Source of the DNA: Chiloscyllium plagiosum | Lineage: Eukaryota | Assembly (NCBI RefSeq): GCF_004010195.1 | Contig: NC_057722.1 | Span: 55,772,436-55,836,435, forward strand | Direction: 5' to 3' | DNA length: 64,000 nucleotides | Shown: piece after piece, positions 1 to 64,000 of the stretch | Position numbering within the stretch: position 1 is the first letter of the stretch | Layout of the letters: the number at the start of each line of letters is the position of its first letter | The notes under the pieces: model-generated | What the model was told of the DNA's origin: nothing | Database searches by the model: none | Seen by the model: the letters and a program-made list of their open reading frames with translations, nothing else | Made by a program: the position numbers and the translations under genes

Positions 1-499
1 CCTCCTGGACTTTCAAATTGGCACAGATTAATTATGGAATGTATTCCCCTTGACTTCCTTACAAATATGGTGCACCGAAAGACCGAATTATTTTATAAAA
101 TATGGCAGCCCTTTTTGAATTACATAAATACAGATATTTCGGCTATCCTAACAAGGGCTTTTATTTAATTGAGATTACAAACCTGGCTGGTCCGCGGCCC
201 CTCGGGGGAGGAATCCCGTACGAATACGGATTTTATTATATCTGATGCTAACACATCCCGAGCATGTAAGAGACTTAAATATACACTCTGGTTAGTTGTA
301 GGTTAGATTAGTAGATAGTTGAGTTTTGTTTTGTTTTTTCTTTTCGGGTTTTTTTTTCTGTTGTTTTGTTTTTTTTTGTTAAATTTTGGCTATTGTATAT
401 TTGAGCTAATTGTATATCAATGTTTATATCTGAGAGTTTTGTTTATTTTTGTAAACTTGTAAAAATGTTAAATTTCTAATAAAAATATCTAAAAAAAAA
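1..499 (+). mobile_element. 3' end of an L1-clade LINE (ORF2 C-terminus, 3'UTR, poly-A)
   Basis: Frame 1 reads PPGLSNWHRLIMECIPLDFLTNMVHRKTELFYKIWQPFLNYI...* (TAA 166-168), matching the FxKxWxPF end motif of fish-type L1 ORF2. A T-rich 3'UTR, AATAAA at 478-483 and an A-tail at 491-499 follow. Confidence 0.75.
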
Positions 500-699
500 T
501 TATTTATTTTGTTCATCATCAACAATGAAAATAAAACCACAGTCTGTTTGAATAGCACCATATACACCCACATCTCAAGGCTTGGCTGCCAACTGTACAT
601 AAAGAAAAACATGATATCAAGTCAACAAGTGGCAATATTAGCAAGGATAGCTAAAAGGTTGGTTATAGGTGATTTTTAAGGAACTGAACACCTAAAAGT

Positions 700-890
700 A
701 AAGTCACCATATTTTTACCAGACCTTGGGGCTGTTCTCTCATTAGAGAGAGATGACTAATCAACACACCCTCAGGGAAGGGAGAGGTTAAGTCCTTCGTA
801 GTAACCTCAGCAGGTGTGGAATTGAACCTATGTTATTGATATCATTCATGCATTAGCACCTAGCCTGTCAACCAACTGAGCTAAACCAAA
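700..890 (-). mobile_element. tRNA-derived SINE remnant
   Basis: Reverse-strand box A-like (ccaactgagctaa) and box B-like (ggaattgaacct) motifs at tRNA-like spacing. Confidence 0.45.
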
Positions 891-1529
891 CCCCATTGAA
901 CTGGTATGTGATTGGGAAGGGAGCAGAAGGCAAGGAGTTTCAATTTGACTGAGTATGGGTGAATTAAAGAAATTGAGAAGACAGTGCTCCCAGTGAACCC
1001 CCCTCAAGATATTTGAAATAGAAATATTTGTTAGATAATCAGGCCAAATATATCAGAGGTGGATTGTTTAACATCTTACTTGGAATATACAGTATTCATA
1101 ATATGCTATTTTGTTGTGGATTTGTTTTATTAGTGATTAATAACTACTGGTATATTTAATTTGAGCAACAGAACATGACATTGTTAGTGTTTATATATTT
1201 GTCCAGGGCCTATAAGTGTTGTGCCTCTAATGTGCAGAAAATGTCTGTCTGATCTTTGAAGTGCTCAAAGTTCTGATATCTTTTCCTCTATGCCAATTTC
1301 ATGCATGGAAGCATTCTGACAATAAATCCAATTTCATAAATTACAGACAAAAATATAGCTCATCGGCAAAGGTACACTTCTGAAGCAGGAATAAATAAAG
1401 TGATTGAAATTGTTTGATAGAATGGGAAAGATAAGTAAAGTATGCAGCACAGCAGCAGTCTGGAATGTTGTCACTTCACCGTGATGGTTTACTGCTACAA
1501 TTCTCTTTAAGCGTAACAAAGTTTGCTTG

Positions 1530-1850
1530 GTTCGCATGCTTCCCTTTATTGATCAGTGCATTGAGTAATAGATGTTGGGAGGTCATGTTGTGGCTGTACA
1601 GGACATTGGTTAGGCCACTGTTGGAATACTGCATTCATTTCAGGTCTCCCTTCTTTCGGAAAGATATTATGAAACTTGAAAGGATTCAGAAAAAGATTTA
1701 CAAGCATGTTGTCAGGGTTGGAGGGTTTGAGCTGTACAGGGAGAGGCCAAATAGGCTGGGTCTATTTTTCCTGGAACATCAGAGGCTGAAGGGTGACCTT
1801 ATAGAGGGGCATGGATAGGGTAAATAGTCAAGGTTTTTTGCGACAGTTGG
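1530..1850 (+). mobile_element. CR1 LINE ORF2 C-terminal fragment
   Basis: LYRTLVRPLLEYC...LFFLEHQRLKGDLIE motifs typical of the end of CR1 ORF2. Confidence 0.85.
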
Positions 1851-4800
1851 GAATTGGGAGGAATGACAGCGAGGACCAGAGGCCCGAGGGGAAGGTAAAT
1901 TTAAAGTATATAAACTTACCTCGTGTATAGGCAGAGTGCACACTGAACAGGAGCGGACACAGAACTGCTGGTTAAGTGTGGTTTTATATTTGGGTGATTG
2001 CTTTACCTGAAACACTACTCAGGTAGTGTCTCCTACCCATCCTCCTCCTCCTCTAACCAAAGAAAAGGTTCTATGGTAAGTGGACTAGTTCTTTTATTTT
2101 AGTTTTCAGCAGTCTTGTTGGGAATTTAGAATAGTAGGAATAATAGTTAGGGCAGTTGAATGTTCCTCCTGCAGAATGTGGGAAGTAAGGGTCACTACTA
2201 GTGTCCCTGCTGACTGCATCTGCGGGAAGTGCACCCAACTCCAACTCCTTGAAAACCGCATTAGGGAACTGGAGCTGGATGAACTTCGGATCATTCGGGA
2301 AGCAGAGGGGGTTATTGAGAGGAGTTACAGGGAGGTAGTCACACCTCAGGTACAAGAAGAAAGTAGATGGGTTACCGTCAGTGGACAGAAAGGGAACTGG
2401 CAGACAGTGCAGGGATCCCCTGTGGCCATTCCCCTCAACAACAAGTATACAATTCTGGATACTGTTGTGGGGGGGAAACGACTTATCGGGGTAAGCAATG
2501 AGGCACTGGTCTCTGACACAGAGTCTGTTCCTGTTGCTCAGAAGGGAAGGGCAAGATGAGCAGAGCATTAGCCATTGGGGACTCCATAGTTCAGGGGACA
2601 GATAGGAGGTTCTGTGGGAATGAGAGAGACCATGGTTGGTATGTTGCCTCCCAGGTGCCAGTATTCATGATGTCTCTGATCATGTTTTCGGGATCCTTGA
2701 GAAGGAGGGGAGCATCCCCAAGTCGTGGTCCACATAGGCACCAAAGACATTGGTAGGAAAAGAGATGGGGATTTAAGGCAGAAATTCAGGGAGGTAGGGT
2801 GGAAGCTTAGAGCCAGGACAAACAGAATTGTTATCTCTGGTTTGTTGCCCGCGCCATGTGCTAATGAGGTGAGGAATTGGGAGAGGAGTGGAACACATGG
2901 CTACATGGATGGTGCAGGAGGGAGGGTTTTGGATTCCTGGATTATTGGGGCTCTTTCTGGGTTAGGTGGGACCTTTACAAACAGGATAGTCTGCACCTGA
3001 ACCAGAGGGGCACCAATATCCCAGGGTGTGGGGGTGAATTTGCTAATGCTCTCCAGGTGGGTTTAAACTAATTCAGCAGGGAGATGTGAACCCAAATTGT
3101 AGTACAAGTATACAGGAGGTTGAGAGTAGTGAGGTCCGAAATAAGGTTTCAAGGTCATAAGAGGGCACTGGCAAGCAAGAAGATGGTTTGAAGTGTATCT
3201 ACTTCAACGCCAGAGCATCCGGAATAAGGTGGGTGAACTTGTAACATGGGTTTGTACCTGGGATTTTGATGTTGTAGCCATTTCAGAGACATGGATAGAG
3301 CAGGACAGGAATGGTTGTTGCAGGTTCTGGGATGTAGATGTTTCAGTAAGAACAGAGAAGGGTTAGTCAAAGACAGTATTATGGTGGCAGAAAAAACATT
3401 TGAGGACTTGGCTACTGAGGTAATATGGGCTGAGGTTAGAAACAGGAAAGGTGAGGTCACCCTGTTGGGAGTTTTCTATAGGCCTCTGAATAGTTCCAGA
3501 GATGTAGAGGAAAGGATAGCAAAGATGAATCTCGATGAGAGTGAGAGTGACAGGGTAGTTATTATGAAGGTCTTTAACTTTACAAATATTGACTGGGTAT
3601 ACGATAGGTCAAGTATTTTAGATTGGTCAATTTTTGTCCAATGTGTGCAGGGTGGTTTCCTGACACAGTATGTAGACAAGTCAACAAGGAGTGAGGCCAC
3701 ATTAGATTTGGTACTGGGTAATGAATGCGGCCAGGTATTAGATTTGGAGGTAGGTGAGCACTTTAGTGATAGACCACAATTCGGTTATGTTTACTTTAGC
3801 AATGGAAAGGGATAGGTATGTACTGCAGAGCAAGAATTATAGCTACGGGAAAGGCAATTACAATGCAATTAGGCAAGATTTAGGATGTATAGCATGGGGA
3901 AGGAAATTGCGAGGGGATGGGTACTGAAATTTGGAGCTTATTCAAGGAACAGCTACTGCAGGTCCTTGATAAGTATGTACCTGCCAGGCAGGGAGGAATA
4001 TATTGAGCACGGGAGCCATGGTTTACTAAGGAAGTTGAATTTCTTGTCAAGAGGAAGAAGATGACTTGTGTTAGGATGAGATGTCAAGGCTCAGTTAGGG
4101 CGCTTGAGAGTTATAGGTTAGCCAGGAAAGGCCTAAAGAAAGAGTTAAATGGAGCCAGGAGGGGACATGAGAAGTCATTGGTGGATACGATCAAGGAAAA
4201 CTCAAAGGCTTTCTGTAGGTATATCAGGAATAAAAGAATGGCCCTAATCTTACTCTAGTCCATCAAGGATAGTAATGGGAAGTTGTGCTTGGAGTCAGAG
4301 GAAATGGGGGAAGTACTAAATGAATATTTTTCATCAGTATTCACACTAGAAAAAGGCAATGTTGTCGAGGAGAATACTGAGATACAGGCTACTAGAGTAG
4401 ATGGGATTGAGGTTCACAAGGAGGAGGTGTTACAATTCTGGAAAGTGTAAAAATAAATAAGTCCCCTGGGCCAGATGGGATTTATCCTGCGATTCTCTGG
4501 AAGCCAGGGAGGAGATTGCCAAGCCTTTGGCTTTGATCTTTATGTTGTCATTGTCTACAGGAATAATGCCAGAAGACTGAAAGATAGCAAATGTTCCCTT
4601 GTTAAAGAAGGGGAGTAGAGACAACCCTGGTAATTATAGACAAGTGAGCCTTACTTTGGTTGTGAATAAGGTGTTGGAAAAGGTTATAAGAGATAGGATT
4701 TATAATCATCTGGAAAGAATAAGCTGATTGGGGATAGTCAACACCATTTTGTGAAGGGTAGGTCATGCCTCACAAACCTTATTGAGTTCTTTGAGAAGGT

Positions 4801-5934
4801 GATCAAACAGGTGGATGAGGGTAAAGTGGTTGATGTGGTGTATATGGCTTTCAGTAAGGTACTTGATAAGGCTCCCCATGGTAGGCTATTGCACAAAATA
4901 CAGACCATGGAATTGAGGGTGATTTAGTGGTTTGGATCAGAAATTGGCTAGCTGAAAGGAGACAGAGGGTGGTGGTTGATGGGAAATGTTCATCCTGGAG
5001 TTCATTTACTAGTGGTGTACCGCAAGGGTCTGTTTTGGGGTCACTGCTGTTTGTCATTTTTATAAATAACCTGAATGAGGGCATAGAAGGATAGGTTAGT
5101 AAATTTGTGAATAACACTAAGGTCGGTGGAGTTGTGGACAGTGTGGAAGGATGTTGCAGGTTACAGAGGGAAATAGATAAGCTGCAGATCTGGGCTGAGA
5201 GGTGGAAAATGGAGTTTAATGTGGAAAAGTGTGAGGTGATTCACTTTTGAAGGAGTAACAGGAATACAGAGTACTGGGCTAATGGTAAGATTCTTGGTAG
5301 TGTGAATGAGCAGAGACATCTTGGTGTCCATGTGCATAAATCCCTGGAAGTTGCCATATTCGTTGATAGGATTGTTAAGGCATACAGTATGTTATCCTTC
5401 ATTGGTAGAGGGTTTGAGTTTCAGAGCCACGAGGTCATGTTGCATCTGTACAAAACTCTAGTGCAGTCGCACTTGGAGTATTGGTACTGGAAAAAGTGAT
5501 TCCATTTCATGGAGCATTGGCATCAGTTCTGGAACCAGGGAGGATCTGTACTGTTGGGACGGTCTCCACCTGAACCAATCTGGAACCAGTGTTCTAGCGA
5601 AAAGGGCAAATAGGGTGGTTAGTCGGACTTTAAACTTCTGACTTAGGGGAAGGGAAAATGAAAGCAACAGGGAGCATGGAGTTAAATGGAAAGACAAGCA
5701 GCGGGAATAGAATATGTGCAGGTGGGTTTAAGCTCAAGGCAAACTAGGAATGCAGCAAGAAGGAAGGATAACTGAGGACATCTTATGATTTCCAATATCT
5801 CGAATAATGATAAAAAAGTTAGCATTAAAGCAATTTACCCGAATGCTCGTAGTATTCGTAACAAAGTAGATGAATTAATGGTACAAATCATTGTGAATGA
5901 TTATGATGTGGTAGGCATCACAGAGATGTGGTTG

Positions 5935-6050
5935 TTAGATAAGGGGTAAATGTAGGGGTATGGGTGGGTTGCGCTTCGGCGGGTCGGTGTGGACTTGTTG
6001 GGCCGAAGGGCCTGTTTCCACACTGTAAAGTAATCTAATCTAATCTAATC
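5935..6050 (+). mobile_element. HE1-type SINE 3' fragment inserted in the nested CR1
   Basis: Near-identical to the 3' part of the SINE at 30973-31293, with a (TAATC)n tail. Confidence 0.85.
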
Positions 6051-6938
6051 CAAGGATTTACAACTTATTGAAAAGATAGGGAGGTGGGCAGAGCGGGCAG
6101 TGTTGCCTTGTTAGTTAAGAATGAATTTAAATCTATGGCATTGAATGACAGATGATGTAGAGTCTGTGTGGGTAGAGTTGAGGAACCACAAAGGCAAAAA
6201 AACCAAAACGGGAGTTATGTACAGACCTCCTAACAGTGGTCAGGTTCAGGGGTTCAAGATGTACCGGGAAATAGATAGGGCATGTCAGAAAGGCATGGTC
6301 ACGGTGATCATAGGGGACTTCAATATGCAACTGAACTGGGTGAATAATGTTGCCGTTGGATCCAAAGAAAGGGAATTCATGGAATGCTTACAGGATGGCT
6401 TTTTGGAACACAAGGGGACAGGCTATTCTGGACTTAGTGCTATGTAATGAGCCAGACTTTATAAAAGATCCTAAAGTAAGGGAACACTTAGGAGGCAGCG
6501 ATCATAATATGATAGAGTTCAGTCTGCAGTTTGAAAGAATGAGGGCAATATCGGTTGTAATGGTATTACAGTTAAATAAAGGTAATTAAAGGGGCATGAG
6601 AGAGGAACAGACGAAAATTGACTGGAAGGAGAGCCTAGCGGGGAAGACAGTAGAGCAACAATGGCAGGAGTTTGTGGGTGAAATTGAGGATGCAGTACAG
6701 AGGTTCATCCCAAAGAAAAGAAAGATTATCGGGGGGGGTGGGATTAGACAGCCATGGCTAAAAAGGAAGTCAGGAAACATCTCAAAGAAAAAGAGAGAGC
6801 CTATAACATGGCAAAGAGCACTGAGAAATCAGAAGATTGGAAAGATTACAAAACCAACAGAGGATAACAAAGAGAAAACTAAGGAAGGAGAGGATCAAAT
6901 ATGAAGGTAGGCTAGCCAGTGATATTAGAAATGATAGT

Positions 6939-7031
6939 TGAAAATGTGTTGCTGGAAAAGCGCAGCAGGTCAGGCAGCATCCAGGGAACAGGAGAATCGA
7001 TGTTTCGGGCATAAGCCTTTCTTCTTTCTCC
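6939..7031 (-). mobile_element. Short Penelope-type terminal-repeat fragment with 16-bp TSD
   Basis: TATTAGAAATGATAGT is duplicated at 6923-6938 and 7032-7047. The insert matches the 43386-43576 family and carries a truncated hammerhead core on the - strand. Confidence 0.75.
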
Positions 7032-9559
7032 TATTAGAAATGATAGTAAAAGTTCCTTTCAATACAGAAGAAACAAACGAGAGGCAAAAGTAGACATTGG
7101 CCAAATTGATGCTGGAAGGCCAGTCATGGGAGATAAGCAAATAGCTGAAGAATTTAATAAGTACTTTCTGTCAGTCTTCACAGTGGAAGACATGAGTAAT
7201 ATCCCAACAATTAAGGAGAATCAGGGGTCGATTTCAGTATAGTATGGCTACAGTATAGTAGCCATGACAAAAGAGAAAGTGCTAGAAAGGTCTAAAAATT
7301 GATAAATCTCCTGGTCCCAATGGGCTACATCCTAGAGTTCTGAGGGAGATAGCTGAGGAAATAGTGGAGGCATTGGTTGTGATCTTTCAAAAGTCCCTGG
7401 AGTCAGGAAAAGTACCAGATGATTGGAAAATCGCTGTTGTAACCCCCTTGTTCAAGAAAGGATCAAGACAAAAGATGGAAAATTATAGGCCGCTTAGCCT
7501 AACCTCAGTTGTTGGTAAAATTCGAGAATCCATCGTTAAGGATGAGACTTCTAAATTCTTGGAATTGCAGGGTCAGATTAGAACAAGTCAGCATGGATTT
7601 AATAAGGTCGTGCCTGACAAACCTGTTATTATTCTTTGAGGAGGTAACAAATAGGTTAGACCAGGGAAACTCAGTGGATGTTATTTATCTAGACTTCCAA
7701 AAGGCCTTTGATAAGGTGCCTCACGGGAGGCTGCCAAGTAAGCTGAGGGCCCATGGTGTTCGAGGTGAGCTATTGGATGGATTGGGGATTGGCTGTCTGA
7801 CAGAAGGCAGAGAGTTGGGATAAAAGGTTCTTTTTTGGAATGGCAGCCAGTGACAAATGGTGTGCCACAGAGTTCAGTATTGGGGCCATAGCTGTTCACT
7901 TTATATCTTAATGATCTGGATGAAAGGACTGTGGGCATTCTGGCAAAGTTTGCCGATGATATGAAGTTAGGTGGACAGGCAGGCAGGACTGAGGAGGTGG
8001 GAAGGCTGCAGAAATATTTAGACAGTTTAGGAGAGTAGACCAGGAAATGGCTAATGAAATTCAACGTGAGCAAATGCGAGGTCTTGCACTTTAGTAAAAT
8101 GAATACAGGCATGGACTATTTTCTGAACGGTGAGAAAATTCATAAAGCCAACATACAAAGGGATCTGGGAGTGCTAGTCCAGGATTCTCTAAAGGTCAAC
8201 TTACAGGCTGAGTCCGTGATTAAGAAAGCGAATATAATGTTGTCATTTATCTCAAAAGGGTTGGAATATAAAAGCAGCAATGTGGAGATTTTATAAAGCT
8301 CTAGTTAGGCCCCATTTAGAATACTGTGTCCAATTTTGGGCCCCACACGTCAGGAAGGACATACTGGCACTGGAGCGTGTCCAGCGGAGATTCACATGGA
8401 TGAGTCCTGGAATGGTAGGCCTAACATACAATGAATGGCTGAGGATCATGGGATTGTATTCATTAGAGTTTAGAAGGTTGAGGGGAGATCTAATAGAACC
8501 TTACAAGATAATGCATGCTTAGAAAAGGTGGACGCTGAGAAGTTGTTTCCGTTAGGTGGGGAGACTAGGCCTTAGAGGGGGTAAATTTAGAACGGAAATG
8601 AAGTGACATTTCTTCAGCCAGAGAGTGGTGGGCCTGTGAAATTCATTACCACGGAACGCAGTGGAGGCTGGGATGTTAAATGTCTTCAAGGCAGAGATTG
8701 ATAATTTCTTGATCTCGCAAGGAATTAAGGGCTAAGGGAGAGTTCAGGTAAGTAGAGTTGAAATGCCCATCAGTCATGATTAAGTGGCAGAGTGGACTCA
8801 ATGGACTGAATGGCCTTACTTCCTCTGTCTTATGGTCTTATTGTGTACAGTTCTGGTCGCTGCATTATACTAAGGATGTGGAAGCATTTGAAAGGGTGCA
8901 GAGGAGATTTCCCAGGATGTTGCCTGATATGGAGGGAAGATCTTATGAGGTAAAGCTGAGGGATTTGAAGCTGTTTCGTTAGAGAGAAGAAGGTTGAAAG
9001 GTGACTTAATAGAGACATACGAGATGATCAGAGGATTAGATAGGCTGGACAGTGAGAGCCTTTTTCTTCTGATGCTGACGGCTAGCTCAAGGGAACATAG
9101 CTTTAAATTGAGGGGTGATAGATATAGGACAGATGTCAGAGGTAGGTTCTTTACTCAGAGAATAGTAAGGGCGTGGAACACTCTGCCTTCAACAGTAGTA
9201 TACTCACCAACTTTAAGGGAATTTAAATGTCCATTGGATAAATATATGGATGATAATGGAATAGTGTAGGTTAGATGCGCTTCACATTGGTTTCACAGGT
9301 TGCCGCAACATCGAGGACCGAAGGGCCTGTACGGCGCTGTAATGTTGTGTTCTATGTTAAGTAGTTCTCTTGTTAGGTTGCTTCTCCACTTTAAATACAA
9401 ATCTAGTTCTGGTGAGAAAGACCTGGGACATTCACACTGAGTGAGTTTCTGCAGTGCACTCCAGTAAAGGACTGAATAACGGTGAAATACAGGAATTGAA
9501 AACACAGAAGGAGCAATTGGGTCATGGCTTCAAAAGTCATATTGGATAGTAAACAGTAT

Positions 9560-9960
9560 TAAAACACAGAACATAAAACAGGATGGGATAGGACAGGATG
9601 GAATAGCAACATGTCTGTGCTGACCATAATGCCATTCTAAACTAATCCCATCTGACTACACACATTCTGTATCCTCCTATTCCCTCCCTGTTCACATGTC
9701 TGTCCAAATGCCTCTTAAACATTGCTATCATATCTGTTTCTACCATCTCCCCTGACAGCATGTTCCAGACACCAACACTCTCTGTAAAATAATTTGCGTT
9801 GCACATTTCCTTTAAACTTTCTCCCTCTCACCTTAAATCCAATCTCCTGGTATTTGACATTTCTAGTCTGAGAAAAAGATGCCGACTATCCACCTGATCC
9901 ATTCCTCTCATAATTTTATACCTTTCTACCAGGTCAACCCTCAGCCTCAATGATCTAGGG
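9560..9960 (-). mobile_element. CR1 LINE 3' fragment
   Basis: Reverse complement of CR1 ORF2 end and 3'UTR, similar to other copies in the window. Confidence 0.7.
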
Positions 9961-10189
9961 AAAACAAGGAAACAAAAAAGAACAACTTCTGAGGGCAATT
10001 AGGTGGCATGGCTGGCAAATTGTTGGAAACAGAAACTCACATTTGTACATATATTGTTACTTTACATCATCATCTGCTTGATCGACTGTCATTGTAACTA
10101 CATGTACAAGTTCAAACAAAAATACTATGGGAGCATGTCAAAGGCGCAGCTAGGATTGATGATAGCAATTTTTTTTTTGTTCATGCGCA

Positions 10190-11600
10190 AGACGTGAGCA
10201 TCACTGACTAGGCCTGCATTTATTGTCCGTCCTTGTTTGCCCCAGAGAAGGAGGAAGTGAACACTGCAGTCTTTGGGTTATAGGGAGACCCACAGTGTTG
10301 TTAGGATGGGAGTTACAGGATTTTGACCCAGTAACAGTGAAGGAACAGCGATATAGTTCTATGTCAGGAATAAGTGTTACTTGGAGAGGAACTTGCAGGG
10401 AGTTCCATTGTTCCTTTTTGGCGATAGAGGTCACAAGTTTGGAATATATTTTCAAAGATGCCTTGCTGAGTTACTCCAGTGAACCTTATGGATAGTACAT
10501 ATGCTGCCACTGTGCATTGGTGGTGAAGGGAGTAAATGTTGATGGTAGTGGATGGGTGGCAATCATCCCTGTAGATGGTGGACAGGTACTGGAGAGAGAG
10601 AAAGTTATATTTGCAGCAGGTCACAGACTAGGAATCCTCTAACAGGTAACTCACCTCCCACCTCCCCAAAACCATCCAACATCTATTAGAGCTAAGTCAG
10701 GAGTATACCAACATGCATGGGTGAGGGCAGCTCCAACAACACTCAAACATTTAACATCATCCAGGACAAAGTAGCCCACTTGATTAGCATTTCAACCTTT
10801 CATTCCCTCCACCATCAATGCATAGTAACAGTAGTGTGTACCAACTACAGAGTGCACTGTAAACATTCACCAATGTTCCTCAGGCAGGACTTTCCAAATC
10901 CACAACTCCCGCCTTCTAGGTAAACAAGGGCAGCAGATAAATGGAACACTCCCACCTGCAAGTTCCCCTCTGGGGCACTCACCATCCTGAGTTGAAACTT
11001 CATTACTATTCCTTCATAGTCAGTGGGTCAGAAGTATGGAATTCCCTTCCTAACAGAACTTTGGATGTACCAGTATCAAACGGACAGCAGCTGTTTAAGA
11101 AAACAGCTCACCCTCACCTTTTCAAAGGTAATTATGAATGGGCAATAAATACTGGTCCAGCCAGAGAAGCCCAAATCCCCTGAATTATTACAAAAAAAAA
11201 TAATTTTTAGCCTCTGACGTGCTCATGTAGCTACAGTTCTGGTCAATGATTAACCCCCAAGGTGTTGATAATGGGAAGATCAGTAATGGAAATGCTGATG
11301 GAAGACAGGAGAATGGGTTGAGAAATATATCAGCCACGATTGAATGGCAGAGCAGACTTGAAGGGTCAAATGGCCTAATTCTGCTCCTATGTTTTATGGT
11401 CTAATGTTGCTTGCCATTTATCAGCCCAAGACTGGGTCTGTTTGCATTTCAACATGCACTGCTTCAATATCTAATGATTCACCAATGGTACAATCATCAA
11501 TAGTACAGCAAACATCCCCACTTCCGATTTCATAATGGTGGGAAGGTCAGTAATGAACCTGAAGATGGTTGGGCCTACCCTGAGAAATTCCTGCAATTAT
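10190..11600. mobile_element. Old degenerate LINE/SINE remnants in both orientations
   Basis: 10201-10550 is a diverged reverse complement of about 10790-11180. CR1-like 3' UTR text occurs at about 11320-11400. Confidence 0.5.
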
Positions 11601-12339
11601 TAGTGTTGGAAAATGTTCAGAAGCATGCATTCAAGACAATTAATTAACTTGACCTTGAAAGCTATGAACATAGAATCTAGAGTTGTTTTGAGAGAATGAA
11701 TCATAGTTGCAATGTAATATCCTTGTTCTTGTAAATGTTTAATAGGGACTATCTGTTTTACAACACCTCAATAACAGATCACAAGAGGATAGCATTTTAG
11801 ATATTACAGCCTAATTTACAGATGGTATCTAAAATCTGTAATGATAAGTTTTATCTTTTGAAGAATATACCTCTAGGTTTAGTGCAGAGCCAGTGCTTGA
11901 ATTGGTAACCTCTGATTGCAAGTTGCAAATTTTGATAGAAATAATTTCCAAATGCAAGGTGGTACATGGAGGGCAATACAGGAAGAGACTAGTATGGAAC
12001 ACAGGTACAGATATAAACTACTTGTCCAAATAGCCTACATCTGGTCTTTAAAATTCTGTGACACTTGCACCTTCTGTTATGTTTAAAGAACACACCAGAA
12101 AGGAGTGGTGAAAGAAAGAAAGATACATTTGGGGAGCTAAGGAACATAAGTGATGTTACATGCTGATGAAGAACCATATTTTAAGCTTACAACATTTACA
12201 CTAGAATTGCAACTGTCCTCCACATATCTCAGGATAGTGCACATAATGTCCTTTCTTGTTTATTGTTTGAGATGCACTAGCAGTCCACTGACAGTGTGCA
12301 GCTCCATTTCCTTTGAGCTTGCACAGCCTGTGCTTACTG

Positions 12340-12680
12340 TTACCAGCCGGTGCTGCAGGGGGCGCATTCACCGGCGCCGAAGCCTGGACCATCATGCTTC
12401 CAGCCAGTGGTTCGTTGTTTGTGTGGATGACGCATGAATGGCGCGCCGAGGGGGCGGGGCGTGGACACGTGCGCGCGCGCCGGGGGCCGAGGGGCTGCAG
12501 GGCGGTGGGGCACATGGCGGCGGCCCCGGGGTCCCGCCGGCGGAGGAGGCAGCAGCGCTAGTAGCTGTACTCAGGTAACGGCCGTGGCCGGGAGAAGGGG
12601 CCTTGTGTGGCAAGTGGCCCCAGAGCCTTGTCTGCTGCCCGGCGACTGGGAGCTGGCCTGCGGCGACAGGATCCACAAGT
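12340..12680 (+). promoter_or_regulatory. SENP5: CpG-island promoter of SENP5
   Basis: Abrupt GC/CpG-rich island with CRE-like TGACGCA (12428-12434), GC box GGGGCGGGGC (12451-12460), E-box CACGTG (12466-12471), NRF1-like TGCGCGCGC and YY1-like CATGGCGGC. Confidence 0.8.
12490..12574 (+). other. SENP5: SENP5 predicted non-coding exon 1 (TSS approximate) containing a 15-codon uORF
   Basis: Strong donor CAG|GTAACG at 12574/12575 inside the CpG island. The main ATG lies in the next exon. Confidence 0.7.
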
Positions 12681-12737
12681 AGACCCCTGGAGAATGGGGT
12701 GGGAGGGAGACAGAGAACTGGCCACAGAGCGGAACCC

Positions 12738-13290
12738 CAGAGAGAGAAAGGAGGATGGGCAGAGTGTATACAGAGAACCAGAGAGAGAAAGGAGGATGGG
12801 CAGTGTGTATACAGAGAACCAGAGAGAGAAAGGAGGATGGGCAGAGTGTATACAGAGAACCAGAGAGAGAAAGGAGGATGGGCTGAGTGTATACAGAGAA
12901 CCAGAGAGAGAAAGGAGGATGGGCAGAGTGTATACAGACAACCAGAGAGAAAGGAGGATGGGCAGAGTGTATACAGAGAACCAGAGAGAAAGGAGGATGG
13001 GCAGAGTGTATAAAGAGAACCAGAGAGAAAGGAGGGTGGGCAGTGTGTATACAGAGAACCAGAGAGAGAAAGGAGGATGGGCAGAGTGTATAAAGAGAAC
13101 CAGAGAGAAAGGAGGGTGGGCAGTGTGTATACAGAGAACCAGAGAGAGAAAGGAGGATGGGCAGAGTGTATACAGAGAACCAGAGAGAGAAAGGAGGATG
13201 TGCAGAGTGTATACAGAGAACCAGAGAGAGAAAGGAGGATGTGCAGGGTGTATACAGAGAACCAGAGAGAGAAAGGAAGATGTGCAGGGT
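12738..13290. repeat. Minisatellite, about 14 copies of a 39/41-bp purine-rich unit
   Basis: Unit CAGAGAG(AG)AAAGGAGGATGGGCAGAGTGTATACAGAGAAC repeated head-to-tail. It explains the overlapping repetitive ORFs. Confidence 0.97.
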
Positions 13291-15130
13291 TGAAGAGAGA
13301 AAGGAAATGGGTGTAGTATTGCTCTGCAGTGTGTATTGAGAACCCCAAGAGAGAACTGGCTGTACAGTCAATGTACGAGCCCGAAGAAAGGAGGATGCTA
13401 TAATGTTTGTGTGTCCAGAATCCTGGAGACAGGAGAAATATAACATTAGATAGGTAAAATCATAGTCTTTTTTAAAATAGTATCTTATAGAAGGAGGAGG
13501 GTCATAGTAGGAACATAAAGAGCCTGGAAATAGAATAGGGATTCATGGTGTGTCTATGGAAAGCCCTGAAGATGAGGTTGGTATACAATATGAGGTAGAG
13601 ACAGTCCCATATAATACAGGTGGTAGGAATTGGTGTGTACCGAGGAGATTCTGTTTTGATATGTTCCACTTGTCCAGAATGAGTGGAGAGTGTAGGCTGA
13701 ATTGCCATGTCCTGTGCTGTATTATTCAAATATGAGTTAATAATATTGAATCATAGGTCTGGTTTCCACAACAAAGTATGAGGATATGGTAAAATTTGGG
13801 CAAAAAACTGAAATTCATTTTTGTAATTTTATAAATATATGCCCAGTTTTCCAGGCCAATTAAATGTATTATGCTGGTTTAGATACTGGTTACAGGTACC
13901 TACTGTTTTGTGTTTCTGGTATATTTATTAAAATAAAATCCGGAGCTATTTAATTTCTCGTGCCAGCACTGCTTGATCTAAAGTTCTTTAACTTGCAGGA
14001 TGTTGGTTTAAAAAATGTAGAGTTTCAGTGCTCACAATTAACCTCTGTTGCTCTGGCTTTCCTTCCAGTCACTGAGCCAAAGCAGAGTTTAAAATCTGAG
14101 CCAGATGCATGGGCTAGATGCACTGAAAAAGGATATCCTAGTGAACAGCACTACAAAATAAACCAGCTTCTACTCTTGCTTGCAAGTAAGGGTGGATATC
14201 TGATAACTTGTTGGTATAGTGTTTTCACGGATATTATTTTGTAAGCATTGTTTGTCAGTAAAATAGCCTATTTAGAATGTTATAGATAGTGGTCTCGAAC
14301 AACTATTAATTTCACAAACTAATATTGAATTTAAAAATATTTAAAATATCAGAATACCTTTCTTTAGTTAATGGGATGTGGGTGTTGCTGGCGAGACCAG
14401 AATTTCTTGCCCAACCTGAAATAATTTTGAAAAGACTAGTAAACCAATCATATTGCTGTGAGTCCAGAGTCATACATAAGTCAGACCAGGTAATGATAGC
14501 AGATTTCTTCCCTAAAGGACATTATGAATCAGATGTATTTTTAAGACAGATAGTTTTGTGCTTGCCATAAATAGATAGCTTTCAATCTCAGACTTATTAA
14601 TTTAAGTTCCAGCAGCTACAATGATGGAACTTAAAGCTATGTCCACAGAGTATCAGCCTGAATCTCTGGATTACTAGTCCAGTAATATTACCATTCTGCA
14701 ATTGAAAGGTTAAGAGGGATTTAGGCCAAGTGCTGACAAATGGAACTAGATCAATTTCGGATATCTGGTCGGCATGGACGAGTTGAAACAAAGGGTCTGT
14801 TTCCGTGCTGCACATCTCTATGACTCGATAATAAGTATTTGGCATCAGTGCTAGACAGTAACAAAAAATGCTTGATTAATTTACAAATGAAAGAACAGCC
14901 ATACTGTAATAAATCGAGATTAGTGTCCTGAGTAAAGTACTGTATTGAGGTCTCATTGTACAGGTAATTTTGCTATAACCTGCACCGACGTGAATTCACT
15001 GTAATGCAATTGATGAATTGGGGATGCTGTTTCTAAAGCACAAACTTTTAAAACGTGTGTTGATGCAACACTTACATTGCCAACACTTTAAAGTGCTGTT
15101 TCTAAGGCCTGACACTTCTTTAATACAGGG

Positions 15131-16074
15131 TGTTGTGGTTCTGTTCGCCAAGCTGGGAATTTGTGTTGCAGACGTTTCGTACCCTGTCTGGGTGACATCC
15201 TCAGTGCTTGGGAGCCTCCTGTGAAGCACTTCTGTGATCGTTCCTCCGGCATTTGTAGTGGTTTGAATCTGCCGCTTCCGGTTGTCAGTTCCAGTGTCCG
15301 TTGCAGTGGTCGGTATATTGGTCCAGATCGATGTGCTTATTGATTGAATCTGTGGATTAATGCCATGCCTCTAGGAATTCCCTGGCTGTCCTCTGTTTGG
15401 CTTGTCCTATAATAGTAGTGTTGTCCCAGTCGAATTCATGTTGCTTGTCATCTGCGTGTGTGGCTACTCAGGATAGCTGGTCGTGTCGTTTCGTGGCTAG
15501 TTGGTGTTCATGGATGCGGATCGTTAGCTGTCTTCCAGTTTGTCCTATGTAGTGTTTTGTACAGTCCTTGCATGGGATGTATACAAAATCCCATGCAAGG
15601 ACTGTACAAAACACTACATAGGACAAACAGGAAGACAGCTAATGATCCGCATCCATGAACACCAACTAGCCACGAAACGACACGACCAGCTATCCTGAGT
15701 AGCCACACACGCAGATGACAAGCAACATGAATTCGACTGGGACAACACTACTATTATAGGACAAGCCAAACAAAGAACAGCCAGGGAATTCCTAGAGGCA
15801 TGGCATTCATCCACAGATTCAATCAATAAGCACATCGATCTGGACCAATATACCGACCACTGCAACGGACACTGGAACTGACAACCGGAAGCGGCAGATT
15901 CAAACCACTACAAATACCGGAGGAAACAACACAGAAGCGCTTCACAGGAGGCTCCCAAGCACTGAGGATGTCACCTAGACAGGAGACGAAACGTCTGCAA
16001 CACAAATTCCCAACTCGGTGAACAGAACCACAACAACGAGCACCCGAGCTACAAATCTTCTCCCAAACTTTGAA
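15131..16074. mobile_element. Penelope-like element, fold-back (inverted) insertion 1
   Basis: 448-bp arms (15131-15578 and 15588-16035) around a 9-nt spacer. The + arm encodes [33 protein letters not shown]-like TAATACAGGGT/TAATGCAGGGT. Confidence 0.92.
15959..15998 (+). ncRNA. Minimal type-I hammerhead ribozyme motif in Penelope terminal repeat (mirror copy at about 15168-15207 on -)
   Basis: gca-CTGAGGA-t-gtcacc-tagaca-ggagac-GAAAC-GTC-tgc: conserved core, imperfect stem II and a short stem I. Confidence 0.65.
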
Positions 16075-16789
16075 TAATGCAGGGTTGCACAAGAATGCAA
16101 ACCATTGCATTATGGAAGAACTGACTGTATCTGAATTTGAGAATAATTATGGTTTAGTGAAAAATGAAATTCTAGAAGCTAGTTTCTCAGTTATTCACAT
16201 TATGTAACATCTTTTTGCAAAGTTCTTTTATTCAATATCTATCTGGCCACTCTTACATTATTTCAACTTGGGGGTTAGACCAGATTTCATCCTATCAAAG
16301 AACCTACTGCACAGGAGGATGTCCACTCAATCATTATATCTAAAAGCCAGCGGTGCGCAGCTTCCTGTAGCTGTTCTTTTGTCAGGGGGTGCTTGATTCG
16401 CTTCCTGTAACTAACAAAAACAAATGATATGTGCAATATCTGCTTTTGAAATTGGAGAAAGGTTATAATGAAGTCTGTGGACTGTTAATCTTCTGACTCT
16501 GGAATGTGTGTTGAAAAACTATCCAACATGACTGTTTGAAAGTCATCAATGATTGCCAGATATGAATCCCTTTTGAAATAAAGTTGTATTCGCTATCTAT
16601 TTGCTAATGAGTGCAGTCCTTCAACACAAAACTGCCATTTGGCAATAGTAGTAACCTTACCTAGGAAATGTGTTAGAGAAAAATGAACTGGTACAGTAGA
16701 TGATAGCACTTCTCAAGTCAGACAAGAATGCAGAGAACGTTATGTTACTACTGACTGTTGCTGGAACTGACACTGGATACTTGAAAGGC

Positions 16790-17052
16790 AGACTTCAAAT
16801 CCCACTACTAAGCGTCCACACATTCCAACCAGGTGTTAAACTGTGCTTTCATTTGCCCTTTCAGGTGGACGTTAAAGATCCTAAGCCAATAATTATCCCT
16901 TACCAAACAGTGGTAAAACAGATTGTGGAACTTGACTGTGTGCAAATTGTTTGTTTAATTTCATTAATCACAACAGTGACTGCACAGCAAATGCTGTGAA
17001 GCACTTTGAGATATTGAGAAAATGAAAAATGGTATAAAAATGCAAACTTTTT
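16790..17052 (+). mobile_element. Deu-domain SINE remnant (SacSINE1/AmnSINE1-like)
   Basis: TCAGGTGGACGTTAAAGATCC core and an L2-type 3' end (GTGAAGCACTTTGAGA...TATAAAAATGCAA). Confidence 0.55.
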
Positions 17053-17929
17053 TGTTCATTGAACAGAGTTTACCTCTGGTGAAATTTTTGCAGAACTGTA
17101 ATCAACCATTGTTAGCCCACTTCCTGCAATGGTTTCATAGAGTTCTTCCTATAATAGCCCTTCCATTTATTTAAAGAAGTGGTGAGCCCCTTGAACAGGT
17201 AAAAGATCACGACAAGCTTTCCAGGGTTCTTGTGGCATAGTGGTAATGTCCCTATGCCCTGAGCTAGGAGGCTGGGTACAAGCTCCACCTGCTCCAGAAG
17301 TGTATAATAACATCTCTGAACAGGTTGGTTTCAGAAAGAAAAGCTTTCCAATTAGAAATTGAAGAAAAATTAATGTTTATAAGACTCAGGCCATTTTCTG
17401 CCACTTTTAAAGATTGACTGAAACAGATTGTATCACTGGACTCTGGGATGAACAATATTTAGGCATAATTGATGAGCAGTGTAGGTAGGATGGGATTTGG
17501 GACAAATGATATTGGGAAATGGTTAACTCTCTCTTGAAATCTTAGACTGAGCTCAGTAAACAGACCACAGAAAAGTAGATGAAGTTTTCAGTCACTCAGA
17601 TTAATGACTTTGTGAACTATATAGCTAATGTATCAAGTTTATCTTAAACAAATTGTGCTATGGGGCCTTTGTTACTAAGATTTGGGTTGCAGTTCTTAAT
17701 GTGAGGTACTTCTATAAGATCCAAGAAGCCAATTTAAAAATGAGATGAGGCCTTCACTCTTTGGTTTATGCTGAATTCCAGCTGAGGGTTATGATTTTAA
17801 AAAGTCATTGTACCAACTTTCTATTTCAAACCAGATATTCAGACTGATGTAATATTTAAGAATTTATTATGTATGTGTTTTTAAGCATTTTTATTTTTAT
17901 TTTTTTTTTCACAGCAAAACTGTCAGACT

Positions 17930-19418
17930 ATGAAGGAGCTCAGCAATGGCAAATGCAGTAAAAGATTCTTAAGGGCAACCTTTAGAGAGCAACTGAGATC
18001 CCATCACAGCAAATGGAAACATTTCGATGGCTCGTTGTGCTCCCAAAGACAGTTTTATTATCAACAGAAGCAGCGTCTGTGGCTGTCAATCAGGAAAAAA
18101 CGGGCCAAGTCTGCACTAAGGAAGGCCCTTTTGGATTGTCAACAGTGCAGATCTGTGAAAAACACCAAATGTTTGAAGGCAACATGGAAAGAAACTACGT
18201 TGTTGACCTCAAGAGTCAATGACACCCCAACTGAGGGAGCATGTACACCAACCTTGGTACCCCAAGCAGAAAGAGAGTGTAAGGGACGTGAAGTCAATGA
18301 AGTTCGGAACAGCAGTGCTGTTGCCTCAGATACTGACTGTAAATCAACCATTTTATATTGTAAAGCAATCTCAAGAAAACTAACTGCAACTTCAAATGTT
18401 ACTTGTCTCAAATCTCTACGGAAGAACAACAGTGGACTTCACGACAAGATTATAAATCAAAAACTATTAAATGGTTATAAAAGAATAGACTTCCAAGGGA
18501 ACAAAGATTCTGTGTTGAACAGTTTACCTCGCAAGACAAAGCGTCAGTTGAAAGGTCACAAAATCTGTCTGCTATACAGAAAACCTTCTCTCTTTAGCTT
18601 CCATTATAGAATATTTAATAGTCAAAACAGGCGGAAAAAATATACCTGTCAAAAGCAAGAGAGGCTAAACTTGGTGCAGACTTCAAATCCGAAGAAGACT
18701 GGCCAATGTATGAATAAAATGGCATGTGATGCGTCTTCTCTGTCCCCTCCCATAGACAAAGATTCTAGCCAAAATTTGGAGTTTGCATCAGATCAGAATA
18801 GCAGTATATCAGAGACAATGAAGCAAGACAAGAATTCTTGCCTGACTAGTTGCTGTGAAGTTTCAGTTACACCTCTTGATGAAAGGATGGACATTTCGCA
18901 AATGCAGGAGACTGCATCTCATTTTATTCAATCTAGTGAAAAACTTATTGACAGTAATAATCAGGCAGTTGATGAAAACTCAGAAACATTGTTCCCTCCC
19001 TCAAGCCCTCTTGAATCTGATGCATCTTGTGCCAGTCAGCTTGTGGGTGCAGATAAATGGCCTAAAATTGATGGGGCACCCGAGACGTTTATTGTCTCAC
19101 AGGGGAGACTTCAGAACAAAACCCCAGTCTGTGACGGGGAGATGCAGGTCATCAATGTAGTAATGGATTCAAGTCCTGTATCATACAGATGTACAAACAC
19201 TTCTCTAAATGAATCTGGCCAGTCAGTTTGTTTGCAAAGTGGTGAGCCATGTCCTGTGCTTCAGCCACAGCTATTAGATCACATTTATTATAGATCCACT
19301 AAGGAGCACGAATCGGTGAGGACTGAACCATTACCTAGAAGTGAAGCTGAAAAGGGAAAGGAGAATGAATCTCAGACCTCCTCTATTGCCAGCGAACAGT
19401 TAATATCCTGTATTCATG
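17930..19418 (+). CDS. SENP5: SENP5 large first coding exon (exon starts 17915)
   Basis: Poly-T tract and ACAG acceptor ending at 17914. ATG at 17930. Basic N-terminus. Donor CATG|GTACAG, phase 1. Confidence 0.9.
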
Positions 19419-22400
19419 GTACAGTTACTCGTTTAAGAAAATCTATTTCAATTTCTTACTAAAATTATACTACACGTTTTTTAAAACAACAGGTCAATGA
19501 AGTTTAATCAGTGAGTGACCCAAGTTGTTGTACTGTATTAGTCCAATTTGCAGAGGCCTTGAGCCAATGAGAATGTCACTGTAAAAGTAAAGTGCTCCCC
19601 AAACCACCTTTATTTTATGTGATGGACCTTTGGTACTTTTTAGATGGATGTATTTGTTGCCATTGCAACTTCAAGGATGCACTCAGTGCCCATACAGTCA
19701 GTGTCTGACGTCACTGACAATGGGACTGCTGGAAATAGCTTGCATCAAAGAATAGGATAAATAAAAGAATTCAATTTTGCATGTTTTCAGCTAATTTAAT
19801 GTACATCTGGGTTCATGGATATTCACACTGTCCCACCCACAGCATTTGATTGCATCACTCCCAAATCTATGCTGCCCCATTCTGTTATGGTTTTCTGTTC
19901 ATCACAAATGAGGGAGCAGGGTGGCCAGTGGTGAGGTGGTGGGGGGGGGTCAAATCAATGATTGGAGTGCTGAGTGGTGTGATAAATTACAGTGGCATAT
20001 GGAAATCAGAAATGCATGCAGAAACAGCAAGTGTGATGTGACCAGGTATGGTTGGGTGTACAACCGTTAGTGGCACAGCGCATATGCCTGGGGTGGATTG
20101 GGTGTTGATTTCTGGTCCCTGACATGTATCAGTAGCATCAATGTTTCATACTTCCTCTTGCACTTCTGTGGCAGTTTGTTATTTATTTGAGTCTGAGCCA
20201 GCTGGTTTCACTTCACTGCAGTTGGATGAACTATATGCATGGTTAATTTATAGCGGGTTTTGGGAAGATTTGAAGCTCAGGTTAAGGTTCTGGATGTAAG
20301 TTTGCTCCTTGAGCTGGAAGGTTTGTTTTTAGGCGTTTTCATCACCATACTAGATAACATTATCAGTGAGCTCCGGTGAAGCACTGGTGTTACGTCCTGC
20401 TTTCTGTTTGTGTTTAGGTTTCCTTGGGCTGGTGATGTAATTTCCTGTTCTTTTGTTCAGAGGGTGGTAGATGGTCCAATTTGATGTGTTTGTTGATAGA
20501 GTTCTGGTTGGAATGCTATGCTTCTGGGAATTCTCAGGTGTATCTATGTTTAGCTTGTCCTAGGATGGATGTGTTCTTCCAGTCGAAGTGGTGTCCTTCC
20601 TCATTTGTATGTAAGGGTACTAGTGAGAGTGGGTCACGTCTTTTTGTGGCTAGTTGATGTTCATGTATCCTGGTGGATAGTTTTCTGCCTGTTTGTCCAA
20701 TGTAGTGTTTTTTGTCTTTGTAGAGAGTCTTTTATGTTCATTAGCTGCTGTTTTAGTGTGTTGGTGGGTTTGTGGGCTACCATGATGCCAAGAGGTCTGA
20801 GTAATCTGGCACTCATTTCTGAAATGTCTTTGATGGAGGGGAGAGTGACTAGGGTTTCTGGGTACGTTTTGTCTGCTTGTTTGGGTTTGTTGCTGAGAAA
20901 TTGGCAGATAGTATGCTTTATTTTTGAATACGCTGTATAGGTGATTTTCCTCTGCTCTTTGTAGTTCCTCTATGTTGCAGTGTGTGGTGGTTCATTGAAA
21001 TCATGTCCTAATGCAGCTGCGTTTGTGCGTGTGTTGGGACACTTGTTTCTGTACTTCAATATTTGGTCCTTTTGTGTGGTTTTCCTGTAGATGCTGGTTT
21101 GGACTTCCTCGTTGAATGTTTACCCTACTATGACATCTAGGAATGGCAGTTTGTTGTTGTTCTCCTCTTTTGTGAATTTTATGCCAGAAGGGACATTATT
21201 GATGGTCTTGAAGGTTTCTGCTAATTTGTTTCATTTAGTGATGACGGGGTGCCATCCATGTAGCGGACCCAAAGTTTGGGTTGGATGGCTGGCAGAGTTG
21301 ATTGGTCGAGTCTCTGCATTACTGCCTCTGCTGTGGATGTGGATGACTCCTTTGTCATCACTAAACGAAACAAATTAGTGGATTATTATTATTATATTAT
21401 ATTAGCATATTATTGATGGTCCAGAGGCAGTAATGCAGAGACTCTAACAATCAGCTCTGCCAACCATCCAACTCAAACTTTGGGTCCACTACGCGGATGT
21501 GGATGACACCTTTTGTCATGATAAACAAAACAAAGTCGCAGATACCTTCAAGACCATCAATAATATCCTTACTGGCATAAAATTCACAAAAGAGGAGGAG
21601 AACAACAACAAACTGCCATTCCTAGGTGTAACAGTAGAGCAAACAGTCATTGGGGAACTTCAAACCAGTGTCTACAGGAAAAACACGCAAACGGACCAAA
21701 TACTGAACTGCACAAGCAATCATCCCAACACCCACAAACGAAGCTGCATTAGAGCATTACTTTAACGAGCCGCCCACACACTGCAGCACAGAGGAAAATC
21801 ACCTATACAGTGTATTGAAAAATAACTGGTACTGTCTGCCAATTTCTCCACAAACCCAAACAAGCAGACAAAACGTGTCCAGAAACCCTAGCCACTGTCC
21901 ACTACATCAAACACATCTCAGAAATGAGTGCCAGACTACTCAGACCTCTTGGCATCATGGTAGCCCACAAACCCACCAACACACAAAACAGCAGCTAATG
22001 AACTTGAAAAATCCTATACAGATAACGAGCAAAATGAATGTCATCTACAAAATAACTTGCAAGAACTGTAACAAACACTACATTGGACAAACAGGCAGAA
22101 AACTATCTACCAGGATACATGAACATCAACTAGCCACTATAAGATGTGACCCACTATCACTAGTATCTTTGGATACAGATGAGGAAGGACACCACTTCAA
22201 CTGGGACAACACATCCTTCAGAGATACACATGAAAATTCCTAGAAGCATGGCATTCCAACTGGAACTCTTATCAACAAACACATCAAATTGGACCCCATC
22301 TACCAATGAAAAGAATAGGAAATGACATCACCATCCCAAGGAAATCTAAATACATAACTAGAAAGCAGGACATAATACCAGCATTTCACTGGAGACTCAC

Positions 22401-25400
22401 TGATCTTACCTAGGTGATGAAACATCTGAAAAATGAACCTTCCAGCTCAGCGACCAAACTTATATCCATGGTTAATGTATTCCTCACCTTATTTAAGGAA
22501 GAATGTTAAAGCCCTGGAGAGCATTCAAATGAGATTTCTTAGAATGATATCAGGAATGAGGGATTTCAGATACAAATAAAAGTTAGAGACATTGGGTTTA
22601 TTCTTCTTGGAGCAGAGAAAATTAAGAGGTGACCTTATTGAGGTATTTAAATTTATGAACAGTTTTGACAGGCTAAAGAAGGATATTCTGTTTCCACTAG
22701 TTGGTATGTCAGTAACTAGGAGTCACAATTTCAAGATTGTCAGTAAGAGAGCCAGGAGCAAAATGAGGAAAAACTCCTTTATTCAGTTTGTGGGATTTGG
22801 AATGCGCTGCCTGGGAGAGTGCTGGAGTTGCATTCCAAAAAAGGTTTCAGAGGAGCTGGATGTACATTTGAAAGTCATGAATTTTGAGGGTTGTGGAGAT
22901 AGAGTTAGAGAATGGTCAGGCTGGGTAGCCCTTTTGGCAGCCAGATGGGTTAGGTGGCCTCCTTCTGTACCATAGAAGTCTGATTCTATCTGTTGTCCCA
23001 CAGAAATATTCTAGAATGGGATTAGTCTGTGTTGTTGCTGGTTCTCCACCTGCCAATGTAGAAAACAGCCCTAAAATGCATCTGTGGTCTTGTGTGTGTG
23101 GGAGTGGGGGTAGAGATGGGAGAGAAATCTTTTCCTTGCATTATGCAGGTGGTTGGTGAATTACCTCCTGTACTTACACCATCCAGAACCCCATGCAGAG
23201 TTTAATATTGTGTGTCAATTTCTTGAAGATATTTTAATATGTTTGTTTTAATTTTGGCATTGTGGAAGTAATCTAAGACAAGCTGAGAGGAGTTACTAGG
23301 GTTAAATGCATTTGAAAGTTGTCTTGATACTTCAGATCCTGTTCAAATGAACTTCCTCTGATGGGTACAGATGAGATTCACCAAAATGTTGCCTGGAAGG
23401 GAGCACTTTAGAGAGAAGCTGGATAGGTTGAAGTTGTTTGCTTTAGATCAGAGAAGGCTGAGGGAAGACCTAATTGAGGTACATAAGATTGAGGGAGGTG
23501 GATATGAAGCAGCTGTTGCCTTTTGTTGAAGAGGCAATAACGAGTGGGCATACTTTTAACAGAAAGGGAAAGACATGGAAGGGGATTTGAAGAGAAATCT
23601 TTCACCTTGGAGGGTGTAGAGAATTTGGAATGCGCTTTCTGGGAGGCTAGTGTAATTGAGAAACCCCGCAAGTATGTGGATGAGCACTTGAACTGTCATA
23701 ACATTCAAGGCTTTGGACAAAGTGTTAAAAAGGATTAGTGTGGATAAAATGGCACAGACTTTGAGCCTCTTCTGTATTGTATGACTGTTCACTTGAGTAC
23801 TGCCTCAGTGTTACTTCCTATTGTTTAACCAAAAACATTTTTAAAGTGGAAAAACAATTGCTGTTTAAGTTAATCATAATTGCTTGTAACTACAATTCTT
23901 TTTTAAAAAATTTGGATAGTGACCGTTTTATTGTTAGCTTGTTTGAACAATTAGTTTTAAATGATATTTCTTCCAGTTCTAATAATTACTGTCTCAGAAT
24001 GAAAACTTGAAGCCTGAAATATCTTGAGCCCTGGTTCACTGCTAAACTTAAGAAGAGGGTACTTCAACCACTCATTCAGCATTGACATTGACCCCCATCC
24101 TGTTAGACTCACTCCTTTAGCTAACAGGCCAGAGGGTGTCAGGTGCATGATGTGTTCAACTCCTCGTTCTTTCTTACACATCCACTCATGGGGAGCAAAG
24201 GGCAAAGATACAGCAGAACCATATCATGCCCCAGTGCCTCCTTCAGAATGTAGAAATTTCAGAGTCATGAATCAGATTTGAGTAGTCTTAAGTTATTTCA
24301 CTTGAGCGGCTAACCACCCCCCCATCCCACTCCATTTCCAAACCTTGATTCTTGACCAAAAGAATATATTTATTCTACTGCCAAAGCAACTGATCTTCAT
24401 GGTTTCCATGGGCCATTAGTATTGAGATGTTTGAGAGCAGTTAAGAGTACCATCCGGTCTACCATTCATGTGCTCATCCCTCATTGTCCCCCTTAGCTGA
24501 AAACAATTCTTGCCCCAATTCTTAGCCAAGGGTACTTAAGGATTAATTATATTACCCAGCTGTCACTCAGGCTATCATTGCGTTGACTGTGGGCTAAATC
24601 TTATAAGTTTGTAAGTACACTTGGGGCTTTTAATGATGGAGGGTCACTGAAACCTTTCAGTTTAAAAATTGAATGGTGTTTAAGTTTGTCTTGATGGTTT
24701 TCAAAGTTGCATTTAAATCATTTCTCAATCAGAATCGAGACGTGAGAAATAAGAGTAATCCATGTCTCTGTTTGTAAGATAAATCACAATTTTGTTTGGA
24801 GATGTGTGTATCCTTTTTACACTTGATATTTTTGAAGTCAAACAATCATCATGTCATTAGAGATCTTACAAGCTCTCACTGTCAGTTATGCCCTTGTTGG
24901 GGTATAGATCGGGTATATCAATGTCTTAATACCCAATCTATCTTTCTGTCTCACTACTGGTTCAGGTGAAGTTAAGGATAAAGTAGAACTAAACAGCATC
25001 TTTTAATGTGCAATGTACCATCTAGAAATAATGCCTGAGAAAACATGGCTACAAATTTGAAACTGTTCCAAATATTATCTATCCCACTTCGGTCACAACC
25101 CAGTAAATATCAAGGTTTCTCTAACAAGGTGATGAATGAGTTGTTAACTCTAGAAGTAGTTGTTTCTGCCACATGGTTTCGTGGTTGATTGCTTCAAGTC
25201 CCGAATAATTCTGGACCTCGTACTTTCCTGATCTATATTTGGGTTTTTTTCAGCTTTCCTGGATGAATTTTTGACAAAGTATGGGAGTCTTATTCCCCTT
25301 ACTGAAAATGATGTTCTGATGAATCTAGAGCAGATCTTCCATCAGGATTTCCATGACAGGTATGTGGGTAATATTAGGAAATCATTATGCTGGATTATTT

Positions 25401-28400
25401 TCTTTTGTTAGTAATATTTTTCCCTTTCCATGTATTTTCCGTTTTTACCTTATCTCGTCAACTTGCCTTGCAGACATGCTTTTTTGCTTGTTTTATTTCA
25501 ACATTGATTTCAAATAACCTCCCTTTCCAGACCCTCCAATTCTCTTGCATTCTTCTGATTGACTCTTCCTTCCATTTACCAACTGGATTCATTCTTCCCA
25601 TCGACCAACCAGGTCATTCACCTATCCCTACCTTAACACCCCCCCCCCCGATTTTTTTTCTCTCGCGCTCTCTCTCTCGCTCGCTCTTTCTCGCGCTCTC
25701 TCTCGCACAAACACACACACACACACCCAACCCCTTTATCTGCAGTTCCCCTAATACCCACCCCCAGTCCTGAAGAAGAGCTACATCTGAAACGTTGACT
25801 TCTCCACCTCCTGATGCTGCCTGGCTTACTGTGTTCTTCCAGCCTCCTACTTGTTTACCTTGTTTTATGTCAATAGCTAGATTTTGTGCAAAATACTCAA
25901 AGTAGTAATGGACTGTTTTATTGGAATAGCTATATTCTGCATAAAGAAAAAGAAAATCACCTGTTCAGTTAAGATTTGCCTGAGATCATATGGCTCTCAT
26001 TCTGTTATGTGCAACTGTTATATTAACTGATAATATATCTTATGATGAGAAAAGAGAACTCATTTACATCACACAAGCATTTGTTGTCTATCTTAATTGT
26101 CCTTGAACTGAGAGGCAGTTGAGAGTAAATCACATTGGAATCACATGTAGACTTTCCTCTTTAAAGACCATTAGTACATCAAGTGGGTTTTTATAATAAT
26201 TGATAAGATCATTACTGAAACTAGCTTTTAATTCCATGTATACTGGTGAATGTATATTACAGCAACCATGGAGGGATTAACCTGGATATCTGGATTGCTA
26301 GTCTAGTGATAATGTCTCCCTCTTGTAAAGTATGGCATGATTTACAGTTGCATCCCCGCCCTAACCTCTAAGCACAACAACTAAGTGCAGATGAAAAGTT
26401 GAGTTCTATTTGGCTGTGATTTTGTCCACCGTGAAACAACCTGGCATCATTTATGATCCAGACTCCCACTTGTGTGAGATTATTGTAAGACTTCTGGTAC
26501 CGGTGCGACTAAATCTTGGTGACATTTGGTGCTTTCAAGAAAGAAAAGATGATGTGGTTTTGAAAGAAAGACCCACTTTTTTAACGTATCCTTCATGCCA
26601 GTCTAGCAAATGACTGTTCTTTGTACTGCTGTTATGGATATCTTTTAAATGCTCTGCTCATTCCAGATATGGTCTTATTCAGTACAAAAGCAAAGTTAAA
26701 ATGTATCTTGTGTGTTCTGGGTGTTTCAGGAAAACCTTTATCCGGATGGAAATACGGAAGTATCAGAAAGCGCAGGTGAACAAGCCAGAACCCAGTTTCC
26801 AAGTAGTTTACAACAAGCACGTTTTGACTTTGGATGACCTGGCTACACTATATGGAGAGAATTGGCTAAACGATCAGGTCAGAGAAGGGTCCAGCTATGC
26901 TCGAGATGTTTGTCTCTGATAGATCGTTGCAAGGGTCACATGTATTTCAGAAAAGTGACAGCTACAGTGCTTTAATGCTGCAGTGATGTTGGAGTGTAAG
27001 CCGAGAAATGCGAGCTCTAAAGTAAAGTTTCAATAATCTTAGTCCTGCTTCTTGCAGACATTCTGTTCCATTATCTCAGTTCCTCCATCTGTCATATCTG
27101 TCCAATGATGTCACCACCACTATCCCACCAAGAATTAATCTCCTTTTTCCTTAATGAAACTTTCCGCCTCCCTCAGCTGTCAGAACCCTCAACCTGTCTG
27201 ACCCATCTCCTGCAATTTTACCTTCACCCATCTCATTTCCTCCCCACACAGTGGTTGGGTTTCCCTTTTCCTCACTGGCTACCCACCTTCCCTTATTCAA
27301 AAGATCATTCTCTGTCATTTCTACACCCTCCAGCAAGATACTGCCACCAAATGCATCGTCTCCTCCCCTCTAGTATCAGCATTCTATTGGACTGTTCCTT
27401 GTCCAGTTCTCCATCTGTCCTAACATGTGCTCAAACACTACTGGCTCAAAGGCTTCTTCACAGAGGTCATGATTTGGAGGTAACAGTTGTGGACTGGGAT
27501 GGACAAAGTTAAAAATCACACAACACCAGGTTATAATCCAGCAGATCTATGTGGAAGCACTTCATTAGGTGATGAAGGAGCAGCGCTTTGAAAGCTAATG
27601 CTTCCAAATAAACTTGTTGGACGATAACCTGGTGTTGTGTGATGATTAACTTCACAGAGGTGTGACACTTATCCAGTCACCACCTCTCTCTCCACTCTCC
27701 CAAGGCTGCAGGCACATATTGCAGGTGAAGCAGTGCTTTGTCTGCTCTTTCAATCTATTCTACTGGATTTGCTGCTCACAATGCTGTCTCCTTTACATTG
27801 GTGAGACCAAACAAGGACTGGGTGATCACTTTGTGGAACAACTTTGCTATGTCTGGAAGAATAACCCAGAAATTGCTTGCCATTTCAAAAAGTGCCTTGC
27901 TACCATACTAGCATTTCCATCCTGGGCCTACTATAATGTTACATTGAAGCTCAGCAAGAGCCAGGAGGAACAGCACCTCATTTTCCACTTGGGTACTTAC
28001 ACTCTCCAGGACTCTGTTCCACAACTTCAAAGCATGGCACTTGTCTTCCATGAATTTCCACCTCATCCCCCTGTTAAAATCCTCAGAGGCCATGAATTGT
28101 TGACTTCATTTTCACAAGGGTGAGTCCTTGTCTCCTTTTTCGCACCTTCATTTACACCCTTTTTACATCCTTTTTTTTCTTTACCACCATGAGCACTGTT
28201 TTTTTAACTCTGTCGGAAGTCACATGACTCCAGGTTATAGTCCAACAGACTTCTTTTAAATCACAAGCTTTCGGACTGCTGCTCCTTTGTCAGGTGAAAT
28301 CAACTTGTCACACTCCTGGTGTCACGTGACTTCTAATTTTGTCCACCCCTGTCCAACACTGGCCCCTCCACATTATAGCTTTTATGCTCTGGACATCCTC

Positions 28401-31400
28401 ACCATCTGTTCCATTTGTTCCTCCTCCCCGAGTGTCAAAACATAAAAACCATCATTTTCCATCCACTTTCAGTCCTGAAGAAGAGTCCTGTTGGACTCTA
28501 TGCTAACCATGTTTTTCGCTGTAAGGATGCTGCCAGATCTATTGAGTTCCTCCAGCATTTTATATTTTTATTTCAGATCTGCAGTATTTCATTTTTATTT
28601 AAGGCTTTGCTAACTTGTACCCAGGAGCAAGTGCTGTAGCAGTGAAAAATTTCAGATATATTTAAATAAAGATCAGGTTAAAATATAACAGTTGAAAAAT
28701 TAAATGAAATTGTATATCATTGAGTAGAAAAAAATTAAGTAAAATTGAATTTATTTTTAAATTTTTTAAAAAAAATTTCTAAAATCAGTGGTGAACACAC
28801 GCTGTCAGCATTTATCGTAGGATTGTTGGTGTCAGCAGACATTTCATTTGTTTAGGTAACCACCATTACTCCCCATGTGTAGTTGTATAACCTCCACTAA
28901 TTGGTATAATTTCTATATTACTGTGTAGTGAAATCATCTTAGCCAACTGAAAGCTGTGGTGGTGACTGTTTGGTTTCCTTGCAGGTAATAAACATGTATG
29001 GAGAACTGATTGTAGATGCAGTACCAGATAAGGTGGGTTTATGAATCATAGCATTAAGATGGACCTTTGTTAGAAGGCTCATTATTGTATGTTTGATAGC
29101 ATACCTCATTGTTTTAATAATAATTTATTTATATTAATTTCTTTAAATCATGGCAAAGTAATGTGTTCGGGCTGAGCTACTCAGCTGATTCATCTCCAGA
29201 AAATACCAAATATTGCCTTTTGCATTGGGAATGATGAGAGAAAAAAAGAAACTTTTTTTTGTAAAGAAAACACACACCTCCCTCAGCTTTTAAAAGGAAA
29301 AGGCTTGTGCAGAGCAGGAAGGATCAACTCAAATCCTCAGTCTTTTTTGAGTTTGATCACATCTGGAGGAGTAGCTCTACTGTTTAATGGTCCAGATTAA
29401 AATTGAGAAATCCACAAGTTTACCTCCCTTAATTGCCAGCCAACAGTTGCTGCTGGAAATGCATTTGTGTGGGTTCGTCTCTGAGGATTGGGTCAGGCTC
29501 AGCTGCCTTGCACTGCAAAAAATGGCCACTGAGGTTACATTAGTTGATATTTGTATTGAATTTTGGCTACTATTGATGTCTTCAGAAGGTGCATATCTGG
29601 CAGAAAGGCGAAGAGAGGAACATTCATACTATACTAACTTATGCTTTTTAATTTTGCTTAATCCCCTCTCCAGGTTCACTTCTTCAATAGCTTCTTTTAC
29701 AAGCAGCTTCAAACTAAAGGATACAATGGAGTGAAGAGATGGACAAAAAAGGTGAGTCCTTGAAAGAGTGGATTGTGGCAGCAAGGTGATGTTTGGATGT
29801 TTAACAAGCTTTGGGATACAGCTGTTCATTCTTTGTGAAAGCTATTGATGTTTTGGTGAATCCTGTACAGTACCCTGTGCTTTTCTTAAGTGTTGTAATG
29901 TGGTCTGGTATACATCTCTGCAAAGAGAGAATATTTCTCATCTGTATGACTGACTTGCCTTCTCCTTATGGAAGCATATCTTTACAAAATATTAGAAAGT
30001 CAACCTTCTCCAAAACAGATAAATTCGGATACAGGTGATTGTTCGGTCCCAAACCAATTCTGTAGATAAAAATGAAGACTGCCACTTTGTTACATAGTCA
30101 ATATAAACTAAAGCTTCCGTGTTTTAAAGTTTATGATTTTTTAAAAAAACCTCAAGTTCTCGTTATCCCTTCTATTTCAAAACCAGTTGTAGATCTTTGG
30201 TACCATTTTTGCCTATGCTTTTCTGCATTGTCTTCGCTTTTGCATAGCTTTTGTTCCATTATTTCTAATCTGTGTTACTCAAGCTGCCTATTCTGGTTTT
30301 CTTTTGATAGCTGTCTGCCTGACTGAAAGGTTCTATTTTTGTTTTTTTGTTCAGGTGGATTTATTCAGTAAAGCCCTACTACTAATCCCTATTCATTTGG
30401 AAATCCATTGGTCATTGCTAACAGTTGATCTTCCAAATAGGAAAATTTGCCTTTATGATTCTCAAGGCATCCATTTTAATTCCTGTGTTCAGGTAAGGCA
30501 ATCTTTCAAGTACTTTCTATTGTATTTTTTTGTCTTAGCCTTTTTGTTCCTTCCTAAAGGCAGTGATGTGTTGCAATCTGGTTACATGAGTACTGATAGA
30601 AACCCTGAATAGTAGCAGATCATTCAGTCACAGAGCCGGAATCTCTCCACATATGCACGTTTTATGTTGCTGGATATTAACTGAGTAGGAACTCTGCCTG
30701 ACTTTTCATTCTTTTTCTTCTCATCCTAACATTGGAATTGAGGGCAGTTGTGTAGCATTCCCAACGTGAACGTTTAGTTAGTGCAGGTAAGAGAGTGATA
30801 GCATGTCATTTCTCAGAGTAGCCATCTAGAATTTTTTTAAAATGGTGAAGTAGAGTTCTGACAAATGGGTGAAGTCTTTTCAGCTATTTGGATGTAGAAA
30901 ATAGATGTTGATGCAATTTATGTGTGAGCATTTCATATTTAGATCTAGGATGTATCTTCATTTGGTATTTGTGGGCGGCACGGTGGCACAGTGGTTAGCA
31001 CTGCTGCCTCACAGCGCCGGAGAACCGAGTTCATTTCCCGCCTTAGGCGACTGACTGTGTGGAGTTTGCACGTTCTCCCCGTGTCTGCGTGGGTTTCCTC
31101 CGGGTGCTCCGGTTTCCTCCCACAGTCCAAAGATGTGCAGGTCAGGTGAATTGGCCATGATAAATTGCGCGTAGTGTTAGGTAAGAGGGAAATGTAGGGG
31201 TATGGGTGGGTTGCACTTCGGCGGGTCGGTGTGGACTTGTTGGGCCGAAGGGCCTGTTTCCACACTGTAATGTAATGTAATCTAATCTAATCTTAAGGAA
31301 TTTTACCAAACATTGCAATATGCAATCAAATAACAATGTACCCTTGTTACCAGCACCATATAAAAACCACTCAATAGAAAGTTAATATAAAACAAAATCT

Positions 31401-34400
31401 GCGATACTCCTTGCTACATATACAGCTGCAGTTGGAGATTTGGAATCAGAGCACCTATCAGATGGTTTAATGGCTAAAAGTCTTTGTTGGGCAATCACTG
31501 TTATGAATATATTATTAAATATACTGGCAAAATTATAACTGAGGCTAGAACAGTGCATTGTTGCTCGAGTCCCACTAATCCATGACTCACTACATTAAAA
31601 ACATCTTTTGCCATGTTATTTCAATCACTCCTTCAAAACAAATTTGTTTTAACCTGAGCCCAACAAAATGATTTTCTTGTCAGAACTGAGAAGGATGGAT
31701 GGGGCAGCTTTTTCTTTGCAGGTTTCCCTCCAACTTACCTTGTTCTTAGGGTTTTGTCCAACTCAGTCAAATAAAACAACTTTTTCCAAACCAGCCCCAA
31801 AAAAGATCTACAGATAACATTGCCAGTAGTCTTGTTTTCAAAAAAAATTACCCATGTCAACAGTGGGTACATTTTCTTTAAAAAAAAAGCTTCATGTATT
31901 TCCGCAAAACTTGAAATGAATACATTTCCCCAATTCTTCATACTCTAACCCCTCCAAGCAATATTAAAGTACCTTTTAATAATAATAATCCAACAAATTA
32001 ATGTTATTTACTAAATTTTCTGTTGCATACTACAACAACTACTCAATGTTATGGTTCTTCTTTATTCAGTAAATGAACGCAGGGTTTGTTCCAATTCAGT
32101 GCTACCATACAATGGTTGATATTTATGTCAAACTTATTGAACTTGCCTCTGAGTCAGAAAGTTGTGGATTCAAATCCCTCTCCAGATTTTGAGCACAAAA
32201 GTCAGGCTGACACTTCCACTTGAGGGAATGCCTCACTACCCATTTTTGCCTCTTGTCTAAATGGCCTATGTTCCTATCCAACTTTCAGAAGAGATGTTAT
32301 GCCAAGACTGTGCTACCCTCTTAAGTAGAAGCAAAAGATTTAATGGCACTGTTTGAAAATGAGCTGTGAAGTTACTACCCAAATTCTGGCTGATGTTTAG
32401 CCCTCAGTTAACATCACAGAAACGTTTATTTGGAGAAAAATGGCATTTCTATTTAGGGAAACTTTTTTTTTAAACAATACATGACTTTTAGAACATAGAA
32501 CAATACAGCTCAGAACAAGCCCTTTGGCCCTCGATGTTGCACCGACCTGTGAATTAGTCCAAGCCCATCCCCCTAACTATCCATTCATCATCCATGTGCA
32601 TATCCAGTGATTGTTTAAATGCCCCTAATGTGGCTGAGTTAACTATATTGGCAGGTAGGGCATTCCAAGCCCTTACCACTCTGAGTAAAGAACCTGCCTC
32701 TCTGACATCTGTCTTAAATCTATCACCCCTCGTTTTGCAGCTATGCCCTCTCGTACAAGCTGACGTCATCATCCTAGGAAAAAGACTTTCAATGACTACA
32801 CTATCTAATCCTCTGATCATCTTCTATGTCTTTATCAAATTCCCTCTTAGCTTTCTTCTCTCCAATGAGAAAAGACCCAAGTATCACAGCTTTCCTCATA
32901 AGACCTTGCCTCCAGACCAGGCAACATCCTGGTAAATCTCCTGTGCACCTTATCCAATGCTTCTACATCCTTCCTGTAATGGGGCGACCAGAACTGTGTG
33001 CAATATGTCAAGTGTGGCCACACTAACGTTTTGTACAGTTGCACCATGACTCCAGAACTCAATCCCTCTACCAATAAAACCTAACACCGTATGTCGCCTT
33101 AACAGCGCTATCAACCTGGGTAGCAACTTTCAGGGATCTAAGTACATGGACTGCAAGATCCTTCTGCACATCCACATTACCAAGGATCTTTCCATTGACC
33201 CTGTATTCTGCCTTCCTGTTATTCTTCCCAAGGTGAATTCTCCTCACATTTAGCTGCATTGAACTCCATTTGCTACTTCTCAACCAAATTCTGCAGTTTA
33301 TCCAAGTCTCCCTGCAACATACAACATTCTTCCACACTATCCACTACTCCACCAACTTTAGTGTCATCTGCAAACTTACTAACCCATCCACCTATGCTTA
33401 TGTCCAAGTCATTTTTAAAAATGACAAACAGCAGTGGTCCCAAAACAGATCCTTGTGGCACACCACTAGTAACCGGACTCCAGATTGAATATTTTCCGTC
33501 AACCACCACTTGCTGCCCTCTTACTGAAAGACAGTTTCTAATCCAAACTGCTAAATAATTCTCAATCCCATGCCTCTGCATTTTATCCAACAACCTACCA
33601 TGTGGAACTTTATCAAATGTTTTACTGAAGTCCATGTACACCAGGTGAACTGCCATACCCTTATCCATATGCTTGGTCACCTTCTCAAAAAAACTCTGAG
33701 GTTTGTGAGACGCGACCTGCTCTTGACGAAACTATGTTGACTATCTGTAATCAAATTGTTGCTTGCTAGATGATTTTAAATCCTATCTCTTATAATCCTT
33801 TCCAATGCTCACTAGTCTATAATTACTGGGTCATCTCTGCTGCCCTTCTAGACCAAGGGCACAACATTTGCAATCCTCCAGTCCTCTGGTACTAAACCTG
33901 TAGACAATGCTGACTCAAAGATTTTCTCCCAGTGTTGCAGATTCCATTGTTTCAGTAAACAGTTTGTTGATCTGTAGGCGTGGTCCAGTGACAAAATATT
34001 GCAGTAGTTTTTCTCGCGGGCCCATAAGAGAATGAAGGGCGAGGGTTCAAATGTAAGCATTAGTGGTGATCGCTCCCTAATAGAACTGAAGTAATTGGAC
34101 TCAAAAAAAGAAGAGGATGAGTTTACTTGGCACTGATGCAATGCTGCATCGCATATATGGCATGAAAGCAGGTCACTCAGTACAAACAATCCATGCTGAA
34201 TATTCTTTCATCAGGGTTGTCTCTACTGTCCTCCAATCCAGATGAGAAAGCGGGCGCATCCATAATTCACTGGTTGATAGAATACTGATTATTTTACTCT
34301 ATATCTGAGAACAAATATTTTGTGGCCTTGAATGAAGGTTCATAGCTAAATTATGGAGACTTTTACAATGTCTTTGGTGTCATCATCCATCCAAAAATCA

Positions 34401-37400
34401 AGCAGATTACTAATTAAATGCAGAACAAAGCTCTTGCTATTTTCCTGCCTGACACAAAAAAGCGTCCTAATACCAAGCAAACTATTCACCAAATCAACTA
34501 TTGAGGTTGCTAATTGGTACTTGGTCATGTAATGTGAATGCTAACAATTTGGAACTGGATAACTACTGCCATATCATTGGTAGAAAGACGGATTTATGTT
34601 TCATCAGTTTAAACTGGATTCAAATGGAATATGAGGAATTGTAAACTGCATTCCGTGGTCTTCAATGTGCTGTTCACAAACATTGTAATGTTCTTTTCTT
34701 TAAGCAGTTGCTGTTCAATCTTTAGAAATGTGGATGATGTTATCTATCTGTGTAAAAGTAAGGCGAGTAAACATTGGGTACTGAAATGTGAACTGAGAAG
34801 GTTTTAAAATATGCAGGAAGTTCCTTTGCATCACTTCCTGCAGTCAAATCAAAACTGTATTGCCATTATGTGTGTTTTGTTTATAGACTCCTTTTTGAAG
34901 AGAAGAGGCTAAGCTGCTTAAGATCTCTCAAATCTTTCCTCAAGGAAGCATCTCTGATATATGTTGCATAATTATTTGGGCTGCTTTTCTCTATTGTTTA
35001 ATGAACTACTGACAAAACTACAAATGGAACTAGGTCAGCCAGTCTGGTAACAAGTGTCAAGAGTCTAAATCCGGGACTATAATCTTCATTCGCTGCAGTG
35101 AACTAAATAAACATTATTTATTTAATTGCTATCACATTTGAATTGTGTTCCTCTCCATTTAAAAATGAATAAAGTATACTATCTTGGAAAGAATTTGATT
35201 TAAATGACAAAGGTAACAGAGGAATCCTAAATTGAAAGACCGATACTTTGGACCGAAAGAGGAGAATAAAAGATGCCAAAATCAGAAAAGGCAAAGCAAA
35301 AAGAAAGACTTGCCTCATCCTGTGGTTAAGACCCATTAATCTTTCAAAGTGACATGAGTGGAGGTCTCCTTAGCCCCATACACGAATCCTCAATGCACCC
35401 AATATGCTTGAAAAAAAATGCGATTCATGTCCAAATGTAAAAACATTCCAGCTTTTTGGTTGGTTATTCCCAAAACAGGAAGTGGTGTAAAGGAACTAAT
35501 GGGGCTGTGAAGAAGACAGGCCATATGTCAAGCATCGTGTCCAAAAACAAATCAGGTGAGCAGCAGGATTTTTCTTTAATGCTAATGGGCAATTAGATAA
35601 GTTCTTGGAATCTAGGATTTTGATCAAATCACTGATATAAATTGTTCCAATAGAAGGTGGACCAAGTTGTGAAGTCACCCTAGTATAGGCATCCTCAACA
35701 AAGCTACTCAGAATTTTGAAATGTATTTGGAGGAAATTCCTTGACAACAAGGAAAATTGTTGTTCCCTGAATACTTGTGTTTGCAATTATTGTACAGAAT
35801 TCTGTACTTCTGTTCAAAATGCTTGGTGATTTTTATTTAAGTGTGTTATTCACTTACTGTAAGTGCTTTCACTTCATAGGTAAAAGGCGGGCAGACACTA
35901 TATTGTTTCTCTATGTTGCAGCTATGAGCAAGGACAGCTTTAGAGTGTAATTATTGTCAAGCAAATATTTATTGTAATCTTCCTGTCTCTTTGCAACCAC
36001 TTAAGTTTAATATGCCAGTTTCCATGATGGCTTGGCCCAGGCTAGCAGTTTGTTATTTAAGGAATCCTGGACACAAACTAGGTATCTCCTTCCTTTAATA
36101 TAGTGAGATTCCTCATTATGGCACAGCTACACCATGTTATAATTTAGTTAAAATTGCTTATCTTTGAAATTACGTATGTCCATAGTGAAATTGTTCTTGA
36201 AATATTTAGTTTCAAGGAATACTGTAGGTACTGCTGTGGTTTGCAAAAATTAAACTCTTAAGGTTGGTGCAAAGCCAAGCCATAATGCTGGAGAAACTTG
36301 GGTCCAGCAACATCTAGGGAGAATAGCATTAATGTTTTGAATCCAATCTGAGTCTTGCATTAATATTCAGAATCTTGGTAAATATCTTGACCCACACAGA
36401 ATTGAACTTGGCTTCCATCTTCATGCAGCTAACTGGGGTAAGGTGCTGGAGAATGACTCTTGCAGGTGTGGAAATATATCCCAGCCAAAAGCAAACCCCT
36501 TCAGGAAGGAATTAACACTGTTGAACAGGGAGGGGGCTGATTGGCCTGAGTTTGAGTCTTTGATTCTCAGCACAATAGCCAGAAGCAGCTTCAAAATAGT
36601 ACTTTTTTTTTAAAAAGTCTTGCTGTCCATGATTTACCTAACTTTCTTGGTTCACAGAACATTCTGAAATATTTGAAGACAGAAGCTGGTGAGAGGAATC
36701 GTCCTGCATTCCTGGAAGGGTGGAAAGCATTTGCCACGACGGTAAAGTTTGAACTCACCTCCTTTAAAGTTCAATTTATAGCAAACTTCCGATTAGCACA
36801 CACTTTGCATACCCTCGTTCATATGAAGATTGTAAACTGCAGCTTTGTAATATGTTCATATAAACAAGTTGACTTCCTCCAGTACCCTCCACTAAAACAG
36901 ATTGCGCATATGTTTAGTTCTTGTGCTGATCTCAGTAGAGTTGATGATGTTATTGCAGTTAATTTCAAGTGAGAACATTGTTGATTTATAAATCTGGCTG
37001 AGCAGTGCTTATATGTGGATGTGATTTGAAGACAAGGTTTGAGTTGACTGTGATATCCTACCTTCCCATGGGTATAATGGTAGTCTACAGCAGAAATTTG
37101 GAGTATGGGTTAGGCACATAGGCGTATGCTATTCAGCCCCTAGAGCCTTCACTACAATTCTAGATCCTGGTTGATCATCTATATTCAACACTATCCCCAT
37201 TTCCCCTTGTTGCCATTAGTAGCTATCTGTCTCTCTTTGTCTTGAACTTTGTATAATGACTGAGCTTCCACAGCGCTCTGTGGAAGAGAATTACAAAGCT
37301 TCATCACCCTCTGAGTTAAGAGGTTTCTCCTCATCTCTGTCCTAAAGGCTTGCCTTGTATTCTGAGACCGTCCCTAGTTCTGATCCTTCATGTTTATACA

Positions 37401-40400
37401 CTGTCTATTTTTAAGAATTTTGTAAATGTCTATGCAATTGCCCCTTATTCTTATGAACTTCAGAGAATATGGGCCCAGTCTCCTCATAGGACAGTCCAAC
37501 CATTCGATACATTCCCTCAATTACAATTACAGTATATCCTTCCTTGGGCAAGGAACCAGAAGTGTACATAACAATCCAGGTACAGTCTCAGCAATATTCT
37601 ATACAATTAAAGCAAGACTTCTTTCCTATTGTACTGAAATCCTGTTTAATGAAAGCTAACATGTTTGCTTTCTGAATTGCTTGCTGCACCTGCATATTAG
37701 CTTTCAATGACTTATGAACAAGGACACCTAGATCCTTTTGGGCATCTCCACTTCAAATCTTTCGCCATTTAAAAAGTAATCTTTACCTGAATGTAGATTT
37801 GCTAGCTGAGCTGTAAGGTTCTTTTTCAGACGTTTTGTCACCATACTAGGTAACATCTTCAGTGAGCCTCTGGAAAAAGCACTGCTGATGTTTCCTGCTT
37901 TCTATTTATATGTTTGGGTTTATTTAGGTTGGTGTTGTCATTTCCTGTTCTTTTTCTCAGGGGGTGGTAAATGGGGTCCAAGTCAATGTTTTTGTTGATA
38001 GAGTTCCGGTTGGCATGCCATGCTTCTAGGAATTCTCGTGCGTGTCTCTGTTTAGCTTGTCCTAGGATGGATGTGTTGTCCCAGTCGAAGTGGTGTCCTT
38101 CTTCATCTGTATGTAAGGATACTAGTGAGAGAGGGTCATGTTGTTTTGTGGCTAGTTGGTGTTCATGCATCCTGATGGCTAGTTTTCTGCCTGTTTGTTA
38201 CAGTTCTTGCACTGTATTTTGTAAATGACATTAGTTTTGCTTGTTGTCTGTATAGGGTCTTTCAAGTTCATTAGCTGTTGTTTGAGTGTGTTGGTGGGCT
38301 ACCATGATGCCAAGGGGTCTGACTAGAGTTGCAGTCATTTCCAAGATGTCTTTGATGTACAGGAGAGTGGCTAGGGTTTCTGGGCGTGTTTGTTGCTGAG
38401 AAATCGGCGGACTGTGTTCATTTGGTACCCATTCTTTTTTAATACACTGTTTAAGTATTCCTATACAGTGTATTCAAAAAGACAGGTACCCAATGAACAC
38501 AGTCTGCAGATTTCTCAGCAACAAACCCAAACAAGCAGACAACAAACACATTGACTTAGACTCCATTTGCTACCCCCTGAGAAAAAAAACAGGAAATGAC
38601 ATCAACCCAAAGATATGATTAGAAAGCAGGAACTATCAGCAGTGCTTTGTCCATGGGCTCACTGAAGTTGTTACCTAGTATGGTGACAAAACGTCTGAAA
38701 ACGAACCTTCCAGCTCAGCGAGCAAACCTACATCCAGAATCTCAACCTGAGCTACAAATCTTTTCAAAACGTGCTAGTACTCTTTACCTTTGATAGAAGA
38801 CACAAAGTGGATAACTGCTCACCATTTACATTATTTTCTATCTGCCATGCTCCAACCTCCTCATTCAGCCTACCTAAATCACCTTCAACCCTCTTTGTAT
38901 GCCCCTCACAACTTGCCATCTACCAAGTTTTATATCACCTGAAGACTTGGAAACATTACAATTGGCTTCCACATCCAGATTTTTGATACTGATTGTGAAA
39001 AGCTGAGGCCAAGCAATGATCCTTGCATTACCCCACTGGTCATAGCCTGCTGACCTAAGAATGACCCATTTATTCCTGCTGTCTGCTTTCTGCCTGTTAT
39101 CTAATCCTTAATCCATGCTTGTAAAATACACATAAGCAAAATTAAAGTGCATAGGATTACTAATCTTGTGAGGGTCTTTATGAAAAGTATTCTGAAGATG
39201 AAAATGGACCAATCCACTAGGCTCCCCCATGTCCACCCTGGTGACATATTCAAAAAAATTGGATCAGTTTGTCAATTTGTTAAATCAGTTTGTTTTCCCC
39301 TCTCATAAATCCATATTGACTCTGCCCAATCAGACAATTATATTCTAAATATACTGTGTCACATCCTTTATAATAAATTCTAATTTCAAATTTCTTGGTC
39401 CTCTTTGCCTTCTAGAATTCTCCCAGTTTTCAGGCTTAAACTTTTTCTAATCTTTTTTAAGCTTCTTCCTTTGATCTAATACTACCTTTAACTTCCCACG
39501 TCAATCATGACACTCTCTTGTTTTTCCTGATGGACATTTTAACTAACTGCTGACCATCTTCCAAGAATCCTTAGATTCTGGAAATATTCCCAAGGACTGG
39601 AAAACTGCCAATGTTGCAACTTTATTTATGAAGGGAAGGCGATGAGAACCAGGTAACTATAGACCAGTTATGTCTGTTTTAGGGAAAATGTTAGAGTGAT
39701 ATGTTAACAGCATTTAGAAATACATAATAGGATCAAACAGAAGGGACATGGCTTCATGAAGGGAAAAATTATGCCAAACAAATTGATTAGAATTCTTTTG
39801 AGGAAATAACAAACAGGATAAAGGGGAAGCAGTGGATGTAAAGTATTTGAATTTTCAGAAAGTGTTTGATCAAGCACTGCATATTAGGATATTTAATATG
39901 ATAAGATCCCATGGTGTTGGAGATATATTAACATGGCTAGAGGATTGACTAGTTAATAAACAGTTGGAATAAAGGAGGTATTTCTCGGATCACAACTTTA
40001 TGGAGTGCTAGAGGGATTGGTGCTGGAGCCACTATTATTTACAAGTTACATTAATGACTAATGAAAAAAGTAAATGTATTGTAGCCAAGTTGGCAAATAA
40101 CACACACAATCTGCAAAAGGACGCAGACAGGTTAAGTGAGTAGGCAAAACAATCAGTAGGTGGAATATAATATGAGAAGATATGACATTATGTAATTTGG
40201 CAGGAAGAATAGAGAAAATTAATATGATTTAAAAGGAGAGAGACTGCAGAAATCTACAGCACAGGGGGATTTGGAAGTCCCCGTTCATAATCACAAAAAG
40301 CTAGAATCCTTGAGAAGGCTTACTAAAACTATACAGGGCATTAGTTGGACAACAGCTACAATTTTGGGTGTCTTTCAAAGAAAAGATATTTTGGTATTAG

Positions 40401-43400
40401 AGACACTCTAGAGATTCACTAAGCTGATCTTGGGTATCTTTAGATAAGATTAGATTCCCTACAGTATGGAAACAGGCCCTTCAGCCCAACAAGTCCACAC
40501 CAACCCTCCGAAGGGTTACCAACCCAAACCCATTCCCCTACCCTATACTTACGCCTGACTAACGCACTTAACACTATGGGCGATTTAGCATGGCCAATTC
40601 ACCTGACCTGCACGTCTTTGGATTGTGGGAGGAAACCAGAACACCCAGAGGAAACCCACGCAGACGCAAGGTGAATGTGCCAACTCCACGCAGACAGTCG
40701 CCAGCGGCGGGAATTGAACCCTGGTGCTTGAGGCAACACTGCTAACCACTGAGCCATTGTGCTGCCCCTGATGAAGGATTGATTAATGAGAAATTGAGTG
40801 GATTGGGTCTGTACTTAATGGAATTTGTGAAAATGAGAGGCAACCTTATTGAGATGTACAAGATTCTTATTGGTTTTGATGTGATGGATGCAGAACGAAT
40901 ATTTCCCCTTGTGGGAGAATCTAGGCCCAGGGATATAATCTGTTATGAAGGTGTGGAGGTACTGTCCTGTTAAAGTCCAGATTTGAGACGACCCAGGGAA
41001 TCCCTTGTGGACTCAGACCTGTAAGCCTCTCTTGGTTCGTCCCAGAGATCGTACTCTTTGGTAGTCTGGAATAAAAGCCTCTTACAGTTTAGTTTAATTT
41101 TAGTCATCCCCTTTATTTACTAATAGCATCACTGTTACAACATAACACTGATACCTATAAGCCAAACTAACTAGGTTCTCATAATCCAGGAGAGTAAGAT
41201 ATCAGCTGTTTAAGAGCCCTGGCAGGCTACTCTGCTATACTGACACAATGGCTATCAAAGTGGCTTCCTTTATACAAAAAGCTTGAAAAATACTGCATGT
41301 TCTTAATTAGATGGATAACAGTGAAAGACAATAATTTGTAAGGAAGAGAAATTAATTGACAGGTCTGTGTGTGCTTGACTGATCGCTCCTACAGGTCCTG
41401 AGCCATTCATCAGGAGGGAAAAACAAATCCAGCCGAGTTAGGCGTCTGCTGGCGAGATAAGTTCCTATCATACAGAGGTACCAGTCTGAGCTAGTTGCAA
41501 GAGTTCATAAGGTACCCTTGCACAGCTTGCGCAATGGATGCAATTGTTAGGTTTAGAATAATTTTTAAGCTCGGAGCAGATTCCTGCTTTTGATTTAGGC
41601 ACCGAATCATTCTGTACCTGAGGCGGAGATGTTACCATAAGGTTGCATTTAAACTGATTCATTAGTCTTGAATTAAACATGCGTTCTTTTCAGGGTTGTG
41701 ATTCAAAATCAAATAATACATAAGATCTGACTAGTTAGAGTTGACAGTGGAGCAGTCTATANNNNNNNNNNNNNNNNNNNNNNNNNNNNNNNNNNNNNNN
41801 NNNNNNNNNNNNNNNNNNNNNNNNNNNNNNNNNNNNNNNNNNNNNNNNNNNNNNNNNNNNNNNNNNNNNNNNNNNNNNNNNNNNNNNNNNNNNNNNNNNN
41901 NNNNNNNNNNNNNNNNNNNNNNNNNNNNNNNNNNNNNNNNNNNNNNNNNNNNNNNNNNNNNNNNNNNNNNNNNNNNNNNNNNNNNNNNNNNGAATAAAGA
42001 TACAGATGAAGAGGAATTTTATCTGAAGGTGATGTCGATTCTGTAGAATTTATTACCACAAACAGCTGTCAAGGCTACGTTGTTAAATATATTCAAATAT
42101 ATATGTGATAGATTTTTTTTTAATTAAAAGGGTTATGGAGAAAAGGCAGGGAAAATGATGTTGAGGATCATCAATTCAGTCATGAACTCACTAAATGGCC
42201 GCACAGACCTGAGCTGAATAGCCAATTTCTGTTCCCACATCCTATAATCTTAATGGAATGTTTTGTTTTGAAAACTAAGCATTAATTCTTTAAATTGCGT
42301 ATCAACCGTCAAACCGTTGTATTTTTCAAATTCAACACAGCTAACTTCTTCCTCGTGCCTTCATTGTTGCCTTTCAATTGAAGATCCTTATTTCACATTG
42401 AACTATATCTTTTTCAAGCTTAATGGAAAATTCTACCATATATCAATATTATTAATTAGCCCTTTCACATTGCTGATTACTAGATCTACAGTAATCTTTC
42501 CCTAGTTAGTATTCCTCAGTGTTGAGAAACCATGTCCAATACATTCCATGAATTCTTCCTCCATATCATTGGTTTTCATTAGAATTACCCAGTCTGTATG
42601 TAGGTTGAAGTCATCCATTCCCTTGCTACATGCAAACACCTAATTTTCTGATTTGTACTGTGCCCTTTTTCTGTTTTAAATTACAATTTAAATTCTCATT
42701 CCAAGGTTTATTTGCTCATATAAAACTGTAACCAATGAGGCAAAAAGAGAAGGGCTTGCAGTAACTCAGGAAACGTTATTTCAGTTATGAATAATACTAT
42801 GGGCATACTATGGCTGTTGCTTTCCAGTTCAACTTGAGTGTAGGTTGGTACTTGGTCTTGGGTCTTCAGCTCCCAATTGGACAGCGGGTTAACTTTCATT
42901 TCAAACTTGGTGCGCAACTTTATTGCTAAAAGCTGCTGCTTATTAACTGTTTCCAGCCTGCAACAATCAATTGTTATTGCGTCCCAATTGTCCTAGGTGA
43001 AGTGAGAGTCTTTTCTAATTAGTTTAGATACAGTTAAGCAGAATATTGTAGTAATCAATGTACTTTGTGTAATAATAGCTAAATTAATTATGAAATGTTA
43101 ATTTCCCAACTAATCCTGCACGTACGTTGCCACTATGGTTTGCAGACTTATAAATCTCTTTGACCAACACTTGCTGCCCCTTGCTGTTCTTTAGCTCCAT
43201 CAAACAGATTCTACACCTTTTACTTCCTTTTAGGCCACTCCTCCAAAATGCAAATATCCCATAATAATCAGTCCCTCTTGAACACTCTGTAGCTAATGTA
43301 ATAATACCCCTTAACATGTAGCGCCATGAATTCACTGATCATCCAATGTGTGCAAATGGTGGTAATGGTTGTTGAGGTCAATCATAGGAGAAAGTGCGGA

Positions 43401-46400
43401 CTGCAGATGCTGGAGATCAGAGCTGAAAAATGTGTTGCTGGAAAAGCGCAGCAGGTCCGGCAGCATCAAAGCAGGAGAATCGAAGTTCCTGAAGAAGGGC
43501 TTATGCCCGAAACATCAATTCTCCTGCTCCTTTGATGCTGCTTGACCTGCTGCACTTTTCCAGCAACACATTTTTCAGGTCAATCATCATAGCCCTAGGA
43601 TATCATTACAGAATGTCACTATCTGTAGCTGTCACTCTGCATATGCAGCACTACTCGGACAACATCCAGGTTTGGGCTGATAAATGGCAAGTAACATTCA
43701 TGCTGCACAGCAGCCAGGTAATTACATTCTCCAACAAGAGAGAACCTAACCTTCAGCCTTGACATCACTGGCATTAGTCATTGAATTGACATCACAGAGA
43801 TTGCCATATATCAAACACTGATCTGTACCAGCTTTTCCACATTCAGTTACAGCTTTTCTTCTTCTCATAACTGGCTTTTCTATCTGAAATCCTTCTTAAA
43901 TTTCTGTTGCCCTGAGAAACTGGTTTAAGCCCATCAGCAAAAGTACTAATACAAGTCTCTAGGAGGATATTAGTCCCAGTCCTGATAAAGTAATCCTCAT
44001 TGTACAGGTTCTACCTGCCTCAGAACAGACTCAGTCCCCAGAATTCTAAAGTCCTTTCTCCTGCACCACTCCACCCAACATTTACTCAAGTTTTTTACTT
44101 CTATGCTGGCTAGCATTTAGTACTGAGAGCAATCCTGAGGTCTTGGTTTTCTGTCTTTTGCTTAGCTCCCTAAATTTTAACAAAAAATTTTAATTTCAGG
44201 ACTTTATCCCTCTTTCTGCCTATGTCATTGGTGCAAAGGTACAGCACAATCTCTGGCTTATCTCCCTTCCCCAAAAGAAAATCCTGCAGCTACACTATGA
44301 CATACCAGACCCTGGCATCAGGGCAGTGATGTACCATTCTGTAGACATGTCTACAGCCACTAAACAGCCTGTCTGGTCCCCAACTGTAAAGTTATCCAGC
44401 ATTCTTCTTCCTCCACTCACACCTGTGTGCCTCAGCTATTTGCAGTGCCAAAAGCTTGTCTTCCACTGCATTATTCTTATGAGTTATTGCCATCATCAGT
44501 ATCCAAAATGGAAAATCAGTTCGTGAGTGAGAGAGATTCAGGACTTTTGCCCTGCCTCTGTGGTCTTTCTAGACTGCCTGGAAATCATGCATTCCCCCTC
44601 TGCTTAATCTACAGTATGACCACTTGATTAAACATACTATCCACATGGTTCACAGCTATGTGGGAGTGGCATAGTGACTTCAGTGCCACTCAAGTTCTGA
44701 GCCCAGAGTTCAAGATTTTGCAGATGGACAATTCCTTCCACATGAAGAATCCACAACTTCCCACGTAGCACAGCACAGTATTCCACACAGCTGAACTGTC
44801 CTGCTATGCCTGAAAGTGTACTTTCAGACTTTTTACCTTCATCCGAAATTGAAAGCAAAAAATAAAATTACTCTGCAATCCAGTCCAATGAATATAAGCT
44901 CTTCGCAAACAGATACTTCTCACCCTAGCTTATGGCTTTGCTGTGATGTCAGTCTTTTGATTTTTTTTCAAACCTGGTATTTTAGAAGACACTCGAAGCA
45001 TCCCTCTGCATACTCTCTCAGGTAAGTGTATGCCTTAATCCAATGCTTTGTCCCCTGTGCATTTCCTTGCAGTTATGTCCTGTGCAGGCTCGCCCAGTGC
45101 TGTGTGCTCTTTGCATTTCCTTGCCAGTATGCTGACTACTGTCTCTCCCAGGTAAGGAATGGACCTGACCCCTGTGCTCTGTTCATATATCTCTGCCCCG
45201 GTGTGTTTAATTGCAGGTCTGCTGTTTCTCCCAAGTAAAGGTGGGCCACAAGTCCCACCCACTGTCCATATTCTCTCTATTCCTGGTGCATTTCTTCGCA
45301 GGCTTATGCTCTGCTTTCTCCCCAAGCTAAGTTGAGGGTTATTAAAGCAAAATACATTTAAAATGACTAAGTTAGTAAATGAACTACTAATATATTGTAA
45401 TTAATGTCTGTGTTATTCTCTCCCATAGTGTATTCCTCAACAGAAAAATGATAGTGACTGTGGTGTGTTCGTTCTTCAGGTATGGTAATTTCCCGTTTTC
45501 TTTTAGGATTTGGTTGTGAAAAGTGGTTGCGAAGCAAGATCACTCGTAAAATGTTCAAAACCATGTGAAGGCTAAGAATGGTTCCAAGCTAGCAAGGATT
45601 GAAACCGCTTTATAAAAGCAGAAAAGTCACAAATGGATTATCCAGGATCATGGGGAGAAGAATTTTCTCTTCGTTTTTCAATACATATGTAGGGATTTCA
45701 AATGAACTTTTAAAAAAAAAGTATGAGGTTTGAAATGGCTACTAGTCCAAATAAAACTGTAACCCAGAAATGGTTACCACCTTCACTGGAAGCAAAGTGG
45801 ATAAACCTTTCATTTATATATTGCCATGTCAAAGCTCTGATAAATCTCAACACTTCACTCACAGTATTTCATTTGAAGTGCTTTTATTAGAGAAGCAGTT
45901 GAGAGAGTCTAAAATTAATAAATTGCAGGCTAAGTTAATGCTACAAAATTGATTGTGCAGCTTTGTTACATTAAAAAATGTCTTAATGCTGTTTTGTGGT
46001 CAAAATAATGGGGAAGCCGCAGTTGTTTTAAAATCAGATATTGCTGAAACAAAATGTTGAAAATATAAGCATCTGAAAGGATCTGTTTTGAAATATTGCA
46101 AAGCTATCTGTCTTATTTTCAGATGCAACAGGTCTGCATGATGTTTATACTAATTAACATAAAACAGTTGGTTATTTTTTTTTTCCCATGCAAGCATGGA
46201 AACCTGGACTCAATCTATCCTTTGTAACTTTGAAGCCATAGTTTGATGCCAAAGGATCACCATAGTTCTGAAATAGGAAGATATTACTGTAATCCTACTA
46301 TAATATATGCTTCCATAAACCATAAATTTATAGCTTTTAAAATCTATTTCAACTTCACTTCTTATAGCACCATCTTAAAAGGTACATTATTGTAAATTAG

Positions 46401-48901
46401 TTAGAATCTCAACACTTTGACACGATTTTCTGGAAAGAGTTGTTTAAATATTACTGTTTCTCTCCAGTATTTCTGTTTGCTGTGAAACAACATTAAGTAA
46501 TATTTGATTTGTCTTTTTTCTAATCTTTATTGTTAAAGAGCAGAGTCAGATATTTGACCTAGTTACATCCCTGAAGTGACCAAGTAACGAAAAGCATTCA
46601 GGCTATTGTTGAGATTGCCAAGACAACTAAAATATCACGAGAAACTGGTCATGCGAAACAAGTGGCTTCAGTGAAAGACCAGAGAATTTACCTTTAATTT
46701 CAACCTTCTGTAGCAAACCTGACTTGTGTTGATTGTGTTATTGATAGCAGGTAGCTGTCAGGCTGCATTGTGGTGAATCAGTTTTGAGGATCTTAGCCAT
46801 AGATCAGGAACTGCTTAGAATTGATTTGCCTTTCTAGATTCATGAGGTTGTTATTAGAGCTTTTAATTTGGGGGAAATAATCTTCAAGAAAGACTGAAGT
46901 ACAAACTTGTGTTGGCCTGCCTGGAACATCTAAGCTTGTGGAAATAGCTAGTTTTGAGAAGATTTGTAACTCAGATGGAGGTTTTGGAAGTAGGTTTGCT
47001 CGCTGAGCTGGGAGGTTCATTTTCAGAAGTTTCGTCACCATACTGTGTAACATCATCAGTGAGCCTCCAGATGAAGCACTGGTGGTATGGCCTGCTTTCT
47101 ATTTCTGTTTAGGTTTCATTAGGTTGGTGATGTCATTTCCTGTTCTTTTTCTCAGGGGTGGTAAATAGGATCCAAGTCAATTTGTTGATGAGAGTTCCAG
47201 TTGGAATGCCAAGCTTCTAGGAATTCTCGAGTGTGTCTCTATTTGGCTTGGTATCCTTCCTCATCTGTATGTAAGGATACTAGTGAGAGTGGGTCATGGC
47301 TTTTTGTGGCTAGTTTTCTGCCTGTTTGTCCAATGTAGTGTTAGTTACAGTTCTTGTAAGATATTTTGTAAATGACATTAGTTTTGCTTGTTGTCTGTAT
47401 AGGGTCTTTCAAATTCATTAGCTGCTGTTTTAGTGTGTTGGTGGGTTTGTGAGCTACCATGATGCCAAGGGGTCTGAGTAGTCTGGCAGTCATTTCTGAG
47501 ATGTCTTTGTAGGAGGCGAGTGGCTAGGGTTTCTGGACGTGTTTTCTCTGCTTGTTTGTGTTTGTTACTAAGAAATCGGCGGACTGTGTTCATTGGGTAC
47601 TCATTCTTTTTGAATACACTGTATAGGTGTACAGGGGAACCTCGATTGTCCGAACGAAATGGACAGGCACTATTTCGTTCGGTTAATTGATTAAATGCCT
47701 TTCCTCTGGTGCTCGGAGTTTTTAAAGTCTGCTTCCGTTCAGGAAACAAAGCAGCTTACAGTGTGCGAGTCACCGCCCTCGCCCCCCCCACTCTCCAACC
47801 CCAACACTGCCCCTGAACCTTGTACACTCCTGCCCCCTCTCCGGGGCAGCCGGACTGGACACCAACAATAAGACTGCTTTTGTGGGGTAAGTCTCCAAAT
47901 AGCGTGCACATACAGCCACACACACAACTTTTTGAGGTTCCACATTTGCCCTCTACAGTGCAATGTTAGATTATCTGGGGAAGGGCAGGTTTAGGGTACA
48001 CCCCTCTGTAGAACTCCAGGTCAAGTGTGGGGAGAGAGGGAAAGCAGGAGGTCAGTCATTTCGAGACAGTGCCTGTTTAATCACTGTAAACAAAAGAGAT
48101 CACTGTTGGAAACTTGTCTTTGATGTAATGTTTCTATCGGGGGACCTTGAGATCTCCTTCGGATAATCCAATTTTCAGATAATTAGTATTCGGATAATCG
48201 AGTTTCCTCCATATACACATCCATCCACATACAAACCACTGGAAGTGACATCACCAATCCAAGGAAATCTAAACACACAAATAGAACGCAGGCCATACCA
48301 CCAGTGCTTCATCTGGAGGTTCACTGATGATGTTACCTAGTATGGTGATGAAACGTCTGAAAACAAACCTGCCACGTTCAAACGAGAATTAAGGCAATGT
48401 TCATTGTAATGAAATGAATAAATTGTTAAGGTTCATTGTAGACAGGTACACTAATGCGATGAGAATTTAACTACCCTGGCTAAAAGTACTAAACCTAAAT
48501 GGTACATCTCAGCTTGGATCATCAGCATAGCAGCATTGTGTGTCTCATAATTATGATTAAAGTCCCAAACCACTGCAGTGTAACTGCCATCAACATCTCT
48601 TCTATTGTTCCATGTTACAGAAGCAATTACAGGGACTTATTCCAGTAATCTAGTGAAAGTTCTGCCTTCAGCCATCACCAAAAAAGGAATTAGTTAATTT
48701 GTATTGTTGATCCCTTGTTTTTGGTGTGCACAACAAAGATGTCACATGATCTTCTGTACTATTTATACATTTGTTTCTGCAAATGTGCTCAGGGATTATA
48801 TAATTTTATTTTCCTGTCTTGGCTCCTCTGTTCTTTGTTGAATCAACATGTCAAATGCTGGTATGTTTTCTCATTTTCTACCAATATTTCCACTCTCCAA
48901 T

Positions 48902-48943
<42 letters not shown>

Positions 48944-49094
48944 GAATTTATGTGCTGATGACATATTTCCATTGCCTTTCTAGTACTGCAAGTGCCTGGC
49001 TCTAGGAAGACCATTTCAGTTTTCTCAGAAAGACATGCCTGAAGTAAGAAAGCTGATCTACAGAGAACTGTGTGAGTGCAAACTGATGGAGTGA
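17930..49094 (+). CDS. SENP5: SUMO-specific protease 5 (C48/Ulp1 family), 750 aa; join(17930..19418,25254..25359,26730..26877,28985..29032,29674..29751,30355..30492,36658..36741,45429..45479,48984..49094)
   Basis: All junctions are GT-AG and phase-consistent (2253 nt). Motifs: [38 protein letters not shown] (His), YDSQG (Asp) and [12 protein letters not shown] (Gln/Cys). The C-terminus LCECKLME is SENP5-like rather than SENP3-like. Adjacent to NCBP2. Confidence 0.96.
20255..22466. mobile_element. Penelope-like element, fold-back insertion 2 (RT C-part + GIY-YIG)
   Basis: Inverted arms at about 20262-21380 and 21423-22466. Motifs VDDTF, LPFLGV, VYRK, SNHP and [29 protein letters not shown] duplicated at 20238-20247 and 22467-22476. 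Confidence 0.9.
22480..23790 (+). mobile_element. Two CR1 3' fragments (about 22480-22980 and 23360-23790)
   Basis: [18 protein letters not shown] and related ORF2-end motifs. Confidence 0.75.
25254..25359 (+). CDS. SENP5: SENP5 coding exon 2
   Basis: [34 protein letters not shown]; ttttcag| and |gtatgt. Confidence 0.93.
25500..25860 (+). mobile_element. Penelope-type 3' end with microsatellites and degenerate hammerhead core
   Basis: (TCTCGC)n and (CA)n tracts at about 25660-25727, then agtc-CTGAAGA...GAAAC-GTT-gact at about 25766-25800. Confidence 0.55.
26730..26877 (+). CDS. SENP5: SENP5 coding exon 3
   Basis: [11 protein letters not shown]...[16 protein letters not shown]. Confidence 0.95.
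27040..28590 (+). mobile_element. Degenerate Penelope-like element (GIY-YIG remnant) with nested short repeats
   Basis: [32 protein letters not shown]-like motif; decayed hammerhead-like core at about 28475. Confidence 0.7.
27468..27649 (+). mobile_element. Short fold-back element with hammerhead-like loop and 12-bp TSD
   Basis: CTTCACAGAGGT at 27456-27467 and 27650-27661. Inverted arms at about 27508-27560 and 27598-27652 flank gTGATGA-aggagcagcgcttt-GAAAG-CTA. Confidence 0.75.
28985..29032 (+). CDS. SENP5: SENP5 coding exon 4
   Basis: [16 protein letters not shown]; ttgcag| and |gtgggt. Confidence 0.95.
29674..29751 (+). CDS. SENP5: SENP5 coding exon 5
   Basis: [26 protein letters not shown]; |gtgagt. 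Confidence 0.96.
30355..30492 (+). CDS. SENP5: SENP5 coding exon 6 (catalytic His and Asp)
   Basis: [46 protein letters not shown]; |gtaagg. Confidence 0.96.
30973..31293 (+). mobile_element. Full-length HE1-type tRNA-derived SINE
   Basis: Box A TGGCACAGTGG, box B-like GAGTTCATTTCC, V-domain text (GGAGTTTGCACGTTCTCCCCGTGTCTGCGTGGGTTTCCTCCGG), CR1-like 3' end and (TAATC)n tail. Confidence 0.92.
32140..32430 (+). mobile_element. Deu-domain SINE remnant
   Basis: tRNA-like head (GGATTCAAATCCC) and Deu-core-like AAAAGATTTAATGGCACTGTTTGAA. Confidence 0.5.
32490..33920 (-). mobile_element. CR1 LINE RT/3' portion
   Basis: [35 protein letters not shown] and [14 protein letters not shown] on the - strand. 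Confidence 0.92.
36658..36741 (+). CDS. SENP5: SENP5 coding exon 7
   Basis: [28 protein letters not shown]; ttcacag| and |gtaaag. Confidence 0.94.
37110..39500 (-). mobile_element. Degenerate CR1 LINE split by Penelope insertion 3
   Basis: Reverse-strand CR1 3'UTR/ORF2 text on both sides of 37789-38775. Confidence 0.7.
37789..38775. mobile_element. Penelope-like fold-back insertion 3
   Basis: The - arm encodes [26 protein letters not shown]. The + arm (38461-38770) is internally deleted. TSD AGTAATCTTTACCT/AGTACTCTTTACCT. Confidence 0.88.
40440..40768 (-). mobile_element. HE1-type SINE
   Basis: Reverse complement of the 30973-31293 family, including GATTA-type tail repeats. Confidence 0.9.
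41762..41991. other. Assembly gap (230 N)
   Basis: Run of N. Confidence 1.
43386..43576 (+). mobile_element. Short fold-back element with hammerhead core in the loop and 11-bp TSD
   Basis: AGGTCAATCAT at 43375-43385 and 43577-43587. Arms at about 43423-43483 and 43515-43578. Loop CTGAAGA-a-GGGC-TTAT-GCCC-GAAAC-ATC. Confidence 0.82.
45429..45479 (+). CDS. SENP5: SENP5 coding exon 8 (catalytic Cys)
   Basis: [17 protein letters not shown]; ccatag| and |gtatgg. Confidence 0.97.
47632..48211. mobile_element. TA-flanked Tigger/pogo-like MITE
   Basis: TA|CAGGGGAACCTCGATTGTCCGAA ... TTCGGATAATCGAGTTTCCTCCA|TA imperfect TIRs of about 23 bp. Confidence 0.8.
48320..48361 (+). ncRNA. Minimal type-I hammerhead ribozyme motif, best-preserved copy
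   Basis: ttca-CTGATGA-t-gttacc-tagtat-ggtgat-GAAAC-GTC-tgaa: intact core, stem I ttca/tgaa and a 6-bp stem II with G-U pairs. Confidence 0.72.
48901..48942. repeat. (CT)n(AT)n microsatellite
   Basis: Read directly; about 40 nt upstream of the last SENP5 acceptor. Confidence 0.9.
48984..49094 (+). CDS. SENP5: SENP5 last coding exon
   Basis: [36 protein letters not shown]. Confidence 0.97.
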
Positions 49095-51378
49095 GCTGCC
49101 AAGTGATTAAGACTCCTCCCAGGAAATTTCATTCCAGGAAATTGGTCTGCCAGTTCTGTTACATGATGTACAGAAAGCAGGGAGGAAGTACTGAAGACAC
49201 AGTTGCAGTGTTTACCTCTTTCCAGGTGCATGCATGGCCTGAGCACATTCAGACTTAATAAAAGCACAACTTTGCTCGACTGGCCTGTTGCTGACAAATT
49301 GCATGTAGCAGTAGAGTAAAAATTTAGACTTCCTTTTTGTCTGCATATTTTGAGAACCTCTCAAGTAAAGGAAGTGGTTAAATTTACATTAAGGGGGAAA
49401 CTGAAGTCTTAGTGTAGAAATTGTTCCAGGTATTATTAAGTGAGAATCCCCTCTTTGTATCCACTGGGGAGATTTTCACTTTTCCCACATATGTTTAATG
49501 ACCATGAGGTCATTGTGTTAAGCTGCAGCATGTTTAAAAATGAAGATGTTTTCATTAACAAGAAAACAGGAACTCTGGGAACAGGACTGTGAATGCCGAG
49601 GCAATGATCACAGTTGGACATCAATGCTAAAATTTAACCTGTTTAACCCAAGGCATATTTTTAAAATTATTTCTCAAGTTTTCTTTCTCACATGTTTGAT
49701 GGGCTGTGCTTCTCCAGTTTATTAGTAAAACAATGGAATGGATTTTCTGGAGTAACATAGTTATAATTTGATCTTTAACTTGGTGCATGTTTTTGCCTTG
49801 CATTTTACTGATGAAAAGCTTTTTCCCTTACTGTTTAAACAAAGTATTATTATTTTGTAGTTTATTTCAGCTATATCATCTCTGGAAAATGAAAAATGAA
49901 CTAGGCTCCGTGTAGAATTTATTTCATTTTAAACATCAAATATTGAGGCATATTGAGATATTGCAAACTTGGGTAATGCCAACCTTTCGCTTTTAGTTTG
50001 ACTGTGAACATTGCTAGCTAGATTGGCATTTGTTGTCCATCCCTAAATTGGCCTGAAATGGTGGATCTCCTGAACTACTAGTGATTTGTGTTGGGATGAG
50101 ATTGCAGTCACATATATATATATAAATAAAATTAGGCAAGGACCCACAGGTTCATTACTGGGCTTTTTAAAGTCTTCAATCCAACACCTTCATACTCATT
50201 TTACTGCTATCTTTTTTTAACATAAAATTTGCAAACAGCAATGGTGGGATTTAAGCTTGTGCTCAGAATAAATAATACAACTGTTACACTACTGTACTTT
50301 TATAGTTCCATTTTATTTAATATTTTTCACAGTGGTCAAATCATGTGATTTTTAACCTAGAAAACTAGTGTCTGACCAATGTTAACTTTTAATTTGCCTT
50401 TCTAAAACTAAACGATGGAAACTAAAACTAAGTGCAGAAAATTTTAAATAAATGGGTATTTGAGGGTGAGAATGTTTCTAGATGTGCTCAATTTTGAAAT
50501 ATTGGGGAAAATGTAGACAGCTAGCCTCACACTGTGTTCTGCAACAATACTGCAAATAGATTTCAGATTTTATGTTTGATTTTCTTTCTCTCCCATAGTT
50601 AAATCTTGTAAAATTTTGCCCTTTGCCAGAACCCAGAGTAAACCTAGAATATGTATATTCAATGCTTTGAAAATATGTATTCCATTGCAACAGTAAATTG
50701 TCCCAATCACTTGAAATGAAATCTGTAATTGAAAAATCATTAAAACTTCCTTCTATAATAGTCCAGTGCCTCTTGCTAAGTATTTAAATCAGAAACTGAT
50801 CTATATCTTAACTGCTGGGTACTTGCAGATGGAAGTTCTGGTTATGATTCTGAAAATAAACTGCCTTATCTTGGTACTGTGGTTTCACGCTCCTTGTCGC
50901 AACTTTAACTTAGAATGTTCAAACCCTCATTGGCACCAAGTAGTTGCGCTCAGCCTGCATTATGGTGTTGAACAGTGTACCATAGGTCCAGTACCCTTTA
51001 GGAGGGTGCAATGATGAAATTAAATATTAATAGCAGCTATTTTGTACTGAGATAGAACTATCTTAGTACATTATATTGTGCTGTGTCCTGAATCCCACCA
51101 AGTCTTTTACAGATTAGGAGATGAAAGATGTGTTAAATTATAAACATTAGTGCAATAATAGAAGCTGTAAGTAGGAGACTTTTTTTAATTGCTGCAAGGA
51201 AAGCTGTTGTAATTAGTTCTGTGTTATGAAGATTGGATAATAAAGTATTTGAGGATGATTTGACCCTTTCTTACTGGCTTCTTTGTCCTCCCTATAATGT
51301 TTTCTTTTCCTTTTGGTGTGCAGTGTGATGCTCCTTTTGGGAGATGTTTTTGCCAATTAATTGTACTGTATATAAGAG

Positions 51379-51384
51379 AATAAA
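51379..51384 (+). terminator. SENP5: Candidate distal polyadenylation signal of SENP5 (3'UTR of about 2.3 kb)
   Basis: AATAAA preceded by two TGTA elements and followed by GT-rich sequence. Other AATAAA sites lie upstream. Confidence 0.5.
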
Positions 51385-52403
51385 GTAGAACACATTGCCA
51401 AGATGTATTTGTGTAATGCTGTTATCCATGTGATTCAATTAAGTTGCCCTAAATCTGAATTAACATAAAAATGCATACATTTTTGAAGTACATGCATATT
51501 AATTTTGTTTTAAATAGTAGCCTACATATGGAAGAAAATTATTTTGAGTTTTCTTGATACATGCAGTCAGTTTCTACTGCATGATAAATTCCCTGAAATT
51601 GATAATGATGGTTTAATCTTTACAATAATGTGTGAAATTGTTTTAAATGTCATCTCCAGGTGGGCATCTCTGATCCTCCCAAAAAAAAACACTTTCTCAT
51701 CAACCAGCATTGTGCAATATGATGTAGTTGTTAATAATCTCTCATGGTAGCTAATAACGCTCAAATTGTAATTATCACCCTGAATATATGCAACTACTCT
51801 CCTGGCTTGCAAAGTGATATTGAGCAACTAAAGCACTGAGGTGACTAGTCTTTCTGCCATGTTATTTTAATGTTAGCTATCTGATAAAGAGGAATAGGTT
51901 TCTGAGTAGTTAAGTGGGAAAATAAATGCACACTGGCTTTTTGGTGTCAAGTCTGTAATTTTGCTGTTTTAAAAAAAAAACAGCAAGTCACAGTTTGAGT
52001 ATGTACCTTTTTTTCTAAAATTGGGAACATGTTTTCAGGTAAGGCATTTTTGAAAAATAAATTTGAGAATGAATTTACATGAAATGGCTGTCTTAAAAAA
52101 ATAAGCAATTTCTCATCTTGCAGGAATATGGGGAAAAATGAATTTATATAATACTTACTGCAACTACTGGATGTCCCTAACTATAGCTAATGAAATACTT
52201 TTGCATTGCTGTCATTGTTGTAAGATACAATTATGTTCAGTGATTCAACATTCCATTCAACCATGGAATCCTTCCACTCAAATCTATTGTCACATGCCAT
52301 TGTCACAATACAGTTACATTAGGATCAGAAATCTTATGAAATTAGACTCTGCCCAGTCAGTTTTGAGCAAAGGTGATAAGTTCTAGTTCAGATTTTCAGT
52401 GAG

Positions 52404-52660
52404 AGGCAGCAGGGTGGCTCAGTGGCTAGCACTGCTGCCATAGTATCAGAGTGGGTTTGATTCCAGCCTTAAACGACGATGTGGAGTTTGCACATTTTCC
52501 CTGTGTCAGCATAGGTTTCCTCCCACAGTCCAAAGATGTGCAAGTTAATATGATTAGCCATGGTAAAAAACCTCATGCAGGATTACAGGGATGAGGTGGG
52601 TCGAAGTTGGTGCAAAATTGATGAGTTAAATAGAACTATAGAGATTCCATGATTCTAAAA
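52404..52660 (+). mobile_element. Degenerate HE1/V-type SINE
   Basis: GGTGGCTCAGTGGCTAGCACTGCTGCC head and GTGGAGTTTGCACATT core. Confidence 0.75.
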
Positions 52661-53490
52661 CAAAAAACAGGAACAGTGAAAGTTAAAGCATTCAAACAGT
52701 TTTAACTTGAGCTAAAAAGTTCTAAATAGAAAGCTTGTCGCTAAGTGTGGTAGAATGATTTCCCTAGGTCTACAGTCAGAATCAAATGTTATGAGACTCT
52801 ATGACTGCACTGAGTGGCACCAAAAATTTGTCACTTAAGTGTGCCAAGGGGACTGCAGGGTTCAAGGGAAGAGATTGGTCTGGGTGAGATGCTGTTTGGA
52901 GGGTCGGTGTGAGCCTGTTGGGCCACCACCCCCCCACCCCACAAATCCTCAGAGTTGCAAGTATATCAGACAACTGTGGAAGCCAACACCAGTCATCTTT
53001 AGTATCAGACTGTAAGTGCTTACGTAGCAGTTGTACTGTAAACAATCTAAGTAAACGTGGCATCTTCACACTGTGTAAAGTAACCTCTCTGCACAGTGTG
53101 GCCAAAGCCTTTCACACAAGGCAAGGAAACCATTGTGAATACTGAATAATTATTAGCATATTTCTGTCAAGGCTCAGTACCCATGCAATTGTTCCAGGAA
53201 ACTTGAACAGCCAGTGCTAACAGAGTTAAGTCAAACTTCAAAACCCACATATCACTAATATTGAGTAACTAACATTAAAATTAATAACTCACCTCTCATG
53301 TGAAGGCTGTCAGATTCAGAGCAAAAGGTTCCTACTTAAAGTTCACATTAAAACAACATCCAAATTTTCCATTTGCCACAGTATGGACATAGTTTGAACT
53401 TTTCAAAGCCACCAAAATCTGTTTTTCACAACTTGTACGAGAAAACAAATATGAGGTTTACAACTTTCAAAAATGCAGGCATTTTAGATT

Positions 53491-53496
53491 TTTATT
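53491..53496 (-). terminator. NCBP2: Candidate NCBP2 polyadenylation signal
   Basis: AATAAA on the - strand about 215 nt after the stop codon. Confidence 0.6.
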
Positions 53497-53709
53497 AGAA
53501 TTGACAAAATTACAAGGAACAAAAATTGAACAATGATTTCACCTCAGAAGCAGGGCATCTTTCTTTTGCAAGTATGAAAAAAAAGAGCTCAATAGGCCTA
53601 TGAAAGAATGAACAGCACAAAGCCACAGACATTCAAGTATTAGCCATTTGCTTCAATCCCAAGGTACTAGCTTAATTATCTGAAATATATCAACACAGCC
53701 ATTGAAACT

Positions 53710-53808
53710 TTAGAATTTCTGTCTTGGTTCTGGAACCCTCTGCATCTGGACCAATTTCCCAAATCCACCTCTGCCAGCATCATAATCAGTCCTATATTCA
53801 TCACGTAC
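53710..53808 (-). CDS. NCBP2: NCBP2 exon 4
   Basis: [18 protein letters not shown]...*; ttttgcag acceptor. Confidence 0.96.
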
Positions 53809-56800
53809 CTGCAAAAAAAACACGTACAAAGGAAATAAAAATGTATTGTGTCCATGACCTTCTAATAGAATTCTCACATTATTGACTTGTATTAGAATAA
53901 AGACACTTGTTCACTAAAGAGTTCTTCTGTGCCCCAAGCTAATAAGCATGATTGTACACTCATTATTCAAATTCCCTTGGCATTTGGCTTCTGTAACTCC
54001 TGGTATGGACAACCGAAGTTGGTGACAATACCATACTGCATAGCAGTCAGCTAAATTTTAATCAATAGACAAGATAATATCAGTTCAGACCTCCATTTAA
54101 AAATATACCTAGGAGTTCTAAACATCCACTCACTTGGATTCAGTTTTGAATTCCATTATACTGATGTCTGTCAATGTATTATTTAGATTTTTATAAATAC
54201 TATAGCAAGTGACATTAGTTACAAAACAGTCTGGTTTCGTGAGGTGATTTCACCATACTGTTCAAAACAAAGGGCAATTAAAACTCATGAATTCAGCCAA
54301 ATAATTCTGTCCCACCCTTAATGAGCATAAGTAATACAAATGATTCAGATCATAAGTTGTTTTAGCACATCATGACAACTTAAAATCATCAACATGTGGC
54401 TATCTTTTAAAACAGTAAAGTTTTTCCAGTTACTTTGCAACGGTACTAAAATTCTCAATGAACCAAAGTACACCAGATAAAAATACACTTTGATCTTGTG
54501 TCTTTATTTAAAGTTTACAAGATGTGATTGCACGTACCATATTATAGAGAAACCACGTACCTGACCACCAGATTTGCCTCGTCCAAATTGCCTGCCTTCT
54601 TTGAAACCAGTATCCCAGTCTGTTCTGATGATCCGATCATCCAGGCGTGTTCCATTAATAAATCTCATGCATTGTTCAGCATCAGCTCGTGTGTAATATC
54701 TAATTAACGCATTAAGGATAAACCACCACTTAAAAACTAAACTGCAGAAGCTGGAGACTTGAAGCAAAAAAATGCAAAATATTGGGAGAAACTCAGGTGG
54801 TCAGGCTGCATCTGAAGAGAAAACCTAGTTAACATTTTGAAGGGTCACAGGACTCAATTCAACGTGATTTATAAAAGGGAAACCATATTTGAACAATTTA
54901 TTGGAGGTCCAATGGATGTATTTAAATTTCCAGTAGTCAGTTGATAAGGTGCTACATCAAAGGTTATTGCAGAAATAAAAGCTCATGGTGTAGGGGTAAC
55001 ATTGACATTCAGAAGATAGGCTGGCTAACCGGAAGCAGTAATGGGTAACTTTCTGGACATACAAGGATAGGAAAGTAAACTGAATTGTACTGGGGCAACA
55101 ATAGTGATATATAAGTGGGCAAAGAGCTGGCAAACAAAGCATGAGGTGGGAAAATGTGAAATTGTCTATTTTGTCAGGAAAAATAAAAAAAACACCAATC
55201 TGACAGGCAAGAGATTGCAGAATTGAGATGCAGAGGGATATGGCTATCTCAGTGTACAAAATCACTAGCTGTTAATATGCAGGTATAGCAAGTAATCAGA
55301 TAAGTTAATGGAATGTCATTGTTTATTTCAAGGAAATGTAACATATAAGTAGGAACTAATTCTTCAGTTACACTGGATATAAGTGAGACCACGTATAGTA
55401 TTGGTGTCCTTAATTAAGGAAGGACAAATGAGTTACGAGCAGTTTATTAGAGTAATACCTGGAATGGGTTGGTTTGTCTTATGAGGAATGGTTGGTTAGG
55501 CTACATGCTTACCCACTGGAGTTTAAAATCACAGCTTAATTGAAACAAGATCCTGAGGGATTTCAATAGGTTTACGTAGAAAGGATGTTTCCTCTTGTGA
55601 GGGAACAAGAACTCAAGGTCAAATTTCAAAATTACGGGCGTGCCCATCTAAAACAAATTAGCAGACTTGTTTTTCTCACAGAGGCACAAGTCCTTGGAAG
55701 TCTTCCTCAAAAAGAACATTACACACAGAGTCCTTCCAAGTTTTTAAGGCCAACAAAGATAGCAAGGTTATCAAGGGTGGGCAGAAACAATATGAAAGGC
55801 ACAAAATTCTTGAACCGCATTCATGGGAATGTTTTTAAACAGCATGCCCAACAAAGCGCAAGTCTTAGAAAATGAAGGTGGCAGCTAGTTGTAAAAGCAG
55901 TGGGTGACCACTTTGGAGATAGAGTTCTTAATAGGTAGATTTAGCATCATCATGGAAAGGGACAAAGATAGAACTTTTACAAAGCAGAGATGATCTGGCA
56001 AACGTGGACTGCATACATCTACCTGAAGGTAAGCCAGTGCAAATCAGTGGGGCAAAGTGAAAGAACAGAAGTCAAGAAATAGGAGCAGTAGAAGGCTGCT
56101 CAGCCCCTCTGCCATTCAATAGGATTATGGCTAATATGACCAAGGCCTCAACTCCTCTTCGTTGCCAGCTCCTCATAGTACTCAATCCCCCAAATTTTCA
56201 AAATAATTTATCACCTCTTTCAAAACTTGCAGTGATCTAGTTTACATTACTCCCCCTTAAAAATAAACCAATTCCACCAAATCTAGTCTCCTGGTTACCC
56301 AGGAGCAGAAAGAGAGGGCTTATGACAATCTCAAAGGAAGTTTAATTTTAGGAGGGTTGGAAGAGTTCAGAATGTACAGGGGTGAGGTTAAAAAATAAAG
56401 TTAGGAAAGCAAAGAGGATATTGAAAAAAAATTGGTTGCTAAAATTAAGGAAAATCCAAAAGGTATGTTATCAGTAGTTTGAGTAAAAGGATGACGAAGG
56501 AAAGGTTAGGGCCTATCAAAGATGTACATGGTAACTTGCGTATGAATGCAGAAGATGTGGAGAGGGGTCTACACAAGTACTTTGTCTCCATTCACGTAGG
56601 AGAGGAACGATCAGGCATTCTAATTAAAGAGAAGTGGTAAATAATAGAAAAAAATAAGCATGATGTGAAGGTCAGTACTAGAGGGACTGACCTACTTGAA
56701 GGTGGACAGATAACCAGAACCAGATGAATTTGATCCAAAGCAAATAAAAGGAAGGCAGGCAGCAAAAAGCAGGTGCTGAACAAATACTCACCAGACAGGT

Positions 56801-59800
56801 GAGTACCAAAGGTTTGTCAACATTGTACAATTATTCAGAAAAGGTACAAGAGATAGGCCAAATCATTATGGCAGTCAGTGGGAGGCAAATTTCTAGATTC
56901 AGTACGGAGACTGTTACTTAGAATGGCATGGTATAATCAAGAATAGTCAGCACAGTTAAAGGAAGATAATTTCCTCCAACCCAATTTAAATTTCTAAGGA
57001 AGAAACAAGGCAAATTGATGAGGGTAGTGCAGTGGATATTACCTACATGTACTATAGAAATAGATATAAAGTCTCACATACCTCTTTATATCTATTTCTA
57101 TAGTCCATGTAGGTAAGTCTCACATACCTCGTAGGTCAAAAAAATTAAATCCTGTGGGATACAGAGAAATGCATAGAGTTGGATCCAAAATTGCTTTGTG
57201 ACAGGAAACAAAGGATAATGGCTGATGGATACTTTTGTGAATGGAAACATTTCCAGTGGTTTTCCATAGAGCTCACATTAAGGTCCCACGCCATTTGTGG
57301 CATTTATTAATGATGTAGACTTAAAATGAGGGAGGCATGATTGGGAAATCTGACAATACAAAAAAAATGGCCAGGTGGTTGACAGCAAAATGTATTGGCT
57401 GCCAACTGCAGGATGATACAATGTTTTTGCAGAATAGTTGGCAAAGTGGAAATTGGAATTCAACCTCGAGAAGTGCAAGTTTGAGTTTAGGGAATACATA
57501 ATAAATGAGAGGATACTGTGATTTGCAAGGGTACAGACCAGGCTCACGAAGCTGGGATTAAAATGGGCAGCTAGTTTATTCAGTCAATGCAGAGACAGTG
57601 GGCTGAATGATCTCTTTCAGTGCTGCATCGTTTCTTTGGTTCTACTGGGCTTGATTGATTCATTCATAGCCAAATTGTAAATGATTGTAGAGCATAACCA
57701 CCCTGACAGTACGTGGTTGGAGTTCAAGCACCGTTCAAGGTAACAGTGAAATTGAACACCATTTGTCTCCTGAATTGGGGAGTGTTGTCAAACACAGAAA
57801 CCCAGGGGTTAAGGTATATAGTTCCTTGAAAGTGGCATCACAGGTGAAGAAGGCATTTGTCTTCATTGGTCACAGCATTGAGTATAAGAGTTGGGAGTTC
57901 ATGTTGCAGCTGTACAGGAAGTCGGTGAGGTAATTTTTGGAGTACTGTGAACTGTTCTGGTCGCCCTGCTATAGGAAGGATTGTATTAAATTGGAAAGGG
58001 TGAAGAAAAGATTTACAAGGATTTTACTGGAACTGGGAGGATATGAGTTCAAAAAAGAGGCTGAATAGGCTGGCACTTTTTTGCCCCCTGGAGTGTAGGA
58101 GTTTAAGGAGTGACTTTATCGAGGTTTATAAAATCATGAGTGACACAGACTGGGTTAATAGCAACGGTCGTTTCCCCACGATAGGAGAGTTCAAAACTAC
58201 AGAGCATAATGTTAAGGTGAGATAGGAAAGATTTAAAAGGGACCTGATGACAACTTTTTCACACAGAGGATGGTTCATATGTGGAATGAACTGCCAGAGG
58301 AAGTGATAAATACATACACCATTACAACACTTAAGACATTTGGACAGGCACACAAATTGGAAAAAGTTGAGATATAGACCATATGCAGGCAAATGGGAGT
58401 AGTTTAGTTTGGGAAACCTAGTTGGCATGGACGAGTTAGATCAAAGGGTCTGTTTCTATGCTGTGTGACTCTGACTAGTCATACCAAACCACCCAATTAA
58501 TTTCATTATGGTGCTTTTTAACATTTTGCAGATTTTTAATCAGTAAGTGTATCAAGGGTTATGGGATAGATGCAAGAAAATAAGAGTTGAGGATTCCTGA
58601 TCAGCCATGATCTTACCAAATGGTGGAACAATTTTGAGGGGCTGAGTGGCCTACTCTTCCTAATTCACATAGAAGACATGGGAATGTTAGTGGATGTCAT
58701 TTTTACAGAAGATAATTAAGATTCCACCTGAAAGAATATTATCTGAAATTAAGACTTATGGAATTGAAGAGAAATGATCAACCTGTTAAAGACAGTGTAG
58801 GGATAATAAGTATGCACTGAAATTAGAAGAAAGTGACTAGTGGTACTTGAGAAGTATCTGTGCTCGAGTATCAATTATTCACAAAAGCAAAATAACCACA
58901 TTTGCTTTTAGAAACTATTGGTTTCACAGGCAGCCGTTAATACTGGAGCATAAACCAGAGAGGTAGGTAAATTGAATCAGCAAAGCTGTTGCTGACAGAT
59001 TCCAACAGTGCAAGATCATCCACTTTGAACAAAACAAAAGTTAATGCATGCATATACATGCTTAAAAGTTGGGAATAGTACATGTCTGAAGGAATTTAGG
59101 GATCCATGTGCACAGAAAAATAAAAATCACTGAAGTGTAATGGGCACAAACAATGAAACATAATCAAATAGGATAATACAATGTTTGTCTTCAGAACTGG
59201 AAGACAGACCATAAAGAGGCAGAAATGTTGCTGCTGGCTAGACCATACCTGAAGTAATGTTACAACTCTGGGCATTATATTAGTCTTGCAAGAAATGCTG
59301 TGCAGAGTTACCAGAATGTTAACAGGGCTCCAACAATCAGATTCAGAGGAGCAGATATATTAACCTATTCCAGCAAATATAAGCTTAATTTAAGGGCAAT
59401 CTTGTTAAGCTTTTTAGGATTTGAAAATAAATGATTAGTTAGATAATTGAAACCTTTTCCACTGCTACAGCAGTCTAGGACAAGGCAGTATACTGTAAAA
59501 TCAGACCCAAATCAAACCATTCAGGAAAGAAGTTGAAAAATATTTCTCCATATTAAATATGAAGTATGGACTACCCTAATAAAAACAATTGATGTCAACT
59601 AAAGTAAAAAAATTTAAATCAGAAATGAACAGATACCTGCAAAGGTATTAAGGCATACACAGTCAAGATGGATGAACAGAATTAGGATAAAAAGAAAATC
59701 AGCCATAATCCCATTGCATGGCAGAGAAGACATATGGGAACTTCCTTAAAGCATTTTCTTTCTTGGTGGAAGTGACAGATGCCCTGGCATTAGTTTTCTA

Positions 59801-62800
59801 TATTGCCGTGGGTTGTATTTATTGTTCAATTAACACGATAAAAATTGATTTGAATCACTACCATACTTACATTGTTACAACAGTGAATACACTTCAAACG
59901 TACTTCATTTCCTGTAGAGCACTTTGGGATGTCTTGTGGTCATGAAAATCACTACAGAAGTGCAAGTTTCCTTTTTTTTAGGCTACAAACATTTAATACC
60001 ACTACTCTGAGCTATGTCTAAACAAACAACTGAATTTAAAACATAACAAGACTTAACACATAAAAGATACTCCACAAAACAGAATCCACATGAAGTTTTC
60101 TTGATTTTGTCTAATCCCATGATGATTCTCTTAACATCACCGCTTTTTGAGAAGAGTTCATAGATCTGTTCCTCAGTTGTGTAAAATGACAAATTCCCGA
60201 CGTAGAGAGTGCAGCTATATCTCAGCAGTTTGTCTTGCTCATATCGGCTTCCCTTTAGAACGAAGATTTGAATTTAAGGACAATAAAAAAAATTCTGCAC
60301 TTTGGCACTTCTCTATAATCTAACAATTAGTGGAGAAATTCAACATTGCACTTCATTTTTGGAGGGATGCATTTCCGCTCTCAAAGTCCAGGACCAAAGC
60401 AAGCCAGTTACCAGATTGGAATCTGGTGCCTTCTAGGTAGTAAGGCACTCTCATGAAACTTACACCATCTTTGTCAAATTGGGAATTAAATTATCCCATC
60501 ATTTAACCTATTGCTTTTTATGGGGAATGTTACTATGCAAGTTTCAGAAGAAAAGTACACTATGAAATGAATTAAATGGCTATGAATTAGTTTGGTATAT
60601 CAAATTAGAAAGAGTTAATTCGGTAGCATTTTTCACCATGCTACCAAATCATAGCCGATACATTCTTCAATTTACTAATCTATTTTTCCCAGGTACATAA
60701 TTAGAATAAAATTTGTGGTATTCACAGAATTTTAGCCAAAGTGTTCCACATTTCCATGACCATTTTTGAAAACCACTCCTTGATTTAAGTCCTGAATGAT
60801 CTAGCTTTAAATTTAAGATATTGTTCTGCATTATCTCAGAAGGAATAGAATTTCACATCAACCTTTCAAATTTCTCCACCAGTTCACCGAATCATTATGG
60901 TGCTGAAGGATGTCATTCAGCCCATCATATTTGTACTGGTTTTTTTTGAATGATCATCATGATTTAGTGTCATTTTCCTGTCCTCTAACACTGTACATTA
61001 AACAATTATTTAAATAGAAATAATGCCTTCATGAATATTCAATTAAACCTGCATTTCCATGTAGTACATTGCAGACCCAAACCATCTCACCCCCATGTTC
61101 CCTCTTATTTGTCTCCTGTGTGTATCTCTGGTGGTCTGTGTGTGTGGCAATGACTTCCAAAATCTGAAATCAATGCCTATGTTGGAGTGTGTGGATTCTC
61201 CAAGTGGCTGCACAGCTTAGAGGTAATCTTGTTGACATCACTATACTATTTTTGCAAATTACTTTATATTTTTGTCCTGTTCTTGATCTGTTTACAAGAG
61301 GGAACAGTTTCTCCTTGTCTATTCTGTTCGAACCTCTCATGATTTTGAGAACTTCAATCAAATCTCATCTCCAGCTCCTCCTAAGAAAACCAGTCTCAAT
61401 TTCTCCAATCTATTTTCATACTGGAAAGGTTTCACCCCTGGAAAAATTGTTGTAAATCACTCTGTTCTCTCCAATGCATTCATATCTTTCCTAAAGTGTG
61501 GCATGCGGAACTAGACATATTAGCCCAGCTGAACTAATTCATGTCTCATGCACTCTGTATAACTTAATAAAGCCTCAGACATTGTCTGCTTTCTTAACCA
61601 TGAACTCCATTTGTCCTGTCAGATTTCTCTGCTCCTACAACACATAACAGCAGTACTTCATTTTATATTGTTTCTTCACATCCTATCAAAATGAACAGAA
61701 CTGAATATCGACCACTTGTCAAAACCTTTGAAGTTTTACACTGTCCTCAGTTTGCAATGCTTCCCAGTTTAAACACCTGAGTTACACAATCTCTCAACAA
61801 TCAGAATTACAATCAATCAATCAGTCCTCAAAATATAACACTTTTAATCAGAATTAAGGAATTTGCACTGCTCCCCTACCAAGGCTTTTTTGCATTGCTG
61901 CACCTCTGAATTAAACTTGGTCCAACAAAGGCACTGCACAAATAGAAGCAGACCTGCCTTTTCCTGGTGTTTTTGAGAGGTAGACTAATATTCCATTAGA
62001 TTAGATTACCTATAGTGTGGAAACAGGCCCTTTGGCCCAGCAAATCCATCCCGACCCTCCGAAGAGTAACCCATCCAGACTTACCCTGACTAATGGACCT
62101 AAACTATGAGCACCCGGAGGAAAGGCAACGCAGACACGGGAAGAATGTGCAAACTTCACAGTGGCCCGAGGCGGGAATTGAACCTGGGTCCATGGCGCTG
62201 TGAGGCAGCAGTGCTAACCACTGAGCCACCGTGCCGCCCCCCCGTTAGCGATCGTTCTATTTCCCCCCCCCCCCGAATTAGCTTTAAGAGTATACAGGGT
62301 ACATGCGCACCCAAATCCTCCTACTCTCCAATTCCTACCTTCTTGCCTTAAAATAGTCCTGTTCGTCTTTCTCAGACCCAAAATCATTGACCCCACAATG
62401 AACTCCATCACCGGTTTTACCCACTCACATCAGAGATCTTTTCCATCGTGATCTATTTCCTCGCAAATCTTCAAACTTACCGTACCTCGCAAGTATCAAA
62501 TACAAACTCTAATACTTTACATGAGTCAAGTTAAGGATGTAAAAGTTTATATTGATAGAAATCAACATTTTTTTCCCAGGAAATTGGTTTCTCGAGACAA
62601 GAGGAGCAGACCTCAAAAATTACAACAAAACGCGGGGGTATTGTCCCAACTTGTGCCGGGCACCAACAACGTTCACTTTCTGTCTGGCTGTAACTAGGGA
62701 GATACTGTCTGGTTAACTCAGATTATAACAGGTCGGGAAGAGAACACAATAGACGCATTACCCGGAAATGTTGATCCCGGTACTGGCTCAGCTCCACATG

Positions 62801-62836
62801 AGAATCACTGTTGAGGGCATTCAGTACAATAGACAT
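53710..62836 (-). CDS. NCBP2: Nuclear cap-binding protein subunit 2 (CBP20), 164 aa; complement(join(53710..53808,54561..54699,60071..60252,62762..62836))
   Basis: [25 protein letters not shown]|[61 protein letters not shown]|[46 protein letters not shown]|[35 protein letters not shown]2/RNP1 present and phases consistent (495 nt). Confidence 0.97.
54561..54699 (-). CDS. NCBP2: NCBP2 exon 3
   Basis: YYTRADAE...GKSGGQ; U12-type acceptor upstream. Confidence 0.96.
54880..59750 (+). mobile_element. Cluster of decayed CR1 fragments in NCBP2 intron 2
   Basis: ORF2-end motifs (e.g. [17 protein letters not shown] at about 58090-58140) and repeated CR1 3'UTR text. Confidence 0.7.
57039..57116. repeat. 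33-bp inverted repeat (1 mismatch, 12-nt loop) with adjacent 16-bp direct duplication
   Basis: Arms at 57039-57071 and 57084-57116. AAGTCTCACATACCTC at 57069-57084 and 57115-57130. Confidence 0.93.
60071..60252 (-). CDS. NCBP2: NCBP2 exon 2
   Basis: RRM core TLYVGNL...CGFCFVE. Confidence 0.97.
60620..61790 (-). mobile_element. Decayed CR1 3' fragments
   Basis: [19 protein letters not shown] on the - strand. Confidence 0.6.
61997..62242 (-). mobile_element. HE1-type SINE (internally deleted)
   Basis: Reverse-strand tRNA head (GCTAACCACTGAGCCACCGTGCCGCCC) and GATTA tail repeats. Confidence 0.88.
62762..62836 (-). CDS. NCBP2: NCBP2 exon 1 coding part
   Basis: [25 protein letters not shown]; CGG|GTAATG donor. 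Confidence 0.95.
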
Positions 62837-63287
62837 GACACCAGAGAAATAAAAACAAACAGCAGCCTCCAACCAAACGGACCCGAACTGCCGGGAGCAG
62901 CACGTGACTGGAAATCCCCGTCCTCTTCCTGTCCGTCCACTTGAAACGGTCCGTGCTACCGCCGCCTCCGGGCTGATCGTTCCTGAAATTAAACCGTCTT
63001 TTGGCGAGAATTGTCGTCCGATTTAGAATCAGAAAATGCACAATGGTTCGTGTTTGCATTCAGTTTCTGCAAAGGCAAAATATGAGCAAGATGCATAATC
63101 TTGTTTTTTTTTAGAAACAAATGGTCTCTCCTGCCCACCGGACTGTGAAAGTGACGGAGCGTTGCAGCCGATCGCCGAGATGATCGAGTCGTTTCCATGG
63201 TGATTGGACGATGGAGTCGATGGCCGAGTAGCGGGGAGGTTAGCAAACGAAGTGAGCGGGGGACGAGCAGGAGGGTGAGTGTCCGCC
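62837..63287. promoter_or_regulatory. Bidirectional CpG-rich promoter and 5'UTRs of NCBP2 / NCBP2AS2
   Basis: Divergent ATGs about 450 bp apart. CACGTGAC (62901-62908), GGAAATCCCC (62910-62919), X-box-like GTTTCCATGGTGAT (63191-63204) and inverted CCAAT (63203-63207). Confidence 0.82.
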
Positions 63288-63575
63288 ATGGTACTGCGAA
63301 AGCTGCTGCAGTCGGTGTTGAATAACGCGCGGCTGATCGAGAAGCTGTCGGAGTCTATGCCGATGCGGCGAGCGGCCCAGATCACTGTCTATGTGATAGC
63401 ACGGCTCCAGCTGAGAGGCCAGAATGTGGCCGAGCGACTGAGTCAGTTCAATGCCCTGCGGCAGCTCCTGGAGAAGGGAGACATTCCCCGCAACCTCAAC
63501 AAGAAACTGGCCGAACTGAAAGACGCCATTGCGAAGGAGCTGAAGGACTCTTTGGGGAAGAAAGGCGAAAAGTGA
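63288..63575 (+). CDS. NCBP2AS2: NCBP2AS2/HIAR microprotein, 95 aa, single coding exon
   Basis: GCCATGG Kozak context. MVLRKLLQSVLNNARLIEKLSESMPMRRAAQIT matches the family N-terminal motif (L+E+LSES.P+RRAAQ+T). Head-to-head with NCBP2. Confidence 0.92.
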   Translation: MVLRKLLQSVLNNARLIEKLSESMPMRRAAQITVYVIARLQLRGQNVAERLSQFNALRQLLEKGDIPRNLNKKLAELKDAIAKELKDSLGKKGEK

Positions 63576-64000
63576 AAAATACATTAAAAACTGGATTCTC
63601 CTCGGAGTTGATTCTCCGCACTCTCCGACACCTGCTGTGGTGACTGGACCAAAGAGGAAGACTTTGAAAAGTTACCCTATTTTAAAAGCACCACGGTAAA
63701 CATCTGTCCTGGGGATACTCCAGCTGACATTTGGGTAAATTCCCTTTCAGTATTCATGGTGGTTGGATTCCGATGTAGCGATACACTGACTTTGAAATTC
63801 TTTTGAAATGTTATGAATGCTTATTGTCATCAGCACAAGATCAGAATCGTGACACTTTTTCACCAGATTCAGATTAAATAGATGCCATCTGACAATTTTC
63901 CTATGTTGGCCGTAATTGTGCTGTAACTATTTGAGATTCACTTTAAATGCTGTGCAAATTCATTGATGACAATGTAAACTGTGCACACAATTCGTCAGAA

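Follow-up and report, generated by a model that had tools for sequence, protein, structure and literature searches.

Head-to-head Penelope-like terminal repeats in Chiloscyllium plagiosum and the likely making of their hairpins anew at each insertion

Within the 64,000 nucleotides of Chiloscyllium plagiosum DNA analysed here (the window), positions 43375 to 43587 hold a mutated insertion, flanked by a target-site duplication (TSD), which consists of two head-to-head copies of a 130-nt Penelope-like terminal repeat (pLTR). The duplication is an exact 11-bp direct repeat, AGGTCAATCAT, present on the + strand of the window sequence as a left copy at 43375-43385 and a right copy at 43577-43587. 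Because three further letters, CAT, precede AG in the right copy, and the TSDs of sister copies elsewhere in the genome are mostly 14-16 bp, junction microhomology included, the duplication may originally have been of ~13 bp. The fold-back of 191 bp between the TSD copies has inverted arms of 58 nt (43420-43477 and 43524-43581) with 90% complementarity, and a further inverted pair of 18 nt (43470-43487 and 43511-43528) shifted by a 3-nt deletion; the hairpin folds with an MFE of -119 kcal/mol (z -13.6), a stability equalled by none of 200 shuffles. The 11-bp TSD and the fold-back described in an earlier note on this DNA are thus borne out, as are inverted arms of about 60 bp for the paired part, but the unit as a whole is lopsided, a 34-nt stretch at 43386-43419 being left unpaired.

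Taking the A of TCATTCC, a motif that we take to be initiator-like, as +1 of the pLTR, this unpaired stretch (- strand) corresponds to ~+97 to +130 and represents the Penelope 'tail', present on one arm only and matched by bimodal outer ends in sister arms. The remainder of the tailed antisense arm (43420-43487, - strand) ends at about +26/+27, lacks the CUGANGA and stem II of the hammerhead and, compared with the sense arm, carries the 3-nt deletion. The untailed sense arm (43486-43578, + strand) runs from +2 to ~+93, its final AG overlapping the right TSD copy, and the two arms meet at a centre junction (43486-43487) where a TT microhomology of 2 nt, as read from the sequence, is common to both.

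The sense arm includes CTGAAGA-A-GGGC-TTAT-GCCC-GAAAC-ATC at 43489-43516 (+ strand), which reads as the core of a minimal type-I hammerhead (HHR) composed of CUGAAGA (43489-95), an extra A (43496), stem II (43497-500 and 43505-508), GAAA (43509-12) and C17 (43516). Its features match those of the minimal HHRs of metazoan Penelope-like elements (PLEs; PMC4209133), namely the extra nucleotide between 9 and 10.1, G10.1-C11.1, the palindromic 15.2-16.2 and the short stem I, although here stem II is of 4 bp and stem I of 2-4 bp, and the copy in the window is mutated; the same study also notes motifs lying close together in opposite orientation, and solitary ones that stem from truncated PLEs. The sequence of intact sister copies is GAAACGTCG; in the window copy G16.2 (43514) and G1.1 (43517) have both become A, changes consistent with CpG decay, and its hammerhead is predicted to be inactive. 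In the predicted fold the antisense arm occupies the 3' strand of stem I and pairs with the 15.1-17 region (unpaired probabilities of 0.18, 0.05, 0.04 and 0.02 at 15.1, 15.2, 16.1 and 17), and the fold-back is predicted to mask the cleavage site. The hammerhead core previously placed in the loop of the hairpin is therefore present as a motif, but is partly paired with the antisense arm.

Sister copies were taken from a genome sample of 160 evenly spaced 10-kb stretches (1.6 Mb, of which 1.54 Mb readable), all on large contigs. The minimal-HHR pattern has 133 matches in this sample as against 1, 2 and 0 in three shuffles, which upholds the expected conservation of CUGANGA and GAAA; among these motifs the CUGANGA, GAAA and NUH core is conserved at the family level, N7 and loop II are variable, and 15.2/16.2 is CG in 67 and GC in 22 across families. 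One stem II pair changes from G-C to A-U in two of nine rows of the Penelope family, in an alignment whose three second-family rows are misaligned by one column. Stem I is weak, with a predicted pairing of at most 0.02 in the main subfamily and 4 bp in the GAAT subfamily. The Rfam search that had been suggested as a check on the hammerhead yielded no hammerhead match at E<=10, the only matches being chance ones to miRNA-type hairpins.

The 130-nt repeat is the pLTR of a Penelope-like element with a reverse transcriptase (RT) and a GIY-YIG endonuclease (EN) in the same genome, as read from partial copies. GIY-YIG (PF01541, E 4.6e-5, above the cut-off) lies directly upstream of the repeat in L055, and RVT_1 (E 2.6e-8) upstream of it in L042; in longer insertions such as L053 an untailed inverted arm, an RT remnant with RT motifs and a tailed arm reproduce the layout of the window unit. 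The earlier description of this unit as a minimal product of Penelope inverted insertion is thus supported. In most of 29 loci retrieved with an ORF-start query the tail continues into a common ORF start, and the 5' pLTRs of L112 and L127 start at 0/+1. The marks of EN+ Penelope-like elements are found here as a PLE-type RT (by motifs and RVT_1 profile), GIY-YIG, a pLTR at both ends (downstream of EN and upstream of the ORF start, in separate partial copies) and a one-sided tail with TSD. A C-x4-C-x2-C linker between RT and EN (L055, L054, L074) recalls the CX2-5CxxC-type linker tied to Neptune/Nematis in PMC8557442; comparison of the RT piece with PDB sequences gave no matches. As far as the available portions of PMC3846280 and PMC8557442 extend, EN+ elements such as Pen2a_Av share with these insertions the head-to-head inverted 5'-truncated pLTR, the TSD, the pLTR hammerhead and a 30-40-nt tail at one end, and differ in that here most insertions lack an ORF and arm ends pile at +1. 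Likewise, Poseidon_Ac of the green anole (PMC11167929) has an HHR in its pLTR and two RT start sites that bound the tail, but its ORF begins inside the HHR, whereas here the likely start ATG lies ~37 nt past the tail (L127).

Arms were accepted at >=88% identity to nine natural reference copies, and those with an inner end touching N or a locus edge were left out (13 of 101 young clusters). The 1.6-Mb sample held 41 head-to-head pairs, 38 of them one-tailed, three untailed and none two-tailed, and no tail-to-tail pairs; one of 11 pairs selected by their tail had two tails. A TSD accompanies 26 of the 41 (control 1/100). Outer arm ends are bimodal, 47 of 143 falling at +92 to +100 and 65 at +125 to +131, with none at +105 to +118, and inner ends meet a wall, since 46 of the 67 arms that reach +5 stop at -3 to +5, as against 3/21 within the next 75 nt. 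A TSD is detectable for 14 single-arm copies, eight of which similarly begin at 0 to +5, at most 4 nt from the TSD, and the wall at +1 is therefore independent of the inversion.

A fixed start at +1 is also what would be expected of a SINE-like 130-nt monomer, a solo pLTR that retains the two RT start sites and an internal promoter at +1 and would be transcribed and re-inserted by Penelope protein, an explanation we regard as quite unlikely. Short copies do outnumber long ones (68 versus 19 among 101 young clusters), the accessible part of PMC2377424 reports an internal promoter in D. virilis Penelope, and a 2026 preprint (bioRxiv 10.64898/2026.07.22.740005) makes the case that the retrozymes of animals derive from pLTRs. 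Yet tails overrun by at least 4 nt into sequence matching the parent ORF start in 7/51 short copies (1.2% expected), the tail haplotype nearest the window unit also occurs in six long copies among tail-selected loci, and in the anole element the RNA required for insertion extends past the RT start sites (PMC11167929); no short-only subfamily was seen, in a sample too small to exclude one.

The centres at which the arms meet bear on how the pairs arose. Arms overlap at the centre in 19 of 38 one-tailed units and filler is present in 14, and inner ends are near-symmetric at +1 to +3, within 2 nt, in six. Such symmetric centres could reflect a fold-back or self-priming process, in which a cDNA or antisense template folds and is copied back, later deletions making the centres uneven; self-priming is proposed for Adineta PLE palindromes in the available text of PMC3846280. 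Centre loss does increase with age (Spearman -0.36, p 0.026), later deletion thereby blurring the evidence at the centre, and the arms of one unit share their subfamily and their alleles, apparently private ones included (L142, L039). The two arms within a unit differ at 16/199 subfamily sites, compared with 45% between units, apparent differences in L001-L030 being biased by the query; an origin of the arms from different subfamily RNAs was rejected on this count, and the shared alleles fit one RNA, equally fold-back copying or arm homogenisation. Against copying back, in 23 of 38 units it is the untailed arm that comes closer to +1, an outcome that a simple snap-back starting from the tailed arm could not produce, and in 11 units the untailed arm reaches +5 or less with the tailed arm ending at +10 or beyond. 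Asymmetry of at least 8 nt is already present in seven of the 16 youngest units, the filler likewise argues against this origin, and the wall recurs in single-arm copies. We accordingly consider fold-back copying unlikely.

The earlier note had offered, as the first of two options, a retrozyme-like element, the whole 190-bp hairpin being processed by its ribozyme and transposing by itself, and this reading of an independent unit is largely refuted; we hold it very improbable. There are many TSD-bounded units of similar size, and five centre types recur two or three times among the 41 units, but 35 distinct centres are found and the recurrent 4/14 centre has its tail on opposite arms in L046 and L191. 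An intact hammerhead core is present in both arms in just one of 41 units and in neither in 24, and no clear one-strand A>G cluster (ADAR scar) appears among 81 units, in which three old ones reach five such changes among 21-24 substitutions. Non-LTR retrozymes resemble these units in being non-coding, with a type-I HHR, and related to PLE pLTRs (PMC7229834; bioRxiv 10.64898/2026.07.22.740005), but form head-to-tail tandem repeats that are processed to monomer or circular RNA, whereas those described here lie scattered through the genome, singly or head-to-head, between TSD copies, and do not end at the HHR site. Tandem head-to-tail arrays are absent from 264 clusters, the single case of same-strand adjacency being one split monomer, and ends pile at +1, ~+95 and +130 rather than at +32/+33, where cleavage would fall and where the site is predicted to be buried. 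The random end-points, traceable to full Penelope, that had been named as evidence against the retrozyme are found in part only: copies do trace to Penelope, but their ends are sharply non-random.

Since 38 of 41 units are one-tailed, 35 of 41 centres differ and tandem arrays are lacking, the hairpin is likely to be newly made at each insertion. We think it probable that it is built there from two short cDNAs, each extended as far as the mRNA 5' end, and not copied as a hairpin. The endonuclease would cut both target strands ~11-15 nt apart, and from each cut 3' end reverse transcription would be primed within the 5' pLTR of the element mRNA, at either of the two internal start sites, ~+95 or ~+130. 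Both cDNAs would then run off the RNA 5' end at +1 after ~130 nt or less and be linked by end-joining with trimming, microhomology or filler, a tiny or absent second cDNA leaving a single-arm copy. For Poseidon_Ac in vitro, both target strands are cut and extended, with uncleaved RNA as the template (PMC11167929). Under such assembly the hammerhead would be a passenger from the pLTR that the hairpin is predicted to conceal. In favour of a transcript start at +1, RNA reads rise ~3-4-fold there, with mixed sequence upstream; against it, 93% of aligned RNA reads continue into unlike sequence, and piles of read starts or read ends were absent from one polyA single-cell run, a library type unsuited to monomer or circular RNA, while a second run gave no aligned reads. 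Moreover, hammerhead stem I has its 5' limit at +1 too, and an RT stop at this structure could therefore give the same wall.

A bolder and more doubtful proposal is that most copies of the family are 'strong-stop' run-off cDNAs of the mRNA 5' pLTR, paired by two-ended target priming, and that a pile of arm ends at +33 is the footprint of hammerhead cleavage in vivo. Seven of 263 arms end at +33, as against 1.2 expected per position (P 2e-4; 0.007 corrected for 31 positions), but microhomology or an internal deletion accounts for at least three of the seven (L191, L256, L124), so that the pile is a hint only; in vivo cleavage was not detected in RNA-seq by the anole study (PMC11167929). A further pile at +38 is likely an effect of the repeated TCCTG.

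As a new mobile RNA the hairpin is ordinary, a known layout in a copy predicted to be dead, and the inverted-plus-tail arrangement is already published for Penelope-type elements. We found no description of a fixed start wall at +1 in the literature, and for Pen2a_Av-type insertions neither this wall nor a counted one-tail rule is described in the accessible text of PMC3846280 and PMC8557442. For the way in which Penelope-like elements complete their insertion, and for the role of their hammerheads, the stubs offer a large fossil record (roughly 10^5 two-armed stubs in the genome, extrapolating from 41 in 1.54 Mb) that obeys sharp rules, with two start sites, a single tail and the wall at +1. 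From these rules follow predictions that bear directly on the in vitro PLE system already available, and the sister copies likely record the copying of the very start of the element RNA into both cut DNA strands.

The insert at 43375-43587 is a real insertion: the 11-bp target-site duplication (TSD) claimed by the earlier note is exact and encloses 191 bp, and the claimed inverted arms also hold, with 90% complementarity over 58 nt and an additional, offset 18-nt pair. Its fold has a z of -13.6, the first 34 nt of the insert (43386-43419) being without a pairing partner. The hammerhead (HHR) core, which had been placed in the loop, lies there only partly, because in the predicted fold its GAAAC-ATC half pairs with the antisense arm, as does the 3' strand of stem I. 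The window copy has GAAACATCA where intact sister copies have GAAACGTCG, and an Rfam search of the unit found no matching model. The unit is almost certainly a stub of a Penelope-like element (PLE).

Queries from upstream of the repeat found genome copies at 99-100% identity. On this side, locus L055 encodes a GIY-YIG domain (E 4.6e-5) with a C-x4-C-x2-C linker ahead of it, and L042 matches RVT_1 (E 2.6e-8); on the other, an ORF-start query reached 29 loci, in most of which the tail (about +97 to +130 of the repeat) continues into common sequence, with a likely start ATG ~37 nt beyond it. Taken together, the two sides identify the repeat, on sequence grounds, as the pLTR found at either end of an EN+ PLE, which by its linker, compared with PMC8557442, would be Neptune/Nematis-like. 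In locus L053 an untailed inverted arm is followed by RT motifs and then by a tailed arm, a longer version of the order that the window unit shows when its minus strand is read. GIY-YIG-like motifs, YIG(Q/E)T, also occur in decayed frames at 21707-22240 (+) and 27650-28120 (+), which are probably PLE remnants, and two young long copies elsewhere carry internal tandem amplifications, of an ORF piece in 27-nt units (L060, ~1050-1500) and of a C-terminal peptide (L054).

A genome search with the window insert gave 1980 first-look candidates, of which 40 were scored. A sample unselected for the element was drawn from contigs C1-C29 as 160 ten-kb stretches placed at round coordinates (64,495 of 1,600,000 bases being N). 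It holds 264 repeat clusters, including 101 young ones (at least 88% to one of nine natural reference copies). Of the young clusters, 41 are short and head-to-head, 27 short with a single arm and 19 long; another 13 have an inner end that falls at N or at an edge, and one is of another kind. Extrapolation to 3.56 Gb gives, as a rough figure, 6x10^5 clusters and 10^5 young hairpins.

Positions are counted from the A of TCATTCC (+1), conserved across subfamilies and agreeing with the initiator consensus YYANWYY. Random end-points, named by the earlier note as counting against its reading, are not what a comparison of copies shows: ends pile at +1, +92..+100 and +125..+131. Among 143 outer ends, 47 lie at +92..+100, 65 at +125..+131 and none at +105..+118. 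One tail is present in 38 of the 41 head-to-head pairs, none in three and two in no case, and the tail-to-tail arrangement is absent from the 160-stretch sample; among 11 pairs from loci selected for the tail, 10 carry a single tail and the last carries two. At the inner ends, -3..+5 is the stop for 46 of the 67 arms reaching +5, with just 3 of the other 21 ending within the next 75 nt. This wall is independent of inversion: a TSD is detectable in 14 of 37 single-arm copies, of which eight start at 0..+5, at most 4 nt from it. The 5' pLTRs ahead of the ORF begin at 0/+1 in two loci (L112, L127), and some others reach farther upstream, as tandem transcripts would. Of 51 short copies, seven have tail ends that match at least 4 nt of the ORF-start continuation (expected 1.2%, p 2e-6), and therefore the templates of those seven ran on into the ORF. 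Reads of RNA run X19, whose species may differ, step up ~3-4-fold at +1 on both strands with heterogeneous upstream sequence, 93% continue into unlike sequence, and none form start piles, a pattern that fits embedded genomic copies and maps no transcript start. In three internally deleted copies (L112, L117 and L125, near locus position 1560) the first ~70 nt of the ORF-start region is joined, within a few bases, to a second pLTR at 0/+1, which may reflect a jump between templates once the cDNA had run off at +1.

Whether the hairpin is inherited as such can be judged from its centres, 35 of 41 being distinct; where one recurs (4/14), the tail is on opposite arms in the two loci (L046 and L191). 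Centres of the 38 one-tailed units are overlaps (19), filler (14) or near-blunt (5), and the arm stopping farther from +1 is the tailed one in 23, the untailed in nine, with six within 2 nt. Subfamily alleles are common to the two arms of a unit: in the first 31 pairs, 16 of 199 comparisons mismatch, as against 2534 of 5636 between different units. A TSD bounds 26 of the 41 units (control 1/100) and 17 of the 20 with both arms at 90% or above; an intact HHR core is found in at least one arm of 17 of the 41, and in both arms of one. Centre loss grows with age (rho -0.36, p 0.026), which counts against formation at each insertion, so some trimming may come afterwards. According to PMC7229834, bioRxiv 10.64898/2026.07.22.740005 and PMC6155905, retrozymes form tandem repeats that are processed at their HHRs, whereas units of the present kind do neither: the 264 clusters contain no tandem arrays and the arm ends pile away from the HHR cleavage site, so that, with its varied centres, the hairpin is not the independent retrozyme proposed earlier. 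At 6941-7031 lies a second copy (16-bp TSD), in which an untailed antisense arm meets a ~7-nt stub of tail end; this unit thus has two arms, the tailed one being minute. In L028 (1370-1950) a hairpin unit has landed within a longer and older two-armed copy of its own family, immediately upstream of that copy's +1.

The minimal HHR pattern has 133 matches in the sample against 1, 2 and 0 in shuffles, spread over several PLE-like families, with N7 and loop II variable and 15.2/16.2 pairs of CG 67, GC 22, CA 17 and TG 16, features that agree with those given for PLE minimal hammerheads in PMC4209133. In the family of the window unit both members of one stem II pair are changed in 2 of 9 rows, and stem I (+1..+4 with +33..+36) has 4 bp in one subfamily and is weak in the main one. 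From these counts and stems the motif appears to have been under selection in the parent lineage, yet in the window unit it is predicted to be dead and masked. Seven of 263 pooled arms end at +33, immediately 3' to the predicted cleavage site (corrected p 0.007), and microhomology or deletion would explain at least three of them. Hammerhead-like cores of another repeat family, CTGA.GA-T with longer stem II, occur at 15204 (-), 15962 (+), 47059 (-), 48324 (+) and 37862 (-); the opposite-strand pairs 15204/15962 and 47059/48324, separated by ~0.8 and 1.3 kb, probably represent larger inverted insertions of PLEs. Old diverged relatives of the pLTR in the 43375-43587 unit, ~70% identical, lie at 25768-25843 (+) and 54741-54812. 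A further abundant family (L160, L164, L177, L099, L085) has the core CTGATGA-A-GGAGC...GCTCC-GAAAGCTA, with the palindrome GC in place of CG and NUH = UA.

Inverted pLTRs with a one-sided tail and TSD have been described (PMC3846280, PMC8557442). According to PMC11167929, the anole PLE protein, a predicted dimer using uncleaved RNA as template, cuts and extends both target strands, reverse transcription beginning at two internal sites with the tail between them; an internal promoter is known from D. virilis Penelope (PMC2377424). We consider it fairly probable that such units arise by two-ended priming, run-off at +1 and end-joining: both cut ends would prime cDNA, one at ~+95 and the other at ~+130, on the 5' pLTR of an mRNA whose start would be +1, and the two cDNAs would run off the RNA 5' end after ~130 nt or less and then be end-joined. 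A literature search found no account of this pLTR family in sharks; the family may be listed in Repbase/Dfam, in subscription papers or in the supplements to PMC4209133 and to the preprint. Nor, outside subscription papers, did the search turn up twin priming in PLEs or a wall at +1. The weight of the finding lies in the end-point rules, which are testable.
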